Shown here: piece by piece, positions 1 to 64,000 of the stretch
Layout of the letters: each line of letters starts with the position of its first letter
Position numbering within the stretch: position 1 is the first letter of the stretch
Source of the DNA: Acutalibacteraceae bacterium
Lineage (GTDB): Bacteria > Bacillota > Clostridia > Oscillospirales > Acutalibacteraceae
Length of the DNA: 64,000 nt
NCBI GenBank assembly: GCA_045588855.1
Contig: JAZNEX010000115.1
Coordinates: 6,993-70,992 of the forward strand
Direction: 5' to 3'
The notes under the pieces: model-generated
Told to the model about the DNA's origin: nothing
Database searches by the model: none
What the model saw: the letters and a program-made list of their open reading frames with translations, nothing else
Program-made: the position numbers and the translations under genes

Positions 1-153
1 TCTGATATTTCATTTCAAAAATCCTTTCATTTTTGGTCATTTATATGCTATCATACTATTAAAATAATAACAACACTTTTTTGATGTTTCGTTTGACAAA
101 AATTCAATTTTGTATAATAATATCAGAGAGTAGATTACTTATCGGAGGAATTT

Positions 154-900
154 ATGGAATCAAAATTATTTTCAAAAATTGCATTTTCGCTTGCCTTTAT
201 GATACTTTTGCTCAGTCTGACAGCTTGTAACAAAAAGCCGCTTCCTGATGAAAGCAGCACGGGATATGAATATAAGCATTCTGAATCATTAACTTCAGAA
301 GAGAATATTACTGAAGCTGAGATTAAGGAAATAAAAATTGATAATTCATGGAAATATAATTTCAGAGTTAATTACAGGTATTATAACCCTGAACAGAGTA
401 TCACAACCATGAATATTGAGGAGAAAAAATCTGCCACAGCTTTTACTGTTCAGTATATTGATACTCATTCAATTCTTTATTACAAAGCAAACGGAAATGA
501 CACTGATTATTATGTTATCATTGAAGGAGAAGATGAACAGGTTCATTCTACTCTGAAGGGAAAAAAATTCAGTTCTTTATCCAGTATGTTTATGAAGCTT
601 TCCGTTGTTGATTCCGGACTGCCTTCACAGAACAATGTTCTGTATATGTATGACGAAGAGGTAGCAGGACGAAATTGCCACAAGTTTATTCAGAGAGGTT
701 ATTCAGAAGGAATACTGACTGAATCTGTTTACCTTTGGATTGATACTGAGTATGGTTTTGTTGCAAAATGTGAAGCTTATGATAAAAATAATGTTCTGGC
801 AGTTATGTGGGAAGTTGAGGAATTTGTTACAGGTAAACTGCAGGATGAAGATGTATTTCTTGATTTATCCGGTTTCTCTTTTAAGGAGGAAGTAGGATGA
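154..900 (+). CDS. putative lipoprotein, unknown function
   Basis: N-terminal signal peptide ending in lipobox LSLTAC; GGAGG RBS upstream of ATG; no domain recognised. Confidence 0.7.
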   Translation: MESKLFSKIAFSLAFMILLLSLTACNKKPLPDESSTGYEYKHSESLTSEENITEAEIKEIKIDNSWKYNFRVNYRYYNPEQSITTMNIEEKKSATAFTVQYIDTHSILYYKANGNDTDYYVIIEGEDEQVHSTLKGKKFSSLSSMFMKLSVVDSGLPSQNNVLYMYDEEVAGRNCHKFIQRGYSEGILTESVYLWIDTEYGFVAKCEAYDKNNVLAVMWEVEEFVTGKLQDEDVFLDLSGFSFKEEVG

Positions 901-1466
901 ATGTATATGATTTTGATAATACAATCTATGATGGGGAAAGCGTATTACACTTTTTCTTCTTTTATATCAAAAAAGCTCCCTATCTGATAAAGTATATTCC
1001 TAAGGTTCTGTATGCACTTGTTAAATATAAAGCCGGTAAAATCACTGTCGAGAAGGCGCTTGAAGATTATGCTCCTTTTGTAGAAGACTTTTTTTGCAGC
1101 ATAAAGGATATTAATGCCGATTCTGTGGAATTCTGGGATTGCCACATGAACAGAATCAAACCTTTTTATAAGGAAATTCGAAGAACTGATGATGTTATTG
1201 TAACTGCGTCGCCTGAAATAACGATGCAGGAAATTTGCAAAAGACTGGAAATCAGGCACTGTGTCGGTAGTCTTATTGATGAAAATACAGGCAAAATTAC
1301 TCGTTTATGTATGCGCTCAAAAAAAGTACCGGCATTCCTTGAAGCGTTTCCTGATGCCGTGATAGAGAATTTTTATACCGATTCACCCAAAAATGATGCT
1401 CCTCTCATTGAGCTTGCTGAACATGCTTTTGTTGTTAAAGGTAATAAAATTAAGCAGATTAAGTAA
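897..1466 (+). CDS. HAD-superfamily hydrolase (HAD-IB / phosphoserine-phosphatase-like)
   Basis: N-terminal DxDxT-type motif YDFDNTIYDG; ATGA start/stop overlap with upstream CDS. Confidence 0.7.
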   Translation: MNVYDFDNTIYDGESVLHFFFFYIKKAPYLIKYIPKVLYALVKYKAGKITVEKALEDYAPFVEDFFCSIKDINADSVEFWDCHMNRIKPFYKEIRRTDDVIVTASPEITMQEICKRLEIRHCVGSLIDENTGKITRLCMRSKKVPAFLEAFPDAVIENFYTDSPKNDAPLIELAEHAFVVKGNKIKQIK

Positions 1467-1492
1467 TTAAACGATTATTGTAATAAAGTACA

Positions 1493-1531
1493 AAAATTCC
1501 CGAATCGAAACATAACGATTCGGGAATTTTT
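1493..1531. terminator. bidirectional intrinsic terminator between convergent HAD gene and gdhA
   Basis: Stem AAATTCCCGAATCG / CGATTCGGGAATTT with an A-run before and a T-run after. Confidence 0.7.
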
Positions 1532-1544
1532 CTTTGTTAATTTA

Positions 1545-2888
1545 TTAATAAACACCTTGTTCAAGCATTGCCTGGGCGACTCTTTTGAATCCTGCTATAT
1601 TAGCACCGGCAACAAGGTCATAGCCGAGACCATATTCTTCAGCACATTCTGCAGATACATCATGGATGTGTTTCATAATGTCTCTGAGTTTATTGTCTAC
1701 CTTGTCGGCAGACCACATATATCTTGCAGAGTTCTGGCTCATTTCAAGGGCAGAAACTGCAACACCGCCTGCATTTACTGCTTTTGAGGGAGCAACTGCC
1801 TTGCATTTCATCTGAAGATACTTAAGAGCATCATTGGTTGTAGGCATATTTGAAACTTCAATATAGTACTGAACACCGTTCGCTACAATTTTCTTAGCTT
1901 CAATCATATCAACCTCATTCTGAGTTGCGCAGGGCATGATAATGTCAGCTTTAACACCCCAAGGCTTTTTGCCGGGGATAAACTCAACATTGAATTTTTT
2001 TGCATATTCATCTACTGTGAGGTTTTCGGATCTCATTTTCAACATAAATGCAAGTTTTTCCGGAGTGTTTACACCGTCGGGATCGTAGATATAACCTGTG
2101 GGATCAGACAGAGTAACAACCTTTGCACCGAGCTGGGCCATTTTAGTAGCGACACCCCAAGCAACATTACCGAAACCGGAAATTGCAACGGTTTTATCCT
2201 CAAGTGTGTCATCATAATGCTTGAGAACTTCGAGAAGATAATATACAGCACCGAATCCGGTAGCTTCAGGACGGATAAGAGAACCACCGTATGAAAGACC
2301 TTTTCCTGTGAGAACACCATTTTCAAAAGTAGCTTTGATTCTCTTATACTGACCGTAAAGATAACCGATTTCTCTGCCGCCAACACCGATATCACCTGCA
2401 GGTACATCCACGTCAGGACCGACATATCTGTAAAGTTCTGTCATAAATGCCTGACAAAAACGCATAATTTCAGCATCGCTCTTGCCAATGGGATCAAAGT
2501 TTGATCCGCCTTTACCGCCACCTATGGGAAGACCGGTAAGTGAGTTTTTGAATGTCTGTTCAAAACCGAGGAATTTGATAATTCCGGAATAAACACTGGG
2601 ATGGAAACGGAGACCGCCCTTGTACGGTCCGATTGCCGAATTGAACTGATAACGATAACCTCTGTTTACCTGAACATTTCCGTTATCGTCTACCCAGGTA
2701 ACTCTGAACGAAATAGCTCTGTCAGGCTCTGTCATTCTCATAAGTATATCATTTTTTTCATATTCGGGATGAGCGTTTATTAGCGGCTCAATAGAAGAAA
2801 ATACTTCTTCAACAGTCTGAATGAATTCAGGTTCGTGTGCGTTTCTTATTTTAACATTCTGAATAACGCGTTCAATATAAGCATTCAT
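1545..2888 (-). CDS. gdhA: NADP-specific glutamate dehydrogenase
   Basis: 447 aa; full-length resemblance to hexameric Glu dehydrogenases including GGGKGGS; GGAGG RBS. Confidence 0.95.
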   Translation of the reverse strand: MNAYIERVIQNVKIRNAHEPEFIQTVEEVFSSIEPLINAHPEYEKNDILMRMTEPDRAISFRVTWVDDNGNVQVNRGYRYQFNSAIGPYKGGLRFHPSVYSGIIKFLGFEQTFKNSLTGLPIGGGKGGSNFDPIGKSDAEIMRFCQAFMTELYRYVGPDVDVPAGDIGVGGREIGYLYGQYKRIKATFENGVLTGKGLSYGGSLIRPEATGFGAVYYLLEVLKHYDDTLEDKTVAISGFGNVAWGVATKMAQLGAKVVTLSDPTGYIYDPDGVNTPEKLAFMLKMRSENLTVDEYAKKFNVEFIPGKKPWGVKADIIMPCATQNEVDMIEAKKIVANGVQYYIEVSNMPTTNDALKYLQMKCKAVAPSKAVNAGGVAVSALEMSQNSARYMWSADKVDNKLRDIMKHIHDVSAECAEEYGLGYDLVAGANIAGFKRVAQAMLEQGVY

Positions 2889-3245
2889 ATTGTTTCCTCC
2901 GTAATTATAAATAAATTTTATAGCAGAATTTACAAAAACCTCGTAATAAGCATATTATAAGGTGTCTGTAAAAAATTAATTAATACAATACTACTACGCG
3001 GGATGATTGTCAAGTTTATATTTTTGAATATTTCTAATAGATAATGATTAAAATTACTAATTATGAGCTTTTTTTGCTTACATAATTATTCTATTTTATT
3101 GTACCTATAAGCAATAAGTTATAGTACGTGTTATATGTTTGTGATTGTATATAAAATAGTTGATAATTTAATGAGAATTATATGTAATATTCCGTTTTTT
3201 CAGGTCAATACTCTTTTTAGTGTAAAATATGAAAAGAGTGGATAA

Positions 3246-4010
3246 ATGAATTATTCAAAAGTTGAAATTTCTTCTGTTAACACATCCGATCTGATGGTTC
3301 TTTCAGAAAAAGAATGCACGGAATTATTAATAGCATCTAAACAAGGTGATATGTGTTCACGAGAAAAGCTTATACGCGGTAACCTCAGATTGGTTTTGTC
3401 AGTGGTTCAGCGATTCAGAAACAGAGATGAAAATCCTGATGATTTATTTCAGGTAGGTTGCATTGGATTAATTAAAGCTTGTGATAATTTTGATCTATCA
3501 CAGCAGGTAAGATTCAGCACATATGCTGTTCCGATGATAATCGGAGAGATTAAAAGGTTTTTAAGGGATAACACTTATATCCGAGTTTCTCGTTCATTGC
3601 GCGATATAGCGTTTCACGCGATGCAGTATAAAGAAAAATACATTTCTGAAAATAACACAGAGCCTTCAACGTCTGAAATTGCACAGTTTCTTGATATCCC
3701 CGAACGTCAGGTTATTATCGCGCTGGATTCAATAGTTGAACCGGTTTCGTTATACGAACCCGTATATAATGATAACGGTGATTCATTGTATGTTGTTGAT
3801 CAATTGGGCGATGAAAACTCTGAAAATGATTGGTTGGAGGAAATATCGATTAGGGAAGCAATAAAAAATCTTGAAGAAAGAGAAAAAGTGATTCTGCATA
3901 AAAGGTTTATGTTGGGAAAGACTCAGACAGAGGTAGCAGAAGAAATCGGAATATCACAGGCGCAGGTCTCGAGGCTGGAAAAATGCGCCTTGAACAAAAT
4001 AAAACAATAA
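3246..4010 (+). CDS. sigG: sporulation sigma factor SigG (forespore, late)
   Basis: Close match by eye to B. subtilis SigG blocks: GNLRLVLSV.QRF, DDLFQVGCIGL, FSTYAVPMIIGEI.R.LRDN, IRVSRSLRDIA, GISQAQVSRLEK. Confidence 0.85.
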   Translation: MNYSKVEISSVNTSDLMVLSEKECTELLIASKQGDMCSREKLIRGNLRLVLSVVQRFRNRDENPDDLFQVGCIGLIKACDNFDLSQQVRFSTYAVPMIIGEIKRFLRDNTYIRVSRSLRDIAFHAMQYKEKYISENNTEPSTSEIAQFLDIPERQVIIALDSIVEPVSLYEPVYNDNGDSLYVVDQLGDENSENDWLEEISIREAIKNLEEREKVILHKRFMLGKTQTEVAEEIGISQAQVSRLEKCALNKIKQ

Positions 4011-4054
4011 TCATATTTCCTGATCCCGTAAAGTATAATTTACGGGGTGGTTTT

Positions 4055-4345
4055 GTGAAATGTTGCATAGAAGATATTTATCGAAAGGCCGTCATTAATA
4101 TTGAAAACGGGAGCTGTATCGGTTATATTAATGATGTAGAAGTAGATACTTGCACAGGTCAGATTCTGAGACTGTTTGTAGCTGACTATGATAAGCTTAT
4201 CAGAATAAAGAAACAGGAGTATACAGTAATTTGCTGGGAAAATATTGCAGTCATCGGTGATGACAGTATTCTTGTTAAGAATGTTCAGCCTCGTTGCAAT
4301 AAAAACACTACACAAAAAGGTTTTTTCAACTTATTTTCCAAGTAG
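4055..4345 (+). CDS. YlmC/YmxH-family sporulation protein (PRC-barrel)
   Basis: Small PRC-barrel-like sequence (IGYINDVEVDTCTGQILRLFV). The in-frame GTG at 4055 follows a GGGGTGG RBS; the ORF-track start at 3983 would overlap sigG. Confidence 0.75.
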   Translation: MKCCIEDIYRKAVINIENGSCIGYINDVEVDTCTGQILRLFVADYDKLIRIKKQEYTVICWENIAVIGDDSILVKNVQPRCNKNTTQKGFFNLFSK

Positions 4346-4409
4346 CACTTGAAATAATTGTATATATAATGTAAAATGTTTAAAAAATTCCTGGACGGAG
4401 GATTAATAT

Positions 4410-7400
4410 ATGTTGAATGATGTTCAGATTAAACGTTTCCTCGGAAAAATGGAATCCTTCATTGAAAGAATGGAGCCCCATATTTTCGTGAAAGTCGGAG
4501 AATTGGAAAATGTTACCAAGTGTCATGTTGACAAAAGGTATAATAAAGCCCCTGATCTTCCTTTTGTTCCTGCTGTAAAAGGCGAAGAATGGGAAGGGGA
4601 AGGCACATATTGTTGGTTTAAAGGTGAATTTACTGTTCCCGAAAACCTCGCAGGACAGACTCTTTTTATAAAACCGCACATTGGCGGTTATGAGGCTTTG
4701 TTATTTGTTAACGGTAAGCCCTTCGGTACCTTCGCATCCAAGATTGTAGTTACCGCGCACGGAAATCATTATTGTGATATGATTAAGTTTGATCCTGTTG
4801 CGGGTGAAAAACTTGATATAGCTCTTGAGTATTATGCAGGTCATTTTGTTCCCGGATGTATGCCCTTTGAAAATACAGGCAGAACCGAATTCAGGTTTAC
4901 ATATAACGGTGCTGATATCTGTATTAAGGATTACGAAGTACAGGAATATTATTTTGATCTTAAAACACTTTGGCAGCTTACAGAAGCTCTTCCTCAGAAC
5001 AGCTTTATGAGAGCTAAGGCAATTAACGCATTACTCAAGGTATATGAAAATGTTCCTACAGCTACTGATGACATTCCGTTTGAAAAAGTTGTGGAAGGTT
5101 TGCGCAAATCGAAGGATGTTATTAAAGAAGCTCTTGCTGCAAAGAACGGTGATTCTGCTCCAGAGGCTGCAATTATCGGTCATTCTCATATGGATACAGC
5201 ATGGCTGTGGCATGTTGGAGAAACTGTCAAGAAGTGTGCAAGAACTTATGCAAATCAGCTTAACCTTATGCAGCAATATCCCGAATATAAGTTTATTCAG
5301 TCATCAGCCTGTCATAGCGATATGATCAGAAAGTATTATCCTGAACTTTTTGAAGATATCAAAAAAGCTGTTGCACAGGGCAGATATGAACCTAATGGCG
5401 GCGTCTGGGTTGAGTGTGACTGCAACATAACATCCGGTGAATCAATGATCAGACAGTTCTTGTGGGGTCAGAGATTTACCCGTAAACACTTCGGATATAC
5501 TTCTAATTGTTTCTGGTTACCTGACACCTTTGGTTATTCTGCTGCTATTCCTCAGATTATGAAAGGCTGTGCTGTTGATTATTTCCTTACTACCAAGATC
5601 AGCTGGAATGATACAAATGAATTCCCTTATGATACTTTCTATTGGCAGGGAATAGACGGAACAAAGGTATTTACTCATTTTAACACTACTCATCATCATC
5701 CTGATGTGCTTGATGTCTGTGCAAATATCAACAATGGTATCAAGCAGAAGGGCGTGACCGACAAGCGTATGCTTACATTCGGTTTCGGTGATGGCGGCGG
5801 CGGACCTCAGTTTGAAATGATTGAGATGGCACGCCGTATAGAAAACCTTGACGGTGTTCCGAAAACAAGATACTCCCGTGTCGGTGATTTTATGCAGGAG
5901 CTCGAAAAGGATTGTGTTAATCCTAATACATACCGTGGTGAGCTTTATCTTGAACTTCACAGAGGTACACTTACCAATCAGCACACAATCAAGCGCAATA
6001 ACCGTAAGGCTGAAAATGCTCTTCGTGATCTTGAAATTGTTACCGTTAACGATGCAGTAAAAAATAACAAGATTGCTGACAGTGCTGAAATAGCTCCATT
6101 GTATGAAACTCTTCTTCTTAATCAGTTCCATGACATTCTTCCCGGAACCTGCATCAATAAGGCTCACCTTGAAAGCCGTACGCAGACAACAGAGCTTATA
6201 AATACAGCAAAAGAAAAGACAGCTCTTATCGTAAAAGGCTCAGAGGATAACACCGTTACCGTTATCAATACTCTTTCATTTGAAAGAAATGATGTCCTGT
6301 TCCTTGAATTACCTGAAAATGTAATGATTGACGGTAAATATAATCAGCAGAGATATAAGAACCTTGACGGTAAGGATATACTGCTTGTCGGCGGTATAAA
6401 GATTCCTGCTTTTTCAAGTATTACTCTTCCTCTTAAGGAATATGATGTCAATTTTTCTTCTAATTTCCTTAAAGAGGGTAATAAGCTTTCTACTCCTTTG
6501 TACGAAGTTGAATTGGCTGAAAACGGTACAATTTCTTCTTATTTCGATAAGAGAGTCGGAAGACAGATTGTATGTGGTGAAAACTTCAATACTTTGATGA
6601 TGGCTGAAGATGTTCCTGCAGCATGGGATAATTGGGATGTGGATTCGGATTATGAGGTTAAATTCAGAAATGTTTCTGAACTCATTTCTTCTGAGATTGT
6701 TTCTGTCGGCAGAGTTGCATATATTATCAGAAATAAATATCAGATCAGTGAAAATTCTACAGTTTTACAGGATATGATTTTCTTTGCAGATTCAGCAGAA
6801 ATCCGTTTTGACACCGTTATGGATTGGAACGATAATCATCAGTTCCTTAAGGCTGCTTTTGATACGGATATATTTGATGACTTTGCTCGTCATGAGATAC
6901 AGTTTGGTTATGCTAAGAGACCTACAACTCGTAATACTTCTGTTGAGCAGGCAAAGTTTGAGGTACTCAATCATAAATATTCTGATATTTCTGAAGCTCG
7001 ATACGGTTTTGCTGTACTTAATGACTGTAAGTACGGTATAAGTGCTAAAGACGGATGTCTCAGACTTTCACTTCACAAGGGCGGTAACCGTCCTGACCAT
7101 GAAGGAGACAGAGATGGTCTTCACCGTTGTGTATATTCTGTCCTTCCTCATGACAGTGCATTCGGTGCTGAATCTGTTATCAAACCTTCCTATATGCTGA
7201 ACATACCTGTTATTCAGGTGAATGGCACTACTGAGTTTAATTCTCTTGTAAATATTGATGCAAATAACTGTATAATTGAGGCAATCAAGCCTTGTGAAGA
7301 TGCTGAAAAGGCATTTATTTTCCGTGTTTATGAGGCCGAAGGGGCATATACTAAATCGGATATACATTTCTTCGACGGTGCTAAAAATATTAGTCTTACA

Positions 7401-7499
7401 AATATGCTTGAAGAAGAAATTGAAGTGCTTAATGATGCAAAGAAGATTAATGTTACGTTCAGACCTTTTGAAATTAAAACATTTAAGGTTTACTATTGA
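4410..7499 (+). CDS. GH38 alpha-mannosidase (cytoplasmic)
   Basis: 1029 aa; GH38 N-terminal metal-site motif HSHMDTAWLW; QFHDILPGT block; no signal peptide; GGAGG RBS. Confidence 0.9.
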   Translation: MLNDVQIKRFLGKMESFIERMEPHIFVKVGELENVTKCHVDKRYNKAPDLPFVPAVKGEEWEGEGTYCWFKGEFTVPENLAGQTLFIKPHIGGYEALLFVNGKPFGTFASKIVVTAHGNHYCDMIKFDPVAGEKLDIALEYYAGHFVPGCMPFENTGRTEFRFTYNGADICIKDYEVQEYYFDLKTLWQLTEALPQNSFMRAKAINALLKVYENVPTATDDIPFEKVVEGLRKSKDVIKEALAAKNGDSAPEAAIIGHSHMDTAWLWHVGETVKKCARTYANQLNLMQQYPEYKFIQSSACHSDMIRKYYPELFEDIKKAVAQGRYEPNGGVWVECDCNITSGESMIRQFLWGQRFTRKHFGYTSNCFWLPDTFGYSAAIPQIMKGCAVDYFLTTKISWNDTNEFPYDTFYWQGIDGTKVFTHFNTTHHHPDVLDVCANINNGIKQKGVTDKRMLTFGFGDGGGGPQFEMIEMARRIENLDGVPKTRYSRVGDFMQELEKDCVNPNTYRGELYLELHRGTLTNQHTIKRNNRKAENALRDLEIVTVNDAVKNNKIADSAEIAPLYETLLLNQFHDILPGTCINKAHLESRTQTTELINTAKEKTALIVKGSEDNTVTVINTLSFERNDVLFLELPENVMIDGKYNQQRYKNLDGKDILLVGGIKIPAFSSITLPLKEYDVNFSSNFLKEGNKLSTPLYEVELAENGTISSYFDKRVGRQIVCGENFNTLMMAEDVPAAWDNWDVDSDYEVKFRNVSELISSEIVSVGRVAYIIRNKYQISENSTVLQDMIFFADSAEIRFDTVMDWNDNHQFLKAAFDTDIFDDFARHEIQFGYAKRPTTRNTSVEQAKFEVLNHKYSDISEARYGFAVLNDCKYGISAKDGCLRLSLHKGGNRPDHEGDRDGLHRCVYSVLPHDSAFGAESVIKPSYMLNIPVIQVNGTTEFNSLVNIDANNCIIEAIKPCEDAEKAFIFRVYEAEGAYTKSDIHFFDGAKNISLTNMLEEEIEVLNDAKKINVTFRPFEIKTFKVYY

Positions 7500-7542
7500 T
7501 CATCTTTCTGTGAAAAATTATTAAATCAAGGAGGAAACAATA

Positions 7543-8169
7543 ATGAATAAACAAAAGTTTAATTTTTTGCCTGTAATAATAGGCAGTATAATTTCCGTTT
7601 TTCTTATTGTTTCCTTCTTTTTACCCCGAATTTGGCAAGGTAACGTGACTGTAGAATCCTTCAATACTGTATTGGTTGTCGGAATTCTGTGTCTGTGTGT
7701 GCATCTTGTCAGAAAAACGTCCGCTGTATTTTACCGACATGTTTGGCACAGTCCTTTATTTACGGCATTATGGCTGATTCCTGTTATAAATCTTATTATA
7801 ATTGCCTGTCAGTTTATATGGGGAAATCTCCTTTTTATGCAACATCCCGTTTTTTCGGGTTTTCTTGTTCTTGTTTCATTACCTGCATTTTGTTGTTACT
7901 TCTTTTCAGTTTTGTTCTTTGTATGCAGAAGAGATAAAAAATTACTTATTTCTAATATTTTACTTGACTGCGCCGGAGGTTTTTATATACTTTTCCGATT
8001 GATTGATCGGTCAGTATTTCCGCTTGTTGAAGCTTTTGGTGTTGAAATAGCAAATTTTGTTGAGAAAATGTTTTCAATCAGTTCCTATGCATCCTTGGTT
8101 GTATATATCCTTGCGTTTGTCAACTTTATTATATGCGCTGATTTATTTAATCGTGTAGATGAACAGTAA
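7543..8169 (+). CDS. polytopic membrane protein, unknown function
   Basis: About 6 hydrophobic segments; AGGAGG RBS. Confidence 0.6.
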   Translation: MNKQKFNFLPVIIGSIISVFLIVSFFLPRIWQGNVTVESFNTVLVVGILCLCVHLVRKTSAVFYRHVWHSPLFTALWLIPVINLIIIACQFIWGNLLFMQHPVFSGFLVLVSLPAFCCYFFSVLFFVCRRDKKLLISNILLDCAGGFYILFRLIDRSVFPLVEAFGVEIANFVEKMFSISSYASLVVYILAFVNFIICADLFNRVDEQ

Positions 8170-8209
8170 AATGTTTTTAAAATAATTTTATAATTTTATA
8201 AAAAAATGC

Positions 8210-8238
8210 TTGACAATTAGTTACCTGTGATGTATAAT
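8210..8238 (+). promoter_or_regulatory. sigma-A type promoter for tRNA-Gln
   Basis: TTGACA (8210-8215), 17-nt spacer, TATAAT (8233-8238); lies about 25 nt upstream of the tRNA 5' end. Confidence 0.6.
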
Positions 8239-8262
8239 ACAAAACGTTCCGGCAAGAGACAT

Positions 8263-8336
8263 AGAGGTATAGTGTAACGGTAACACTCCGGACTCTGACT
8301 CCGTCATTTAAGGTTCGAATCCTTATACCTCTGCCA
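8263..8336 (+). tRNA. tRNA-Gln (anticodon CUG)
   Basis: Hand-folded cloverleaf. Acceptor AGAGGTA/TACCTCT; D stem GTGT/ACAC; anticodon loop CTCTGAC (U33, CTG, A37); T arm TAAGG-TTCGAAT-CCTTA; discriminator G; encoded CCA. Confidence 0.85.
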
Positions 8337-8341
8337 AAGAA

Positions 8342-8375
8342 AACGACAAGTTGACATAAGACTTGTCGTTTTTTT
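8342..8375 (+). terminator. intrinsic terminator after tRNA-Gln
   Basis: AACGACAAGT / ACTTGTCGTT stem followed by a T-run. Confidence 0.75.
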
Positions 8376-8402
8376 ATCTTTCGAGAGTTTTTTAAGAAAA
8401 AT

Positions 8403-8445
8403 AACAGGGAGATGCTTCGTGAGGAAGCGTTCTCCCTGTTTTTTT
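8403..8445. terminator. long hairpin, bidirectional intrinsic terminator
   Basis: AACAGGGAGA...TCTCCCTGTT with inner GCTTC/GAAGC stem. T7 follows on the + strand and a TTATTTTTCTT tail on the - strand. On the - strand it ends the rsmF-like transcript. Confidence 0.7.
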
Positions 8446-8554
8446 AATATATAGGAAATTGCTCGCAAAAGTGAGCAATTTGCATATATCAAGAAACACC
8501 GATTCCCCCAAGATTGGGGGCAGGGGGTTGACAAATCGTAAGATTTTTTCTTAT
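8436..8554 (-). repeat. copy A of a 118/119-nt non-coding repeat element
   Basis: Its reverse complement equals 58205-58322 apart from 1 substitution and a 1-nt homopolymer length difference (aligned by hand). Confidence 0.9.
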
Positions 8555-8587
8555 TGTATCAGAATTTAATATTCAATCCAAAAGCAA

Positions 8588-9949
8588 TCAGATGTTTTGT
8601 ATTCTTAATCCCTTCGGATAATGATTTTTTGCTTTTCCGTTTACGACTTTGACTCCGCCGACAGTACAGCCTTTTACTGTAATTACTGCCCAACCATTAT
8701 CGCAATCAACGTTAATTTCTTCTCCGTGTAAATATTTTTTTAATTCAGCGGAGTTTTCGTGTAGTGCAATCTTTCGTTTGAATTTGTTGCCTAATCCCAT
8801 AAAAAACTGATGATGAGGTTGAATATAATTCTTTTTAATTTCACCGATTGTAATGCCACAAGAAAAAGCTGTACCGTTTTTTATGTCAATTTCAGGTGAA
8901 ATGTAAACAATATTATTGTTATATTTTCTGATATGTGCGCTGTTATACTCAGTCAGGATATCATCAAGAAAATCATAAACAGATTTATCTATTTTATCTT
9001 TTGGGTTTACTGCTTGTTTTTTATAAGTCACATTGGGTGAAGTATTTTTTAAAACAGCCATAAACTGTCCTTCACCATTTGAAAAATAAGGATAAAATCT
9101 GCGTGTATAGTGCAGGTTTTCAGATTTGCATCCGGCAAAATTAATTCCGGGTGCAGTATGCAGCTTTACTTTATCATTAACTTCACAAAGGCAGAAGTCG
9201 GGATGAGAACACAGAAAATTATCAATTACCATTTCATTTTCTTCAAGAGAGAATGTGCACGTTGCATATATAATATATCCGCCATTTTTCAGCATTTTAA
9301 CAGCATTTTCTAAGATTTCAGCTTGACGAACAGCGCATTTGCGAACATTATCTTCGCTCCATTCGTCAATTGCTGTGTTGTCTTTTCTGAACATACCTTC
9401 GCCTGAACAAGGAGCATCACACATTATCAGATCAAAAAAAGAAGGGTAGAGTGTTGCAAGCTTTCCGGTGTCCATACAGGTTGTTATTGTATTAAGAGCT
9501 CCCATACGCTCAATATTTCCGGTAAGGATCTTGCAACGAGAGGAAATTATCTCGTTTGAAATAAGAATTCCGTTAATTCCGAGTTTATTTCTTAATTGTG
9601 TGCTTTTACCTCCCGGGGCAGCGCACATATCCAGAATTGTCCATTCAGGATTAATGTCTATACATTCGGCAGGGGCCATTGCAGCTGGTTCCTGAATATA
9701 TATCATACCTGCGTGATGGTAAGGATGATTACCGGCTTTCTCGTAATCAAGATAAAAACCGCTGTCTGTAAAAGGTATTCTTTCATTGCCGAAAATATTG
9801 ATTTTTTCAAATTCATCGAGAGATATCTTGTCAGTATTAACGCGAAAGCCTTTTACTGCAGGCAGACTAAAGGATTTGATATAAGATTCATAATCAAACT
9901 GAGGAAAAGATTTCATTCTTTCCGTAAATTTTTCAGGTAATTTTTTCAT
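8588..9949 (-). CDS. rRNA cytosine-C5 methyltransferase, RsmF/RsmB (NOL1/NOP2/Sun) family
   Basis: SAM-MTase motifs DMCAAPGGKST and DAPCSGEGMFRK. ATG at 9949 is preferred over the upstream TTG at 9967. Confidence 0.8.
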   Translation of the reverse strand: MKKLPEKFTERMKSFPQFDYESYIKSFSLPAVKGFRVNTDKISLDEFEKINIFGNERIPFTDSGFYLDYEKAGNHPYHHAGMIYIQEPAAMAPAECIDINPEWTILDMCAAPGGKSTQLRNKLGINGILISNEIISSRCKILTGNIERMGALNTITTCMDTGKLATLYPSFFDLIMCDAPCSGEGMFRKDNTAIDEWSEDNVRKCAVRQAEILENAVKMLKNGGYIIYATCTFSLEENEMVIDNFLCSHPDFCLCEVNDKVKLHTAPGINFAGCKSENLHYTRRFYPYFSNGEGQFMAVLKNTSPNVTYKKQAVNPKDKIDKSVYDFLDDILTEYNSAHIRKYNNNIVYISPEIDIKNGTAFSCGITIGEIKKNYIQPHHQFFMGLGNKFKRKIALHENSAELKKYLHGEEINVDCDNGWAVITVKGCTVGGVKVVNGKAKNHYPKGLRIQNI

Positions 9950-9956
9950 ATTGATC

Positions 9957-10700
9957 TCAACTTTCAAATGTCAATTCACAGTGAAGCATACACATTGCAA
10001 CAGAACTTATTGCAGCTGTTTCTGTTCTGAGTATGCGCTTACCGAGAGAGATAATCTTAGCACCGCTTTCAAGAGCTGCAGCTATTTCCTTATCATCAAA
10101 GCCACCTTCCGGTCCGATAAATATTCCTATTCTCATTCCGGGTTTAATTAAATTTAAAGCTGCTTTTGTGTCAGCCATTCCGTTTTTTGCTTCATAAGGC
10201 AACAGTATTAAATCCAATTCGGAAGCAAAATCGATTGCTTGTCTGTAGTTCATTATGTTATTAATGCGGGGGATAATATTACGTTTGCTTTGCTTTGCTG
10301 CGCTTTCAGAAATTGCCTGCCAGCGTGTAATTTTATTAGCTTTCTTTTTTTCTTCTATTTTCGTGATACTGCGGGACATTTCAACAGGCGTAATTGAACA
10401 AACTCCAAGTTCAACTGTTTTTTGAATGATCAATTCAAGCTTATCACTTTTCGGAAGGCCCTGAAACAGGTGTAATTCAACAGATAATTCAGTTGATTGA
10501 TAATTTTCCTCAAGGATTTCAGCAGTTGTTACATCGTCAGAAAAAGCGATAATGCGGCAACGGTTGCTTATTCCGTTGTCACTTATGAGAAAGGTGTCTC
10601 CGATTTTCATTCGCAAAACATTACGTATATGATTGTGATCATTACCTGTAATAAAGTATTTATTATCAAGACTTTTCTCTGAAGCAAAAAAATTATACAT
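9957..10700 (-). CDS. rsmE: 16S rRNA (uracil1498-N3)-methyltransferase
   Basis: RsmE-like length and C-terminal GPEGGF motif. ATG at 10700 follows a GGTGAT RBS; the ORF-track start is 10718. Confidence 0.85.
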   Translation of the reverse strand: MYNFFASEKSLDNKYFITGNDHNHIRNVLRMKIGDTFLISDNGISNRCRIIAFSDDVTTAEILEENYQSTELSVELHLFQGLPKSDKLELIIQKTVELGVCSITPVEMSRSITKIEEKKKANKITRWQAISESAAKQSKRNIIPRINNIMNYRQAIDFASELDLILLPYEAKNGMADTKAALNLIKPGMRIGIFIGPEGGFDDKEIAAALESGAKIISLGKRILRTETAAISSVAMCMLHCELTFES

Positions 10701-10772
10701 TTTAATCACCGTAAACATTTATATCGTTAATATAATATAGTATTTTTATGATGAGTTCAAGTATATAACAAT

Positions 10773-10803
10773 AAAAAGGACAGATTAAAACTCTGTCCTT
10801 TTT
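10773..10803 (-). terminator. intrinsic terminator downstream of the GH92 gene
   Basis: GGACAG/CTGTCC stem extended by A/T pairs, followed by a T-run on the - strand. Confidence 0.6.
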
Positions 10804-10821
10804 ATCTGTGATCTGTTTGTG

Positions 10822-12852
10822 TTATTTCTTATACATAACGATCTGCAGCTTGCCGCCTTTAAATATTTCATCTGCAGATAATTTAAAATCAGTAATTCTT
10901 TTGTTGTTAAAATAAACCTCTTTAACATAAATATTTTCATCAGAGTTATCAATTACTTCAATCAGCAATTGTTTCCCCGAAGATAGTTGAATACTGCAAT
11001 TTTTTATTAGAGGGGAGGAAATATGAAAGTATTTTCTCCCTGCAATAGGATAAATGCCAACAGCATTAAAAACGTAATATGAAGAAAGTGCACCTGAATC
11101 GTTATTGCCGGGTAAACCGCCTCTGCCTGCAGTAAACATATATTTAAGTCCTGCACGTATGATCTCACAGGTTCTGTCATGCCTGTCTGCATATATGTAA
11201 GAAAACGGTGCTTCAATGTCAGATTCATTGTTGAAGCCTTCAAAGCGGCCGAGTTTTATTCCTTCTTCAACTGGCTTGTAATTAAAAGGATCTGTCGGCT
11301 GAATTACATCGTCTTTTCCGTAACCGAAGAAATCATCCAGGAGCTTTATAAATTTTTCTTTTCCTCCTGCAATAATAATCCGTTCATCCATATTGTACAT
11401 TTGTCTGAATGAGTAGTTGTAGTGTGTGCCTTCATAGTATTCACAGTCATCCTCAAGGAGTCCGGTATTTACATTATAAACTTTTTTCCATTGAGCAGCA
11501 AGAGGCATAAGACTTTCTTTTAATTGCTTATTACCGTTTTCTTCTGCTATTTCTGCTGCTAAAGCGCATGCGTCAGCCATATCAAGCATAAATGTATGGG
11601 ATTTGCACCTGCCGAATGTTGTAAAATCCCTTTTATCGTCAGCATTAATATCTGTTTTAATGACATTCAATAATCTGTACGGGTCCATTGAAATTCCGTA
11701 ACGGTAAGCTGTAATCAATGCATATGCGCCAAGCATTCTTGCCTGTTCGGAATGTTGATTATATTGATCGCTTATGCCGAAATTGTTTGGCAGATGTCCG
11801 AGAGTCTCTCCTAACTTAAGCAGTGTCTCGCAGATGCTTTCAGATGTATCTTTATCTGTAAGGAAAATCAGTGGCAGTGCAGTTTTGTACATGTCCCATA
11901 ATGTGGCAAAATCAGTCATAAACGGAGAATTTTTATCATAAACAAAGCTTTCACCGCACCAATCAGATGGTTTTATAAATGAATGATAGAGATTAGAATA
12001 GAAAATTTCATATAATCGTTCGTCATTGAATTCCGCACGGATCAAACCAAGCTTGTTGTTCCATATCTTATAGGCATTATCCCGTATTATATTAAACTCG
12101 AAAATATCGCTGATATTATTCAGAGCAGTGTCAGGGTTATTAAAGGAAACTGATACCTGAATTTCTGAAATCAGATTCTCAGGAACAGAAAATATTGCTT
12201 TTCCACCGTCTATTCTGCATTCAGAATTTCCTTTGGCTGCAAAAAATATTTTTATTCCTTCAATTACAGCGGACGCAGTAATAGTATTTTTGTCAATTTG
12301 CTTTAACTTAAGATTGAATACTTTTTTGTTTTCACATTCGGGTATGATTAAGCCGTTATTGGAAAAGTCAATTGTAACCTTACCGTTGTTTTTCCCGAAC
12401 GTATATCTGTGAAACGCTGTTTTCTGATTAACTGTGATTTCACACCGGATATCTTCTATAACACAACTGTAATAACCCGGTTCAGCATATTCATTGAAGA
12501 AATCTCTTCTGTATTCAGAGTTTTCATAGGCAGGTGTTGTTACTGCATAATTGTAATAATAACCTATAGCTCCGGTTCCGCTTTGATGAAGGTGTGAGAA
12601 GCCTATTAGCTTGTTCCCGAAATCAAAATGTGCAGGTCTTGAATGTGAATTCGGTTTATGATCACCGTATCCTGTAGGATAACCTCCGGTAAAAGGGGAT
12701 ACACTCATAGCTCCGAACGGAAGTACTGCAGCAGGGCTTGTATTTCCGCAACCTGCCTTAATAAAAAACCATTTGGCAGCTATGCCTTCGGGCTTCGGCA
12801 GATCTATTTCGCCCGTACCTTGAAAAACATTTACGTGTTTAATATAATCCAT
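10822..12852 (-). CDS. GH92-family alpha-mannosidase (cytoplasmic)
   Basis: GH92-type blocks LPFGAMSVSP, GFSHLHQSGTG and GNNDSGALSSYYVFNAVGIYP; no signal peptide; GGAG RBS. Confidence 0.85.
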   Translation of the reverse strand: MDYIKHVNVFQGTGEIDLPKPEGIAAKWFFIKAGCGNTSPAAVLPFGAMSVSPFTGGYPTGYGDHKPNSHSRPAHFDFGNKLIGFSHLHQSGTGAIGYYYNYAVTTPAYENSEYRRDFFNEYAEPGYYSCVIEDIRCEITVNQKTAFHRYTFGKNNGKVTIDFSNNGLIIPECENKKVFNLKLKQIDKNTITASAVIEGIKIFFAAKGNSECRIDGGKAIFSVPENLISEIQVSVSFNNPDTALNNISDIFEFNIIRDNAYKIWNNKLGLIRAEFNDERLYEIFYSNLYHSFIKPSDWCGESFVYDKNSPFMTDFATLWDMYKTALPLIFLTDKDTSESICETLLKLGETLGHLPNNFGISDQYNQHSEQARMLGAYALITAYRYGISMDPYRLLNVIKTDINADDKRDFTTFGRCKSHTFMLDMADACALAAEIAEENGNKQLKESLMPLAAQWKKVYNVNTGLLEDDCEYYEGTHYNYSFRQMYNMDERIIIAGGKEKFIKLLDDFFGYGKDDVIQPTDPFNYKPVEEGIKLGRFEGFNNESDIEAPFSYIYADRHDRTCEIIRAGLKYMFTAGRGGLPGNNDSGALSSYYVFNAVGIYPIAGRKYFHISSPLIKNCSIQLSSGKQLLIEVIDNSDENIYVKEVYFNNKRITDFKLSADEIFKGGKLQIVMYKK

Positions 12853-12861
12853 ATGAAGCTC

Positions 12862-15048
12862 CTATTTGATAATGATTTCCCGGTTTCCTGTTTTACTCTC
12901 AAAAGTGATAAGAACAGTAGAGCCTAATTCATCAAAATCAAATTTTATATTGTGGTTATCAAGCTTGATATCTGTAGGCTTAAAGGAAATCCTGATACGG
13001 ATATTTGCATTGAAATCACCGGCTCCCGAAATATCAAGTTTAATCTGACGGTCAAGTTCTTCTATTTTATTTATTCGAACAGATGTACCGATAATTTCGA
13101 CTGGATTGTTTATTTTTGTCAGATCAAATAACAGTGCCTTATCATTCGGCATCAGAATCTTTTCTGTAATAATTTCAAATTCGGGCGAGAACATATCAGC
13201 AAACAGTCCCTGAATTACAAGAGGATCATCATTTATGCTTTCATCAAGTACAGCTGCAATGATGTAGGGATCTCTGTTGAGGATAAGATGATTGGTAAAT
13301 TCGGGGTGATAGCCTTTTCTTGATGCAACTTCAATAAAGAAACTTCTGAGCTGTTCAGCGTTTTTTTCGGAATATGAAAACTTAACGGGATTAATTTTAT
13401 AAACAGCAGCCGTACCTTTTCCACAGTTGAAAATTGATTTTTCCTCATTCGGGTTAATTTCAAGCATTCTGAACAGATGTTCCGCAGGGATAGTGAATTT
13501 GCCTGTCCACCAGCTGTTAATGTTATTGAACGGGTCACTTCCGTCTCCGATATATATCAGTTGTCCTCCGTCTTTAACCCATGATGAAACAGAATTGTTG
13601 ATATCGGGATAATCGGGCTTCATAAATTCATAGCTCATAAGCAGCATATCGTAATCGTCAAGATAACCTGCGTATCTGCGTGCATTATCAACTAACACGG
13701 GTCTTACTTGTATGCCGTATTTAAGAAGTGGAAGAGCAATAGAGAAAAATCCGGGGAAAGCGTTTGACGACATAAACCGTAGCAGTAATTCTTTGTCGGA
13801 ATTTTCATTTATGAAAAGTTCATTTCTGAATTTATTTAAAAGTTCTTCATCATCATTCAGAACTGTACCTACAACTTCTTTGACTTCTTCATTGAAATAC
13901 ATATCAGGATATTCTCTTTGATATAATTCGCAATCGCCGACAAGGATTCCGACTCTGAATGAAGGCTCTTGTGCAGATTCAAGGGTTCCCAATGTATTAA
14001 AGGTGTTGTTTAATATGGTGGCATATTCATCGGGAATATCGATAGCATCTGCAGCATCCTTGGGATATTTGTTATAAAACACACGGTTTGGCCAGGGACA
14101 GATTTCATATGTATTAACTTTCGGATGAAGCAAGGATGCAATTACAGTGCATATATAGTTTTTTTTGTAATCTTCCCAGTCAAAAATAGGATTATCTTCT
14201 ATGGGGTCATGAAGGAACCACATTTTTCGACCTGTTCCTTTAACAAGCTCCTGCATAACACCATATTCAAGATAAGCTGTTTCGAATGTCCTCTCTTTAA
14301 GCACACCGTTGAACCAATTTTTTTCTCCTGCAGTTCCTGTCCATACCTGTGCTATACAACCGTCAACACCGGGAATATCGGCAAGCTTACCCTCGGGACT
14401 GACAATTTTCCATTGCGTGTAATTAATCAGTGAATGAGTCGGAACATAGAATCTGAGATTTTTATTATACTTGATTTTCGCATATTCCTTGAGTGAAGAA
14501 GAAAGCCTGTCGATTGTACGGGTATAAAGATATGCTTTTAATTTGCCGCATTTATATTTTGCATCTACACTTTCGTGCGGAGCAGTCCAAGGCTCACGGT
14601 AATATAATTCAAATTCTCTTTTGAATGCGGGTGAATAACCACCTCTATCCCAGAATTCCGGCTCTTCAACATGTATAGCTTCAACACCTGCGTCTACTAC
14701 GCATTTGAGTTTTTCAGTAAGATAGTCGCAAAATGATATTGTCGGGACCATATACGGAACATCTTTACCGTGAACTATAAGGTTACCGAATCGATCCTGC
14801 TGAGCTTCATCCCAATGATTGATTCCGTCGTATTCGCCATAAAGATAATCTGTGTAGTGCCCCCATGAAATCCCGGTCATAAAATGAATAACATATCCGG
14901 CTTCTTTGTGCTGTCGGATTCTTTCAATAGTTGTGTCTTCAAGTCGGTATACCATTACAAAATCGCATTGGCAATCGATTTTATCAAGGAGATTAGTGCC
15001 TGACTGAAAACCTGTGCGTTCCTCTTTTTTATTTCTGACAAATGCCAT
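12862..15048 (-). CDS. uncharacterised 728-aa cytoplasmic protein; glycoside hydrolase/phosphorylase-like by context only
   Basis: Strong GGAGGTG RBS; stop lies 9 nt before the GH92 start. A possible TIM-barrel catalytic motif HVEEPEFW is present, but I do not recognise the family. Confidence 0.5.
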   Translation of the reverse strand: MAFVRNKKEERTGFQSGTNLLDKIDCQCDFVMVYRLEDTTIERIRQHKEAGYVIHFMTGISWGHYTDYLYGEYDGINHWDEAQQDRFGNLIVHGKDVPYMVPTISFCDYLTEKLKCVVDAGVEAIHVEEPEFWDRGGYSPAFKREFELYYREPWTAPHESVDAKYKCGKLKAYLYTRTIDRLSSSLKEYAKIKYNKNLRFYVPTHSLINYTQWKIVSPEGKLADIPGVDGCIAQVWTGTAGEKNWFNGVLKERTFETAYLEYGVMQELVKGTGRKMWFLHDPIEDNPIFDWEDYKKNYICTVIASLLHPKVNTYEICPWPNRVFYNKYPKDAADAIDIPDEYATILNNTFNTLGTLESAQEPSFRVGILVGDCELYQREYPDMYFNEEVKEVVGTVLNDDEELLNKFRNELFINENSDKELLLRFMSSNAFPGFFSIALPLLKYGIQVRPVLVDNARRYAGYLDDYDMLLMSYEFMKPDYPDINNSVSSWVKDGGQLIYIGDGSDPFNNINSWWTGKFTIPAEHLFRMLEINPNEEKSIFNCGKGTAAVYKINPVKFSYSEKNAEQLRSFFIEVASRKGYHPEFTNHLILNRDPYIIAAVLDESINDDPLVIQGLFADMFSPEFEIITEKILMPNDKALLFDLTKINNPVEIIGTSVRINKIEELDRQIKLDISGAGDFNANIRIRISFKPTDIKLDNHNIKFDFDELGSTVLITFESKTGNREIIIK

Positions 15049-15263
15049 AATAACACCTCCGAAAAGTTATGTTTATAATATAAACCATTTATTAAAAGTT
15101 TGCCACCCAAAGTTTAAAATTCTATCAAATTTTTTTATCTTTTTTACAAAATATAGTTTTATGTAAAAAAATTTTTAACTATTTTGCATATTTGTATTGT
15201 TATTTCAACTTAAATTTGTTATCATTATAAAAAATGTTAATTCTTCGTAGTGGGGGGTGACCG

Positions 15264-15953
15264 ATGAAAAACGATAAGAATTATGTTCTGACATTAGTCA
15301 GACACGCCGAATCTTGCGGAAATGCAGGCATTTTTTATGAAGATGAATATCTAAAGGATGATCCGCCATTGAGCCCGTTAGGTCTTAAGCAGGCTGAATT
15401 GCTTGCTCAGAGCAAGTTGCTTGAAAATGCGGATGTTATATTTTCGAGCACGCTTATACGTGCTGTTCAGACCGTTTATCCTTCTGCTCAGAAAATCGGT
15501 AAAAATATAATTCTGCTTTCCGATCTTATGGAGATCAATACTGAGATTCCGGGTACGGAATATTCGCGATTGAATGATAATTTTCCATTGGCTGTTGCTT
15601 GTATTTCAGAACCCACGCCTACGGGAGGACCTCTTTTGCTTGGAAAAGAAACAAATGAACTGATTGCAAAGAGAGCTGAGCGTTGTATCAATTTTTTTGC
15701 TGATTATGCTTCAGACGGCAGTCATATTGCTGTCATAACTCACGGTTCATATTTCGGTTTTCTTATGAGGGCAGCATTAGACATTGCTTTTCCCGAATCT
15801 TTTTGTTGGCAGGTTGATAATTGCAGTGTCACTCGTATTGTGTTCAGAAAGAATGAAATACCCAAGTTGGCTTTTTCTAATTATACAGGTCATCTTTTTC
15901 AGGAACCGATATTTCCATCATTTACTCAGTTTAATCAGGAGGTAGTAAAATGA
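15264..15953 (+). CDS. histidine phosphatase (phosphoglycerate-mutase-like) family protein
   Basis: N-terminal LVRHAES..N motif (RHG-type catalytic His); second His block ITHGSYF. Confidence 0.8.
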   Translation: MKNDKNYVLTLVRHAESCGNAGIFYEDEYLKDDPPLSPLGLKQAELLAQSKLLENADVIFSSTLIRAVQTVYPSAQKIGKNIILLSDLMEINTEIPGTEYSRLNDNFPLAVACISEPTPTGGPLLLGKETNELIAKRAERCINFFADYASDGSHIAVITHGSYFGFLMRAALDIAFPESFCWQVDNCSVTRIVFRKNEIPKLAFSNYTGHLFQEPIFPSFTQFNQEVVK

Positions 15954-16834
15954 GTAATTGTCCAAAATGTGATAAAAAGCTTCGCATAACTGATATCAGT
16001 CAATTTTGTCCGTCGTGCGGTGTTAATATGCGTTTTTATAATTTTGAAGAGAACTTTTTGCGTGAAGCTAAATATGCTGAGCTTTCTCAGGCAGGTCTTA
16101 AGGTTAAAATCAGAAATCTGAAGTATTCTTTTTCAGGTTCTAAGCTTATCACTGCAAAGCTTGTCGTTATGCTTCTTCCTCTCTTGTCTTTATTGATTCC
16201 GTCAGGCAATATTACTATTTCGCTTCCGTTTGTTACAAGCGAAGCACACTTCGGTATACTCGGTATTATTAATATTGTTACGGGCGGTTCATTGAATTAT
16301 ATTTTGGAAATGTGTAACTCTGCTGTAGCAGGGGCCGAATTTTCAGCACTCAGGAATGCACTTTTGGGTTTTGTTGCTGTTGCATTGTTATGTGTATTCT
16401 GCTTTATTTTTTCTTTTTTTGGTTTTATAAGCATAAAGAATATGCAGAAGCTTGCAACTGTTACCGCCGGTCTGGGCGTGGTTGCATCTGTTGCAACTCT
16501 CGTGCTGATTGCGGTATTTAACTCGGCAACCGCTGAATCGATGATCCTTTCTTCCGGGTTCGGTATTGGTCTTTTTGTTACAGTTCTTATGTTTATAGCT
16601 GTTTTTGTTGTCAATCTTCTTCTGTGGAAAAAAGGTATTCATCCTGTTTATGATGAAGGAGTTGAGGAAAGAGTCCGTATTTTCAAAGAGGTAAAGGCAG
16701 GCAGAATTAATATTGATGATCTTCCTCAGCCCGTTGTAGAAACTGAAGCTACAAGAAAGATAGATGAAGAAATTGCTAAGGAAGAAGCAGCTTTCTATGA
16801 AAAATTCAAAGGGGAGGAAAAAGTGAATGGCTGA
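15950..16834 (+). CDS. zinc-ribbon membrane protein, unknown function
   Basis: N-terminal CPKC...CPSC zinc ribbon, then about 4-5 TM segments and a charged C-terminal tail; ATGA overlap with upstream CDS. Confidence 0.6.
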   Translation: MSNCPKCDKKLRITDISQFCPSCGVNMRFYNFEENFLREAKYAELSQAGLKVKIRNLKYSFSGSKLITAKLVVMLLPLLSLLIPSGNITISLPFVTSEAHFGILGIINIVTGGSLNYILEMCNSAVAGAEFSALRNALLGFVAVALLCVFCFIFSFFGFISIKNMQKLATVTAGLGVVASVATLVLIAVFNSATAESMILSSGFGIGLFVTVLMFIAVFVVNLLLWKKGIHPVYDEGVEERVRIFKEVKAGRINIDDLPQPVVETEATRKIDEEIAKEEAAFYEKFKGEEKVNG

Positions 16835-18230
16835 TAAAAAATTTGATAAGCGTAAGCTTCTGACTACTTCGGTTACTTGTATTCTTGTCTTCTTCTTTGT
16901 CGGTGGTTTCTGGATCGGTCTTGACCGTGTCCGTTCAATGGAAGGTACATTTCCTCCCAATGATATAAAGGAAGGTATTTCTGATGCTCCTCTGACTGCA
17001 GAAGATGCGGTTGCATATCTCAACAAGGTAATAGATAAAGCACTTTCCGAAAAACCAAAGCTTTCTTCTGATGATAATTTTTCTGTTGATTCAGATTCTC
17101 TTGTGACTGATGGTAGTGATACGCTTAAGACTACATTGCTTTTCGCAAAGGACGGTTTCAGAAATTATATATCTTCTGCAGAAGATGTGGAAAGAAAGGT
17201 TACTGAGGTTAATTTCGGAGAAGATTTAAGTAAATTGCTTCGCATACCCGAAACGGATGGTCTTGAGGTTGCTGACTTTAAGTGTAATTACATTTATTAT
17301 CAGTGTCCGTCATGCGGTCTTACTTCAGATGAGCAATTAAGTAATTGTGAACCTTGCGGATCTAACAGAGAATATTTTATTAAATATCGTTCTGAATATG
17401 AGATTGAGCTTACTTTTTCTCCGGAAATAGCTGAATCCTCTCCGGAACAGTTTGAGAAAAATTTCCCCGTCAGAAGCGATGATGAGATTGATTCTCTTAC
17501 TTCTGCAGTGCTTGATGATGTTCTTAGTGTCGAAAACAGAGAGATTTCATACAATTCGTTTAAGATTTATTTTAAGGTTAATCGTCTTACCGATGAAATT
17601 ACATATCTGAGCTTTATAAAAGGTATTGATGTCAAGGCAGATGTTTCTTTCCTTGGAAAATATGAAGCTCTTGGCTCTGCCGGTATCAGTTTTTCAATGA
17701 ATGAATTTATGAATTACGGGTTCACTTGGCCCGCTCTTACGCTTAATAATGAAATCCTTGAGATTGAGCCTAAGGGTACAGATAATCTTCTTGCGACTCT
17801 TACCTGTGAAGATCCTCTTGCAATGACGGTATCCTGGAAGTCTTCAGATGAGAGTATCGCTGTTGTTGATGCTGACGGATACATTGATGCCACATCCAAA
17901 ACAGGAGAAGCTATTATTGAAGCTTCCTATGAATATCTCGGAAAGACCTATACTGATACTTGCACAGTTGTTGTAAAGGTCCCTGTAGAATCAATGAAAA
18001 TGAGCAAAAAAAATGTTGATCTTACTGTTGGCGAAACATTTACTCTCAGCACTAAGGTATCGCCTAAAAATGCAACTATTCAGACTGTAAAATGGTATTC
18101 TGAAGATGAGAGCATTGCAACAGTTGATGGAGACGGTGTTGTTACCGCAATTTCACAGGGCAAGACAATTGTATATGCTCTTTCTGATGACGGATATTTC
18201 AGATCTACTTGTGAGGTGACAGTTGAATGA
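16827..18230 (+). CDS. membrane-anchored protein with an internal zinc ribbon and two C-terminal Big_2 (bacterial Ig-like) domains
   Basis: N-terminal TM segment; CPSC...CEPC motif; two repeats of the Big_2 pattern (SSDESIAVVDADG..., SEDESIATVDGDGVVTA); 8-nt overlap with upstream CDS. Confidence 0.65.
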   Translation: MADKKFDKRKLLTTSVTCILVFFFVGGFWIGLDRVRSMEGTFPPNDIKEGISDAPLTAEDAVAYLNKVIDKALSEKPKLSSDDNFSVDSDSLVTDGSDTLKTTLLFAKDGFRNYISSAEDVERKVTEVNFGEDLSKLLRIPETDGLEVADFKCNYIYYQCPSCGLTSDEQLSNCEPCGSNREYFIKYRSEYEIELTFSPEIAESSPEQFEKNFPVRSDDEIDSLTSAVLDDVLSVENREISYNSFKIYFKVNRLTDEITYLSFIKGIDVKADVSFLGKYEALGSAGISFSMNEFMNYGFTWPALTLNNEILEIEPKGTDNLLATLTCEDPLAMTVSWKSSDESIAVVDADGYIDATSKTGEAIIEASYEYLGKTYTDTCTVVVKVPVESMKMSKKNVDLTVGETFTLSTKVSPKNATIQTVKWYSEDESIATVDGDGVVTAISQGKTIVYALSDDGYFRSTCEVTVE

Positions 18231-19855
18231 GTGAAAATAATAATAAAAATGTAAAAAATTTCGTTCAGGGTGTTTTTACCGCAGAAAATAATTCAGCTGC
18301 ATCGCTTGCTGATGAGCAAAGAATGAAATACAGCAAACTTGCAATTAAGATGTTCCATACGAATGTTCTTACTCCGAAAGAAATGTTCTTACCTGCAATC
18401 GGTGAGTTTGCTACTAAGCTACTCGGTGGTGTAAATACATACAGAACTCTTTATTTTGTTAATGTACTTAAGATTGATATGGTTTATGTAACCGTCATTC
18501 TTTCTCTTATCAGTATTTATGATATGCTTAACAATCCTCTTATGGGTATCATTTATGATAAGACGCGTACCCGTTGGGGTAAAGCTCGTCCATGGGTTGT
18601 GTTCGGTGCTATACCTTATTTTGCAAGTACATTTATGCTGTACTCAGGCGCATTGTTCCTCGGTAATACATCGGGTGATGATCCTAAGAAAATAATTTTT
18701 GTTTTCTCTATGCTGTTTATTCAGGAGACATTCTCTACTATTTACAATATTCCCAGAGGCAATCTCCTTTCTCTTCAGACTGCAAATCCCCAAGACAGAA
18801 TTACTGTTGGTTTGTTGCAGACTTATATCGGTGAAGCTGCTTCTCAGGGTGTGTATACAATTTTCCCGCCTCTTATGGAGCTTAATAATAAGGGTATTAT
18901 TAATCTTCCTATGTCAATTGTTTTTGCAGCTCTTGCCACGATTTCATGTACTGTTGGTGCAATCGGTAATATCGGTATGGCAATCGGCTGTCAGGAGCGT
19001 ATTGCTCTTCAGCCGAAACCTGCTCCGATTACTAAGACAATGTTCTACATTCTTAAAAACAAATATGCCCTCAGAAATTATATTGCCGGTTTTGCAACTT
19101 CATGGTGGAGTTCCGGCGGCTATTCATGGGATGTTGTTACTCAGCAGGAAATATTCGGCGGTTCAATACCTTCGTTCCTTGCATATTCAATATATAATGC
19201 ATGTGATATGCCGTCAGCTGCACTTATTCCCAAATTCAGAAAGATATTTAAGGACAATAATAAGAACGCACTTATAGCTCTGCGTTTGTGGGATATGGTT
19301 GCAATTGCAGGTATGGTATGTTGCGGTCTTCCTGTTATCAAGAAATTCGGTAAGAATTCTAAATGGATTATGGTAATTGTTTATGCAATATTCCATGGTC
19401 TTAACGGTATTAACAACGGTCCTGCAAATGTATTTGAAGCAGAGGTTGCCAGAGAAATCAACGACTATACAGAATACGTTACCGGTGAACGTCCTGATGG
19501 TACAATGAATATTCTTACTGATCTGATTACTAAGATTACAGCTCCGCTTAATGCTGCATTTACTATTTTCCTGTTTAAGTGGTCCGGTTATGATCCGACG
19601 ATTCCTATGCTTCCCTGGTCTCAGGGCAGTTCAACAATATACCAGAGAGTTTTCTTCCTGTTTGTCGGCATTGATCTTTTCCCGAAGATTCTTCATGTTG
19701 TTCCGTATTTCTTCTATGACCTTACAGGTGAAAAGAGAGAGCAGATGTATATTGCGCTTAATGAGCGACGTGCATTGCTTGCAAAAGAACAAACGGTAAA
19801 TGAAGAGATTCTTGAAATGATGGAAAATCTTGAAGAAACCGTAGAGGTAGATTGA
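18227..19855 (+). CDS. GPH-family (glycoside-pentoside-hexuronide) cation symporter
   Basis: GPH signature DKTRTRWGKARPW after TM2; about 12 TM segments; ATGA overlap with upstream CDS. Confidence 0.85.
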   Translation: MSENNNKNVKNFVQGVFTAENNSAASLADEQRMKYSKLAIKMFHTNVLTPKEMFLPAIGEFATKLLGGVNTYRTLYFVNVLKIDMVYVTVILSLISIYDMLNNPLMGIIYDKTRTRWGKARPWVVFGAIPYFASTFMLYSGALFLGNTSGDDPKKIIFVFSMLFIQETFSTIYNIPRGNLLSLQTANPQDRITVGLLQTYIGEAASQGVYTIFPPLMELNNKGIINLPMSIVFAALATISCTVGAIGNIGMAIGCQERIALQPKPAPITKTMFYILKNKYALRNYIAGFATSWWSSGGYSWDVVTQQEIFGGSIPSFLAYSIYNACDMPSAALIPKFRKIFKDNNKNALIALRLWDMVAIAGMVCCGLPVIKKFGKNSKWIMVIVYAIFHGLNGINNGPANVFEAEVAREINDYTEYVTGERPDGTMNILTDLITKITAPLNAAFTIFLFKWSGYDPTIPMLPWSQGSSTIYQRVFFLFVGIDLFPKILHVVPYFFYDLTGEKREQMYIALNERRALLAKEQTVNEEILEMMENLEETVEVD

Positions 19856-19856
19856 T

Positions 19857-21107
19857 ATGGAACAGTTTATTAAAGATCAGATAACGGCAGGTTTGAAGCA
19901 CCTTCCCGGAAATCTTCTTAAATCATATTTTATACGAAGCTGTTCTGAAGAAACAAAAGAATTCAGAAATAAAATCGGTTTTATCCGTGGTGTCTGCCAT
20001 CCCACTGATAATTATACTCAGATTAAGGGTGCTAATATCGGTTGGATACGAATTGATATTCCTTTTCCCTTTGAAAATGACGGTAAGGTTTCTGAGTCAT
20101 ATAAATCTTTTAAAGAAAGATGCAGAAGCTTTCAGAATAACGGTATAAGGGTTATGGCTGTTACGCCGTATCCAAAGGATTATATAGATTTCGGTGCGGA
20201 TATCAGAACTGATGAAGGCACAAAAAAAGTCAAAGAAATTGCTGAATTTCTCATAAAAGATATGCAGGGTTGTGTATCAGGCTTTCAGATTACAAATGAA
20301 ATGGGAATTCCTCGTTTTACTTTACCGCTGACACTTAAAGAGGCTGCTAAGTTTATTGGTGTCAATCTTGAAGCTATGTATCCTTTTAAGAATGATATTA
20401 TTCTCGGGTACAACAGTGCAGGTCCCGAAGCTTTGCTTCATTCGGAATTGTTGCCTTATGTCGGCTTTTGTGATTATGTAGGTGTTGATATATACATGGG
20501 GTGCTTCTTTAATGTTCCCGGATTTATCTGGATTTTTGAAGCATTATGCAGATATCTGTGGGCGATGACAGGGAAACCTGTTCTTATACAGGAATTCGGT
20601 TATCTCAGCGGCGGTGCGCCGAAAACGCGAGCGGAAAAGAAAGCTATGCTTATGCGTTATGGTGCTTCCAGCGAAAAGGAAGCAAAGAAGAATATTGAAA
20701 AGTTTGTTTCCGATATGCCTGAGCATTTTGCAGATCATATAAGATATGTATGCGAGAATGATCCGTCAAGATATTTTGGTTTTCTTTTCAAAAGCGATAT
20801 GGTAAATCATTTTTACTGTGAATTACCTCGTCTGACTAAAATTCCCGGATATCCTCATACACCTGACGGTCAAGCCAGATTCTTTGAGGATTGTATCAGT
20901 CATCTGTACAGCCTCGGTTTTATATGTGGTTGTAATATTTATTGCTACAAGGATCCCGAAATGTGTTATTATTGCGGACAGGAAGATTGTCCTACGGAAA
21001 CGCGATGGGGACTTGTTGATGCAAAAGGCAACGAAAAACCTTCTTACAGATCAGTAAGAAATGTTTTTGGCAGAATAAAGTGGCTCGAGGCCGTAGAGAA
21101 AAAATAA
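19857..21107 (+). CDS. clan GH-A-like (beta/alpha)8 glycoside hydrolase, unclassified family
   Basis: Candidate acid/base motif FQITNEMG and nucleophile motif VLIQEFGY at typical spacing; C-terminal WGLVD..G..KPSY; start 1 nt after the transporter stop. Confidence 0.5.
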   Translation: MEQFIKDQITAGLKHLPGNLLKSYFIRSCSEETKEFRNKIGFIRGVCHPTDNYTQIKGANIGWIRIDIPFPFENDGKVSESYKSFKERCRSFQNNGIRVMAVTPYPKDYIDFGADIRTDEGTKKVKEIAEFLIKDMQGCVSGFQITNEMGIPRFTLPLTLKEAAKFIGVNLEAMYPFKNDIILGYNSAGPEALLHSELLPYVGFCDYVGVDIYMGCFFNVPGFIWIFEALCRYLWAMTGKPVLIQEFGYLSGGAPKTRAEKKAMLMRYGASSEKEAKKNIEKFVSDMPEHFADHIRYVCENDPSRYFGFLFKSDMVNHFYCELPRLTKIPGYPHTPDGQARFFEDCISHLYSLGFICGCNIYCYKDPEMCYYCGQEDCPTETRWGLVDAKGNEKPSYRSVRNVFGRIKWLEAVEKK

Positions 21108-21154
21108 AATCGGCGTAAGCGGATTCCGCTTACGCTATTTTAAGAGGTAATATA

Positions 21155-22045
21155 ATGAGCAACAAATTTTTTGATGCGGTTTTAAGAGAAATTGACCCGA
21201 TTTACGATGCTGCAATTATCACCTCGGACGGCATTGAGTATTGGCATAATGAAAATTGCAATTACGCAAATAACGGTCATTCAGTCACTAAGTTTTTTAT
21301 TTCATCTGCAATCGGTGTACTTGTTTCAAGGAAACAAATCAGATTAGATGACAAAGTTTTATCTTTTTTATATGAAAGTGATATCGGTCAGTCTGTTGAT
21401 CCCGGTTGGAATAGTGTTACAGTCGAGCATTGTTTGATGCATAAAACAGGAATTCTTCATATTCCGTACGGTGTAGATGAAGATGATCACATTGCACTTA
21501 TCGGTAAAGATTTTCTGAAATATATTTTTTCATTAAGAATTGATGCTGAACCGGGTACGGAGTATAAATATTCAGACGCGGCATATTATCTGCTCGGCAG
21601 AATTATTCATAAGGTTACAGGTATCACAGCATATGAATTTATAAAAAATAATTTAGCTGATCCGCTTGGATTCAAGCAGTGGGGAATGTTGCTTTGTCCG
21701 ATGGGGCATACAATCGGTGGTGGCGGATTGTATTCCCGAAGTGATGATAATGCTAAGCTTGGTTTTTTATGGGCAAATGAGGGTAAACTCGGCTCTGAAG
21801 AAATTATTTCGGCGGAGTATATAAAGGCTGCAATGGAAAATGATTATGCATCTACTTCTTTCAGAGGGACCGATGTTTTTCTGAAAACCGGTTCAAAGGG
21901 GCAGTGTGTCGCCTACTCTCTGAAAAGAAAAGCTGCTGCCGCGTGGCATGGTTATTCATATGAGGACGGCAATAACAGAAATGACAGATTGTTATCTGCT
22001 TTTTGTGACTATCTTGACGATAAATTCGGAAAAACGGAGGAATAA
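21155..22045 (+). CDS. beta-lactamase-fold serine hydrolase (class C / family VIII esterase-like), cytoplasmic
   Basis: SxxK (SVTK), YSD (Y-x-N position) and KTG (LKTGSKG) motifs; no signal peptide. Confidence 0.75.
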   Translation: MSNKFFDAVLREIDPIYDAAIITSDGIEYWHNENCNYANNGHSVTKFFISSAIGVLVSRKQIRLDDKVLSFLYESDIGQSVDPGWNSVTVEHCLMHKTGILHIPYGVDEDDHIALIGKDFLKYIFSLRIDAEPGTEYKYSDAAYYLLGRIIHKVTGITAYEFIKNNLADPLGFKQWGMLLCPMGHTIGGGGLYSRSDDNAKLGFLWANEGKLGSEEIISAEYIKAAMENDYASTSFRGTDVFLKTGSKGQCVAYSLKRKAAAAWHGYSYEDGNNRNDRLLSAFCDYLDDKFGKTEE

Positions 22046-22047
22046 AT

Positions 22048-22833
22048 ATGAGATTCGGTGTGTGTACCGGTATTGATAATGAAGAAAATGTAAGAATTGC
22101 AGCAGAAAGCGGTTATGATTATATTGAATGCGGTTTTCAGATGTTTGCTAATGCAACAGAAGAACAATTAGCTGAGTGGGAAGAACGCGAAAAAAAATAC
22201 GGCATTTATTCAGAAGCGGCAAATTGCTTTTTGCCGGGTTCTTTGCCGGTTACAGGTGATAATGTAGACTATGAAGCTCTTAAGGAATTTGTTGCAAGAG
22301 GAATGAAGAATTCAGCACGAATGGGATTGAAAACTGTAGTTTTCGGTTCATCGGGAGCAAGAAGTATCAAAGAAGGTTATTCTTATGAAAAAGCTGTAAG
22401 GCAGATGGCGTATTTTTTGCGTGAAATTGCTTCTCCTGAGGCTGCTAAATATGGTATTACTGTTGTTACCGAGCCATTACAAAAGGCTGAAACTAATATG
22501 ATAAATACTGTTAAAGAAGGTGTAATGTTGGCTGCTATGGCTGACAGAGATAATATTCGGTGCCTTGCAGATTTATTTCATATGGAACAGTGCGGAGATA
22601 CCGCCGAAGATATTCTTATGATAAAAGATTCAATTATTCATGCTCATATATCTAACCCTGTCGGAAGAGATGGGAAGAAGAGAATTTATCCGCTTTCGGC
22701 AGATGAATTCGACTATAAATCTTTCATTGATGCACTTGAAAAAGGTTCATGCCAGAGGTGTTCCATTGAGGCTTCCGTAACTGATTTTGAAGTTGAGGCA
22801 CCTGCCGCCATAAAAATGCTGAAAAGTCTTTGA
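22048..22833 (+). CDS. xylose-isomerase-like TIM-barrel protein (sugar phosphate isomerase/epimerase family)
   Basis: Family-typical N-terminus MRFGVCT... and length; start 2 nt after the upstream stop. Confidence 0.75.
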   Translation: MRFGVCTGIDNEENVRIAAESGYDYIECGFQMFANATEEQLAEWEEREKKYGIYSEAANCFLPGSLPVTGDNVDYEALKEFVARGMKNSARMGLKTVVFGSSGARSIKEGYSYEKAVRQMAYFLREIASPEAAKYGITVVTEPLQKAETNMINTVKEGVMLAAMADRDNIRCLADLFHMEQCGDTAEDILMIKDSIIHAHISNPVGRDGKKRIYPLSADEFDYKSFIDALEKGSCQRCSIEASVTDFEVEAPAAIKMLKSL

Positions 22834-22902
22834 TCAATTCATTTATAAAGAAAAAAATTAAATTTTATGATTAAGTATTTTGTATACCGGAGGTAAAGTA
22901 TT

Positions 22903-23697
22903 ATGATGAAAATCGGTGTTATTCCTGATTCTTTTCAGGTTCCCTTCAAGGAGGCAGTGATTCTTGCACGCGATATGGGTGTTAAGGGGTTGCAGCCTTA
23001 TGTTACGGGTGGGGAGCTTGCACCCGAAAATCTTTCAAAACAGGATAGAGCTGATGTTCTTAAGTTTGTAAATGATAATGGGCTTGTTTTTTCTGCTCTG
23101 TGTGCTGATTTCGGCCTTCATTTTAATGAAAAAGATACAAATGAAGAGGGGATAATCCGCACAATGAAAATGATGGACCTTGCAGTTGATTTTGATACCA
23201 AAGTTATCACAACTCACATCGGCAGAGTTCCGGATGATGAAAACAGCGAGGAATATTATAATATAGTAAACACCATTGAAAGACTCGGTAAATATGGTGA
23301 TAAGATCGGTGTTTCTTTTGCAACCGAAACAGGACCCGAAATGGCAGTCAAGCTCAGAGGAATACTTGAAAAAGCAGATACCAAAAGCGCAAAGGTTAAT
23401 CTTGATCCTGCAAACTTTGTTATGTGCGCAGGTCAGGATCCTGTTGAAGCAGTTCATATTCTTAAAGATTATATCGTTCACACACATGCTAAGGATGGTG
23501 TAAAGCTTTCTGCGACTGATTATCAGGAATATCCTTTAGGTCAGGGAGGAGTACCATTCCCTGAATATATTGCTGCTCTTAAGGAAATCGGTTATGACGG
23601 ATTCCTGACTATTGAAAGAGAAGCAGGTGCAACTCGTTTTAATGATATAAAAAATGCAGTAGGATTTTTGACAGATATTCTTAATAAATTATATTGA
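22903..23697 (+). CDS. xylose-isomerase-like TIM-barrel protein (sugar phosphate isomerase/epimerase family)
   Basis: Family-typical layout (MKIGV..., HTHAKDG, LTIERE metal-site-like blocks); GGAGG RBS. Confidence 0.75.
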   Translation: MMKIGVIPDSFQVPFKEAVILARDMGVKGLQPYVTGGELAPENLSKQDRADVLKFVNDNGLVFSALCADFGLHFNEKDTNEEGIIRTMKMMDLAVDFDTKVITTHIGRVPDDENSEEYYNIVNTIERLGKYGDKIGVSFATETGPEMAVKLRGILEKADTKSAKVNLDPANFVMCAGQDPVEAVHILKDYIVHTHAKDGVKLSATDYQEYPLGQGGVPFPEYIAALKEIGYDGFLTIEREAGATRFNDIKNAVGFLTDILNKLY

Positions 23698-23715
23698 TAA
23701 GGAGAAAGATAAACT

Positions 23716-24774
23716 ATGGCACTTAAAGTCGGAATCATCGGTAATGGCGGTATTGCCAATGCCCACATGGACGGTTATCTTGCATTGGGTGATGAAGTTG
23801 AGCTTGTTGCCTGCTGTGATATTGATTATTCTAAAGCGAAGGCATATGCTGAAAAATATAATATTCCTGCTTGTTACGATAATTGTTATGATATGCTCAA
23901 AAATCATAAGCTCGATGTGGTCAGTGTATGTACATGGAATAATGCTCATGCAGAATGTTCTATAGCAGCACTTAATGCAGGTTGTAATGTTCTTTGTGAA
24001 AAGCCGATGGCAATGAACACCGAAGAAGCTCTTAAGATGAAAGAAGCTGCTGAAAAGAACGGCAAGCTTCTTATGATTGGTTTTGTACGCCGTCAGGGTA
24101 ATGACGCTGCAGCCGCTATTGATTATATAAAAAAAGGTTTCGTCGGAGATATCTATTATGCAAAAGCTTCATATCTGCGCCGCTGCGGTTTCCCGGGAGG
24201 TTGGTTCGGAAATAAAGAGCTTTCAGGCGGTGGCCCGCTTATTGATCTCGGAGTTCATGTCATAGACCTTTCACGATATATCATGGGATGTCCGAAGCCT
24301 GTAACTGTTTTCGGTGCAACATTTGATAAAATCGGAGCCCGCAGTCATATAAAGGGCACAGAGTGGCAAAGTGAAACAAAGGTTGAAAAACCGATATTTA
24401 CAGTTGAAGATCTTGCGACAGCAATGATACGTTTTGATAACGGCGCTGTACTTCATGTAGAAGCATCTTTCAATCTTAATCGTAAGGATAATTGCGGGGA
24501 TATTATTTTTTACGGAGATAAAGCCGGACTCAATCTCAGTCCTTTTGAACTTTATACCGAAGTTAATAATGAACTTGCAGATATTGTTCCTCACGGACAG
24601 AATGATTTTGATTTTGCGCGCGATTTTAAGAGAGAGATTAAAAATTTTGTTGATGCCGTTAACGGAAAAGCTGAATGTCTTGCTACAGCTGATGACGGTG
24701 TTGAGCTTATGCGGATTCTTGATGCTATTTATCTTTCGGCGCAAACAGGTAAATCAGTAGACATTGTCAGATAA
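23716..24774 (+). CDS. Gfo/Idh/MocA-family NAD(P)-dependent oxidoreductase
   Basis: Rossmann N-terminus KVGIIGNGGIANAH and the family EKP motif (LCEKPMA). Confidence 0.9.
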   Translation: MALKVGIIGNGGIANAHMDGYLALGDEVELVACCDIDYSKAKAYAEKYNIPACYDNCYDMLKNHKLDVVSVCTWNNAHAECSIAALNAGCNVLCEKPMAMNTEEALKMKEAAEKNGKLLMIGFVRRQGNDAAAAIDYIKKGFVGDIYYAKASYLRRCGFPGGWFGNKELSGGGPLIDLGVHVIDLSRYIMGCPKPVTVFGATFDKIGARSHIKGTEWQSETKVEKPIFTVEDLATAMIRFDNGAVLHVEASFNLNRKDNCGDIIFYGDKAGLNLSPFELYTEVNNELADIVPHGQNDFDFARDFKREIKNFVDAVNGKAECLATADDGVELMRILDAIYLSAQTGKSVDIVR

Positions 24775-24796
24775 GACTTAAAAGTTACAAAAGAAT

Positions 24797-24836
24797 AAGG
24801 ACCCCGGCAGTTAATTCTGCCGGGGCCCTTGTTTTG
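24797..24836. terminator. bidirectional intrinsic terminator
   Basis: GC-rich stem AAGGACCCCGGCAG / CTGCCGGGGCCCTT between convergent genes. Confidence 0.75.
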
Positions 24837-24843
24837 CTTAAGG

Positions 24844-25998
24844 TTAAATTATGATGTCTTCGATTGTGATAACCGGTCCGAAGGCTACTGATTTATGCAT
24901 TATTCTGTTAATACCTTCTGCGCCGACCCTGATTTCGGTTCCGCCTGAAAAATTGAACCTGTAACCTGATCCCATACCGATCTTCATACAGTAAGTAAGA
25001 CGTATTCCTTCATATTCGATTGAAAAATTATTAAGATGTTCGTGCCCACAGAAAACATATTTAGCTGTGCCGAGTTCCTTCATTTTATCAAAGAACCCAT
25101 CTCTTACCGGTATACCGTCAGGACCGTTGTCATAACAGATACTTTCATGGCATTCGCCGTAAGCATTGAAACCATCTCTCCAACAGTTATTTTCAGCATC
25201 CCATGAAGCATCATATGCATACTGATATTCAGCAAGAGGAATATGGAACATTACGCTGATTTCTGCTTTATTTCCAGAAATTTTGTTTATGCCTTCTGAA
25301 GCCCATACAAACCAATCAGTCTGTTTGTTAACATCAACCGGTCTGCAGTCCATGATAATTATTGATTCAACTATGTTTAATGAGTTGTTTTCGTTTTCTT
25401 CTGCAATATTAATAATGTAGTTGCCGACTCCCATTTCAGGATCACCTTTCTGCATAATACAGTTGGGTGCACTCATCATAATATCTGCAAGAAAATTTTT
25501 ATCGCAATTACCTTCAGCATCATGATTTCCGAAAAACGGTGCCCACGGAATTCCGAAACTCTCAAATAAGTCTGTAATTCTTTTTATGGAATAATATGTT
25601 GATTCATCGGAGCATACGATGTCCCCGGAAAGTGTAATAAGATCAGGTTTAACAGAAGCTACCAAAGTTTTTAATTTTGCTTCAACATCAAATGCAGTGA
25701 ACGCTCTGTAGTCATAGTCAGAAAAATGTGTGTCTGTAATATTAAGGATAATAAAATCCTTATTTTTATCTTTTTTAAGAACAATTGTATCTTCGATATT
25801 GTATTCTTGATCGGCAGACCACTTATCGTCACTCACTTCTCCGGTATATTCTCCGGAGATGATTTCTGATTTTTGCGTTAAGGCTTTGATTGCTTCGCTT
25901 AAACCGGTTAATTTCTGATAATCAGCACTCCCGGCCATTCCGAGAAACAGAGAAAGTGAAGTTAATAAACTAACAAATATTCCTGTTAATTTTTCCAT
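24844..25998 (-). CDS. secreted metallophosphoesterase (calcineurin-like)
   Basis: Signal peptide; motifs DTHF, GDIV, GNHD, GHEH. Confidence 0.8.
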   Translation of the reverse strand: MEKLTGIFVSLLTSLSLFLGMAGSADYQKLTGLSEAIKALTQKSEIISGEYTGEVSDDKWSADQEYNIEDTIVLKKDKNKDFIILNITDTHFSDYDYRAFTAFDVEAKLKTLVASVKPDLITLSGDIVCSDESTYYSIKRITDLFESFGIPWAPFFGNHDAEGNCDKNFLADIMMSAPNCIMQKGDPEMGVGNYIINIAEENENNSLNIVESIIIMDCRPVDVNKQTDWFVWASEGINKISGNKAEISVMFHIPLAEYQYAYDASWDAENNCWRDGFNAYGECHESICYDNGPDGIPVRDGFFDKMKELGTAKYVFCGHEHLNNFSIEYEGIRLTYCMKIGMGSGYRFNFSGGTEIRVGAEGINRIMHKSVAFGPVITIEDIII

Positions 25999-26126
25999 AA
26001 CGATTTTCCTTTCGGGTAATTAGTATTAAATACTTTAAGTATAAAGCTTTAAGTTATACTAACATATGAAGTAATTTATGTCAAACTTAATTGATTGTTA
26101 ATTATCTTAATTTTAACTGCCGTTAA

Positions 26127-26336
26127 TCATAATTCGAAATCGGATGCTGAATATTCCGGTAATTCCGCTTTTTTTTCGGGCACACGTTTTAACGGATCAT
26201 ATGAGAATTTTCTGCAACTGGAATCTTTATCAAGAATTCCTTTTTTGATACAAAGAATTGTATTATCACCGGAAGCGTTGCCGAATTTACAATATTCACA
26301 TTTCGGAGTTATGTTTCCGAGTACTTTTCTTTTCAA
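26127..26336 (-). CDS. small Cys-containing protein (69 aa), unknown function
   Basis: TTG start 9 nt after an AAGGTG RBS; CxxC plus two further Cys. The opposite-strand 121-aa ORF looks like a shadow ORF. Confidence 0.5.
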   Translation of the reverse strand: MKRKVLGNITPKCEYCKFGNASGDNTILCIKKGILDKDSSCRKFSYDPLKRVPEKKAELPEYSASDFEL

Positions 26337-26409
26337 TGTTGATCACACCTTTATTTTTTATGATTCATTTTACCATAATAGTTTTCAGCTATCAAGTTCT
26401 ATTAAAATA

Positions 26410-27525
26410 TTATTTTACATTTTTGTATCTGATTTTGTTGCTTTCTGCGATAAGCACTGAAATATTTATGGTTACCAGTAAAAGCAGTGAATAAGATGAC
26501 AAAAATGAATTGTTAGCAGAAAGTTTAAAGCTGTATGAAAACACTTCAGTGCTGAACGGTAAGAATATATTCAGAATATGAACGGTTAATGCTGATAAAA
26601 ATGCCGATACAAATTTTGTGAGCAAAGCTGTTACCGTTCTGATCTTAAGTTCTTTCATTAATGGTAATTGTTGTAAAAAAATGCAGAAACCTCCGAAAAA
26701 TAAACAGAACGATGAAAGAATTAGATTATTGAATTGCTTGCAATATGTTAAGCCGGACAAAACTTCGCCAAATATTTCAGTTATTTGAATGATGATTTTT
26801 ATCGGGATTATAGTCTTGACTATTGTTTTAAGGCAATAAAAAAGAATTTCAAACGAGCAGATTGAAAGTAAAATTTGTGTTGTATCTTTAATTGCGTTAA
26901 TAAAAGAATCATTGGTAATCGTGTTCTTGCGTGTGATAACTAATTTTGTATTGTTGTTATCCTTCAGATTAATTATTATTGCTAATAACAATGATGAAAT
27001 AATGTTAGAAAACAGGAAAATTAATCCGATTCTATAGCTGTGATATAAATACAGGCCTGCAAATGAAATACAAAAGGATAACCCGGGACCATTAAAAATC
27101 AGCGCTAATCTTTGAGCTTCTTTCAGAGAAATTTTTTTATCTTTATATAAACTGACAGCATTAACATAAGAAGAATTATATCCGAGCAGCAATCCGCTGA
27201 AAATGCTAACGGTACAATTACCTGATAAGCCGAATAGCTTATTTGTCAGGATATGAGTTTTTTGTGTAAGTTTTTCAGGGCTTTGTGCCTTGGCAATAAA
27301 CGAACATATAAGAATTGATGAAAACAGTGTCGGTATCAATATCTGAGTGCATGCAGAAATTGCGTTTATGACAGAATCACTTAATTGTTCGGTGTATAAC
27401 GCATAACATACTATACTTCCTATCAAAATAATCAACTGAAAATTTTCGAAAGCCGAATTCAAAAAGTTAAGATTTTTCATACTATTTTTTATGTGTGGGC
27501 GTAATATTAAATTACAACAAAACAT
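26410..27525 (-). CDS. ylbJ: sporulation integral membrane protein YlbJ-like (nucleoside-recognition/Gate domains)
   Basis: Polytopic membrane protein of YlbJ size lying next to yqfC/yqfD. Start uncertain (27525 or ATG at 27480); neither has a good RBS. Confidence 0.6.
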   Translation of the reverse strand: MFCCNLILRPHIKNSMKNLNFLNSAFENFQLIILIGSIVCYALYTEQLSDSVINAISACTQILIPTLFSSILICSFIAKAQSPEKLTQKTHILTNKLFGLSGNCTVSIFSGLLLGYNSSYVNAVSLYKDKKISLKEAQRLALIFNGPGLSFCISFAGLYLYHSYRIGLIFLFSNIISSLLLAIIINLKDNNNTKLVITRKNTITNDSFINAIKDTTQILLSICSFEILFYCLKTIVKTIIPIKIIIQITEIFGEVLSGLTYCKQFNNLILSSFCLFFGGFCIFLQQLPLMKELKIRTVTALLTKFVSAFLSALTVHILNIFLPFSTEVFSYSFKLSANNSFLSSYSLLLLVTINISVLIAESNKIRYKNVK

Positions 27526-27530
27526 AAATT
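27502..27530 (+). promoter_or_regulatory. sigma-E-like sporulation promoter for yqfC-yqfD
   Basis: TAATATT, 14-nt spacer, CATAAATT. Compared with my recollection of the B. subtilis sigma-E consensus (..ATA.. -14- CATACA.T) there is one mismatch in the -10. Confidence 0.45.
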
Positions 27531-27555
27531 ATTGTGTAGATTCGGGGTGGAAATT

Positions 27556-27828
27556 ATGAATTTGCCAGACAAAATAAAATATTCTATCAATGCTTATCTC
27601 AGAAAACTTGAAATATCGCCCGAAACGGATTTTCTTGTAGAATATAACGATGAAGGTGACCTGACGGTTAAGGGTGGTACTGACTTAAGTATTTATACAG
27701 AAGAAAGAGTTTTGTTGGTTACTAAAAAAAGATCATTAAACATTAAAGGTTGCAATCTTAAGGTATCAGTTTACGGTTCACAGGCAACTGTAATTACCGG
27801 TGAGATCTTAACCGTTGATTTTATTTGA
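27556..27828 (+). CDS. yqfC: sporulation protein YqfC (YabP/YqfC family)
   Basis: Family-typical repeated strand pattern (LTVKGGTDLSIYTEERVLL...NLKVSVYGSQATVITGEI); ATG at 27556 follows a GGGGTGG RBS. Confidence 0.8.
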   Translation: MNLPDKIKYSINAYLRKLEISPETDFLVEYNDEGDLTVKGGTDLSIYTEERVLLVTKKRSLNIKGCNLKVSVYGSQATVITGEILTVDFI

Positions 27829-29006
27829 AAGAAAGTCAGGTGGAGGATATAAGATTAAAAAATATTATTTTCGGTGTTTGTCAGATTACTGCAATACATG
27901 GCTTTGACAATATCTTTTTGTCTGAGTGTCAGAAATCTAAAATTGAATTGACAAATTTAACGTCAGATAATGAATTTTTGAAATTTGAAGTAAGATTTGC
28001 AGATAAGGAATTGTTATTAAAATGTGCAGAAAAAGCAGCAGTAGATATCCATAAAATAAGATATAAAGGAATTCCATATGTGTTTTATCGTTACAGATTA
28101 CGATTCGGAATTCCGTTCGGAATGATTCTGTCAGTCATATTAATAAGTATTTTGGCTTCTATGCTTTGGTCAATTGATTATTCGGGAAATTCATTTATTA
28201 CTGATGAAAAGTTAACAGCGGTAATAGATGATTACGGAGTTTCAATCGGAGTTTTTACTAAATGTATTGATTCGGATGATCTTGAGTTTTTTCTGAGTGA
28301 AAAATTTAAAGAATTTTCACGTGTTTCGGTACATATTGCAGGCTGCAGAATGTTCGTTGATGTGAGAGAAAGAGAAAATATTGCAGATATTAATAACGGG
28401 AATTCGTACAGTAATATTATTGCATCAAAAAACGGTGAAATTATACGTGCCGATATTTTTGAAGGCGACGGAAAAATAGAATCGGGAACACCGGTTGTAA
28501 AAGGGGATCTTCTGGTTGGCGGAGTAATAAATTTCCGTGACGGCAGAGTGCGATTTACTGATGCAAAAGCTGATATATGGGCATACACCAAGAATCATAT
28601 CACGGTTATGTCAGGAACAAAAATAGATGTCTTTGTTCCTTCTGATGTCAGAAATTCATATTCGTTATTGTTTTTCGGTCTGAGATTACCGTTTAAAAAT
28701 ACAGATAAATCTTTTACACAAAACAGGTATTTTTTTGATGCAAATTCAGTTGTGTTTCCCATTGGTATTTCAAGGCAGTTTTATTGCAGTTTAACAAGTG
28801 CAAAGTTGAATCTTAGTTCAGAGGAGGCTTTGCTGATATCTTTTTGTGATTATGCGGTAGCTGTTATGAAGCTGAAGGAAAAAGCTGAAATTGTTGAAGC
28901 AAGTGAGAATGTTATAATTGATGACACGGTCGGATATGAAGCTGTATTCAGATGTGTTGAAAATATTGCCTTAAAAAAAGGCTTCACTGTCGAAGACGAA
29001 AATTAA
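27825..29006 (+). CDS. yqfD: stage IV sporulation protein YqfD
   Basis: YqfD-like size, single central TM segment and position directly after yqfC. Start is either TTG at 27825 or GTG at 27840. Confidence 0.8.
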   Translation: MKESQVEDIRLKNIIFGVCQITAIHGFDNIFLSECQKSKIELTNLTSDNEFLKFEVRFADKELLLKCAEKAAVDIHKIRYKGIPYVFYRYRLRFGIPFGMILSVILISILASMLWSIDYSGNSFITDEKLTAVIDDYGVSIGVFTKCIDSDDLEFFLSEKFKEFSRVSVHIAGCRMFVDVRERENIADINNGNSYSNIIASKNGEIIRADIFEGDGKIESGTPVVKGDLLVGGVINFRDGRVRFTDAKADIWAYTKNHITVMSGTKIDVFVPSDVRNSYSLLFFGLRLPFKNTDKSFTQNRYFFDANSVVFPIGISRQFYCSLTSAKLNLSSEEALLISFCDYAVAVMKLKEKAEIVEASENVIIDDTVGYEAVFRCVENIALKKGFTVEDEN

Positions 29007-29029
29007 ATCTTTGACAGTGAAGCATAATA

Positions 29030-30475
29030 TTAAGCAAAAAAGCTATCTATCAATGAGTGTTTGATGTCCCACAAATTCTGAGACAGATCTACATAATACT
29101 CATGAGGATACTCAAAACGCAGAACTTCTTCCCATAAAGTATCTATTTGTTCTGCGCAATAGTTTCTTGTTTTTTCAGGTGAGGGGAATTTGTAGACAAG
29201 TTCTCCCGAAATAAAAACAGGAATTAACAATTGTCTTGCAACAAAATCTGACACAGTTTTCTTTTTCCATGTGTAATCAGGATCGAAAAGCTCATATTCT
29301 TTAAGTGTTGACAAATCTTCATTTTCAGTGGTCAGAACATCCGCAATTGCTTTACCGGTCTCATTATCAAAAAGACGCCATATATATTTAGGGCATGGGG
29401 TAGTGATTTTTGATACATTTTCTGAAATTTTAATTTTGGGAATAATTGTATTATCTTTTTCAATGGCAGAAAGCTGATAAACACCGGACATTGCGGCACC
29501 GGTAGTGGTTGTAAGAAGTTTGTCGCCTACGAGGAAGCTGTCAATACGCGCACCGTTCTGTAACATATCCCTTATGATGTATTCATCAAGCGAGTTTGAC
29601 GCATAAATATTACAGTCAGGATAGCCTGCATCGTTGAGAATACGTCTGATTTTTTTTGAAAGATATGCCAGATCTCCGCTTTCTATCATAACACCTTTTG
29701 GACGCTTGCCCATAGGAGTGAGAATTGTATCAAAGGTTCTGATTGCATTGGGTAATCCCTTGTCCATTGTATCGTATGTATCAATCAGTAACAGACAATC
29801 GTCAGGGTAGAGAGTTGCGTATTTGCAAAAAGCATCATATTCATCATCAAATAATTGAACCCAGGTGTGGCTCATTGTCGTAAATGACGGGATGTTAAAT
29901 TGCTTTGATGCCGACATATTAGTTGTTGCACAAGAGCCTGCAATATATGCACTTCTGGCACCGTTTAATGCAGCACCGATGCCGTGTGCACCTCTGGAAC
30001 TGAAATCTATTATTTCTCGTCCTGCTGCCGATCTTACCATCCGGTTAGCCTTTGTAGCGATAAGAGATTGATGATTAACGGACAATAAAATGATAGTTTC
30101 AAGGAGCTGGGCCTGTATCACGGGACCACGAACCTTAATAACAGGTTCATTTGCAAAAACAGGAGTTCCCTCGGGAACTGCCCATATGTCGCATGAAAAT
30201 CTGAAATTCCGGAGATAATCAATAAATTCAGAGCTCATACCTTTTGTTTCAAGATATAAAAGGTCATCTTCTGTAAAACTGAGTCTGCTGATATAATCGG
30301 TTAATTGCTGAACGCCGGACATTATGCAAAATCCGCCTATGTCCGGGGTAGGTCTGAAAAACATATCAAACCATGCAATTGTATCGTCAAGTCCGCAGTT
30401 CAGTAAGCCGTTGGCCTGAGCAAGCTGATAGAAATCAAAAAGAAGATCGCACTTATTAAAAATCTGTTTTTTCAT
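29030..30475 (-). CDS. pncB: nicotinate phosphoribosyltransferase
   Basis: About 480 aa, full-length NAPRTase-like sequence. ATG at 30475 lies 9 nt after an AGGTG RBS; the ORF track starts at 30487. Confidence 0.9.
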   Translation of the reverse strand: MKKQIFNKCDLLFDFYQLAQANGLLNCGLDDTIAWFDMFFRPTPDIGGFCIMSGVQQLTDYISRLSFTEDDLLYLETKGMSSEFIDYLRNFRFSCDIWAVPEGTPVFANEPVIKVRGPVIQAQLLETIILLSVNHQSLIATKANRMVRSAAGREIIDFSSRGAHGIGAALNGARSAYIAGSCATTNMSASKQFNIPSFTTMSHTWVQLFDDEYDAFCKYATLYPDDCLLLIDTYDTMDKGLPNAIRTFDTILTPMGKRPKGVMIESGDLAYLSKKIRRILNDAGYPDCNIYASNSLDEYIIRDMLQNGARIDSFLVGDKLLTTTTGAAMSGVYQLSAIEKDNTIIPKIKISENVSKITTPCPKYIWRLFDNETGKAIADVLTTENEDLSTLKEYELFDPDYTWKKKTVSDFVARQLLIPVFISGELVYKFPSPEKTRNYCAEQIDTLWEEVLRFEYPHEYYVDLSQNLWDIKHSLIDSFFA

Positions 30476-30598
30476 AAAAAGCATCACCTGAATATTTTTT
30501 TATATTGTACCATAATACTCCTTTACAATCAATGATTAAAATTAGCAGATATGATAATTAAAATTATTGTTAAATAATAAACATAATGTTATGTATTG

Positions 30599-30627
30599 TT
30601 GACAAATAAAAATACTTGTGCTAAAAT
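30599..30627 (+). promoter_or_regulatory. sigma-A promoter with extended -10
   Basis: TTGACA, 17-nt spacer ending in TGc, then TAAAAT. Confidence 0.6.
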
Positions 30628-30655
30628 ATTGCAAAAATGTTAACAGGTGAGAAAA

Positions 30656-30901
30656 ATGAGATTAAGAAAACAAGAGCTTGGCTCACGAAATATTGTCGGT
30701 GCAAGAATAGAAAGCAAGAGAAAAGAGCTTAATATGAAGCAAAAGGATCTTCTCGCTCAGTTACAGGTTGCCGGAATGGACATAAATGCCTCCGGTTTGT
30801 CAAAGCTTGAAGGACAGGTGAGGAGCGTGTGCGATTATGAGTTAGTTGTTATTGCACAGGTACTCGGAGTAAGTGTTATGTGGTTGCTTGGCTTAGAATA
30901 A
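30656..30901 (+). CDS. XRE-family helix-turn-helix transcriptional regulator
   Basis: HTH_3-like sequence (IESKRKELNMKQKDLLAQL...); ATG at 30656 follows a GGTGAG RBS. Confidence 0.75.
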   Translation: MRLRKQELGSRNIVGARIESKRKELNMKQKDLLAQLQVAGMDINASGLSKLEGQVRSVCDYELVVIAQVLGVSVMWLLGLE

Positions 30902-30925
30902 CAATTTTTAAATTATAAAATTTTC

Positions 30926-30954
30926 TTGCAATTCGTAGTATATAATGGTATAAT
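30926..30954 (+). promoter_or_regulatory. sigma-A type promoter for the second XRE gene
   Basis: TTGCAA, 17-nt spacer, TATAAT. Confidence 0.5.
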
Positions 30955-30956
30955 TT

Positions 30957-30982
30957 ATCCGGACTTTTGTCCGGATTTTTTT
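30957..30982 (+). terminator. intrinsic terminator hairpin placed immediately after the promoter -10
   Basis: TCCGGAC-TTTT-GTCCGGA followed by T7. Confidence 0.6.
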
Positions 30983-31002
30983 CTTTTCAGCGGGGGTTTG
31001 TT

Positions 31003-31464
31003 ATGTTAATGACCGAAAGATTGAAAGCAGCCAGAAATGCATGTAAGCTGACTCAACAACAGCTTGCTGATATCCTCGGAATAGACCGATCAACATATGC
31101 TTATTATGAACTCGGTACTCTGAATCCTCCTCCTGACATCCTGAAAATGCTTTCTTCTGTTTTTAAGTCTGATACTGAGTGGTTGTCCGGTTCTTTCAGA
31201 GAAAAAATGTTATGGTCTGCACCTGAAACTCCGATGCTTATGCAACAGCGAATAAATGAAAAGAAAATGGCCGAGCTGACAAAAGATGAAAGAGCATTGA
31301 TAGCGTTATATCGTATAGCAATAAATAACGGTAATAAGGACGAAATGTTCAGGCTTCTTTCTGATACTGCGACGCAATTTAATGAAGAATTTGAAAAAAA
31401 TAGTGATGGTTCAATTGTTATAGATAAAGATTTTGATGATGAGGAAGACAGTGAAGGTTATTAA
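31003..31464 (+). CDS. XRE-family HTH domain protein with an acidic C-terminal extension
   Basis: HTH_3 motif LTQQQLADILGIDRSTYAYYELG; ATG at 31003 follows a GGGGG RBS. Confidence 0.75.
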   Translation: MLMTERLKAARNACKLTQQQLADILGIDRSTYAYYELGTLNPPPDILKMLSSVFKSDTEWLSGSFREKMLWSAPETPMLMQQRINEKKMAELTKDERALIALYRIAINNGNKDEMFRLLSDTATQFNEEFEKNSDGSIVIDKDFDDEEDSEGY

Positions 31465-32740
31465 GAATTTCACAGAGAATAACTCTGAAATTAAACAACT
31501 AGCAGTTATCGGTGGTGGTGCATCCGGTATATTTGCTGCTTTGTCAGCTGCCCGAGAATCAAAAAAAACAGGACATAATATTAAAGTTACTATTTATGAA
31601 AGTAATCCCAGAATCGGCAAGAAACTTTTGGTAACCGGTAACGGAAGATGTAATTTTACAAATTCTGATATTAAAGAAGATAATTATCACGGAGCTTCAT
31701 CTCTTGCCTATTCTGTTTATAAAAAATTTGATTACATAAATTGTTGTGATTTTTTTAAGTCTATCGGTATTATTCCGAAAATCGATCAGGCCGGCCGTAT
31801 TTATCCGATGTCATTGCAGGCTTCCTCGGTTCTTGATGCTCTCAGATATGACCTTGATACATATGGCATAAATGTTTTGTGTGATTCTCCTGTGTTTTCT
31901 GTTGAGCGTCATAATAACGGTTACTTGATCAATAATGAGTATTATGCTGATGCCTGTATTATTGCCACAGGTGGTAAAGCAGCACCTGTTCACGGCAGTA
32001 ACGGCAGCGGTTTTGAATTGTTAAGAAATTTCAATATTTCGGTTGTTCCTGTTTTGCCTGCTCTCAGTCCCATTGTTTGTGATTTGTTTCCTAAGGGACT
32101 AAAAGGTGTAAGAGCACAAGGAACTGTTAGTATTAAAGTTAACGGTAAAGTTATAGCACGCGATACGGGTGAAATACAGTATACAGATTTCGGATTATCG
32201 GGTATTCCTTCAATGCAGGTCTCTGGCGTTGTGAGCCGTGCACTGAACACATCCTCAGATCGAGTATATGCTTGCGTCGATTCATGTCCCGCACTTTCAG
32301 AAGCTGAGCTGAAGGATTATATCTGTGCTTTGATGCGATCAAAGCCTGATATGCCGGGTGAGAATCTGTTAAGCGGAATTATTCCCAAAAAGCTAGGTAT
32401 TACATTTTTATGTGATTGTTCTGTAAATCCTACTAAAAAAATCGGGATTTTGAGCAACGGTGTTATTGATAAGATCGTGGCTCAGATTAAAAACAAAAAA
32501 TATGTAGTAAAGTCTGTAAAAGGGTTTAATGAAGCACAGGTTTCCTGCGGTGGTATCTGCAGTGATGAAATTTGCTTTGAAACTCTCGAATTAAAAAAAT
32601 TAAAAAATGTATTTGTTTGCGGTGAGATTGTTGATGTTGACGGAGATTGCGGCGGTTATAATCTTCAGTGGGCATGGAGCAGCGGATTTGTCGCAGGGGT
32701 AAATGCAGTCAGGGAGATTAACTGTGCTACGAATAAATGA
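31433..32740 (+). CDS. HI0933/BaiN-like NAD(P)/FAD-dependent oxidoreductase
   Basis: GGGASG dinucleotide fold and the family motif GNGRCNFTN. Start uncertain: ATG at 31433 or GTG at 31451. Confidence 0.85.
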   Translation: MMMRKTVKVIKNFTENNSEIKQLAVIGGGASGIFAALSAARESKKTGHNIKVTIYESNPRIGKKLLVTGNGRCNFTNSDIKEDNYHGASSLAYSVYKKFDYINCCDFFKSIGIIPKIDQAGRIYPMSLQASSVLDALRYDLDTYGINVLCDSPVFSVERHNNGYLINNEYYADACIIATGGKAAPVHGSNGSGFELLRNFNISVVPVLPALSPIVCDLFPKGLKGVRAQGTVSIKVNGKVIARDTGEIQYTDFGLSGIPSMQVSGVVSRALNTSSDRVYACVDSCPALSEAELKDYICALMRSKPDMPGENLLSGIIPKKLGITFLCDCSVNPTKKIGILSNGVIDKIVAQIKNKKYVVKSVKGFNEAQVSCGGICSDEICFETLELKKLKNVFVCGEIVDVDGDCGGYNLQWAWSSGFVAGVNAVREINCATNK

Positions 32741-34331
32741 AATTTCAGTACCGTTGGATGCTGATTATCAAACAATTAAAAAAGAAATCAGCGGAATTAT
32801 CAATGTTCCGATTGAAGATATTGTTGAATTTGAAATTGCTCGTCAGTCAATTGACAGCCGCCAAAGAAATAATATCAGATTTATATATAGCGTAAATGTA
32901 ACAGTAAATGCTGACGAAAATAAAATTCTATCACGATTCCCGTCTTCAAAAGTTACTTTGTTTGAACGTTATGAGTATTCCTTGCCCGATAACAGGAGGA
33001 ACTCAAAGTTTCGTCCCGTGATTGTAGGATTTGGTCCTGCCGGTATGTTTGCAGGTCTTATACTGGCAAATGCCGGTCTCAATCCCTTGATTCTTGAACG
33101 CGGTAATGATGTTGATACGAGAACTGCTGATGTATACGGTTTCTGGCATTCCAGAAAATTGAATACTTCTTCAAATGTTCAATTTGGTGAAGGCGGAGCC
33201 GGAACATTTTCAGACGGTAAGCTGACAACGGGGATTAAGGATCCGAGATGCCGTTATGTGCTTGAAAGTTTTACAGCTTTCGGTGCTCCCGAGCAGATTC
33301 TTTATTCATCGCATCCTCATATAGGTACAGATAAGCTGGTTGACGTTGTAAAAAATATACGAAAAGAAATTATTCGGCTAGGCGGTGAAGTACGTTTCGG
33401 TTGCTGCCTCAATGATATATATCAAGCAAACGGTTATATTCAGGGTTTTGCCTACAGTAACGAAAACGGAAATATCGTTGAAGAAGAGACGGATTGTCTT
33501 ATACTATGCATAGGTCATTCTGCCAGAGATACTGTCCATATGCTGCATTCTCGTGGTATGAATATGGAACAAAAGGCCTTTTCTGTCGGTGTGCGTATTG
33601 AACACCCTCAGGAAATGATTAATAAATCATTGTTCGGAAAGTTTTATAATCATCCTCTGCTCGGTGCAGCTAATTATAAGCTTTCCAATCATTCACTTCA
33701 TAATCGCGGTGGTTACACTTTTTGTATGTGTCCCGGCGGAACTGTTGTCTGTGCTTCTTCTGAAGAAGAGATGGTTGTTGTTAACGGAATGAGTGAGTAT
33801 GCGCGTTCGGGTCCCAATGCAAATTCCGCAATTCTTGTTGGTGTTGAACCTGAACGCTTCGGTTCCTCGCATCCTCTTGCCGGAATTGAATTTCAGCGCA
33901 ATATCGAGAAGGCTGCGTATGTTTTTGGCGGTGGCGACTATACTGCTCCCGGACAGACCGTCGGAGATTTTCTTGCAGGGCATGGTTCTGAAAAGTTAGG
34001 TAAGGTTATCCCTACATGTCCGACGGGTGTGTGTCCGACTGATATAAGAAAGGTATTGCCGTCATTTGTTACTGATACGGTAGCGGAATCCATCGTTGCC
34101 TTCAATAAGAAATTAGATGGCTTTGCTTTAAATGATGCTGTGCTTACCGCGCCTGAAAGCCGAAGTTCTTCACCGGTAAGAATATTAAGAGACGAATTCC
34201 GTCAATCAAATATCAAAGGTGTTTTTCCTTGTGGTGAAGGTGCAGGTTATGCCGGCGGTATTGTTTCTGCTGCTGTTGACGGTATCAAATGTGCCGAAGC
34301 TGTACTCGCAGATGAAATTGATGATTGTTAA
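32724..34331 (+). CDS. FAD-dependent oxidoreductase (COG2509-like uncharacterised dehydrogenase)
   Basis: GFGPAGMFAG FAD fold plus a C-terminal CGEGAGYAGGI block; GTG at 32724 follows an AGGGAG RBS. Confidence 0.8.
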   Translation: MLRINEISVPLDADYQTIKKEISGIINVPIEDIVEFEIARQSIDSRQRNNIRFIYSVNVTVNADENKILSRFPSSKVTLFERYEYSLPDNRRNSKFRPVIVGFGPAGMFAGLILANAGLNPLILERGNDVDTRTADVYGFWHSRKLNTSSNVQFGEGGAGTFSDGKLTTGIKDPRCRYVLESFTAFGAPEQILYSSHPHIGTDKLVDVVKNIRKEIIRLGGEVRFGCCLNDIYQANGYIQGFAYSNENGNIVEEETDCLILCIGHSARDTVHMLHSRGMNMEQKAFSVGVRIEHPQEMINKSLFGKFYNHPLLGAANYKLSNHSLHNRGGYTFCMCPGGTVVCASSEEEMVVVNGMSEYARSGPNANSAILVGVEPERFGSSHPLAGIEFQRNIEKAAYVFGGGDYTAPGQTVGDFLAGHGSEKLGKVIPTCPTGVCPTDIRKVLPSFVTDTVAESIVAFNKKLDGFALNDAVLTAPESRSSSPVRILRDEFRQSNIKGVFPCGEGAGYAGGIVSAAVDGIKCAEAVLADEIDDC

Positions 34332-34353
34332 ATAAAATTAAAGGTGATAATAT

Positions 34354-35319
34354 ATGAAAACTCTTGCTCTTGTTGTTCCTTGCTATAATGAAGCTGCTGT
34401 TATTGAAATGTTTTTTTCAGAAACAATGAAAGTAGTTGAAAAGCTTAAGCCTGAATATTCTACAGAATTTGTTTTTGTAGATGATGGCAGTAAAGACGAT
34501 ACTCTGAAGATTTTAAAGGAGCTTGCTGCGGTTAATCATTTTGTAAAATTTATTTCTTTTTCGCGTAATTTCGGAAAAGAAGCTGCTATGCTTGCAGGAA
34601 TGGATTATGCTGTCAAGTCAGATTATATCGGTATTCTTGATGCTGATTTACAGCATTCTCCTGAGCTTATTCCTGAAATGCTTGATTATGTTGCTAATCA
34701 GGGCTATGATGTTTGTGCAGCAAACCGAGAGGACAGAGAAGGTGAAGCTAAATTAAAGAGTTTCCTTTCTGAAAGCTTCTATAAAGTTATCAATAAAGTA
34801 AGTGAAACTAAAATTGTTGAGTCTGCTCAGGATTTCAGAATAATGAGAAGGGAAGTTGTTAAATCAATAATTTCCTTACCTGAAAATATAAGATTTTCTA
34901 AGGGTATTTTCTCTTGGGTTGGTTTTAATGTTAAGTGGATCAGCCATACTAACAGAGAGCGAGCTGCAGGCGAAACAAAATGGTCAATTACCAAGCTTGC
35001 TAAATATGCTATTGACGGTATCCTTGGTTTCACTACCTCACCGTTAAGAATCAGTTTTCTTTTTGCTTTCCTTTGTGCACTTACTGCATTCGGCTCACTT
35101 GCATATGCTGTTATTAGAAATATTTTAGATTCAGCATATATCGGAATCATTCCTTATGTTCTTTGCGGAATGTTTGTAATTGCCTTTTTGCTTTTGCTTT
35201 GTATCGGTATTCTCGGCGAATACCTTGCAAGAGTTTATACGGAAAGCAAGCACAGACCTAAATATATTATATCACAGACAAATACACAGGTTTCTTATCT
35301 GAATCCTGATGAAATATAA
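34354..35319 (+). CDS. GT2 polyprenyl-phosphate glycosyltransferase (GtrB/ArnC/CsbB-like)
   Basis: VVPCYNE...DDGSKDDT...DADLQH motifs plus two C-terminal TM segments. Confidence 0.85.
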   Translation: MKTLALVVPCYNEAAVIEMFFSETMKVVEKLKPEYSTEFVFVDDGSKDDTLKILKELAAVNHFVKFISFSRNFGKEAAMLAGMDYAVKSDYIGILDADLQHSPELIPEMLDYVANQGYDVCAANREDREGEAKLKSFLSESFYKVINKVSETKIVESAQDFRIMRREVVKSIISLPENIRFSKGIFSWVGFNVKWISHTNRERAAGETKWSITKLAKYAIDGILGFTTSPLRISFLFAFLCALTAFGSLAYAVIRNILDSAYIGIIPYVLCGMFVIAFLLLLCIGILGEYLARVYTESKHRPKYIISQTNTQVSYLNPDEI

Positions 35320-35331
35320 AGGAGAATTATT

Positions 35332-35532
35332 ATGGTTGTTACAAAAACTACAAAAATCGGCGATATTCTTGATGCAGACAGAGGCACAGCACCTTTCTTT
35401 CAGAATATGGGAATGCATTGTCTCGGATGTCCTTCTGCAAGAAATGAGTCTATAGCACAGGCTTGTATGGTTCACGGTGTTGATGTTGATGATCTTATTG
35501 AAGAACTCAACAATTATTTTCTTACAAGATAA
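35332..35532 (+). CDS. DUF1858-type small protein (hybrid-cluster-protein-associated redox disulfide domain)
   Basis: Motif GMHCLGCP and a size of about 66 aa. Confidence 0.75.
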   Translation: MVVTKTTKIGDILDADRGTAPFFQNMGMHCLGCPSARNESIAQACMVHGVDVDDLIEELNNYFLTR

Positions 35533-36222
35533 ATGATTAATATCGGACCGAGACTTCTGTGTGCTGCATCTATGGTTCGGTGCAGAAGTAAAATTGTGGA
35601 TATCGGAACAGATCATGCATATCTTCCGTCTTACCTGATTCTTAACGGTAAGGCGGAGGATGTTCTTGCTTGTGATATAGGTTTAATGCCATTAAAAAAT
35701 GCAGAGAAGACTGTAAACAAATTCTGTCTTCATGAAAATATCAAGCTTCGTATTTCGGACGGTCTTAAATCTGTATCACCTGATGAAGCGGATGAGATAA
35801 TTATCTGCGGTATGGGCGGCAATCTGATAGTTGATATTTTATCTGCAGCACCTTGGATCAAAAGAGAAAGTATTCACCTGATTCTTCAGCCTATGACACA
35901 CTCTGAGGATGTCAGATATTTTCTATGCAATAACGGTTTCGAAATTGATAATGAAATTTTTGTTACCGATAATAAAAAGGTTTATTGTTGTATTTCTGCA
36001 ATATATACCGGTTCTGTTGCTTCGATTGATCCGGGTTTTTGTTACTTCGGTTTTTTGCCTGAAAGCAATATAGAAGCTGATATTTATGCTGACAGCAGAA
36101 TCCGTAGGGTAAATGTAAAGCTTGAAGCTCTTCGAAATTCATCTCCCGGCTGCTCAGAAATAGCTGAGCTTGAATATCTGAAGGAATATTACGAAAAGAG
36201 GAAAATGAATGACTGTTCGTGA
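35533..36222 (+). CDS. trmK: tRNA (adenine22-N1)-methyltransferase
   Basis: DIGTDHAYLP motif; followed by a nif3-like gene, as in B. subtilis yqfN-yqfO. Confidence 0.85.
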   Translation: MINIGPRLLCAASMVRCRSKIVDIGTDHAYLPSYLILNGKAEDVLACDIGLMPLKNAEKTVNKFCLHENIKLRISDGLKSVSPDEADEIIICGMGGNLIVDILSAAPWIKRESIHLILQPMTHSEDVRYFLCNNGFEIDNEIFVTDNKKVYCCISAIYTGSVASIDPGFCYFGFLPESNIEADIYADSRIRRVNVKLEALRNSSPGCSEIAELEYLKEYYEKRKMNDCS

Positions 36223-36964
36223 AATTTATGATTACATAGATAGCATAGCACAATTTTCTGCTGCAGCTCAATGGGATAACTCCGGACTTTTGATCGGAAG
36301 TCCCGACGCAATAATTGAAAAGATTGTTGTTTGTCTTGATGTCAACGATGATGTAGTTGATTTTGCTGTGAGAGAAAATGCTCAGCTTATAATATCTCAT
36401 CATCCTGTTATTTTTCGCCCTGTCAGAAATTTCTGTGACGGTTCTGTTGCATATAAAGCCGCATTAAATAAGATCAACATTATTTCTGCTCATACAAATC
36501 TCGATAAAGCCGTTGGCGGAGTCAATGATACATTGTGTGAAAAACTTGGTTTAGGTTATAAAAAAGTTTCCGATGAGATTTGCGATGGATTTCTTAATAT
36601 TATTGATGTTGAACAGGGCATTATTTCTGATGATTTAGCTTCTTTGATAAAAAAAGCTCTTGGAACAATAGTAACCTTTTGCAGAACAGATAGAAAAATT
36701 ACGCGTATCGGTGTTTGTTGCGGTTCCGGTGCTGATTTCGTTAATGATGCTGCGGCGTTAGGCTGCAATGCTTTTATTACAGGAGAAGCATCCTATCATG
36801 AGTTTCTTGATGCAAAAAATTCGGGTATTTGTTTGTTTGCATGCGGTCATTTTGAAACCGAAATTCACATTGTCAGAAAGCTCAAAGAATTAGTCAGTGC
36901 AGAATTTAATACTGTTTCTGTTCTTGATTATACAGAAAAAAATTCAATTGTTACGGAGATTTAA
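36209..36964 (+). CDS. Nif3-like dinuclear metal centre protein (YqfO family)
   Basis: N-terminal WDNSGLLIG and HHP motifs; overlaps the trmK stop. Confidence 0.85.
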   Translation: MTVREIYDYIDSIAQFSAAAQWDNSGLLIGSPDAIIEKIVVCLDVNDDVVDFAVRENAQLIISHHPVIFRPVRNFCDGSVAYKAALNKINIISAHTNLDKAVGGVNDTLCEKLGLGYKKVSDEICDGFLNIIDVEQGIISDDLASLIKKALGTIVTFCRTDRKITRIGVCCGSGADFVNDAAALGCNAFITGEASYHEFLDAKNSGICLFACGHFETEIHIVRKLKELVSAEFNTVSVLDYTEKNSIVTEI

Positions 36965-38704
36965 ATGGGGATAGACGGCATTTTTCTTCATTTTCTGAAA
37001 AATGAAATTGCAGATTTCGCAATCGGAGCAAAAATCGATAAGATATCTTTGCCTGCAAAATATGAGTTGGTTCTGCAGTTGCGTACTCGTACTGAAACCA
37101 GGAAATTATTTATTTCTGTTTCGGGTAATTCACCCAGAATCAATTTCACTGATTATACATTAGAGAATCCTATGACTCCTCCGATGATATGTATGCTTTT
37201 CCGAAAGCAGTTGTCGGGAGCAGTCATAAAAGACATTCGTCAGGTTGGTTTTGACAGAATACTAATGATTGATATGGATGCAACTAATGAAATCGGCGAC
37301 AGAGTTCAACGGACTCTTGTTGTGGAGATTATGTCTCAGTTTTCCAACTGTATTCTGCTTGATGAAAACGGCGTTATTATCGATGCATTGAAACGTGTAG
37401 ATGCTTCAAAATCTTCTTACAGATTGGTTTTACCTCAGATTGAATATAAGCTTCCTCCTCAACAGAGCAAATGTGATTTACTTGTTGACTCAGAGGAGAC
37501 CATTATTGATTCAATAATAAGCCATAAGGATAAAAAATTGTCTTCCGCAGTATTATCTTCGTTATCGGGTATTTCACCGTTGATTTCAAAAGAACTTTCA
37601 TACAGAGTATCCCTGGGAGATATTGACATTAATTCTGTGACCGCTTCTATAAAAGAGCGGTTGCATCACGAAATCAGTCTTCTGAAGAACATCGTATTGC
37701 AGAATAAACCAAATGTCACATACCTGACTGCTGATTCCGGTGAATTTCTTGATTTTTCATATATGCCGCTTACTTTTTATGATAACAGCGCAAGAATTAA
37801 TCATAAAGATACTCTTTCAGCTGTGCTTGATTTATTTTATTTTGAAAAAGAACGACTTCAGCGTGCCAAAAACAAAGCGGATGATTTATTCAGAACAGTT
37901 GACTCTTTGATTGAAAGAACTTCAAAAAAAATCAATGTGCAGACTCAGGAGCTTTCAGAATGTGAAAATATGGATCAGAAGAGACTTTTTGCTGAGTTGA
38001 TTAATGCTAATATGTATTCTTTGCAAAAAGGTTGCAATGTTTATGAGGTTCAGAATTATTATGATAATTATAATCTCATTTCTATTCCTGTTTTACCTCA
38101 TCTTTCACCTTCTGCCAATTCTCAGCGGTATTACAAAGAGTATCGCAAGGCTCAGACTGCACAAAAAATGCTTACCGAATTAATTTCCAGAGCAACTGAT
38201 GATCTTGAGTATCTTTTGTCTGTTAAGGATGAATTGTCAAGGGCATCTACCGAAGCTGAGCTTTCTGAAATAAGAGCTGAGTTGTCAGGTGCAGGATTTC
38301 TAAAGAGTAAAACCGGCACTAAAAATAAAAAGCATAAACCTGTTCCTTTGTTGGAGTTTGACTGTCCGGACGGATTCAGAGTTTATGTTGGAAGAAATAA
38401 TCTTCAGAATGAAAATCTTACATTCAAAAAAGCTTCAAAGAATGATATCTGGTTTCATGTGCAGAAAGCTCCCGGTTCTCATGTTATACTTGAACTAAAC
38501 GGCAGAGAGCCGACCAATGCTGCGATGGAATTTGCTGCAGGAGTTGCTGCTTTCTTTTCCTCTGTTAAGGATAGAGGGATGGTAGAAGTTGATTACACCC
38601 GAGTTAAAAATATTAAAAAGCCTCCGGCTTCAAAACCGGGATTTGTAATATATCATATTTACAATACTATTTATATTAAAGCATTTAATCCGGAAAAAAA
38701 ATAA
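36965..38704 (+). CDS. rqcH: ribosome quality-control protein RqcH (NFACT/FbpA family)
   Basis: NFACT-N-like N-terminus, coiled-coil middle region and C-terminal NFACT-R block DIWFHVQKAPGSHVIL. Confidence 0.85.
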   Translation: MGIDGIFLHFLKNEIADFAIGAKIDKISLPAKYELVLQLRTRTETRKLFISVSGNSPRINFTDYTLENPMTPPMICMLFRKQLSGAVIKDIRQVGFDRILMIDMDATNEIGDRVQRTLVVEIMSQFSNCILLDENGVIIDALKRVDASKSSYRLVLPQIEYKLPPQQSKCDLLVDSEETIIDSIISHKDKKLSSAVLSSLSGISPLISKELSYRVSLGDIDINSVTASIKERLHHEISLLKNIVLQNKPNVTYLTADSGEFLDFSYMPLTFYDNSARINHKDTLSAVLDLFYFEKERLQRAKNKADDLFRTVDSLIERTSKKINVQTQELSECENMDQKRLFAELINANMYSLQKGCNVYEVQNYYDNYNLISIPVLPHLSPSANSQRYYKEYRKAQTAQKMLTELISRATDDLEYLLSVKDELSRASTEAELSEIRAELSGAGFLKSKTGTKNKKHKPVPLLEFDCPDGFRVYVGRNNLQNENLTFKKASKNDIWFHVQKAPGSHVILELNGREPTNAAMEFAAGVAAFFSSVKDRGMVEVDYTRVKNIKKPPASKPGFVIYHIYNTIYIKAFNPEKK

Positions 38705-38725
38705 TTTGAAAGTGAGGAACAAAAT

Positions 38726-40387
38726 ATGGCTAAATTTTCTATCGGTGTTGATTACGGTACTCTTTCTGGCCGTGCATTAATTGTCAATAATGAAACAGGT
38801 GAGGAGCTTTCTTCAGCTGTGTTTGAATATCCCCATTCAGTTATGTCAGAGTGTCTTCCTTCGGGCAAAAAGCTTGGTTTTGACTGGGCTTTGCAGCATC
38901 CTCAGGATTATCTTGATGTTCTTTATAATACCATTCCTGCGGTGCTTAAGGAAAGCGGAGTCTCTAAGGATGATGTTGTCGGTATAGGACTTGACTTTAC
39001 TGCATGCACAATTCTTCCTGCAAAGAAGGACGGCACACCGCTTTGTTTTCTTGAGGAGTATAAGGATGAGCCTCATGCTTATGTTAAATTGTGGAAGCAT
39101 CATGCTGCACAGCACCTTGCAAATAAGATTAATGAAATTGCAGAAGAGAGAAATGAACCCTGGCTTAAAAACTATGGCGGAAAGATTTCTTCCGAATGGG
39201 CAATTCCTAAAATATGGCAGGTACTTGATGAAGCTCCGGAAATTTATGATGCAGCTGATACTTTTATTGAAGCAGCTGACTGGGTTGTATGGCAGCTTTG
39301 CGGAAAAGAAAACAGAAACTCCTGTTGTGCCGGTTATAAGGAAATGTGGAATAAAAAAACAGGGTATCCGTCAAAGGATTTCTTCAGAGCACTTGACGTA
39401 AGACTTGAAAATGTTATTGAAGATAAGCTTTCTACTGATATCTCTCCCATGGGCTCTAAAGCAGGCGAACTGACTGAAGCTATGGCTGAAAAGCTCGGTC
39501 TCAATGCAGGTACAGCAATTGCTACTGCCATTATTGATGCGCATGTATTTGTTCCTGCTGCAGGTATTGCTGAGGCAGGAAAAATGCTGGCAATTATGGG
39601 AACTTCTACCTGTCATATGCTTCTCGGAAATGAAGAAAAACAGGTTAAAGGAATGTGCGGTGTTGTTGAAGACGGTATTCTTCCCGGTTTCTTCGGTTAC
39701 GAGGCAGGTCAGAGTTGTGTAGGCGATCATTTCCAATGGTTTATTGATAATTGTCTTCCTGCATCTTATTATGAAGAAGCAAAGGCAAAAGGAATGAATA
39801 TTCATAAATATCTTCGTGAAAAGGCAGAAAAATACAAGCCCGGTGAAAGCGGACTGGTTGCGCTTGATTGGTGGAACGGTAACAGATCTTGTCTTGTAGA
39901 CGTTGATCTTACAGGTATGATTCTCGGTATGACTCTTCTTACAAAGCCGGAGGAAATTTATCGTGCTCTCATTGAAGCCACCGCTTACGGAACAAGAATG
40001 ATAATTGAGACATTCCGTGAATATGGTGTTGAAGTAAATGAATTTTATGCAGCCGGCGGAATTGCAAAAAAAGATCCGATGACTATGCAGATTTACTCCG
40101 ATATACTTAATCTTCCCATAAAGATTGCAGGCAGTGATCAGGGAGGTGCTCTCGGTTCGGCAATTTTCGGTTCTGTAGCTGCAGGCAAAGATAAGGGTGG
40201 TTATGACGATGTATTTTCTGCAGCATCCAAGCTCGGCAAGGTTCTTGATACAAAGTATGAGCCTAATCCTGATGCAGTAAAGGTTTACGATAAGCTTTAT
40301 GCTGAATATAAAATTCTTCACGATTATTTCGGACGTGGTGCAAATGATGTTATGAAGCGTCTCAAAGAAATCAAAAAGTCTGTATAA
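38726..40387 (+). CDS. araB: ribulokinase
   Basis: FGGY kinase N-terminus [15 protein letters not shown]; about 553 aa; followed by araA and araD. Confidence 0.92.
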
Positions 40388-40399
40388 GAGGTATCATAT

Positions 40400-41869
40400 A
40401 TGAAAAAATATAAGTTTTATTTTCTTGTCGGCTCACAGCATCTTTACGGAGATGAAACATTAAAAGAAGTTGATGCTCATGCAAAAATTATGGCAGACGG
40501 ATTTAATGCTGACCCTGTTATTCCGTGTACTGTTGAATTTCTTCCATGTGTAACAACATCAAAGGCAATTGAAGCTGCTGTTATTAAGGCTAATAATGAT
40601 CCTATGTGTGCAGGTATTATCACATGGATGCATACTTTTTCTCCGTCAAAAATGTGGATATCAGGCATCAGCAAAATGATGAAGCCTTATCTGCATATCA
40701 ATACGCAGTTTAATCGTGATATTCCATGGTCAGCAATTGATATGGATTTTATGAATCTTAACCAAAGTGCTCATGGTGACAGAGAACACGGCTATATCGG
40801 CACTCGTATGGGTATAAAGCGGAAAGTTATTGCAGGTCATTGGGAGAATGAACAATTCAGATACGAGATTGCAACCTGGATGAGAGCTGCAGTAGGTGTT
40901 TTTGAAAGCAGAAGAACAAGAGTGCTCAGAATCAGTGACAATATGAGAAGCGTTGCTGTTACTGATGGTGATAAGGTTGAAGCTCAGATGAAGCTTGGCT
41001 GGGAAATTGAACATTACGGTGTCGGTGATATTATTGCTGAACTTGATAAAGTAAGTGAAGCAGAAATTGATGCTCAGATGAAGGTATATTCAGAAAAATA
41101 TATCTTTTCTACAGATAATATTGAAGCAGTCAGATACCAGGCTAAAGAAGAAATTGCAATCAAAAAGTTTATGGATGAAAGAGGATTTACCGCTTTCCAT
41201 ACAAACTTTGAAGATCTTCAGGGGCTCAGACAGCTCCCGGGACTTGCTTCACAGGATCTGATGTCTGAAGGTTACGGTTTTGGGGCAGAAGGTGACTGGA
41301 AGGTTGCTGCAATGACAAGAATTCTTAAAGCTATGAGTTCTGATATGTCCGGCGGTACTGCTTTTATGGAAGATTATACATATCATTTTGAGCCGGGTAA
41401 TGAAATGATTATGGGTGCTCATATGCTTGAAGTTTGTCCTACAATTGCTGCCACTAAACCTGAAATTAAGGTGTTCCCCCTTGGTATCGGCGGAAGGGAA
41501 GACCCTGCACGTCTTGTATTTAAATCAAAACCCGGCAAGGCTATAGTTGTTTCACTTGTTGATATGGGTGACGGACTCAGGATGATTGTAAACGATGTTG
41601 AGTGTGTTGAACAGGTTAATGAAACGCCCAATCTTCCTGTTTCTGCGGTACTCTGGAAGCCTGATCCGAATCTGAAAACTTCTGCTGAAGCATGGATATA
41701 TGCCGGTGCTGCTCATCACTCCGTTCTCAGTTATGATGTAACTGCAGATATGATGCGTGACTTTGCAGATATTCTTGATATTGAATTTGTTTATATAAAT
41801 AAGGACACTGAGATCAATACTTTTATTAAAGAGCTTGAGCTGAGCTCCCTTATCAGAAAGCTGAAATAA
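40400..41869 (+). CDS. araA: L-arabinose isomerase
   Basis: N-terminus FYFLVGSQHLYG and full-length AraA-like sequence. Confidence 0.95.
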   Translation: MKKYKFYFLVGSQHLYGDETLKEVDAHAKIMADGFNADPVIPCTVEFLPCVTTSKAIEAAVIKANNDPMCAGIITWMHTFSPSKMWISGISKMMKPYLHINTQFNRDIPWSAIDMDFMNLNQSAHGDREHGYIGTRMGIKRKVIAGHWENEQFRYEIATWMRAAVGVFESRRTRVLRISDNMRSVAVTDGDKVEAQMKLGWEIEHYGVGDIIAELDKVSEAEIDAQMKVYSEKYIFSTDNIEAVRYQAKEEIAIKKFMDERGFTAFHTNFEDLQGLRQLPGLASQDLMSEGYGFGAEGDWKVAAMTRILKAMSSDMSGGTAFMEDYTYHFEPGNEMIMGAHMLEVCPTIAATKPEIKVFPLGIGGREDPARLVFKSKPGKAIVVSLVDMGDGLRMIVNDVECVEQVNETPNLPVSAVLWKPDPNLKTSAEAWIYAGAAHHSVLSYDVTADMMRDFADILDIEFVYINKDTEINTFIKELELSSLIRKLK

Positions 41870-41870
41870 T

Positions 41871-42569
41871 ATGTACAGAGAAATTAAAGAAAAAGCCTAT
41901 AAGGCTAACATGATGCTATATAAACTTGGTATTGCTCCTTTTACTTGGGGTAATGCATCTGAATGTGACAGAGAAAAAAAAGTTTTTGCAATAAAGCCCT
42001 CGGGTGTTGAATATGAAGATCTTACTCCCGAAATGATGGTTATTGTAGATTTTGACGGTAATAAAGTAGAAGGAGAGCTTAATCCTTCGTCTGATACTGC
42101 GACTCATGCCGTTCTTTATAGTAACTTCCCCGAAATAGGCGGTGTTGTTCATTCTCACTCGATCAACGCTGTTGCCTTTGCTCAGGCAGGTAAATGTGTT
42201 TCTCCTTACGGTACAACACACGCGGATTTCTGTTTTGGTGAAGTTCCTTGCGCAAGAGAGCTTACTTCTGAAGAAGTCAATGGCGAATATGAAAAAAGTA
42301 CGGGCGAAGTAATAGTAACTCATTTTCGTGAAAATGCAATTGATGAAAATGCTGTTCCTGCGGTACTTGTCCGTTCTCACGGTCCTTTTACTTGGGGAAA
42401 ATCTGCAAAAGAAGCTGCAAAAAACGCCGGTACTCTTGAAATTGTTTGTGAAATGGCTCTCAAGACATTACATATTAATGAATCTGCAGAATCTATTCCG
42501 TCTTATCTTCTTGAAAAACATTATATGAGGAAACACGGTAAAAACGCTTATTACGGACAGGGAAAATAA
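41871..42569 (+). CDS. araD: L-ribulose-5-phosphate 4-epimerase
   Basis: Class II aldolase/epimerase fold with GNAS, HSHS and HGPFTWG blocks. Confidence 0.92.
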   Translation: MYREIKEKAYKANMMLYKLGIAPFTWGNASECDREKKVFAIKPSGVEYEDLTPEMMVIVDFDGNKVEGELNPSSDTATHAVLYSNFPEIGGVVHSHSINAVAFAQAGKCVSPYGTTHADFCFGEVPCARELTSEEVNGEYEKSTGEVIVTHFRENAIDENAVPAVLVRSHGPFTWGKSAKEAAKNAGTLEIVCEMALKTLHINESAESIPSYLLEKHYMRKHGKNAYYGQGK

Positions 42570-42570
42570 T

Positions 42571-45500
42571 ATGACAGAATTTACTCATTTACATATTCAT
42601 ACCGAATATTCTCTTCTTGACGGTGCGTGCAGAATTAAACCCCTTATAAAGCGCGCAAAAGAGCTCGGTATGAAGCATATTGCTTTGACTGACCATGGTG
42701 TTATGTATGGTGCCGTTGATTTTTATAAGGCATGTAAGGCTGAAGGAATTAACGGTATAATCGGCTGTGAGGTTTATGTTGCACAAAGAACCAGATTTGA
42801 TAAAGTTCACGGCCTTGATAATGAGCGATATCACCTTGTGCTGTTGGCTGAGAATCAGACCGGTTATCAGAATCTAATCAAAATGGTGTCCGCAGCCTGG
42901 ACGGAAGGCTTTTACACTAAGCCGAGAGTTGATAAAGAACTACTTGAGAAATACCATGAAGGAATAATATGTCTTTCTGCATGCCTTGCAGGTGAAATTC
43001 CTCAGGCTATTCTTAAGGGAGATTATGAGAAGGCTAAGGAAATTGCTTTATGGTACCGGGATCTTTTCGGAAAGGATAATTATTTTCTTGAAATTCAGGA
43101 TCACGGTATTGCTGATCAGAAAGCTTCAAATCCGATCATAATTAAGCTTGCTCGTGAACTTGATATTCCTCTTGTAGCTACAAATGACGCGCATTATATA
43201 ACAAAAGAAGATGCTGAAATTCAGAAAATATTAGTTTGCATTGCAACAAAGCATACAATTGAAGAGGATACGGGTATGGGATTTGAGACAGATGAATTCT
43301 ATGTCAAGTCCGGTGATGAGATGCTTGCTCTGTTTCCCGATGTTCCTGATGCAATTTCAAACACTAACCTGATTGCGCAAAGATGTCATGTTGAATTTGA
43401 ATTCGGTAATACAAAGCTTCCTATTTTTGAAGTTCCGGATAATCGTGATCATTTTGAGTATTTCTCTGATCTTTGTTATAAGGGCATGGTACGGTGTTAT
43501 GGTGAGGACTATCCTCAGGAATATATGGATCGACTCAATTATGAACTCGGTATCATAAATCAGATGGGGTTCATTGATTACTTTCTTATAGTATGGGATT
43601 ATATTAACTATGCCAAAAGCATCGGTATTCCGGTTGGCCCCGGACGTGGTTCAGGTGCAGGTAGTATTGCTGCTTATACCTGTGGTATTACTGATATTGA
43701 TCCGATGCGTTATTCCTTGCTTTTTGAACGTTTCCTTAATCCTGAGAGAGTCAGTATGCCTGACTTTGATATTGACTTTTGTTATGAAAGAAGACAGGAA
43801 GTTATTGACTATGTTGTTCGCAGATACGGTGCTGATCATGTTTCTCAGATTGCCACATTCGGTACTCTTGCAGCGAGAGGTTGTGTACGAGATGTCGGTA
43901 AGGTTCTCGGAATGAGCGTTGCCGATTGTTCTGCAATTCAGAAGGAAATTCCGCAGGAAAACGGAATGACAATAGAAAAGGCTCTTCAGTCCAATCAGGA
44001 GCTTAAGAAAATTTATGATTCAAATCCTCTTGTCAAGAAAGTACTTGATACTTCAATAAAAATAGAAGGTATGCCGAGAAATACTGGTATGCACGCAGCA
44101 GGTGTTGTTATATGTGATAAGCCTGTTGATGAATATGTTCCGTTGTTTAAAAGCGGTGATTCTGTTGTTACTCAGTATTATAAAGGCTGGGTTGAAGCTC
44201 TCGGTCTTCTCAAAATGGACTTTCTTGGTCTTCGAACTCTTACTGTTATTGATGACGCTGTAAAGATGATTCATAAGAAAGACCCCGATCTTGATATAAT
44301 GAAAATTGATGTTGATGATCAGGGCGTTTATAAGATGCTTGGTGAAGGCGGCACTTTCGGTGTGTTCCAGTGTGAATCCGGTGGTATACGTTCTCTTATG
44401 ATTAATATGCAGCCTCATAATCTTGAAGATATTATTGCTGTTATTGCTCTGTACAGACCGGGTCCTATGGATTTCATTCCTGCATATCTTGCTAACCGAC
44501 AGGATCCTGATAATATCAAATATCACACTCCTGAGCTTAAGCCTATTCTTGATGTTACATACGGGACAATTGTTTATCAGGAACAGGTTATGCAGATTTT
44601 CCGTGAGCTTGCAGGCTATTCACTCGGTGCTGCTGATATGGTTCGTCGAGCTGTTGCAAAAAAGCAGGCTGATGTTCTTGAACAACAGAGAAAGTTTTTC
44701 CTGTATGGCTCAGACGGAACTGATGGTGGGTCAAAATGTGACGGTTGTATCAAAAGAGGTATCAGTGCAGATGCGGCAAACGCAATATTTGATGATATGG
44801 CATCTTTTGCTTCCTACGCATTTAATAAATCTCATTCTGCTGCATATGCTTATGTTACATATCAGACCGCATGGCTTCGTTGTTATTATCCGCAGGAGTT
44901 TATGGCTGCTATGCTTACTTCTGTTCTTGATAATACTGATAAGGTTGTCGGATATATCAATGAATGTCATTCTAATCTCGGTTTTAAGGTATTACCGCCA
45001 AGTGTTAATGAATCTGAAGAAAAGTTTACCGTTGTCGGAGATAATGTCAGATTCGGATTGCTTGCTATTAAAAATCTTGGTAGCGGTGTAATAAAAGAAA
45101 TTCTCAGAGAACGTAATGAAAACGGTCCTTTTGAAACATTCTATTCATTCTGCAAACGTTGTTATGGTAAGGAACTTAACCGTAGAGCTCTTGAAAACCT
45201 TATTAAGAGCGGCGCAATGGATTGTTTTGGTCTAAACCGTAATCAGATGTATAATATGATAGAGGAAACTCTTACAGCTCTTGATAATGATAAAAAAGGT
45301 AAAATTGACGGTCAGATAGGTTTGTTTGATTTAGGTTCTTCATTAGCTAAGGCCATTGAACCTGTTCCCCCTGACATTAAAGAATTTCCTGAAAAGCAGC
45401 GTCTTGCTATGGAAAAGGAAACTACAGGTCTTTATATGTCAGGTCATCCGATGACTGAACATCAGAAGCTTGCACAGAGTCTCGGAAGTGCAAAAACTTC

Positions 45501-46197
45501 CGATATTATTAATTCATCTGTCACCGAAGTTGATTCTATGTACAAAGACGGGGATAAGATCAGATTGCTTGGAATTCTTTCTATCGTGAGGAAGAAAATC
45601 ACAAAAAATGATACTACTATGGCTTTTCTTACAATGGAAGATATATATGGCAGTATTGAAGTTTTGGTTTTCCCGAAAAAATTCGACAAGTACAGTGAAT
45701 TTTTTATTGAGGATGAAATTATTTTGCTCACCGGTAAGGTTTCTTTGAAGGATGATGAAATTCCTAAATTATTGTGCGAAGAAGTTGTTCCGTTAAGAGA
45801 GATTCCTGATGATGAGGCTTATCTTAAGGATTATAAGCTCCCGGAAAGAGATTATGCTCTTCGCCAGAGTGCCTACAGTGCTTATGCAAAGGAAGTCCCG
45901 GTAAATTCTGCGCCCGATGAGACTTCCGGTGCAAAACCTGCTTCTGCGTCTGTTAAACCCGTTGAGAAAAAGACCAATAAGGGCTTATTTTTGAAGGTTT
46001 CTTCAAAGGATGCTGATGACTGTATTAAATCGCAGAAGATGTGTTCTATTTTTGAAGGTAATATCCCTGTTATTCTCTATTATAATGATACAAAGCAATA
46101 TAATTTCTCTACCGGTATCAGAACTGCTGATAGTCCTGAATTAATAAGAGGACTCAAAAAGTTTTTGGGAGAGAATAATGTTGTATTACGCTTATAA
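42571..46197 (+). CDS. dnaE: DNA polymerase III alpha subunit (DnaE type)
   Basis: PHP-domain N-terminus HLHIHTEYSLLDG, the PDFDIDF catalytic block and an OB-fold region; 1208 aa. Confidence 0.95.
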   Translation: MTEFTHLHIHTEYSLLDGACRIKPLIKRAKELGMKHIALTDHGVMYGAVDFYKACKAEGINGIIGCEVYVAQRTRFDKVHGLDNERYHLVLLAENQTGYQNLIKMVSAAWTEGFYTKPRVDKELLEKYHEGIICLSACLAGEIPQAILKGDYEKAKEIALWYRDLFGKDNYFLEIQDHGIADQKASNPIIIKLARELDIPLVATNDAHYITKEDAEIQKILVCIATKHTIEEDTGMGFETDEFYVKSGDEMLALFPDVPDAISNTNLIAQRCHVEFEFGNTKLPIFEVPDNRDHFEYFSDLCYKGMVRCYGEDYPQEYMDRLNYELGIINQMGFIDYFLIVWDYINYAKSIGIPVGPGRGSGAGSIAAYTCGITDIDPMRYSLLFERFLNPERVSMPDFDIDFCYERRQEVIDYVVRRYGADHVSQIATFGTLAARGCVRDVGKVLGMSVADCSAIQKEIPQENGMTIEKALQSNQELKKIYDSNPLVKKVLDTSIKIEGMPRNTGMHAAGVVICDKPVDEYVPLFKSGDSVVTQYYKGWVEALGLLKMDFLGLRTLTVIDDAVKMIHKKDPDLDIMKIDVDDQGVYKMLGEGGTFGVFQCESGGIRSLMINMQPHNLEDIIAVIALYRPGPMDFIPAYLANRQDPDNIKYHTPELKPILDVTYGTIVYQEQVMQIFRELAGYSLGAADMVRRAVAKKQADVLEQQRKFFLYGSDGTDGGSKCDGCIKRGISADAANAIFDDMASFASYAFNKSHSAAYAYVTYQTAWLRCYYPQEFMAAMLTSVLDNTDKVVGYINECHSNLGFKVLPPSVNESEEKFTVVGDNVRFGLLAIKNLGSGVIKEILRERNENGPFETFYSFCKRCYGKELNRRALENLIKSGAMDCFGLNRNQMYNMIEETLTALDNDKKGKIDGQIGLFDLGSSLAKAIEPVPPDIKEFPEKQRLAMEKETTGLYMSGHPMTEHQKLAQSLGSAKTSDIINSSVTEVDSMYKDGDKIRLLGILSIVRKKITKNDTTMAFLTMEDIYGSIEVLVFPKKFDKYSEFFIEDEIILLTGKVSLKDDEIPKLLCEEVVPLREIPDDEAYLKDYKLPERDYALRQSAYSAYAKEVPVNSAPDETSGAKPASASVKPVEKKTNKGLFLKVSSKDADDCIKSQKMCSIFEGNIPVILYYNDTKQYNFSTGIRTADSPELIRGLKKFLGENNVVLRL

Positions 46198-46230
46198 TTG
46201 TTGAAATTTGTTACTCTTTCAATTTTATTG

Positions 46231-46259
46231 TTGACATTATCTTCATTTGCCTATATTAT
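46231..46259 (+). promoter_or_regulatory. sigma-A type promoter for pfkA
   Basis: TTGACA, 17-nt spacer, TATTAT. Confidence 0.5.
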
Positions 46260-46296
46260 ATTTAGGTAATTATGATAATCCTCAGGAGGAAGAACT

Positions 46297-47286
46297 ATGA
46301 AAACTATTGCTGTTTTAACCAGTGGCGGCGATGCTCCCGGTATGAATGCTGCTATAAGAGCAGTTGTAAGAACCGGCTGTGAAAACGGCGTAAGAGTACT
46401 TGGCATAAGACGCGGTTATGCAGGTCTTATGGTGGGCGATATGTATGAGATGAATCTCAGAAGTGTTTCTGATATTATCCATCGCGGCGGTACAATGCTT
46501 TACTCTGCAAGAAGTAAGGAATTTTGTACAGAAGAAGGTATGCAGAAAGCTATTAATATCTGTAAGGAAAACGGTATTGAGGGAATCGTCTGCATCGGTG
46601 GTGACGGATCTTTCAAGGGTGCACGTGATCTTTCTGTGCGCGGTATCAATTGTGTTGGTGTTCCCGGAACTATTGATAATGATATAGCTTGTTGTGATTA
46701 TACAATCGGTTATGATACATGTCTTAACACTATAATGGATATGGTTGACAGAATCAGGGATACCAGTGAATCTCATGACAGATGTACTGTTGTTGAGGTT
46801 ATGGGCAGACATGCAGGTTTCCTTGCTCTTAATGCAGGTATAGCTGTAGGTGCTACTTCAATTCTTATTCCCGAACTTGAATTTGATATTGAAAAAGATA
46901 TTCTTGAAAGAATGAGACGTACTCAGAAGACAGGTAAGCGTCATTTTATTATCGTTGTTGCTGAAGGTGTAAATGAAAAGCTTGAGTCACAGGGAATCAA
47001 TGGCGTAAGCGCTCTTGCAAAATATATTGAGCATAATCTTGGTGTTGAAGCCAGAGCAACTGTGCTCGGTCATGTTCAGCGTGGCGGTTCACCATCTGTT
47101 AAAGACAGAGTTGTAGGTAGTCAGATGGGTTCTTATGCTGCTCACTTGCTTCTTAACGGTATCGGTAACCGTGTTGTTGCTATGCAGAAAGAAAAGATCG
47201 TTGATTTTGATATTGTAGAAGCTCTTAATATGAAAAAATCTATTGATCTTTCACTCTATGACACTGCAATGGAAATTTCAATATAA
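46297..47286 (+). CDS. pfkA: ATP-dependent 6-phosphofructokinase
   Basis: LTSGGDAPGMNAAIR, GGDGS and PGTIDND motifs; AGGAGG RBS. Confidence 0.95.
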   Translation: MKTIAVLTSGGDAPGMNAAIRAVVRTGCENGVRVLGIRRGYAGLMVGDMYEMNLRSVSDIIHRGGTMLYSARSKEFCTEEGMQKAINICKENGIEGIVCIGGDGSFKGARDLSVRGINCVGVPGTIDNDIACCDYTIGYDTCLNTIMDMVDRIRDTSESHDRCTVVEVMGRHAGFLALNAGIAVGATSILIPELEFDIEKDILERMRRTQKTGKRHFIIVVAEGVNEKLESQGINGVSALAKYIEHNLGVEARATVLGHVQRGGSPSVKDRVVGSQMGSYAAHLLLNGIGNRVVAMQKEKIVDFDIVEALNMKKSIDLSLYDTAMEISI

Positions 47287-47295
47287 TTAATTTTT

Positions 47296-47322
47296 TGCGC
47301 CGTGTTTACACGGCGCATTTTT
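47296..47322 (+). terminator. intrinsic terminator after pfkA
   Basis: TGCGCCGTG-TTTA-CACGGCGCA followed by T5. Confidence 0.8.
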
Positions 47323-47333
47323 AGGTGTTGGCT

Positions 47334-48287
47334 ATGTTGTATTACTATCCGTCATATTATAATGATTTTAGCTGTTTAGCTTCCGATTGTCCCGATACAT
47401 GCTGCGCGAAATGGGAAATTAATGTTGATAAATCAACCTCAGATAAATATGAACTTATTAATGATAATTTTTCTTTAACAATCAAGGATAGCATTAAGTT
47501 TAATTCTGACGGTGAGTTATGTTTTGAACTAAAAAACGGAGATTGTCCTTTTCTGAATGATAAAAAACTTTGTGATATTCATATTGCTTACGGTGAAGAT
47601 TTTACACCTAAGGTTTGCAGACAACATCCTCGTTTTATTGAAGAATATGACGGTTTTACTGAAATTGCACTTTCTTTATCTTGTACTGCTGCTAATACTT
47701 TAATAGTTAATAATTTGAATCTTAACGCTTATCCGAAACCAGATTATACGGGCGCAGATGAAATACTTGATAAGCTTATCAGTAGTCGCAGTTATATTCT
47801 TGATTTCAGTTCGGCGGATTTCTTCGGCTTACAGAAAATTATTCTTGATACCGCTGCTGATGATTTATTGGATATTGATCTTGTTTATTTTCAGGAGCAT
47901 ATTGATATAGATTTTAATTTTCTGAAAGATTATCTTTGTATTCTGAAAAATGATTGTGAGATATTGACTGACGAATGGAAGCAATTTATTTACCAAACGC
48001 AAGATTGCAGCATAACAGATAAAGAATTAAATAATTATATTTCTTTGCTAAATGACCGGATTTGTGAAGTTTGTCGTTATTTTGTTTACAGGTATTATCT
48101 CAAAGCGGTTAATGATGTTGATATTTATTCAATTGCTTTGTTTATTTTGTCTTCATGTAAAATATGCGCTTTGATTTCATTAACTTGTGCCGCTTCATTT
48201 GAAGAAATCTGCAGACTCTATTCTAAAGAAATTGAACATTTCCCCGAAAATGTAAATGTTCTGATTGATTATCTCAATGATATTTGA
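47334..48287 (+). CDS. Cys-rich protein resembling the FliB flagellin lysine-N-methylase family
   Basis: N-terminal FSCLASDCPDTCCAKW cysteine cluster typical of that family; ATG at 47334 follows an AGGTG RBS. Assignment is from memory of the family signature only. Confidence 0.5.
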   Translation: MLYYYPSYYNDFSCLASDCPDTCCAKWEINVDKSTSDKYELINDNFSLTIKDSIKFNSDGELCFELKNGDCPFLNDKKLCDIHIAYGEDFTPKVCRQHPRFIEEYDGFTEIALSLSCTAANTLIVNNLNLNAYPKPDYTGADEILDKLISSRSYILDFSSADFFGLQKIILDTAADDLLDIDLVYFQEHIDIDFNFLKDYLCILKNDCEILTDEWKQFIYQTQDCSITDKELNNYISLLNDRICEVCRYFVYRYYLKAVNDVDIYSIALFILSSCKICALISLTCAASFEEICRLYSKEIEHFPENVNVLIDYLNDI

Positions 48288-48301
48288 TCTGAGGTGAATT
48301 T

Positions 48302-49558
48302 ATGAATAACATAATGAAAATAATCGAAGAATTTAAACAGCCTTGTGATTGCGGGAGAGAACATTCTACAACAATAAAGGATGTTTGTATAGGCTCCGGA
48401 ATGATGGATGAGACCGGAGATATTCTTCGCAGAAATGCTTTTCCTGATAATCTTTTATTGGTTGCCGATAAAAATACATTGTCGTCAGCTAATGGTATTG
48501 AAAAAGCTCTTTCAGGTTTTTCTGTTACAAAAAAGATTTATGATAATATTCGTGTAGCAGAAATGTACCATGTTGAAGAAATTGAAAATCTGATCAGGGA
48601 TAAAGATATCGCAGTCTTATCGGTCGGTACGGGTTCAGTAAATGATCCTTGCAGACTAGCCTGTGCCAGACAGAATAAAAAGCTTTGCATTTTTGCTACT
48701 GCTCCTTCTATGGATGGCTTTGCATCCGATTCATCTCCTATAGTAAAGTTCGGATTTAAATCTTCTTATCCCGCAAAAAGCCCTGAGGTTATTATCGGAG
48801 ATACGAAAATTCTTTCAAAAGCACCTGTTCAACTTAAATCTTCAGGATTCGGAGATATGATTGCAAAATACGTCGGTCTCATTGATTGGAAAATCTCCAA
48901 TCTTCTGACAGGTGAATATTATTGTGAAAGAGTTGCCGAATTGACAAAATCCGCCGTAGATTTGCTTATTGAATTGGCGGACTGTGTTACTGTTGATAAT
49001 GAAGAGACCGCAGGTAAGATTTTTGAAAGTCTGCTGATGACAGGTATTGCAATGAGCTTTACAAAAAATTCTAGACCCGCCAGCGGCAGTGAGCATATAG
49101 TTGCACATCTCATAGAATGTCTTCAGCTTCCTGAAGGAATTATTCCTAATTATCATGGTGAGGATGTAGGTGTTTGTACCTTAGAAATGTTAAAGCTTTA
49201 CAATAAGCTTGCTGAACTTGAAACCGTGACCGGCGTTAAAGAATATGTTGATTGGGAAAAAGTTTTTGAAGTTTACGGTGATATGGCAGATGATGTCAGA
49301 AAACTTAATTTCCCTGAAAATATTGTTGATTATGTTCAACCTGAAAAAATAGGGGAGTGCTGGGATGAAATCAGACGAATTATCCGATCTGTCCCTTCTT
49401 ATGAGGATTGTAAGCTTGCTATGCAAAAGGCAGGCTGTAAAATCAGTGTCTCAGATATCGGTAAAGATCAATCCTTTTTTGAATTATGTGTTAAGTATTC
49501 TCCGTATATGAGAAAACGACTGACACTTCTCAGACTCATTGATATGATTAATAAATGA
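48302..49558 (+). CDS. iron-containing alcohol dehydrogenase family protein, sn-glycerol-1-phosphate dehydrogenase (AraM-like)
   Basis: Dehydroquinate-synthase-like / Fe-ADH fold blocks (GTGSVND, SGSEH); size and layout resemble B. subtilis AraM. Confidence 0.7.
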   Translation: MNNIMKIIEEFKQPCDCGREHSTTIKDVCIGSGMMDETGDILRRNAFPDNLLLVADKNTLSSANGIEKALSGFSVTKKIYDNIRVAEMYHVEEIENLIRDKDIAVLSVGTGSVNDPCRLACARQNKKLCIFATAPSMDGFASDSSPIVKFGFKSSYPAKSPEVIIGDTKILSKAPVQLKSSGFGDMIAKYVGLIDWKISNLLTGEYYCERVAELTKSAVDLLIELADCVTVDNEETAGKIFESLLMTGIAMSFTKNSRPASGSEHIVAHLIECLQLPEGIIPNYHGEDVGVCTLEMLKLYNKLAELETVTGVKEYVDWEKVFEVYGDMADDVRKLNFPENIVDYVQPEKIGECWDEIRRIIRSVPSYEDCKLAMQKAGCKISVSDIGKDQSFFELCVKYSPYMRKRLTLLRLIDMINK

Positions 49559-49568
49559 AATAAAAAAG

Positions 49569-49596
49569 CGGCATAGGACTTTTCCTCTGCCGTTTT
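49569..49596. terminator. bidirectional intrinsic terminator
   Basis: CGGCATAGGA / TCCTCTGCCG stem flanked by an A-run and a T-run, between convergent genes. Confidence 0.65.
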
Positions 49597-49620
49597 CTTA
49601 TTACGAAATGATATAAATAA

Positions 49621-50394
49621 TTATTTATCAAGAGTCTGCATAAATTCCCATGAAAGCTTGGTTGCTTTCTTGGCATCGTTGTCAATCCAATCGATATCTT
49701 GTTCGTACATAATATAGGGGATGTTGAGCTCTTTGCAAGCATTATAGCAAGCCTTGAGGTCAACTCTGCCTTCACCTAATGTACAGAATTTTCTTTCTCC
49801 GTCAACTATATTGTAGTCCTTGAAATGACAAACCTTAACTCTGCCTTTTAATTTATTCAGATATTCCACAGGATCTGCACCTGCATAATGAATCCATGCA
49901 ACATCAGGAATAAAGTGAAAAGCCTCAGGATCTGTATTATCAATCAGATAATCAATCATTGTTTCACCGTTGTCCATTTTCAGAAACTCAAAATCATGAT
50001 TGTGATAGTTGAATGTCATTCCGTTTGCTTTCAGTGCAGGCAAAAATGTATTGATTTTAGAAATAAAAGCATCAACAGCTTCTTTGGTGCCTCTTGATTC
50101 TTCAGGAGCAGCGCCGAGACCTAATGCATAACAATCAATTATTTTATGCTCATTTATAAGATTTTCAGTGTCATTGACGTATCTTTCAAGAGGCTTATGT
50201 GTAACACAAACTTTCATATTATGTTTGTCAAGGATTTTTTTCTGAATATCAGGCTCGATGGGACCGATAGCTGATATCTGTACATCAGAAACTCCGATAT
50301 CTGATAAATATGACAGAATATCATCAAAATCTTCTGCATTCTGACAAAAATCTCTTAAAGTATATAATTGTATTCCGAGAACAGGCTTATTCAT
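49621..50394 (-). CDS. xylose-isomerase-like TIM-barrel protein (sugar phosphate isomerase/epimerase family)
   Basis: Family-typical N-terminus LGIQLYTLRD and HFKD / EQD blocks. Confidence 0.75.
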   Translation of the reverse strand: MNKPVLGIQLYTLRDFCQNAEDFDDILSYLSDIGVSDVQISAIGPIEPDIQKKILDKHNMKVCVTHKPLERYVNDTENLINEHKIIDCYALGLGAAPEESRGTKEAVDAFISKINTFLPALKANGMTFNYHNHDFEFLKMDNGETMIDYLIDNTDPEAFHFIPDVAWIHYAGADPVEYLNKLKGRVKVCHFKDYNIVDGERKFCTLGEGRVDLKACYNACKELNIPYIMYEQDIDWIDNDAKKATKLSWEFMQTLDK

Positions 50395-50539
50395 ATAATC
50401 AATCCTTTCTTTTCTTTGTTTTATAATAAATCATCCCTATAATTTTATCAATACAATAAACACTAGAAATTTATTTCTGTTGAATTCAACAATTAATTAA
50501 AAATAAATTGTATTATTTGCTGAAAATGATTAACATGTT

Positions 50540-50568
50540 TGACTTTAGTTAGCAATAGTAGTAAAATT
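50540..50568 (+). promoter_or_regulatory. sigma-A type promoter
   Basis: TTGACT, 17-nt spacer, TAAAAT; lies 30 nt before the RBS of the 50598 CDS. Confidence 0.45.
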
Positions 50569-50597
50569 ATTGTGAAAAAATTTAGGAGGAATGTAAA

Positions 50598-51779
50598 ATG
50601 AAAAAAATTCTTTCAATTGTTCTTTCTGTTGTAATGATTTTTGCTTCAGCAACAGTTTCATTTGCTTCGGTTTCCGGCGATAATGATGTACTCAGATTTG
50701 ATGAAAACGGAGAATTTAGAATTTTTAATATCTGTGATATTCAGGATAATTATCCTCTTCATAAGACTGCAAAACAGTTTATTACAGATATGATTGAAAT
50801 TTATGATCCTGATATTGTCATTCTCGGCGGTGATAACACTGTCGCTTCAGCTGAAACAAAAGCTGCAGCTATAGAAGAGCTTTGTAACATTTTTATCGAA
50901 ACGGACACATATTTTACTTTGGTTTTCGGTAATCACGATGATGAACAGGGTGTTTCACGAGAGGAGCTTCTTGCTCTTTATCAGCAGTATGGCGGAGAAT
51001 ATTGTCTTGCTTATGATGCTGATCCTGAGCTTACAGGTGTCGGCACTCATAATCTTACTGTTAAAAGCTCAGACGGAAACAGCATAGCTTATAATCTTTA
51101 TATGTTTGATTCCAATTCTTATACATATGATGAAGACGGAAATCGTCTTGGTTATGATGCTGTTCATGAAGACCAGATTGAATGGTATAAAAATACTTCG
51201 GCAGCAGTTAAGGATGCGAATAATGGTAATACTGTTCATGCAATGGCTTTCCAGCATATTGTTGTTCAGGAAGCTTTTGAAGAGCTCTTTATAGAAAGCC
51301 CTGTTAATCTCGGACCTCTTACACTTAATTTCGATCAGAAGAGTTACACATATCTTCCTTTTGTACGTGATATTAAAGACGGATTTGTTCTTGAAGCTCC
51401 CTGTCCCGGTTATTATAACTATGGTCAGCTTGATGCTTTTGCTGAAACGGGTGATGTTGTTGCTGTATTTTCAGGCCATGACCATCCTAATACCTATACA
51501 GTAAACAAGAAGGGTGTTGACATTGTCAACACTCCCGGTGCCAGCTTTGAATCTTACGGTGATAATTCTGTTCGCGGTCTTCGTCTTATTACTATAAATG
51601 AAAGCAATACTGTTGATTACACTACAGAAGTTCTTACTGTTTCAGATTATATTCTTAATGGTGGTGAGCATCTTCTTGAATTCGGTGAAATCACTATGGC
51701 AGATGCTGTTATGGGCAAAATTCAGAAGATACTTATGAGTCTTTATGTTAATCTCATACATCTTTTGTTTACTTTCTGA
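50598..51779 (+). CDS. secreted metallophosphoesterase (calcineurin-like)
   Basis: Signal peptide; GGDN, GNHD and GHDH motifs; hydrophobic C-terminus. Confidence 0.8.
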   Translation: MKKILSIVLSVVMIFASATVSFASVSGDNDVLRFDENGEFRIFNICDIQDNYPLHKTAKQFITDMIEIYDPDIVILGGDNTVASAETKAAAIEELCNIFIETDTYFTLVFGNHDDEQGVSREELLALYQQYGGEYCLAYDADPELTGVGTHNLTVKSSDGNSIAYNLYMFDSNSYTYDEDGNRLGYDAVHEDQIEWYKNTSAAVKDANNGNTVHAMAFQHIVVQEAFEELFIESPVNLGPLTLNFDQKSYTYLPFVRDIKDGFVLEAPCPGYYNYGQLDAFAETGDVVAVFSGHDHPNTYTVNKKGVDIVNTPGASFESYGDNSVRGLRLITINESNTVDYTTEVLTVSDYILNGGEHLLEFGEITMADAVMGKIQKILMSLYVNLIHLLFTF

Positions 51780-51888
51780 TTAGTTTTATGAATTAATTAT
51801 TAATTTACAGTAAATATATTTGATTTTTATTTACTTATTATTCAGTCCAAGGTATAATTTATATAATATTTTTAGGGGGTAATACTCA

Positions 51889-53418
51889 ATGAAAACTGTA
51901 TTCCTTACCGGTGGTACCGGTAATATGGGTTGGGCTGCTTTTCAGGAGCTCTACAAACTTGGTGATGTAAAAATCAATTTCCTTGCTCGTCCCAGCGATA
52001 AGAATAAAGAACTTCTTCTTCCTTATATGGGCAAAAAGAATGTTGAAATTATCTGGGGTGACTTCCTTGATTACGATTCAATCCTTAAGGGTATAACCGG
52101 TGCAGACTATGTTCTTCATATCGGTGGTATGGTTTCTCCTGCAGCTGACTATAAACCTTACACAACAAGAAAGGTTAATGTCGGTGCTGCTGAAAATATC
52201 TGTAAGGCAGTTCTTGCTCAGCCTAATGCTGATGATATCAAAGTATGTTACATAGGTTCTGTTGCTGAAACAGGTGACAGAAATATTCCCATACATTGGG
52301 GCAGATGTGGTGACCCTATCAAGGTTTCTGTATATGACCATTATGCTATTTCTAAGGTTATGGCTGAAAGAGTATTTGTTGAAAGCGGTATCAAGCATTG
52401 GGTTGTTATGCGTCAGTCAGGTATTCTTTATCCTGCAATTCTCCATAATATGGAACCCATTATGTATCATGTTCCTCTTAACGGTATGCTTGAATGGTGT
52501 ACTGTTGAAGACTCCGGTCGTCTTATGAGAAACTTTGTTACCGAAGATCTCCCCGAAGAATTCTTCAGAAGATTCTATAACATTGGTTCAGGTAAAGAAT
52601 ACAGACTTACAAACTTTGAATTTGAAGAGCTTCTTCTCGGTTGTATCGGTCTCGGTTCTCCCAAGACTCTCTTTGATCCCAATTGGTTTACTACAAAGAA
52701 CTTCCATGGTCAGTATTATGCTGACGGTGATATTCTTGAAGATTATCTCCATTTCCGTGCTAATATGCCTGTTAAGGATTATTTTGATCATATGGCAAAT
52801 CAGGTTGAATTCTATTTCAGAATTCCCAAGTATATCCCCACAAAGAAGCTCATCGGTGCATGTGCAAAACCCTTTATGAAGAAGATTGCTATGACTGAAA
52901 GATGGGGTACTCTTGATTGGATCAAGACTAAGGATCCTGTCAGACTTTCCGCTTATTACGGCTCATATGAGGATTATCTTAAGATTCCCAATACTTGGGA
53001 TAACTTCAAGCTTGAAAGCCCTGATAAGAGAAACGAAGCTGCTGAGAAGTATCTGCTTGATCATGGTTATGATGAAAGCAAGCCCAAGAGCGAACTTGAT
53101 ATCGAAGATATGAAGAAAGCTGCTGAATTCAGAGGCGGTGAGCTTGTAAGCAAGAAGATGAAGAAAGGTGACCTTGTTACTAAGCTTAAGTGGAAGTGCG
53201 GTTGCTGTGGTGCTGAATTTGAAGCAAGCCCCAATCTTATTCTTCTTGGTGGCCATTGGTGTCCTGAATGTTATATTCCTGAAAAGAAGTGGAATTATGA
53301 TGAAATTGCAAAGTCAAACCCCTTCTTTGCTCAGGTTTGGTACACCAACCACACAAAGGATGAACATAATGTTTATGAATTTGATGAGATCTTTGACGGT
53401 TGGGAAAAGAAAAAATAA
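51889..53418 (+). CDS. extended-SDR / NAD-dependent epimerase-dehydratase-like protein with a C-terminal zinc-ribbon region
   Basis: GGTGNMG Rossmann motif, YAISK (YxxxK), C-terminal CGCCG...CPEC. Confidence 0.65.
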   Translation: MKTVFLTGGTGNMGWAAFQELYKLGDVKINFLARPSDKNKELLLPYMGKKNVEIIWGDFLDYDSILKGITGADYVLHIGGMVSPAADYKPYTTRKVNVGAAENICKAVLAQPNADDIKVCYIGSVAETGDRNIPIHWGRCGDPIKVSVYDHYAISKVMAERVFVESGIKHWVVMRQSGILYPAILHNMEPIMYHVPLNGMLEWCTVEDSGRLMRNFVTEDLPEEFFRRFYNIGSGKEYRLTNFEFEELLLGCIGLGSPKTLFDPNWFTTKNFHGQYYADGDILEDYLHFRANMPVKDYFDHMANQVEFYFRIPKYIPTKKLIGACAKPFMKKIAMTERWGTLDWIKTKDPVRLSAYYGSYEDYLKIPNTWDNFKLESPDKRNEAAEKYLLDHGYDESKPKSELDIEDMKKAAEFRGGELVSKKMKKGDLVTKLKWKCGCCGAEFEASPNLILLGGHWCPECYIPEKKWNYDEIAKSNPFFAQVWYTNHTKDEHNVYEFDEIFDGWEKKK

Positions 53419-53439
53419 AATAATATTCTGATGTTTTTT

Positions 53440-53467
53440 AGCCGTCGGTAACCCCGGCGGCTTTTTT
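53440..53467 (+). terminator. intrinsic terminator
   Basis: GCCGTCGG / CCGGCGGC stem followed by T6. Confidence 0.8.
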
Positions 53468-53542
53468 GGTTTCAGTCTATTGATATTTCTGATTTTTGTT
53501 AAATGTTATCTTATAAATCGGGTTAAACACAGGTGAAATATT

Positions 53543-54190
53543 ATGAAATATAAATTGGTAATTTTTGATCTTGACGGAACTATTCTTGATACTCTTGATG
53601 ACCTGGCAGATGCTGTTAATCAAGCCCTTGAATCTAATAATCTTCCTCAAAGAACCATTGATCAGATCAGATCTTTTGTTGGTAACGGAATTAAAAAATT
53701 AATAGATCGATCTGTACCCGATGGTTGTTCGGATGAAACCATTGAAAGAGTATTTGAGTGCTTCAAAGAATATTATTCTTTGCATAACTGTGACAAAACT
53801 CATCCTTATGACGGAATCATTGATTTGTTAATTAAAATACGAAATCATGGAATTAAAACTGCCGTTGTTTCAAACAAAACTGATAATGCAGTTCAAGTTC
53901 TTGTTGAAAAATTTTTTTACGGACTGTTTGATTATGCATTTGGTGAGAGGGATGGAGTTGCAAAGAAGCCATCTCCGGATTCGGTTTTGGAAGTTCTTAA
54001 ATATGCCGAAACAGATAAATGCGACGCAGTTTACATTGGTGACTCTGAAGTTGATATTCAGACATCAGCTAATTGCGGAATTAAAAGTATAATAGTAGAT
54101 TGGGGCTTTCGTGATAAAGATTTTCTGTTAAAAAACGGTGCTGATATAATTGTCTCTACCGTTGAAGAACTTGAAAATATTATTTATTAA
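53543..54190 (+). CDS. HAD-family hydrolase (phosphoglycolate-phosphatase-like)
   Basis: VIFDLDGTILDT motif I, VSNK motif II, GDSEVD motif IV. Confidence 0.8.
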   Translation: MKYKLVIFDLDGTILDTLDDLADAVNQALESNNLPQRTIDQIRSFVGNGIKKLIDRSVPDGCSDETIERVFECFKEYYSLHNCDKTHPYDGIIDLLIKIRNHGIKTAVVSNKTDNAVQVLVEKFFYGLFDYAFGERDGVAKKPSPDSVLEVLKYAETDKCDAVYIGDSEVDIQTSANCGIKSIIVDWGFRDKDFLLKNGADIIVSTVEELENIIY

Positions 54191-54217
54191 AATTGCAGAT
54201 TAAATTGTTTAAAACTG

Positions 54218-54246
54218 TTGATTTATAGTGATTTTTGTTGTAAAAT
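54218..54246 (+). promoter_or_regulatory. sigma-A type promoter for the O-acylation module
   Basis: TTGATT, 17-nt spacer, TAAAAT. Confidence 0.45.
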
Positions 54247-54279
54247 CTAGCTTGATTTTTTTTTGATTTCGGAGTATTT

Positions 54280-55104
54280 ATGAAAAGATTAGTATTACAG
54301 ATATCTGTTATTTGTTTGCTGATATTTGGTGTGTTTTTTAATTTATTTATTGCTTCATCTTATAAAACGGATGAAGCTGTCGTAGTTTATTCTGATAATG
54401 ATATTGATATTGAATTATTAGATAATTATGAAAAATCCGATTTAACGGTTATAGAAAAAGAAATTAAAGAGCTCACTGAAATTAAAAGAGCTGAGGAAGC
54501 AGCAATCCGAAGAGAAGAAGAGCGTGTCGAAAGCTATGATAGTCTTCAGCAACAGCTTAAAAACGGTAAAGTTACTCTCCGTCAATTGTTTTCGTCAACA
54601 TTCTTTGCGGGTGACTCTCTGATGCACGGACTTAATTCTTATTCTATACTTGACAGTTCTAATATGTCTACGATGATTAATGCAAGTCTTTATCATCTCC
54701 AGGACAGTATTCCGCGAATAATTTCTAATAATCCTGGTAATCTTGTGCTCCATTATGGAATTAATATGTTGGTTAATACTGATTCGGCAAGGCAATCCTT
54801 TATTGAATTATATGAAGCACTGATTACAAAATTAAAAAATGATTTGCCTGATACGAAAATTTATATCAGTGGTATTTTTAATGTTGCCTCGTCAGTTCAG
54901 AGACAGTATCCCGGAATTGAGTCCTATAATTTCGCTTTGAGTGAAATGTGTGATCGATTAGGTGTTATTTATATTGATAATAATCCCATCCTGCCCGGCG
55001 ATGAATCCTATTATGGAGGAGATGGAATTCATCTTTCAAAAGATTTTTATTCCGATGTATGGCTGCCGCATCTTTATTTTGAAATGAATATGACTGATAA
55101 TTAA
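54280..55104 (+). CDS. membrane-anchored SGNH/GDSL-family hydrolase
   Basis: N-terminal TM segment; block I FAGDSLMHG, block III GIN, block V DGIHLS. Confidence 0.75.
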   Translation: MKRLVLQISVICLLIFGVFFNLFIASSYKTDEAVVVYSDNDIDIELLDNYEKSDLTVIEKEIKELTEIKRAEEAAIRREEERVESYDSLQQQLKNGKVTLRQLFSSTFFAGDSLMHGLNSYSILDSSNMSTMINASLYHLQDSIPRIISNNPGNLVLHYGINMLVNTDSARQSFIELYEALITKLKNDLPDTKIYISGIFNVASSVQRQYPGIESYNFALSEMCDRLGVIYIDNNPILPGDESYYGGDGIHLSKDFYSDVWLPHLYFEMNMTDN

Positions 55105-55132
55105 TAGTAATAATAATCATTTGGAGTTTTTT

Positions 55133-55603
55133 ATGAAAAAATATTTTATTGTTGAAATTCTGTGTGTTTTGCTGGCAGTTTCTTATATTGTATATTCAGT
55201 CAGCACAACATCAGTTACTACAATTAAATCTGCCGAAGAAATCAGTTCGTTATTAGTTACTGATATGTCAACAGATGATATTTGCGAACGTAATATAAAT
55301 TTTATCACTGAGAAATATGGTGTGTCTTCATCAATGTTTTCTTCAGTAGTGTGTTTTTCTTCAGATGATGTTATGAATGTAAATGAGCTTTTTATCGGTG
55401 TGCTTACTGATGAAAGTAATGATGAGATTATTAGGTCTTTTGAAGATTATGCCGAAGATCGTTTTAATCTTTATAACGGATATGCTCCTGAACAAGCGGC
55501 GTTGATTGATAATTATGTTCTTGATGTTTCATCCGGTGCGTTAATTTTCTGTATTGATGACAATGCCGAAGCAATTTATTCAAAGTTGCTTAAGATTTTA
55601 TAA
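55133..55603 (+). CDS. small membrane-anchored protein, unknown function (possibly DUF4358-like)
   Basis: N-terminal TM/signal anchor; ATG at 55133 follows a TGGAG RBS. The domain guess comes from context and memory, not verified. Confidence 0.45.
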   Translation: MKKYFIVEILCVLLAVSYIVYSVSTTSVTTIKSAEEISSLLVTDMSTDDICERNINFITEKYGVSSSMFSSVVCFSSDDVMNVNELFIGVLTDESNDEIIRSFEDYAEDRFNLYNGYAPEQAALIDNYVLDVSSGALIFCIDDNAEAIYSKLLKIL

Positions 55604-55619
55604 GAGGAGTTCTTAATCA

Positions 55620-57044
55620 GTGGTTTTCAGTAGTGTTACTTTTCTGACAATATTTTTGCCTTTGGTGGCAGGCTTGTATTACTTACCGTCTTTATTTCTG
55701 AAAAATAGCAAAAAATTGTTAACTATTTTTAAAAATTCGATTCTTTGTGTTTCAAGTTTGGTTTTTTACGCGTGGGGTGAACCGAAAAATATTATTCTTA
55801 TGCTTCTGAGCATTGTGTTTAACTATGTTATAGCTTTGCATATGGAAAAAACTGAAAATAGCAGAAGCAGAAAGTGTTTAATGATTTTTGCTGTTATATT
55901 TAATATCGGTTTATTGTTTTTCTTTAAATACAGCGGATTTGTAGCTGATAATATTTTAATGATTCCCGGTATTGATTTCAGTTATGTTGATCCTGCTTTG
56001 CCTGTCGGTATTTCATTTTATACTTTCCAGATTTTGTCATATGTTATTGATGTATATCGCCAAAAAGTTTGTGTGCAAAGAAATATTCTGAATTTTGCTT
56101 TATATATTTCGATGTTTCCTCAATTGATTGCCGGTCCTATTGTTCAATATTCTGATATTGATTCTCAGTTATCTGAACGTAATGAGACTTTATCTGCTGT
56201 GACGGAAGGTATTTTTATTTTTGTTATCGGTCTTGCTAAAAAATCTGTTCTTGCTAATGCTGCAGGTTCAGTTTTTGAATCACTTATCGGGGCTGGATTT
56301 GACAATTTATCTATGCTCGGTGCGTGGATTGCTATAATCTTTTACGCTTTTCAGATATATTTTGATTTCAGCGGATATTCTGATATGGCAAAAGGTCTCG
56401 GTGGTATTTTCGGTTTTTCTTTCCCTGATAATTTTATGCATCCCTATGTTGCTACAAGTATAACTGATTTCTGGAGAAGGTGGCATATTACCCTCAGTTC
56501 ATGGTTCCGTGATTATGTATACATACCTTTGGGTGGCAATCGTTGCTCTACAAAAAGACACATTTTTAATTTGCTTATTGTTTGGTCTCTTACCGGCTTA
56601 TGGCATGGTGCATCTTGGAATTTTGTACTTTGGGGGATTTACTATTTTATTCTGCTGGTTCTTGAAAAATATGTATTTGGTAAAATAATTGAAAAGATTC
56701 CGTTGTTCTTACGTCGAATTATAACATTTGTTTTTGTTTTATTCGGTTGGGTGCTTTTTGCAAGCACTGATTTTACTATGATAATTTCTTTCTTTTCTTC
56801 GTTGTTTGGCTTTAATGGCATTATTGATAACAATTCTGTTTTTATTTTCTGGTCTAATGCTTTGCTTTTGATTATTATGGGTGTTTGTTCTACGGAGTTA
56901 TTTAATCTTTCTGAATTCAGATTATTAAAGAAGAATGAAGTCAGGATTATTAGCAGATTTGTTTTGTCTGTTTTGCTTTTTACAGTAAGTCTTATTTGTC
57001 TTATAGGAGATACTTATAATCCTTTCCTTTATTTCCGATTCTGA
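55620..57044 (+). CDS. MBOAT-family O-acyltransferase (AlgI/DltB-like)
   Basis: RRWHITLSSWFRDYVYIPLGG and WHGASWNF motifs including the conserved His; GTG start after a GAGGAG RBS. Confidence 0.9.
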   Translation: MVFSSVTFLTIFLPLVAGLYYLPSLFLKNSKKLLTIFKNSILCVSSLVFYAWGEPKNIILMLLSIVFNYVIALHMEKTENSRSRKCLMIFAVIFNIGLLFFFKYSGFVADNILMIPGIDFSYVDPALPVGISFYTFQILSYVIDVYRQKVCVQRNILNFALYISMFPQLIAGPIVQYSDIDSQLSERNETLSAVTEGIFIFVIGLAKKSVLANAAGSVFESLIGAGFDNLSMLGAWIAIIFYAFQIYFDFSGYSDMAKGLGGIFGFSFPDNFMHPYVATSITDFWRRWHITLSSWFRDYVYIPLGGNRCSTKRHIFNLLIVWSLTGLWHGASWNFVLWGIYYFILLVLEKYVFGKIIEKIPLFLRRIITFVFVLFGWVLFASTDFTMIISFFSSLFGFNGIIDNNSVFIFWSNALLLIIMGVCSTELFNLSEFRLLKKNEVRIISRFVLSVLLFTVSLICLIGDTYNPFLYFRF

Positions 57045-57056
57045 TACAGGTGTTTT

Positions 57057-58208
57057 ATGAAGATGTTAAAAAATGTAAAGATTTCGACAATTTTATATAT
57101 TTCGGTTATTTCAACCTTCTTTTTTGTTCTTGTTGTTTTCTTTATCGGTGGTGTTATACTTCCTGACAGGGAATATTCCGAAACTGAAAACCGAAAACTC
57201 GCCGAGTTTCCTGTTGTTACGGTTGAAAATATTTTTTCAGGTAAATTTATGACTGATTTTGAAACATATCTTTCAGATCAGTTCATCAACCGGGATTTTA
57301 TTGTTTCGGTAAAAACAATAATTTCGTCTGCATTGGGAAACAAGGAAGTCAACGGAGTTTATATCGGTAAAAATGACAGATTGTTTGAGGTTCCGTCTGA
57401 ATACAATATTGACGATCTGACTAATAAAGCAAAAATCATTAATGATTTTGCTGATAAGTATAATATTGAGAATAAGTATTTTATTCTTGCACCAAATTCA
57501 ACTGAAATAATACCGGAATTGCTGCCGTCATTTCTGAATTGCGAGAAGCAGCAATCTCGTATTGAAACATTTTATAATACTATTTGTGATAAGTATACGT
57601 GCATTGATTGTGTTGAGCCTTTATTACATCACCCGAATCGTAATGAATTATACCTGAAGACCGACCATCATTGGACTTCAACTGCTGCCAAGATTGTTTT
57701 TAATAATTTTGCAGACAAGGCAGGTCTTACAACAGAAGGTATCAGTTATCAGAATATTCTCCTGAGTAATAGTTTTTCAGGTACTCTGGCATCTTCTTCC
57801 GGTGTTGAAAAAACAACAGATAGTCTGGTAGCTATAGTCCCTGACGGAATTGCTGACACTTTCATTGTTCATAATTATGATACTCAGGCTAAGAAAACTA
57901 CTTTTTTTGAAAAAGACAAACTTGAAACAAAAAATCAATATGAAGTCTTCTTTGGCGGAAACTTCTCACGTATCAGAATTTTTACAGAGAATGTCAACGG
58001 ACGCAATCTTTTACTATTTAAGGATTCATATGCTAATTGTTTTATTCCCATGCTAATTCCTCATTATGAAAATATTATTATAATCGATCCGCGATATTTT
58101 TCCGGTAACATCGAAGATGTTATGGCTGATTATAATTACACTGATCTTTTGTTTTTATATAATCTGAATACTTTTCTTGAAGATACTTCTCTTGATACTG
58201 TAATATAA
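57057..58208 (+). CDS. DHHW-family protein (AlgX/AlgJ/DltD-like acyl-transfer partner)
   Basis: N-terminal TM segment and the KTDHHWTS motif; directly downstream of the MBOAT gene. Confidence 0.8.
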   Translation: MKMLKNVKISTILYISVISTFFFVLVVFFIGGVILPDREYSETENRKLAEFPVVTVENIFSGKFMTDFETYLSDQFINRDFIVSVKTIISSALGNKEVNGVYIGKNDRLFEVPSEYNIDDLTNKAKIINDFADKYNIENKYFILAPNSTEIIPELLPSFLNCEKQQSRIETFYNTICDKYTCIDCVEPLLHHPNRNELYLKTDHHWTSTAAKIVFNNFADKAGLTTEGISYQNILLSNSFSGTLASSSGVEKTTDSLVAIVPDGIADTFIVHNYDTQAKKTTFFEKDKLETKNQYEVFFGGNFSRIRIFTENVNGRNLLLFKDSYANCFIPMLIPHYENIIIIDPRYFSGNIEDVMADYNYTDLLFLYNLNTFLEDTSLDTVI

Positions 58209-58322
58209 GAAAAAATCTTACGATTTATCAACCCCCTGCCCCCAATCTTGGGGGAATCGGTGTTTCTTGATATATGCAAATTGCTCACTTTTGCGAGCAA
58301 TTTCCTATATATTAAAAAACAG
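58205..58322 (+). repeat. copy B of the 118/119-nt non-coding repeat element
   Basis: Equals the reverse complement of 8436-8554 (1 substitution, 1-nt homopolymer indel); overlaps the stop codon of the DHHW gene. Confidence 0.9.
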
Positions 58323-58347
58323 ATGCACTGAAAAAATGTACATCTGT
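58319..58347. terminator. bidirectional intrinsic terminator
   Basis: ACAGATGCAC / GTACATCTGT stem (1 mismatch) flanked by an A-run and a T-rich tail, between convergent genes. Confidence 0.65.
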
Positions 58348-58354
58348 ATATTTA

Positions 58355-59167
58355 TTATATATTGTAGCAGAGTTCTTGTCTGTTAATAAAAAAGTACAGT
58401 TCATTGATTCCGTGTTTTTTTAATAAATTATGGACTTTCTGTATGTCTTTATTTATGTCGATAGCATTATGGGAATCGTTGCCTAATGAAAGTTTTTTTC
58501 CGCCCAGATGTAAATACAAATCTATTATGTCAATGTCCGGCATTAAATAACCATTGTTATAACCTGAGATATTTATTTCAAGAACTTTATTTCTGTTTAT
58601 TACAACTCTTAGAATTCTTTCTATTTGTTCTAGGTAATGTTTGACTTCAACATTTTTATTATATTTGTATTTTATATATCTGAAAATTACGGTTATATGG
58701 CATAGTATATCATAATCATAATTTAACGCGGTCTGATACAGATTTTCAAAGTATTTCTTGATATACGCCTCAAGCATATCTTCGTCAAATGCAGAAAAGT
58801 CTATTGTTGAAAACGGCATTTCATATTTTTCAAATTTAACAGCATGTACCGAACAAAGTACAACATCCCAGTCAAATGAGCTTATGATTTTTTTGTAAAA
58901 AAATTCATCATATAAAGCATCTCCGATTTCTATGCCTGCAGCAATCATAAGCTGCTGTCTGTATTTTTTACTTAGTAATTTTGTTTCATTGTAGGATTTT
59001 TCTATTCTGCTGATCATTTCTCTATCTTTCGAATATTCACAATCACAATGATCAGTAACTGCAAAGCCGGATAAATTACCTGATATTGCATATTTTATCA
59101 TATCCTCAATTTTTCCGGTTGCATCATGTGAATAGCCTGAATGTGTATGACTATTATATAAGCTCAT
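58355..59167 (-). CDS. PHP-domain histidinol-phosphatase (HisJ family)
   Basis: N-terminal HTHSGYSHDA PHP motif; about 270 aa; GAGGT RBS. Confidence 0.8.
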   Translation of the reverse strand: MSLYNSHTHSGYSHDATGKIEDMIKYAISGNLSGFAVTDHCDCEYSKDREMISRIEKSYNETKLLSKKYRQQLMIAAGIEIGDALYDEFFYKKIISSFDWDVVLCSVHAVKFEKYEMPFSTIDFSAFDEDMLEAYIKKYFENLYQTALNYDYDILCHITVIFRYIKYKYNKNVEVKHYLEQIERILRVVINRNKVLEINISGYNNGYLMPDIDIIDLYLHLGGKKLSLGNDSHNAIDINKDIQKVHNLLKKHGINELYFFINRQELCYNI

Positions 59168-59258
59168 TTTTATACCTCATTTTTTTTATTGAGATTATAT
59201 TATATCTTTTCTGTAAATTTTTCAATGTTAAATTAAATTTGATTCAGGATGTGATTCA

Positions 59259-59753
59259 ATGTATGATTTTGAGCAATTAGTTAATTTATTGAAGCTCAAA
59301 AAATTAACGATTTCAGCTGCGGAATCCTGTACAGGCGGGTTGTTTGCTGCAGATTTAGTAAGTGTTTCAGGTGCGTCTGAAGTTTTGTCTTCTTCATTTG
59401 TTGCCTATTCAGAGGACGCTAAAATATCCCTGCTTGGTGTTAAGCCTGATAATATAAGGAATTATGGTATTGTCAGTGAACAGGTCGCTCTTGAAATGGC
59501 AAAAGGTGCAGTTAAATTGTCAGGAGCAGATATTGCAGTCGGAATCACTGGTTTTGCAGGTCCTGCAATTGATGAAAATGATTCTTCTGCAGGAACTGTT
59601 TGTTTTGGGTTTACAGTCAACGGCAGATCTGTAACAACTACAAAGCATTTCGGAGATATCGGCAGAAATATAGTCAGGGAAGCTTCAGTTCATTATGCAG
59701 CTGTTACTCTTATCGCTTTAATCAATAAATTAGGTGATTCAGATGAAAACTAA
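59259..59753 (+). CDS. pncC: nicotinamide-nucleotide amidohydrolase (CinA C-terminal domain only)
   Basis: ISAAESCTGGLFA motif; 164 aa. Confidence 0.85.
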   Translation: MYDFEQLVNLLKLKKLTISAAESCTGGLFAADLVSVSGASEVLSSSFVAYSEDAKISLLGVKPDNIRNYGIVSEQVALEMAKGAVKLSGADIAVGITGFAGPAIDENDSSAGTVCFGFTVNGRSVTTTKHFGDIGRNIVREASVHYAAVTLIALINKLGDSDEN

Positions 59754-61077
59754 GTGTTTTACCAATACGCGTATAATTGCAGTGGGCTTCGGTATTATTG
59801 TAGTTATAGGAACAATACTTCTTCTTTTGCCTGTTTCATCTTCAGACGGTAATGGCGCTTCTTTTATGACGGCTTTTTTTACATCTGTTTCAGCATCGTG
59901 TGTTACGGGTTTGGTTGTTGCTGATACTTCGGTTCAATGGTCACTTTTCGGTCAATTTGTAATTCTCCTTCTCATTCAGACAGGTGGTCTGGGATTTATG
60001 ACTATTGCTACATTCTTTATGTCATTCGCAAAAAAGAATATTAATCTGCGCAATCGGACAATCATGGCAGAAAGCATTAATGCATCTCATATTGCCGGAT
60101 TAAAAAACATTACAAAAAAAATTATTACAGGCACTTTGCTTGTTGAATCTATCGGAGCTTTGATTCTCTCGCTTAGATTTATTGGTGATTTAGGGGTTAC
60201 TAAAGGTATATGGTATGGAATATTTCATTCCGTTTCAGCTTTTTGTAATGCCGGTTTTGATCTGTTCGGAATATATGGTGAATTTTCCTCTTTGATTAAT
60301 TTCACCGGGGATATTATTGTTAATTTAACAATAATGGCTTTAATCACAATCGGAGGAATCGGTTTTCTTGTCTGGGATGATTTAGCTGAAAATAAATTAA
60401 ATTTCAGGAAATATCAGCTTCACACAAAAATAGTTTTAACAGTAAGCTTTATTCTTACTTTTGTCGGTGCTATATTATTTTTTATTATTGAAAAAGACAA
60501 TGCTCTTGCAGATATGACTCTGACTGAAAAAATTTTCGGTTCATTATTTTCATCGGTGACATGCCGTACAGCAGGGTTTAACACAGTTGATTTTTCTTGC
60601 CTGTCAAAAGGTACTGTATTGATTATGTGTATGCTTATGTTTGTCGGCGGTTCTTCAGGCTCAACTGCAGGCGGTGTCAAAACAACAACTATTGCTGTTA
60701 TATTTTCTTATCTGTTTTCAAGTCTGAGAGGAGTTTCTCGTCCTGTTCTGTTCAGACGAACAATTGATAACGAAACTCACAGAAAAGCAGTAACTGTTTG
60801 TGTATTTAATCTTACACTTATTTTTATATCTGTGATACTTATCTGCTGTTTAGATAATCTACCGCTTGATGATGTACTTTTTGAAATATTTTCAGCTATC
60901 AGTACTGTTGGAATGACAACCGGAATCACACGAGACTTATCCTTAGTATCCAAATTAATTGTTATATTGTTAATGTTTTGCGGTAGAGTTGGCAGCATTT
61001 CCTTTGCTCTTGCATTGCTCGAAAAAAAACCACAACCCCCTGTGCGGTATCCTATTGAATCAATAACAGTCGGTTAA
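59743..61077 (+). CDS. ktrB: TrkH/KtrB-family potassium transporter membrane subunit
   Basis: Repeated pore-loop pattern with GF/GG motifs (TGGLGF, NAGFD, RTAGFN, VGMTTG); ATG at 59743 follows an AGGTGA RBS. Confidence 0.9.
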   Translation: MKTKCFTNTRIIAVGFGIIVVIGTILLLLPVSSSDGNGASFMTAFFTSVSASCVTGLVVADTSVQWSLFGQFVILLLIQTGGLGFMTIATFFMSFAKKNINLRNRTIMAESINASHIAGLKNITKKIITGTLLVESIGALILSLRFIGDLGVTKGIWYGIFHSVSAFCNAGFDLFGIYGEFSSLINFTGDIIVNLTIMALITIGGIGFLVWDDLAENKLNFRKYQLHTKIVLTVSFILTFVGAILFFIIEKDNALADMTLTEKIFGSLFSSVTCRTAGFNTVDFSCLSKGTVLIMCMLMFVGGSSGSTAGGVKTTTIAVIFSYLFSSLRGVSRPVLFRRTIDNETHRKAVTVCVFNLTLIFISVILICCLDNLPLDDVLFEIFSAISTVGMTTGITRDLSLVSKLIVILLMFCGRVGSISFALALLEKKPQPPVRYPIESITVG

Positions 61078-61089
61078 ACGGAGGTAAGT

Positions 61090-61734
61090 ATGAAATCATT
61101 TCTTATAATTGGTATGAGCACGTTCGGTCAGCATCTTCTTAAACAACTTTATGAAAAAAAATGTGATATTTTTATTGCAGATAAAAATGAAGAAATGGTA
61201 ACGCCTAATCTTTCATATTCAGTTTCTGCTAAAATAGCTGATTGCACAAATGAAAATGTTCTTAAAAGCTTTGGAGTGGATGAATTTGATTGTTGTTTTG
61301 TTTGTCTAGGCGGAAATTTCACCGAGGCACTGGAGATTTCATCTTTATTAAAAGAGCTTGGGGCAAAAAAAATTATTGCAGAAGTAAATCGTGATATAGA
61401 AAAAAAGTTTTTGCTGAGAAACGGTGCCGATGAGGTAGTATATCCTGAAGAAGATATGGCGATGCGTATTGCAAATGAGGAGAGCAGTGATTCTGTGTTT
61501 GATTATTTTGCATTATCTGACGGATATTCAATTTATGAAATATCCGTGCCGCAAAGTTGGGCAGGAAAGTCAGCTAAGGAGCTTCGCATACGTGAAAAAT
61601 TTAGTCTTAATATAATTGCGGTAAGAAGAAATGCACATATAACACCTATTGTTTCTCCCGATTTTCGCTTTTTTACTGATGATCATATAATTGTAATGTG
61701 TCATAATGATGATATTAAAAAATTTATCAAATAA
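61090..61734 (+). CDS. ktrA: TrkA/KtrA-family potassium uptake regulatory subunit (RCK)
   Basis: N-terminal Rossmann-like IIGMSTFG and a C-terminal TrkA_C-like region; GGAGG RBS. Confidence 0.9.
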   Translation: MKSFLIIGMSTFGQHLLKQLYEKKCDIFIADKNEEMVTPNLSYSVSAKIADCTNENVLKSFGVDEFDCCFVCLGGNFTEALEISSLLKELGAKKIIAEVNRDIEKKFLLRNGADEVVYPEEDMAMRIANEESSDSVFDYFALSDGYSIYEISVPQSWAGKSAKELRIREKFSLNIIAVRRNAHITPIVSPDFRFFTDDHIIVMCHNDDIKKFIK

Positions 61735-61735
61735 A

Positions 61736-61775
61736 AATAATGCGTTGTACCATAATACAACGCATTATTTTTATT
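61736..61775. terminator. bidirectional intrinsic terminator
   Basis: 14-bp stem AATAATGCGTTGTA / TACAACGCATTATT flanked by an A-run and a T-run. Confidence 0.75.
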
Positions 61776-63267
61776 TTTCCTTTCTTTCTTCAAGAGCAGC
61801 AAGAATTCGGTTATATTCATTTTCATCAATCTTATATTTTTTCATGGTAATAATTAATCCGATTCCCATAAAAATAATTGGAAGAAAAGCCATAACTGCT
61901 CTGAGTGCGAATGTCATACCGTCTGTAGCATCAGTAAGTACAGTTTCAATGTAATTGGTTTTATAAGTCTCAGTCCAGACTTCAGGATTTGAAATTGCTG
62001 AATTTTCGGCATCAGCAATTTTATTCGTAATATCTGTCAGGCCTATTGCAAGATATACAATCATAATTATTAACTGCTGAAGAGAGCTTGACATCTTTGA
62101 CATGAATGGCTTCACAGAGAATATCAATGCTTCATTTCGTTCACCTGTTATCAGTTCATTGTATTCAACTGTATTTGCCAGAAGAATTGCAGCAATCAGA
62201 TAAAAGAGAGCACCGCCGATTCCGATAAATAATGCTTCTACACAGAGAATATAGTATGCTATTTCTTGATTCTTGATAAAAGTTTCAGTCAACATAAATG
62301 CGATGTAGCCAATAATTATCAAAACGAAAGACATTTTAATTATCTGATTTCTTGTGAATTTTTTGGTAAGCATCGGGTAAATTAAAAATGTTAGACCTGA
62401 CGCAGCACCATATGCTACAACAAAGAGAGTTGTATTTGATCCTTCATAGCCGTATGAGAGATATATATAATTTGTACCGAAGGCCGTTAATAAAGCACTG
62501 GTCATGCTTGCAAAAAGAAGAATGAGTGAAGTCCATAGTACCTGCTTGTTATTAAAAATTATCTTAACCATTTTCTTTATGCCGATTTTTTCAGAATTAT
62601 CAGAAAGCTTAGGTAACGGCTTTTCTTTAACACCCGCACATACAAATACCTGACAACCTATAAATGTGATGGCAATGATAATGGAAACAAATTTATATCC
62701 GGTTACTGCACTATTTCCAATAGCACCTGAACCGACAGTAAGAATAGGGATGAGAAGATTTGCGAGAATTGTACCGAGACCTGCAAAAAGATTTGCCATT
62801 GAAGTTATAACATCTCTTTGTCTGGGTTCACTGGAAAGAGCTGGAACCATTGACCAATAAGCAATATCATTCATAGTATATGTGAGATCCCAAAGGATAT
62901 AAAGGAATGCAAAGGCAACTACAAATGCAATACCTTCAAGATTTATGGTATACATAAGCACAAGAACAATTGCATTTGTTATAACGCCGATAAAAATCCA
63001 AGGCTTAAATTTGCCGAATTTTGTTCTTGTGTTTTCAATAATTCCACCCATAATCGGGTCATTAATTCCATCCCAAATCCGACAGATTATCATTATAATG
63101 CTGATTGCGGCAAACTGACCATCTGTAATATTTTTGGTATAAAGTATAAATGTTAAGAGAAATGAAGTATAGAGCGTATAAGCAAGATCTCTGCCGATTC
63201 CTCCAAGTGAATAAATCCATTTGTTACGATTAAAATAATTTTTGTTTTTTGTAGAAGTATTTTTCAT
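61771..63267 (-). CDS. GPH-family glycoside/cation symporter (MelB-like)
   Basis: GPH signature NTRTKFGKFKPW and about 12 TM segments. ATG at 63267 follows a GGGTGA RBS; the ORF track starts at 63282. Confidence 0.85.
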   Translation of the reverse strand: MKNTSTKNKNYFNRNKWIYSLGGIGRDLAYTLYTSFLLTFILYTKNITDGQFAAISIIMIICRIWDGINDPIMGGIIENTRTKFGKFKPWIFIGVITNAIVLVLMYTINLEGIAFVVAFAFLYILWDLTYTMNDIAYWSMVPALSSEPRQRDVITSMANLFAGLGTILANLLIPILTVGSGAIGNSAVTGYKFVSIIIAITFIGCQVFVCAGVKEKPLPKLSDNSEKIGIKKMVKIIFNNKQVLWTSLILLFASMTSALLTAFGTNYIYLSYGYEGSNTTLFVVAYGAASGLTFLIYPMLTKKFTRNQIIKMSFVLIIIGYIAFMLTETFIKNQEIAYYILCVEALFIGIGGALFYLIAAILLANTVEYNELITGERNEALIFSVKPFMSKMSSSLQQLIIMIVYLAIGLTDITNKIADAENSAISNPEVWTETYKTNYIETVLTDATDGMTFALRAVMAFLPIIFMGIGLIITMKKYKIDENEYNRILAALEERKEK

Positions 63268-63368
63268 AAAATCACCCATCAAAAATTCTTAAAATTATTT
63301 TATTACATTTATAAAATTCTGTCAATGTGATGATAAAATAGATTAATAAAAAAATACACAAAATAATA

Positions 63369-63397
63369 TTGACATTTTTGTGGTAATGTGTTAATTT
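63369..63397 (+). promoter_or_regulatory. sigma-A promoter with extended -10, driving the T-box leader
   Basis: TTGACA, 17-nt spacer ending in TGt, then TAATTT. Confidence 0.5.
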
Positions 63398-63406
63398 AAT
63401 CACAAA

Positions 63407-63660
63407 GGCTGTGACCGGAAACCAGTAACATATTTGAAGTTTTCAGAGAATTGTCGGTTGGTGCAAGACATAAACGAATTTTATGCGAATTCATTCCGTG
63501 AGCTGTGTGCTGAAAATTTACAGTAGGCTACAACGGGAGCACCCGTTACAGTGCAGGGGTATGAATGTACTCCGTGAGGGAGTTTTTGTGAGAAAATTCC
63601 GAATATGAGGTGGTAACACGGTATATCCGTCCTCTGCAAATTATGCAGAGGATTTTTTTA
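63407..63660 (+). promoter_or_regulatory. T-box leader (tRNA-sensing transcription attenuator), probable Phe (UUC) specifier
   Basis: Stem I parts: K-turn-like GGCT-GTGA-CCGGAA / TTCCG-TGA-GCT, AGTA (63424-63427), AGAGA (63445-63449), distal-loop GGTGCAA (63460-63466). Also an F-box CCGTTA (63543-63548), T-box core AATATGAGGTGGTAACACGG (63602-63621) and the terminator CCTCTGCA/TGCAGAGG plus T7 (63631-63659). Confidence 0.8.
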
Positions 63661-63694
63661 TTTTATCCTCTGCCATTCCAAAGGAGGAAAAATT

Positions 63695-64000
63695 ATGTGG
63701 CAAGAAAAAATTGAAACAATGCCCAGAGAAGAGCTTGAAGCTCTTCAGAGTAAAAGACTCAGAAATCAGGTCAAAAGAATGTATGAAAGGGTAGAGCTTT
63801 TTAAGGTCCGTATGGATAAAGCAGGCCTCAAGCCTGAAGATATCAAAGGAATTGAAGACCTTCATAAACTTCCTTTCTCATATAAGCAGGATCTTCGTGA
63901 TTATTATCCTTACGGACTTTTTGCTGAACCTATGGAAAAAATAAAACGAGTTCATGCATCCAGCGGAACGACAGGCAAAAAAATTGTTGTAGGCTATACA
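63695..64000 (+). CDS. phenylacetate-CoA ligase family protein (PaaK-like), 5' part only, runs off the window
   Basis: My translation is MWQEKIETMPREELEALQSKRLRNQVKRMYE...RVHASSGTTGKKIVVGYT, with the PaaK N-terminal pattern and the AMP-binding P-loop SSGTTGK. AAGGAGG RBS. Absent from the ORF track because there is no stop within the window. Confidence 0.85.
   Translation, partial: MWQEKIETMPREELEALQSKRLRNQVKRMYERVELFKVRMDKAGLKPEDIKGIEDLHKLPFSYKQDLRDYYPYGLFAEPMEKIKRVHASSGTTGKKIVVGYT

Follow-up and report, generated by a model that had tools for sequence, protein, structure and literature searches.

The two near-identical, inverted copies of a non-coding sequence found in the window (the whole 64-kb stretch of DNA that was analysed) are very probably a 109-nt non-autonomous, MITE-like deletion derivative of an insertion sequence (IS) of the IS91 family, which moves by rolling circle with an HUH Y2 transposase. 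The term MITE-like denotes here a miniature non-autonomous element and nothing further, as the terminal inverted repeats and target duplications of classical MITEs are absent. An earlier sequence-only reading did not recognise the repeat as an IS end, and named a match to a known IS terminal region as an outcome that would count against it. It was wrong on this point: both halves of the element correspond to the ends of ISs that encode an IS91-family transposase. The two copies are as follows:

8446..8554, plus strand: copy A of the putative miniature IS91-family element, 109 nt, with bounds set by 37 other copies and by full-length IS ends
58205..58313, minus strand: second copy of the element (copy B), 109 nt, which differs from copy A by one substitution

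Positions 8440-8554 are the reverse complement of 58205-58319 (115 nt, 99%), and the window contains exactly two occurrences of 30-mers from each half, where 100 shuffles lead one to expect none, so the pair of inverted copies is real. They form the only long repeat of the window, and nhmmer with the family profile found no third copy within the 64 kb. Two differences between the copies had been claimed. The substitution stands (8532 is C in copy A and T on the element strand of copy B, where 58227 is A on the plus strand) and is the sole difference. The second, a homopolymer indel, does not belong to the element. Comparison of the window copies with 37 further family members set the homologous unit at 109 nt, not 118/119 nt, and revealed that the preceding 'CTG' and T7 or T6 run form the ends of two host terminator hairpins that are unrelated to each other (8403-8445, and 58346-58314 on the minus strand). 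Since the run belongs to the host terminators, the T7/T6 difference lies in the target and outside the element. Throughout, the sense strand is the plus strand of copy A, and the orientation of the parent IS (terIS to oriIS) is that of the minus strand.

A chimeric join or a collapsed repeat during assembly, which the same reading had allowed for, has next to no probability as the source of the two copies. Members of the family do sit at contig ends in seven loci (L003, L006, L012, L032, L033, L046 and L069, the last from another assembly that breaks off 22 nt into the element). Against this, both window copies lie inside coherent gene contexts with unique flanks, and copy B was recovered at the identical place and with the same junctions in a second, independent assembly of the species from a metagenome (L068, ERZ27227498 k141_12960; 98.35% nucleotide identity over 16.9 kb). 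The latter represents a sister strain, and every protein looked up in an exact-protein comparison differs between it and the window strain.

Each copy is composed of two unlike halves, which in copy A, all on the plus strand, contain the following features:

8446..8490, plus strand: oriIS-derived half, ~45 nt, with terminal motif and subterminal palindrome
8450-8457, plus strand: terminal motif TATAGGAA, the reverse complement of the IS91/ISCR oriIS signature TTCCTATA
8456-8481, plus strand: subterminal palindrome AAATTGCTC/GAGCAATTT of the oriIS half
8491..8554, plus strand: terIS-derived half, ~64 nt, which aligns to the left ends of full-length ISs
8492-8497, plus strand: AAGAAA box of the terIS half
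8505-8531, plus strand: GC-rich stem-loop core CCCCCAAGATTGGGGGCAGGGGGTTGA, which is also identical in locus L038
8533-8546, plus strand: terminal hairpin AAATC-GTAA-GATTT of the terIS half
8544-8549, plus strand: T-run of the terIS half
8550-8554, plus strand: terminal CTTAT of the terIS half

Read along this strand, the element starts with AATATATAGG, continues through the palindrome, GCATATATC, the AAGAAA box and CACCGATT to the stem-loop CCCCC-AAGATT-GGGGG, and is completed by CAGGGGGTTGA, the terminal hairpin running into T6, and CTTAT. The window subtype carries five additional bases (ATAAG) beyond the A-run at its terIS end and its terminal hairpin is weak (5 bp). Folding places subterminal palindromes at both ends of the element and the GC-rich stem-loop at the left end, as in the IS91 family. 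Stem pairs of the palindrome covary, with A-T replaced by G-C (10 versus 8 sequences). Inspection of both copies and the 37 relatives found no terminal inverted repeats, the first and last 17 nt not being complementary. It likewise found no target-site duplication, the flanks having in common only the host T-run on one side. Members of the IS91 family likewise make no target duplication, possess subterminal palindromes and insert at a target that adjoins oriIS and is similar to the terIS cleavage site (PMC13181058).

Genome contigs, one genome per species, were scanned with a 21-mer of the GC core. This identified 50 loci in many Clostridia metagenome-assembled genomes (MAGs), among them Acutalibacteraceae, Oscillospiraceae, Ructibacterium, Lachnospiraceae and others, with 1-4 matches per genome, several of which were at contig ends. 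At least 39 of them hold the short element in full, at 106-122 nt and with identical architecture. The GC core and GTTGA are invariant across them; the sequences of the 5′ palindrome and the 3′ hairpin vary by subfamily, with pairing kept. The median identity of copies is 97% within genomes versus 75% between genomes, which is the pattern of a proliferating element and not of a conserved gene. The earlier reading, which had offered recent copying (by mobility or gene conversion) or functional constraint, is supported in part, namely in its mobility branch. One copy, at an unrelated site in an Acutalibacteraceae MAG (L019, JAZTWN010000036, 7336-7441), is identical in sequence to copy A, suggesting a recently active or horizontally shared master sequence. 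In L031 (6055-6268) two short elements are arranged head-to-tail. Solitary oriIS-like palindromes adjoin element ends at L044 1196-1225 and L012 53-80 (e.g. ACTTTATAGGAAATTCCTTCCTATAAAGT followed by AAAAAG), and may be remnants or minimal oriIS units. One further match, from a Ktedonobacterales MAG (L027, ~560-680), was rejected as a family member; it lies in an unrelated phylum within a GC-rich tandem-like repeat (CCCCCAAGATTGGGGGCAGGGGGG... with variants) and probably reflects chance or another family of repeats. Plasmid and phage sequences gave no match to the element by blastn, nor did viral contigs match two 20-21-mers taken from it.

The connection to a transposase came from a Lachnospiraceae locus (L038), in which the 3′ half of the element (core, hairpin and T-run) precedes by ~60 nt, in antisense orientation, an ORF that encodes the Pfam domains Zn_Tnp_IS91 (4e-24) and Y2_Tnp. 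A first search for homologues returned only truncated proteins of at most 285 aa, and intact 383-aa proteins were retrieved with a stitched N- plus C-terminal query; P0119 and P0030 were set aside as degraded copies. The intact homologue P0202 (383 aa) scores 322.7 bits on the NCBIfam equivalog transpos_IS91 (cutoff 125), contains Pfam Y2_Tnp (4e-42) and is less than 35% identical to every transposase in the PLSDB plasmid collection. Intact 383-aa homologues are extremely abundant in gut metagenomes. Approximately 55 independent full-length insertions (L057-L067, L072-L151), mainly on Lachnospiraceae-type and human-gut contigs, define the ends of these parent ISs, which are 1.6-1.7 kb long. 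The left end consists of (T)AAAAAA, a small hairpin, TTCAAC, TCCCCTGCCCCTCAATCTTGAGGGG and a T-rich run, with the start of tnpA ~90 nt inside; just outside it the left flanks diverge sharply and are mutually unrelated. At the right end, tnpA is followed by a conserved 57-aa ORF, a variable palindrome and then TTTCCTATAAAG(T/C). The 57-aa ORF lies 48 nt downstream of tnpA (L058 2400-2573, with equivalents in L059-L067) and has no Pfam match. A second short element of ~150 nt was also observed head-to-tail after IS right ends (L058 ~2668-2800, also L062-L067). It starts AAAAAAGAATGTGCCTTGGCACATTC, ends GGAAACGAAGTTTCCTATACGAT before another A-run, is without the CCCCTGCCCC core, and looks like another IS91-type miniature family.

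The ends of the short element are homologous to those of these transposase-bearing ISs. On the terIS side the alignment with full-length left ends covers ~64 nt (scores of 69 for L100, 64 for L117 and 62 for L084), extending in IS orientation through the core to GGTGTTTCTT, and every full-length left end is matched by the family profile (nhmmer). On the oriIS side, the short element and the IS right ends have in common a palindrome with TTTCCTATA after it. An exact 13-mer of the element's oriIS half, GCAATTTCCTATA, recurs in the right end of L084, and in IS orientation the element ends ...GCGAGCAATTTCCTATATATT, with a distance of 8 nt from TTTCC to the terminus, as in L084. The similarity on this side is limited to the 13-mer, the architecture of the palindrome and the spacing to the end, and supports homology less strongly than that on the terIS side; the oriIS half of the profile had no significant nhmmer match at full-length right ends. 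Moreover, the oriIS end of the element (...GAGCAATTTCCTATATATT in IS orientation) carries the signature TTCCTATA when matched against the oriIS of ISCR1 and ISCR27, published as GTGGTTTATACTTCCTATACCC and GCGGTTGAACTTCCTATACC respectively; ISCRs belong to the same rolling-circle family. Because both IS ends are matched, the element can be described as the terIS side plus the oriIS side with the middle deleted. No IS91 transposase gene is present in the 64-kb window or in the 8-kb loci that contain short copies, and none of 80 metagenome loci contained a full-length IS with the window-type palindrome AAATTGCTC...GAGCAATTT.

Small, multicopy, intergenic, hairpin-forming and non-coding repeats that often lie near terminators are familiar from Correia, RUP, BOX and REP/BIME elements and from the IS200/IS605-derived PATEs. 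The present element is likewise short, hairpin-rich and free of ORFs, and is found near terminators as are many REPs and PATEs. It could accordingly be imagined as a REP/BIME or PATE palindromic repeat, moved by a Y1 HUH transposase (RAYT or the TnpA of IS200/IS605), or as a MITE descended from a DDE transposon. Whereas REPs and PATEs rely on Y1 transposases, the only transposase found joined to the present ends is of the IS91 Y2 type, and TTCCTATA is an oriIS motif peculiar to IS91/ISCR. A DDE-type MITE is excluded because neither hallmark of classical MITEs, terminal inverted repeats and target duplications, is present on inspection. We consider an origin of either kind extremely improbable, and retain descent from an IS91-family IS.

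Both insertions in the window lie directly after intrinsic terminators, between convergent transcription units. The relevant features are:

8403..8445, plus strand: host intrinsic terminator (hairpin and T7) downstream of tRNA-Gln, the insertion target of copy A and outside the element
8588-9967, minus strand: rsmF-type methyltransferase gene, whose 3′ end faces copy A
57057-58208, plus strand: DHHW-family gene, convergent at copy B
58206-58208, plus strand: TAA stop codon of the DHHW-family gene, overlapped by the end of copy B
58314..58346, minus strand: host intrinsic terminator of the PHP-domain gene (hairpin CAGATGTAC...GTGCATCTG and T6), the insertion target of copy B
58355-59167, minus strand: PHP-domain gene upstream of copy B

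Copy A separates tRNA-Gln and its terminators from the 3′ end of the rsmF-type gene, and copy B separates the PHP-domain gene and its terminator from the DHHW-family gene. The stem sequences of the two terminators are unrelated, as judged by folding. The tRNA-Gln(CTG) gene stands alone at 8263-8336, behind a perfect TTGACA-17-TATAAT promoter (8210-8238), and is followed by a first terminator hairpin (~8339-8376) upstream of the second, which copy A abuts. The description of both copies as intergenic holds, with the nuance that the stop codon of the DHHW-family gene lies inside the last bases of copy B. That the end of the convergent gene falls 4-7 nt inside the extracted copy recurs in many loci (extracts of subfamily 2 include 5 nt of flank). 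Often, then, the insertion has occurred at the end of the convergent gene downstream, or within that end, and the element supplies its TAA stop codon.

The site of copy B is empty in a related Acutalibacteraceae MAG (L071). Here the synteny is MBOAT and DHHW, convergent with PHP, CinA and TrkH, and the spacer of 43 nt contains the terminator hairpin only, versus 146 nt in the window. The DHHW proteins are 67% identical, and since this sole empty site is in a species at that level of protein identity, the exact pre-insertion sequence is not reconstructable.

The preference for terminators extends to the family as a whole. Among the short copies, a T-run of at least 5 lies directly upstream in 34/39 and an upstream hairpin of -8 kcal/mol or stronger in 32/39. 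The gene upstream of the terminator is co-oriented in 26/31, and the downstream gene is convergent in 24/32. In full-length IS loci, 63/65 oriIS-like ends have at least 5 A in the first 8 nt of their distinct right flanks, and a strong hairpin was found in 51/65 of the same flanks. In short and long forms alike, the oriIS end therefore falls precisely where a terminator T-tract stops. On the IS strand this target reads as an A6-7 run and hairpin immediately adjacent to oriIS. The terIS end itself starts TAAAAAA and so resembles the target, as expected of an IS91-family element with a specific target at oriIS. The left end (TAAAAAA and hairpin) mimics a terminator, and hence the target, which would account for the head-to-tail tandems of L031, L092 and L117. 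In L092 and L117 the right end of one IS abuts the left end of another.

Near-identity of the copies might instead reflect gene conversion or selection acting on immobile, domesticated sequences that the host uses as bidirectional terminators or for binding. In favour of this, two strains 1.65% apart both have copy B, fixed and with only one change, and the element lies between convergent genes, to which it supplies a stop codon as well as a hairpin and T-run. Nevertheless, 1-2 differences in 109 nt is the neutral prediction at 1.65% divergence, the full-length IS likewise prefers sites after terminators, and the copies are few per genome and at unrelated sites, with no indication of a host function. 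Domestication is therefore highly improbable, and we return to a mobile IS91 derivative. The elements may still act as portable terminators or as stop-codon donors between convergent genes, and because the insertion of copy B is common to two strains 1.65% apart, activity need not be current.

The stability of the predicted folds raises the question of an RNA. Both strands fold far more stably than shuffled sequences (z ~ -5 to -6.5, with -6.0 and -6.5 on the sense strand), and in most subfamilies the 3′ end is like an intrinsic terminator. Moreover, the box 5′ of the GC core (8492-8497) is complementary to the arm of the 3′-terminal hairpin and the T-run (8544-8552). Across subfamilies the box varies (AAGAAA in the window, and AAAGTGT, AAAGTAT, AAAAGTT and AAAAAAGATTT elsewhere) and covaries with the terminal arm, with a mean longest match of 6.65 versus 5.76 +/- 0.14 in 500 permutations. 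Full-length ISs have a T-run at the equivalent place. The covarying box could be a single-stranded DNA guide for recognition of end or target, or a terminator/antiterminator in RNA. Under the latter reading, the element would encode a small RNA with defined structure, or a switch that acts in cis as RNA, made up of a 5′ hairpin, the GC stem-loop, and a terminator hairpin with U-run whose 3′ arm can also pair with the upstream box.

The Rfam results offer such an RNA little. At gathering thresholds no Rfam 15 family matches either copy, and across the whole window only tRNA-Gln and a T-box leader were found (the latter RF00230, 63402-63637 on the plus strand, 119.9 bits). A weak match to RsaD, an sRNA of S. 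aureus, at copy A (8399-8564, minus strand; 38.3 bits, E = 1.3e-5) could be counted in its favour, but was rejected. It is below the gathering threshold of 50, lies on the opposite strand, relies on the host terminator and has no counterpart at copy B, and was judged to be a resemblance between series of hairpins. Furthermore, hairpins and covariation are equally expected of single-stranded DNA recognised by an HUH transposase, and the two halves are themselves ends of an IS that carries a transposase. Nor is there a consistent regulated gene, since the elements occur in unrelated contexts and face a convergent downstream gene in 24/32. A conserved upstream promoter is absent because the flank is a host terminator. 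An RNA function is thus very unlikely to explain the element, and the IS91-derived miniature remains the preferred reading. Outward sigma-70-like promoters (TTGACA-18-TATTGT at 8528-8557 in copy A, TTGATA-18-TATATT in copy B) were also considered and dropped: the -10 box is half flank, the number of matches is that expected from shuffles, and GTTGA simply belongs to the conserved core.

How such a miniature would move can be proposed from IS91, IS801 and IS1294. Only the cis-acting ends would have been kept: a terIS end of ~64 nt, comprising the A-run, the small hairpin and the GC-rich stem-loop CCCCCTGCCCCCAATCTTGGGGG, and an oriIS end of ~45 nt, comprising the palindrome, TTTCCTATA and then 4 nt. 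A transposase supplied in trans, presumably by a partner IS elsewhere in the genome, would nick at the oriIS end, and one strand would be displaced as far as terIS, releasing a single-stranded circle with the oriIS-terIS junction ...CCTATATATT joined to ATAAGAAAAAA.... The circle would then integrate beside a short specific target without duplicating it. For the Clostridia lineage, this target is the end of the T-tract of a rho-independent terminator and not GTTC/CTTG. Bearing on mobilisation are the several near-identical copies per genome, the one empty orthologous site and the tandems. More tentatively, the Clostridia IS91 lineage might find its own terIS end and the terminator T-tract by DNA-DNA pairing with an internal guide box, although we regard this as rather unlikely. 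The candidate guide would be the T-rich segment just inside the GC core, which in the miniatures covaries with the terminal hairpin arm. It would be analogous to the guide sequences of IS200/IS605; for the IS91 family we found none described.

Among the closest known systems are IS91, IS801 and IS1294. In common with these, the ISs described here have a Y2 HUH transposase (transpos_IS91, Zn_Tnp_IS91 and Y2_Tnp), asymmetric ends with subterminal palindromes, a GC-rich left stem-loop, no inverted repeats or duplication, and a short terIS-like target next to oriIS. They differ in that the target is an A6-7 run and hairpin instead of the classical GTTC/CTTG. Gene content differs as well: IS91 has orf121 upstream of tnpA, the Clostridia ISs have the 57-aa ORF downstream, and the window element has no gene.

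Protein-less forms that retain cis-acting ends and use TnpA in trans have precedents in the laboratory-made mini-IS91 and in the IS801 miniatures of 229-679 nt (PMC13181058, PMC3189936). Mini-IS91, which consists of 89 bp of terIS and 82 bp of oriIS, transposes with TnpA in trans (PMC13181058). Miniature derivatives of IS801 were mobilised in vivo, and the left end of the family has a conserved GC-rich stem-loop (PMC3189936). The IS801 miniatures are, however, one-ended, retaining the right end only and stopping at a chance tetranucleotide, whereas here both ends are kept (~64 and 45 nt), in a family of 106-122-nt elements that is widespread and has diversified.

ISCRs share the oriIS signature TTCCTATA and the rolling-circle family, but their transposases form a separate clade (P0202 scores 33 bits on NCBIfam ISCR_clade_Ia against a cutoff of 925) and they have become known through gene capture beside resistance genes in Proteobacteria rather than through miniature derivatives. 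Non-autonomous Helitrons are similarly short and protein-less, with asymmetric ends, a subterminal 3′ hairpin, no duplication and a short AT-rich target; they are nonetheless eukaryotic, depend on a Rep-helicase transposase and have no sequence relationship to the present element. We found no literature describing the IS91 lineage reported here or two-ended miniature elements derived from IS91.

The element is an ordinary kind of selfish DNA, belonging to an IS91-family lineage that we did not find described. A candidate novel non-coding RNA is thereby replaced by a concrete annotation, namely IS91-derived miniatures and their parent ISs, widespread in gut Clostridia. In practice, the miniatures break short-read assemblies at contig ends, and because of their hairpins and terminator-like end they can be mistaken for sRNAs or riboswitch-like leaders. 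For the biology of the family, they provide a natural two-ended miniature where mainly one-ended fragments are documented, and a terminator T-tract as the target, unlike the GTTC/CTTG tetranucleotides, which points to a 'safe-haven' strategy of insertion. Lastly, the covarying internal box could bear on how Y2 transposases recognise the ends of their elements.

Follow-up and report, generated by a model that had tools for sequence, protein, structure and literature searches.

The window, by which we mean the whole 64,000-nucleotide stretch of Acutalibacteraceae DNA analysed here, contains a nine-gene operon whose last three genes encode two TIM barrels, TIM1 and TIM2, and a dehydrogenase, DH. 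The trio and its surroundings are as follows, with positions counted along the window.

10822..15048, minus strand: divergent pair, a 728-aa GH42-like protein (atlas matches) and a GH92 alpha-mannosidase (GH92 domains, E 9.9e-66)
15264..18230, plus strand: first three operon genes, encoding a histidine phosphatase (PF00300), a zinc-ribbon membrane protein (PF13248, under cut-off) and a Big_2-domain protein (PF02368)
18227..19855, plus strand: GPH/MFS_2-type glycoside:cation symporter (PF13347, 109.5 bits)
19857..21107, plus strand: 416-aa protein, possibly a clan GH-A-like glycosidase (a lead only, from a protein-atlas feature search)
21155..22045, plus strand: cytoplasmic beta-lactamase-fold serine hydrolase, candidate esterase/deacylase (PF00144, E 1.3e-23; weak NF045925 match)
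22048..22833, plus strand: TIM1, a xylose-isomerase-like TIM barrel of 261 aa, similar to ketose 3-epimerases and YcjR (PF01261)
22903..23697, plus strand: TIM2, a xylose-isomerase-like TIM barrel of 264 aa from a 3tva-like family with no characterised member, encoded upstream of DH as its conserved partner (PF01261)
23716..24774, plus strand: DH, a Gfo/Idh/MocA dehydrogenase of 352 aa belonging to the DgpA (glycoside 3-oxidoreductase) group (PF01408, PF02894, PF22725)
24797..24830, no strand assigned: bidirectional intrinsic terminator at the operon end (14-pair stem with 10 G-C pairs, T runs after the stem on both strands)

The open reading frames of the trio lie exactly where the sequence-only reading had placed them, all on the plus strand. 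Each is preceded by a Shine-Dalgarno sequence, GGAGG or AGGAG, 7-10 nt ahead of its ATG, and the intergenic gaps measure 2 nt between the esterase candidate and TIM1, 69 nt between TIM1 and TIM2, and 18 nt between TIM2 and DH, beyond which stands the strong bidirectional terminator hairpin (24797-24830). The further description given by that reading also holds: the two barrels differ from each other, with 29% identity over just 55 residues; a GPH symporter is encoded upstream in the operon (109.5 bits on PF13347, and 119 bits on TIGR00792, under its cut-off of 231); and profile searches of the operon found no kinase, aldolase or other iol gene.

Several neighbouring genes travel with the trio in related loci. 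The esterase candidate, which weakly matches NF045925 (3-succinylated cholic acid synthase), is linked with TIM1, TIM2 and DH in L002, L004, L005 and L009, and in the same four loci a homologue of the 728-aa protein adjoins the operon. In L009, the symporter, the 416-aa protein, the esterase candidate and the trio are still linked despite an altered gene order. A histidine phosphatase gene is found directly 5' of TIM1 in L001 and L006, and a GH36 alpha-galactosidase gene adjoins the trio in these two loci and in L012. Sequence, PDB and atlas searches yielded nothing beyond weak glycosidase leads for the 416-aa and 728-aa proteins: the former has no match in Pfam, NCBIfam and PDB sequence searches and found GH10, GH1 and Glyco_hydro_cc clusters at 0.94-0.95 in the protein-atlas feature search, and the latter matched "beta-galactosidase-like" at 0.99 and, at 0.93, a cluster in which GH42 occurs. 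Together with GH92 and GH38 genes, these two make up the glycosidase-like genes seen around the trio.

The third member of the trio, DH, matches PF01408 (E 4.7e-32), PF02894 (E 1e-24) and PF22725 (E 1e-21). In a PDB search its closest solved relatives by far are DgpA1 (9m3d, 202 bits) and DgpA (7xr9, 170 bits), the next structure scoring 94 bits. Residues 3-350 of DH align with residues 4-364 of 9m3d, a full-length, two-domain Gfo/Idh/MocA similarity to DgpA, and its CEKPMA and GGGPLIDLGVH segments (EKP and GGGPLIDxGxH motifs) recur unchanged at the aligned positions of DgpA1 and DgpA; we take the EKP lysine and the Asp/His pair of the second segment to be the catalytic residues, as in the family generally. 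A dfg-like cluster with a CGDB subunit gene also encodes a DgpA-like protein, with which DH shares 36% identity. Scores against other characterised dehydrogenases are much lower: at most 90 bits to inositol dehydrogenase structures, only 52 bits to P2B11 Oxido1 (8tdi), and 47.4 and 43.7 bits on the BT2158/BT2159 models against cut-offs of 750 (NF058561) and 650 (NF058563). These comparisons support a sequence-based placement of DH as a close relative of DgpA-type glycoside 3-oxidoreductases. By curated cut-offs DH is neither IolG (133 versus 355, TIGR04380) nor LgdA (138.8 versus 650, NF052479). We rejected membership of the trio in the inositol pathway, since DH and both barrels stay far under the cut-offs for IolG and IolE, and the genome has a genuine iol cluster on a different contig, C29, where IolG (452 bits), IolE (415) and IolD (910) all score above theirs. 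The sequence-only reading had named orthology to that pathway, with the missing genes elsewhere, as the outcome that would overturn it; the iol genes elsewhere have their own IolG and IolE, so this outcome did not arise.

TIM1 matches PF01261 (E 5.6e-25), and its AF2 model (pLDDT 96.3) is structurally matched to D-psicose 3-epimerase (VIA Z 27.8) and YcjR (26.3). In the alignment to 2hk0, E142, E148, D175, H178 and H200 fall within its IEVLNRFE, LDTFHM and HFH segments, and E241 is invariant in the family, so that by alignment TIM1 carries the full ketose 3-epimerase residue set. In D-psicose 3-epimerase, residues of this set form a Glu-Asp-His-Glu metal site with two catalytic glutamates, plus a substrate-binding Glu (+6) and His (Asp+3). 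TIM1 reaches 47.2 bits against a cut-off of 300 on the D-psicose 3-epimerase equivalog model (NF051856), and its profile search gave 35 bits to YcjR (6wn6) and 42 bits to IolI. Thus, judged by its sequence, TIM1 is a relative and not an orthologue of D-psicose 3-epimerase. Among 401 genomes from the order, 56 encode a homologue, and in the 20 neighbourhoods examined these homologues (about 50% identity) have no constant partner; their neighbours include GH39 plus a racemase in one setting and ABC ATPases in another, and give no lead on function.

The second barrel, TIM2, matches PF01261 as well (E 1.7e-30) and keeps an E-D-H-E metal site, as does TIM1. At least 579 relatives occur in species-representative genomes, and H105, E142, D168, H195 and E238 are invariant in the family. 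The structural matches of its AF2 model (pLDDT 93.8) are led by 3tva (VIA Z 30.9), Art22 (29.8) and AtHYD (28.3, rmsd 2.5 over 262 residues), the last being a 2-hydroxy-3-keto-glucal hydratase whose match is tied with many other barrels; the top matches, within about 2.5 Z of each other, comprise isomerases, epimerases, a dehydratase and a hydratase, and they do not separate these functions. Sequence and structure searches found no characterised close relative of TIM2. TIM2 is encoded directly 5' of a DH orthologue (46-56% identity) in many distant Clostridia, and in 32 of the 60 evaluable loci a close DH orthologue is encoded at most three called genes away from TIM2. In a quick tree, 33 DH orthologues form a clade (SH-aLRT 100) to which the window's DH belongs and in which 28 have a called TIM2 next door, and four DH paralogues from the window's genome fall outside it. 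As judged from this distribution, the TIM2-DH pair is old and widespread in Clostridia. In addition, a TIM2-related barrel (25% identity) adjoins the DgpA-like dehydrogenase in the dfg-like cluster. The other 28 evaluable loci have TIM2 without DH, for example after GH4 and a phosphoglucomutase-like gene, which counts against a role of TIM2 in a keto-sugar module of the kind proposed below.

Many lineages with the TIM2-DH pair add a third barrel, TIM2', which bears the E-x-H motif of 3-keto-glycoside beta-eliminases, an invariant E-N-H in this family. The matches of a TIM2' profile include C-glycoside deglycosidase alpha subunits (7bvs, 71 bits; 7bvr, 54; 9m3b, 47), all three of which are absent from the profile matches of TIM1 and TIM2. 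No TIM2'-type barrel is encoded in the window's operon, the basal relative L010 keeps one, and an orphan TIM2' gene is located elsewhere in the window's genome, at 78168-79031 of contig C43. The ancestral cassette (TIM2, DH and TIM2') had its own lyase-like barrel, and the window's lineage lost it from the operon. An E/H-x-H motif is catalytic in beta-eliminating lyases (PMC10628242); in the O-glycoside beta-eliminases AtOGE and BT1/AL1, the H-x-H on one strand provides a metal ligand and a catalytic or substrate-binding His (PMC10628242; bioRxiv 10.1101/2024.03.25.586180). For alpha subunits of the DgpBC/DfgAB type, we looked for a metal-ligand Glu followed two residues on by a catalytic His (E-x-H). 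The [E/H]-x-H motif of DgpC, DfgA, AtOGE and BT1 is absent at that strand from both TIM1 (TEPL) and TIM2 (TETG), and one barrel of the paralogous C60 cluster has an H-x-H (FHNH). The small beta subunit of the DgpB type (CGDB, PF19906) has no match in the genome, which is 97% complete; the search itself works, having picked up this subunit in 4 of 300 Clostridia genomes. With no CGDB match in the genome and no E-x-H in either barrel, a DgpBC-type C-glycoside lyase was rejected. An identification of TIM2' with DfgD, suggested by a 184-bit match of the TIM2' profile to the second barrel of the dfg-like cluster L156, was rejected as well: pairwise identity is only 20%, the motif there is IENC, and the match could be traced to one outlier row, L068, of alignment A3.

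From the structure of the genes, their family placement, the conserved pairing and the motifs described above, we infer a substrate class and a series of chemical steps. The trio probably constitutes a cytoplasmic keto-sugar module at the end of an operon whose products would take up a glycoside and trim it. The DgpA-type DH would oxidise the C3 hydroxyl of the glycoside, or of a sugar released from it, to a 3-keto group, probably with a tightly bound NAD whose hydride would later be given back to a 3-keto-hexose product. Both barrels, which are predicted to be metal-dependent, would use their Glu-Asp-His-Glu sites to take a proton from a carbon beside the keto group. The task of TIM2 would most likely be to hydrate or isomerise the enone or 3-keto product, be it a 2-hydroxy-3-keto-glycal or a 3-keto-hexose, and TIM1 would most likely invert a centre beside the keto group so that reduction yields a common hexose. 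Bond breaking, if there is any, may be spontaneous in the case of a good leaving group, or may fall to TIM2 or to the orphan TIM2' elsewhere in the genome. A scheme of oxidation, elimination, hydration and reduction, in which the same dehydrogenase shuttles the hydride to 3-keto-glucose, has been described (bioRxiv 10.1101/2024.03.25.586180). One may argue that an oxidative cleavage route is not needed here, because the operon also contains glycosidase-like proteins, and this weighs against our reading, as do the missing [E/H]-x-H motif and DgpB-type subunit, the want of a characterised close relative for TIM2 and the varying neighbours of TIM1 homologues.

The sequence-only reading went further and proposed complete non-hydrolytic cleavage, a stronger form of the keto-sugar module: DH would make a 3-keto-glycoside, one barrel of the window would eliminate the aglycone or next sugar, the other would hydrate the glycal, and DH would reduce the 3-keto-hexose. 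Its general idea, that a dehydrogenase makes a keto-sugar on which TIM barrels act, fits the wider cassette of many Clostridia, and its link to DgpA-type systems stands for DH but not for the barrels, which are unlike known lyases, nor for a DgpB-type partner. We regard complete cleavage as possible, with somewhat less than an even chance. The DgpA-like DH, the lyase-like barrel in related cassettes and the TIM2-related barrel in the dfg-like cluster speak for it; DfgCD has been published as an O-glucosidase (PMC11170127), and a glutamate-based TIM2 lyase is conceivable because a catalytic Glu close to C2 has been described for the BT1/AL1 lyases. Against it are the missing [E/H]-x-H in both barrels, the loss from the operon of the TIM2' that L010 retains, and the epimerase residue set of TIM1.

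Given the resemblance of TIM1 to ketose 3-epimerases and YcjR, cleavage stays a proposal and epimerisation is a live rival, although a rather unlikely one in our judgement. As in E. coli YcjQRS, a rare glycoside or sugar would be oxidised at C3 by DH, one of the barrels would invert C2 or C4 and reduction would give a common glucoside or mannoside, which the glycosidases of the locus would hydrolyse with no bond cleavage by the trio. The TIM1 matches to ketose 3-epimerases and to YcjR, a 3-keto-D-glucoside 4-epimerase, are consistent with this route, as are the two metal-site glutamates of both barrels, the glycosidase-like genes around the trio and the lack of a lyase motif at the locus; it is disfavoured by the lack of a YcjQ-type zinc dehydrogenase in the operon, by the usual tie of the DH clade to a lyase-like barrel in other lineages and by the low equivalog score of TIM1. 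Very unlikely is a cyclitol or free-sugar side branch, in which DH would oxidise an inositol isomer or anhydro-sugar and an IolI-like barrel would isomerise the resulting inosose or keto-sugar so that it enters the iol pathway of the genome: the complete-looking iol cluster on C29, the IolI match of TIM1, the scores of DH on the IolG and levoglucosan dehydrogenase models (133 and 139 bits) and the GH36 gene beside the trio in three loci can be cited for it, but DH is nearer DgpA than any inositol dehydrogenase structure and under the IolG cut-off, IolG and IolE are already supplied by the iol cluster itself, and the transporter is of the GPH glycoside type.

Non-hydrolytic glycoside breakdown via 3-keto intermediates has been recognised in gut bacteria just recently, and because the 3-keto route accepts either anomer, along with thio- and C-glycosides, it has consequences for what becomes of glycosides from diet and drugs. 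The locus joins a DgpA-clade dehydrogenase to an uncharacterised barrel family in a widespread, ancient clostridial pair, and this pair can be rewired, with a lyase-like gene lost and an epimerase-like barrel, an esterase and a symporter gained. The TIM2 family might even be a new kind of enzyme for 3-keto-glycosides, one that would regularly partner DgpA-clade dehydrogenases and would use glutamates instead of the E/H-x-H histidine, and the operon would then serve gut and rumen Oscillospirales as an oxidative route for a glycoside that is acylated or phosphorylated and perhaps mannan-derived; we hold this to be unlikely and offer it as speculation. Naming the function of TIM2 would annotate hundreds of genes now called only "sugar phosphate isomerase/epimerase".

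The suggestion that the pathway might be undescribed in Clostridia has to be abandoned: DgpABC (Dorea PUE), DfgABCDE and DfgCD (Eubacterium cellulosolvens, Catenibacillus) and a Gram-positive P2B11 cluster are published (PMC11170127, PMC9939296, bioRxiv 10.1101/2024.03.25.586180). Thus, with DgpABC, DfgCD and P2B11 already known there, the locus represents a new version of a known kind of pathway rather than a new pathway class. Among the known systems, IolG/IolE/IolI share the two protein families of the trio but are set apart from it by score (DH 133 versus 355; TIM2 23.8 versus 290 on TIGR04379) and by the genuine iol cluster on the other contig. The levoglucosan pathway (LgdA/LgdB1/LgdB2/LgdC) likewise combines one Gfo/Idh/MocA dehydrogenase with two TIM-barrel enzymes acting on a 3-keto sugar (PMC7676230), whereas DH scores 139 bits against its cut-off of 650 and the locus has no LgdC-like second reductase. 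E. coli YcjQRS (guloside to glucoside) and the ketose 3-epimerases share with TIM1 the fold and the pattern of E, E+6, D, D+3 His and His, and with the trio the pairing of a Gfo/Idh/MocA 3-dehydrogenase with a TIM-barrel epimerase; in contrast, a YcjQ-type zinc dehydrogenase is missing here, and TIM1 is about 20% identical and under the equivalog cut-offs. In Agrobacterium tumefaciens, oxidation by GlycDH is followed by beta-elimination by one TIM barrel, AtOGE, and hydration by a second, AtHYD (PMC10628242), which TIM2 resembles (Z 28.3), but GlycDH is another kind of dehydrogenase and H132-x-H134 of AtOGE is absent from the window's barrels. The broad-specificity 3-keto pathway of BT2156-2160/AL1-5 and P2B11 (Iso1-Oxido1-Oxido2-Iso2) also relies on Gfo/Idh/MocA dehydrogenases and "sugar phosphate isomerase" TIM barrels, the latter being a lyase and a hydratase on 3-keto-glycosides (bioRxiv 10.1101/2024.03.25.586180); it has two dehydrogenases versus one here and the H-x-H metal/catalytic motif that the window's barrels lack, although P2B11, like the operon of the window, is cytoplasmic and has no DUF1080 protein. 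Finally, whereas the DgpB (CGDB) and DgpC partners of the DgpA systems were not found in the window's genome, and DH is instead accompanied by 3tva-like and epimerase-like barrels, DgpA, DgpA1 and DfgE of gut Clostridia (Dorea PUE, W974-1, Eubacterium cellulosolvens) share with DH the Gfo/Idh/MocA fold, a full-length alignment and both the EKP and GGGPLIDxGxH motifs.

The operon that starts at 15264 carries at its 3' end three genes, for the TIM barrels TIM1 and TIM2 and the dehydrogenase DH, whose reading frames coincide exactly with those of the sequence-only reading, and Pfam bears out its description of two different barrels and one Gfo/Idh/MocA enzyme:

22048-22833, + strand: TIM1, 261 aa, xylose isomerase-like TIM barrel (PF01261, E 5.6e-25)
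22903-23697, + strand: TIM2, 264 aa, xylose isomerase-like TIM barrel (PF01261, E 1.7e-30)
23716-24774, + strand: DH, 352 aa, Gfo/Idh/MocA dehydrogenase (PF01408, E 4.7e-32; PF02894, E 1e-24)
24797-24830, bidirectional: terminator with a 14-pair stem, 3' of DH
12862-15048, - strand: 728-aa protein without family assignment
19857-21107, + strand: 416-aa protein

TIM1 and TIM2 share 29% identity over 55 residues only and are not duplicates of one another. Each of the three genes is preceded by a ribosome-binding site (GGAGG or AGGAG), with gaps of 2 nt before TIM1, 69 nt between TIM1 and TIM2, and 18 nt between TIM2 and DH. A promoter-like site at 23668-23695 (TTGACA, 16 nt, TATATT; 11/12 consensus matches), within the end of TIM2 and just before the start of DH, may be a chance match or an internal promoter. 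From 15264 the operon encodes a histidine phosphatase, a zinc-ribbon membrane protein, a Big_2 protein, a GPH/MFS_2 symporter (as the earlier reading had it), the 416-aa protein, a beta-lactamase-fold hydrolase, TIM1, TIM2 and DH. Divergent from it are the 728-aa protein and a GH92 mannosidase, with a GH38 mannosidase further upstream. The 728-aa and 416-aa proteins are both conserved and have no sequence match in Pfam, NCBIfam or PDB; features from the protein atlas give weak pointers to a GH42-like and a clan GH-A-like glycosidase, respectively. Because the neighbours are mannosidases, an esterase and phosphatases, there is a hint that the substrate class is a decorated hexoside.

The whole operon is kept in four close relatives, and at locus L009 its genes are still together despite an altered order (symporter, acetyltransferase-like gene, TIM2, DH, 416-aa protein, phosphoesterase, esterase, TIM1), which argues for a functional unit. 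At L001 and L006, a phosphatase directly precedes TIM1, TIM2 and DH, and a GH36 alpha-galactosidase adjoins. In these two loci and L004, TIM1 and TIM2 homologues lie about 740 bp apart, against 69 bp in the window, and the longer gap contains an ORF of about 200 aa on the opposite strand that has no match in Pfam. Of 401 genomes of the order, 56 have a TIM1 homologue at about 50% identity, and no neighbour is constant among the 20 neighbourhoods examined.

TIM2 has at least 579 relatives in a scan with one genome per species. The closest public relatives are MAGs that carry the label Acutalibacteraceae, Oscillospiraceae or Clostridia, and ruminant gut samples are the source of some of them. 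In many distant Clostridia a DH orthologue (46-56% identity) directly follows TIM2, and DH lies within three called genes of TIM2 in 32 of the 60 loci with sufficient flanking sequence. In the most frequent arrangement, TIM2 and DH come after a divergent AraC-type regulator and are followed in turn by a third barrel, TIM2' (24-30% identical to TIM2), which the window operon lacks. A quick maximum-likelihood tree places 33 DHs in one clade (SH-aLRT 100), 28 of them with a called TIM2 next door, and the window DH falls in an 11-member subclade (SH-aLRT 100); four DgpA-like paralogues of its own genome (35-41% identity) fall outside the larger clade. Since L010, a basal member of that subclade, retains TIM2' after DH, this quick tree is most simply read as loss of TIM2' from the cassette in the window's lineage. 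In L015 and L016 the TIM2 gene is repeated in tandem as two or three paralogues (45-69% identity to the window TIM2), which in L016 stand ahead of one DH. TIM2-family genes are also found without DH.

Among all solved structures, DH best matches DgpA1 of strain W974-1 (9m3d; 202 bits, E 1.3e-58), followed by DgpA of strain PUE (7xr9; 170 bits) and an aldose-aldose oxidoreductase (94 bits). Its alignment to DgpA1 and DgpA spans residues 3-350 and retains the CEKPMA and GGGPLIDxGxH segments. The reaction of DgpA is oxidation of the 3-hydroxyl, on puerarin as well as on other C- and O-glycosides (PMC9939296, PMC11239390). DH scores below every curated NCBIfam equivalog cut-off offered: levoglucosan dehydrogenase, 139 bits (cut-off 650); IolG, 133 (355); BT_2158, 47 (750); BT_2159, 44 (650).

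We consider it fairly probable that DH produces a 3-keto sugar or 3-keto-glycoside, with both barrels working on the carbons beside the keto group by way of a metal-bound enediolate. TIM2, which is the ancient partner of DH, would be best placed for hydrating or isomerising the product and TIM1 for epimerising it, and DH would probably perform the final reduction too, as is the case for DgpA and AL3 with 3-keto-glucose (10.1101/816074; bioRxiv 10.1101/2024.03.25.586180). What we establish directly is which families the proteins belong to, how their linkage is conserved and which motifs they carry; the rest of this mechanism we infer. Full oxidative glycoside cleavage by the trio, a subset of this explanation, is possible though doubtful. 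DH is DgpA-like, and in published beta-eliminases the metal ligand is a Glu or His and the catalytic His comes two positions after it (H132 and H134 in AtOGE and H143 in the enzyme of strain PUE, PMC10628242; His178 and His180 in AL1, bioRxiv 10.1101/2024.03.25.586180). TIM2' shares this arrangement: the strand that bears its first metal ligand carries 'VENHG', with Glu-Asn-His invariant, and the TIM2' profile matches C-glycoside deglycosidase catalytic subunits (7bvs, 71 bits; 7bvr, 54; 9m3b, 47). This [E/H]-x-H lyase motif is absent from both window barrels, which read 'TEPL' (TIM1) and 'TETG' (TIM2) at the equivalent position. In addition, a search with CGDB, the Pfam model of the DgpB-type small subunit, found none in the window's 97% complete genome; the identical search was positive in 4 of 300 other Clostridia genomes and thus works.

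The nearest structural matches of the TIM1 model (pLDDT 96.3) are ketose 3-epimerases (Z 27.8) and YcjR, a 3-keto-D-glucoside 4-epimerase (Z 26.3); TIM1 residues E142, E148, D175, H178 and H200 align with conserved segments of D-psicose 3-epimerase. For the TIM2 model (pLDDT 93.8), the top match is a planctomycete protein that is uncharacterised (3tva, Z 30.9). Both barrels have a Glu-Asp-His-Glu metal site (E142, D175, H200 and E241 in TIM1; E142, D168, H195 and E238 in TIM2), consistent with the enediolate chemistry favoured here. Keto-mediated epimerisation of the YcjQRS kind seems unlikely as a full account of the trio.

Related clusters occur elsewhere in the window's own 3.0-Mb genome (G000) and in another Clostridia genome (G583):

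G000:C43:78168-79031 (L149): orphan TIM2' orthologue (404 bits, 'IENHG') between a PPC-domain protein and a TadA-like deaminase
G000:C59:299-5879 (L150), contig end: canonical TIM2-family gene without DH, preceded by a GDSL esterase, a GH4 glycosidase and a phosphoglucomutase-like gene
G000:C60:6144-9019 (L151): paralogous cluster of a DgpA-like dehydrogenase, then an 'FHNH' (H-x-H) barrel and an 'LEMH' (E-x-H) barrel
G000:C29:12167-18331: inositol catabolism cluster with IolG (452 bits), IolE (415) and IolD (910), all above cut-offs
G583:C1:167000-172500 (L156): dfgABCDE-like cluster of five genes, namely DgpA-like DH, barrel, second dehydrogenase, DgpC-like barrel and CGDB gene

No dehydrogenase lies near the orphan TIM2'. 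The GH4-phosphoglucomutase-TIM2 order of L150 recurs in L060 and L069, and GH4 enzymes form a 3-keto intermediate in their own mechanism. The C60 cluster, whose dehydrogenase is 39% identical to the window DH, looks like a complete, textbook oxidative glycoside-cleavage set. At L156 the DgpA-like DH (36% identical to the window DH) stands beside a 304-aa first barrel (motif 'IENC') that is 25% identical to TIM2; a DgpA-like enzyme is thus accompanied by a TIM2-related barrel in this cluster as well. Judged from their positions, this barrel might be DfgD and the second dehydrogenase DfgC, which is only a lead; DfgD and DfgC form a published O-glucosidase (PMC11170127, PMC8398226).

The C29 cluster also has an IolB-like gene (105 bits, below the cut-off of 205) and a 501-aa gene. 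Because the genuine IolG, IolE and IolD lie on this other contig, the trio is ruled out as an inositol pathway with its remaining genes elsewhere, and the IolG score of DH agrees. A side branch of cyclitol or free-sugar catabolism is very improbable.

A system of this kind has been published in E. coli (YcjQRS). Others are known from Clostridia (DgpABC, DfgABCDE and DfgCD; PMC9939296, PMC11170127), Bacillus (LgdA/B1/B2/C; PMC7676230), gut bacteria (BT2156-2160, AL1-5 and the Gram-positive P2B11 cluster; bioRxiv 10.1101/2024.03.25.586180) and Agrobacterium (GlycDH/OGE/HYD; PMC10628242). Therefore, the earlier idea of a pathway possibly undescribed in Clostridia does not hold. Although the kind itself is already known, the locus differs from it in its barrel families, neither of which has a characterised member, in the missing lyase motif, and in its operon build, since the ancestral lyase-like gene is missing and the pair is embedded in a larger transport and trimming operon.
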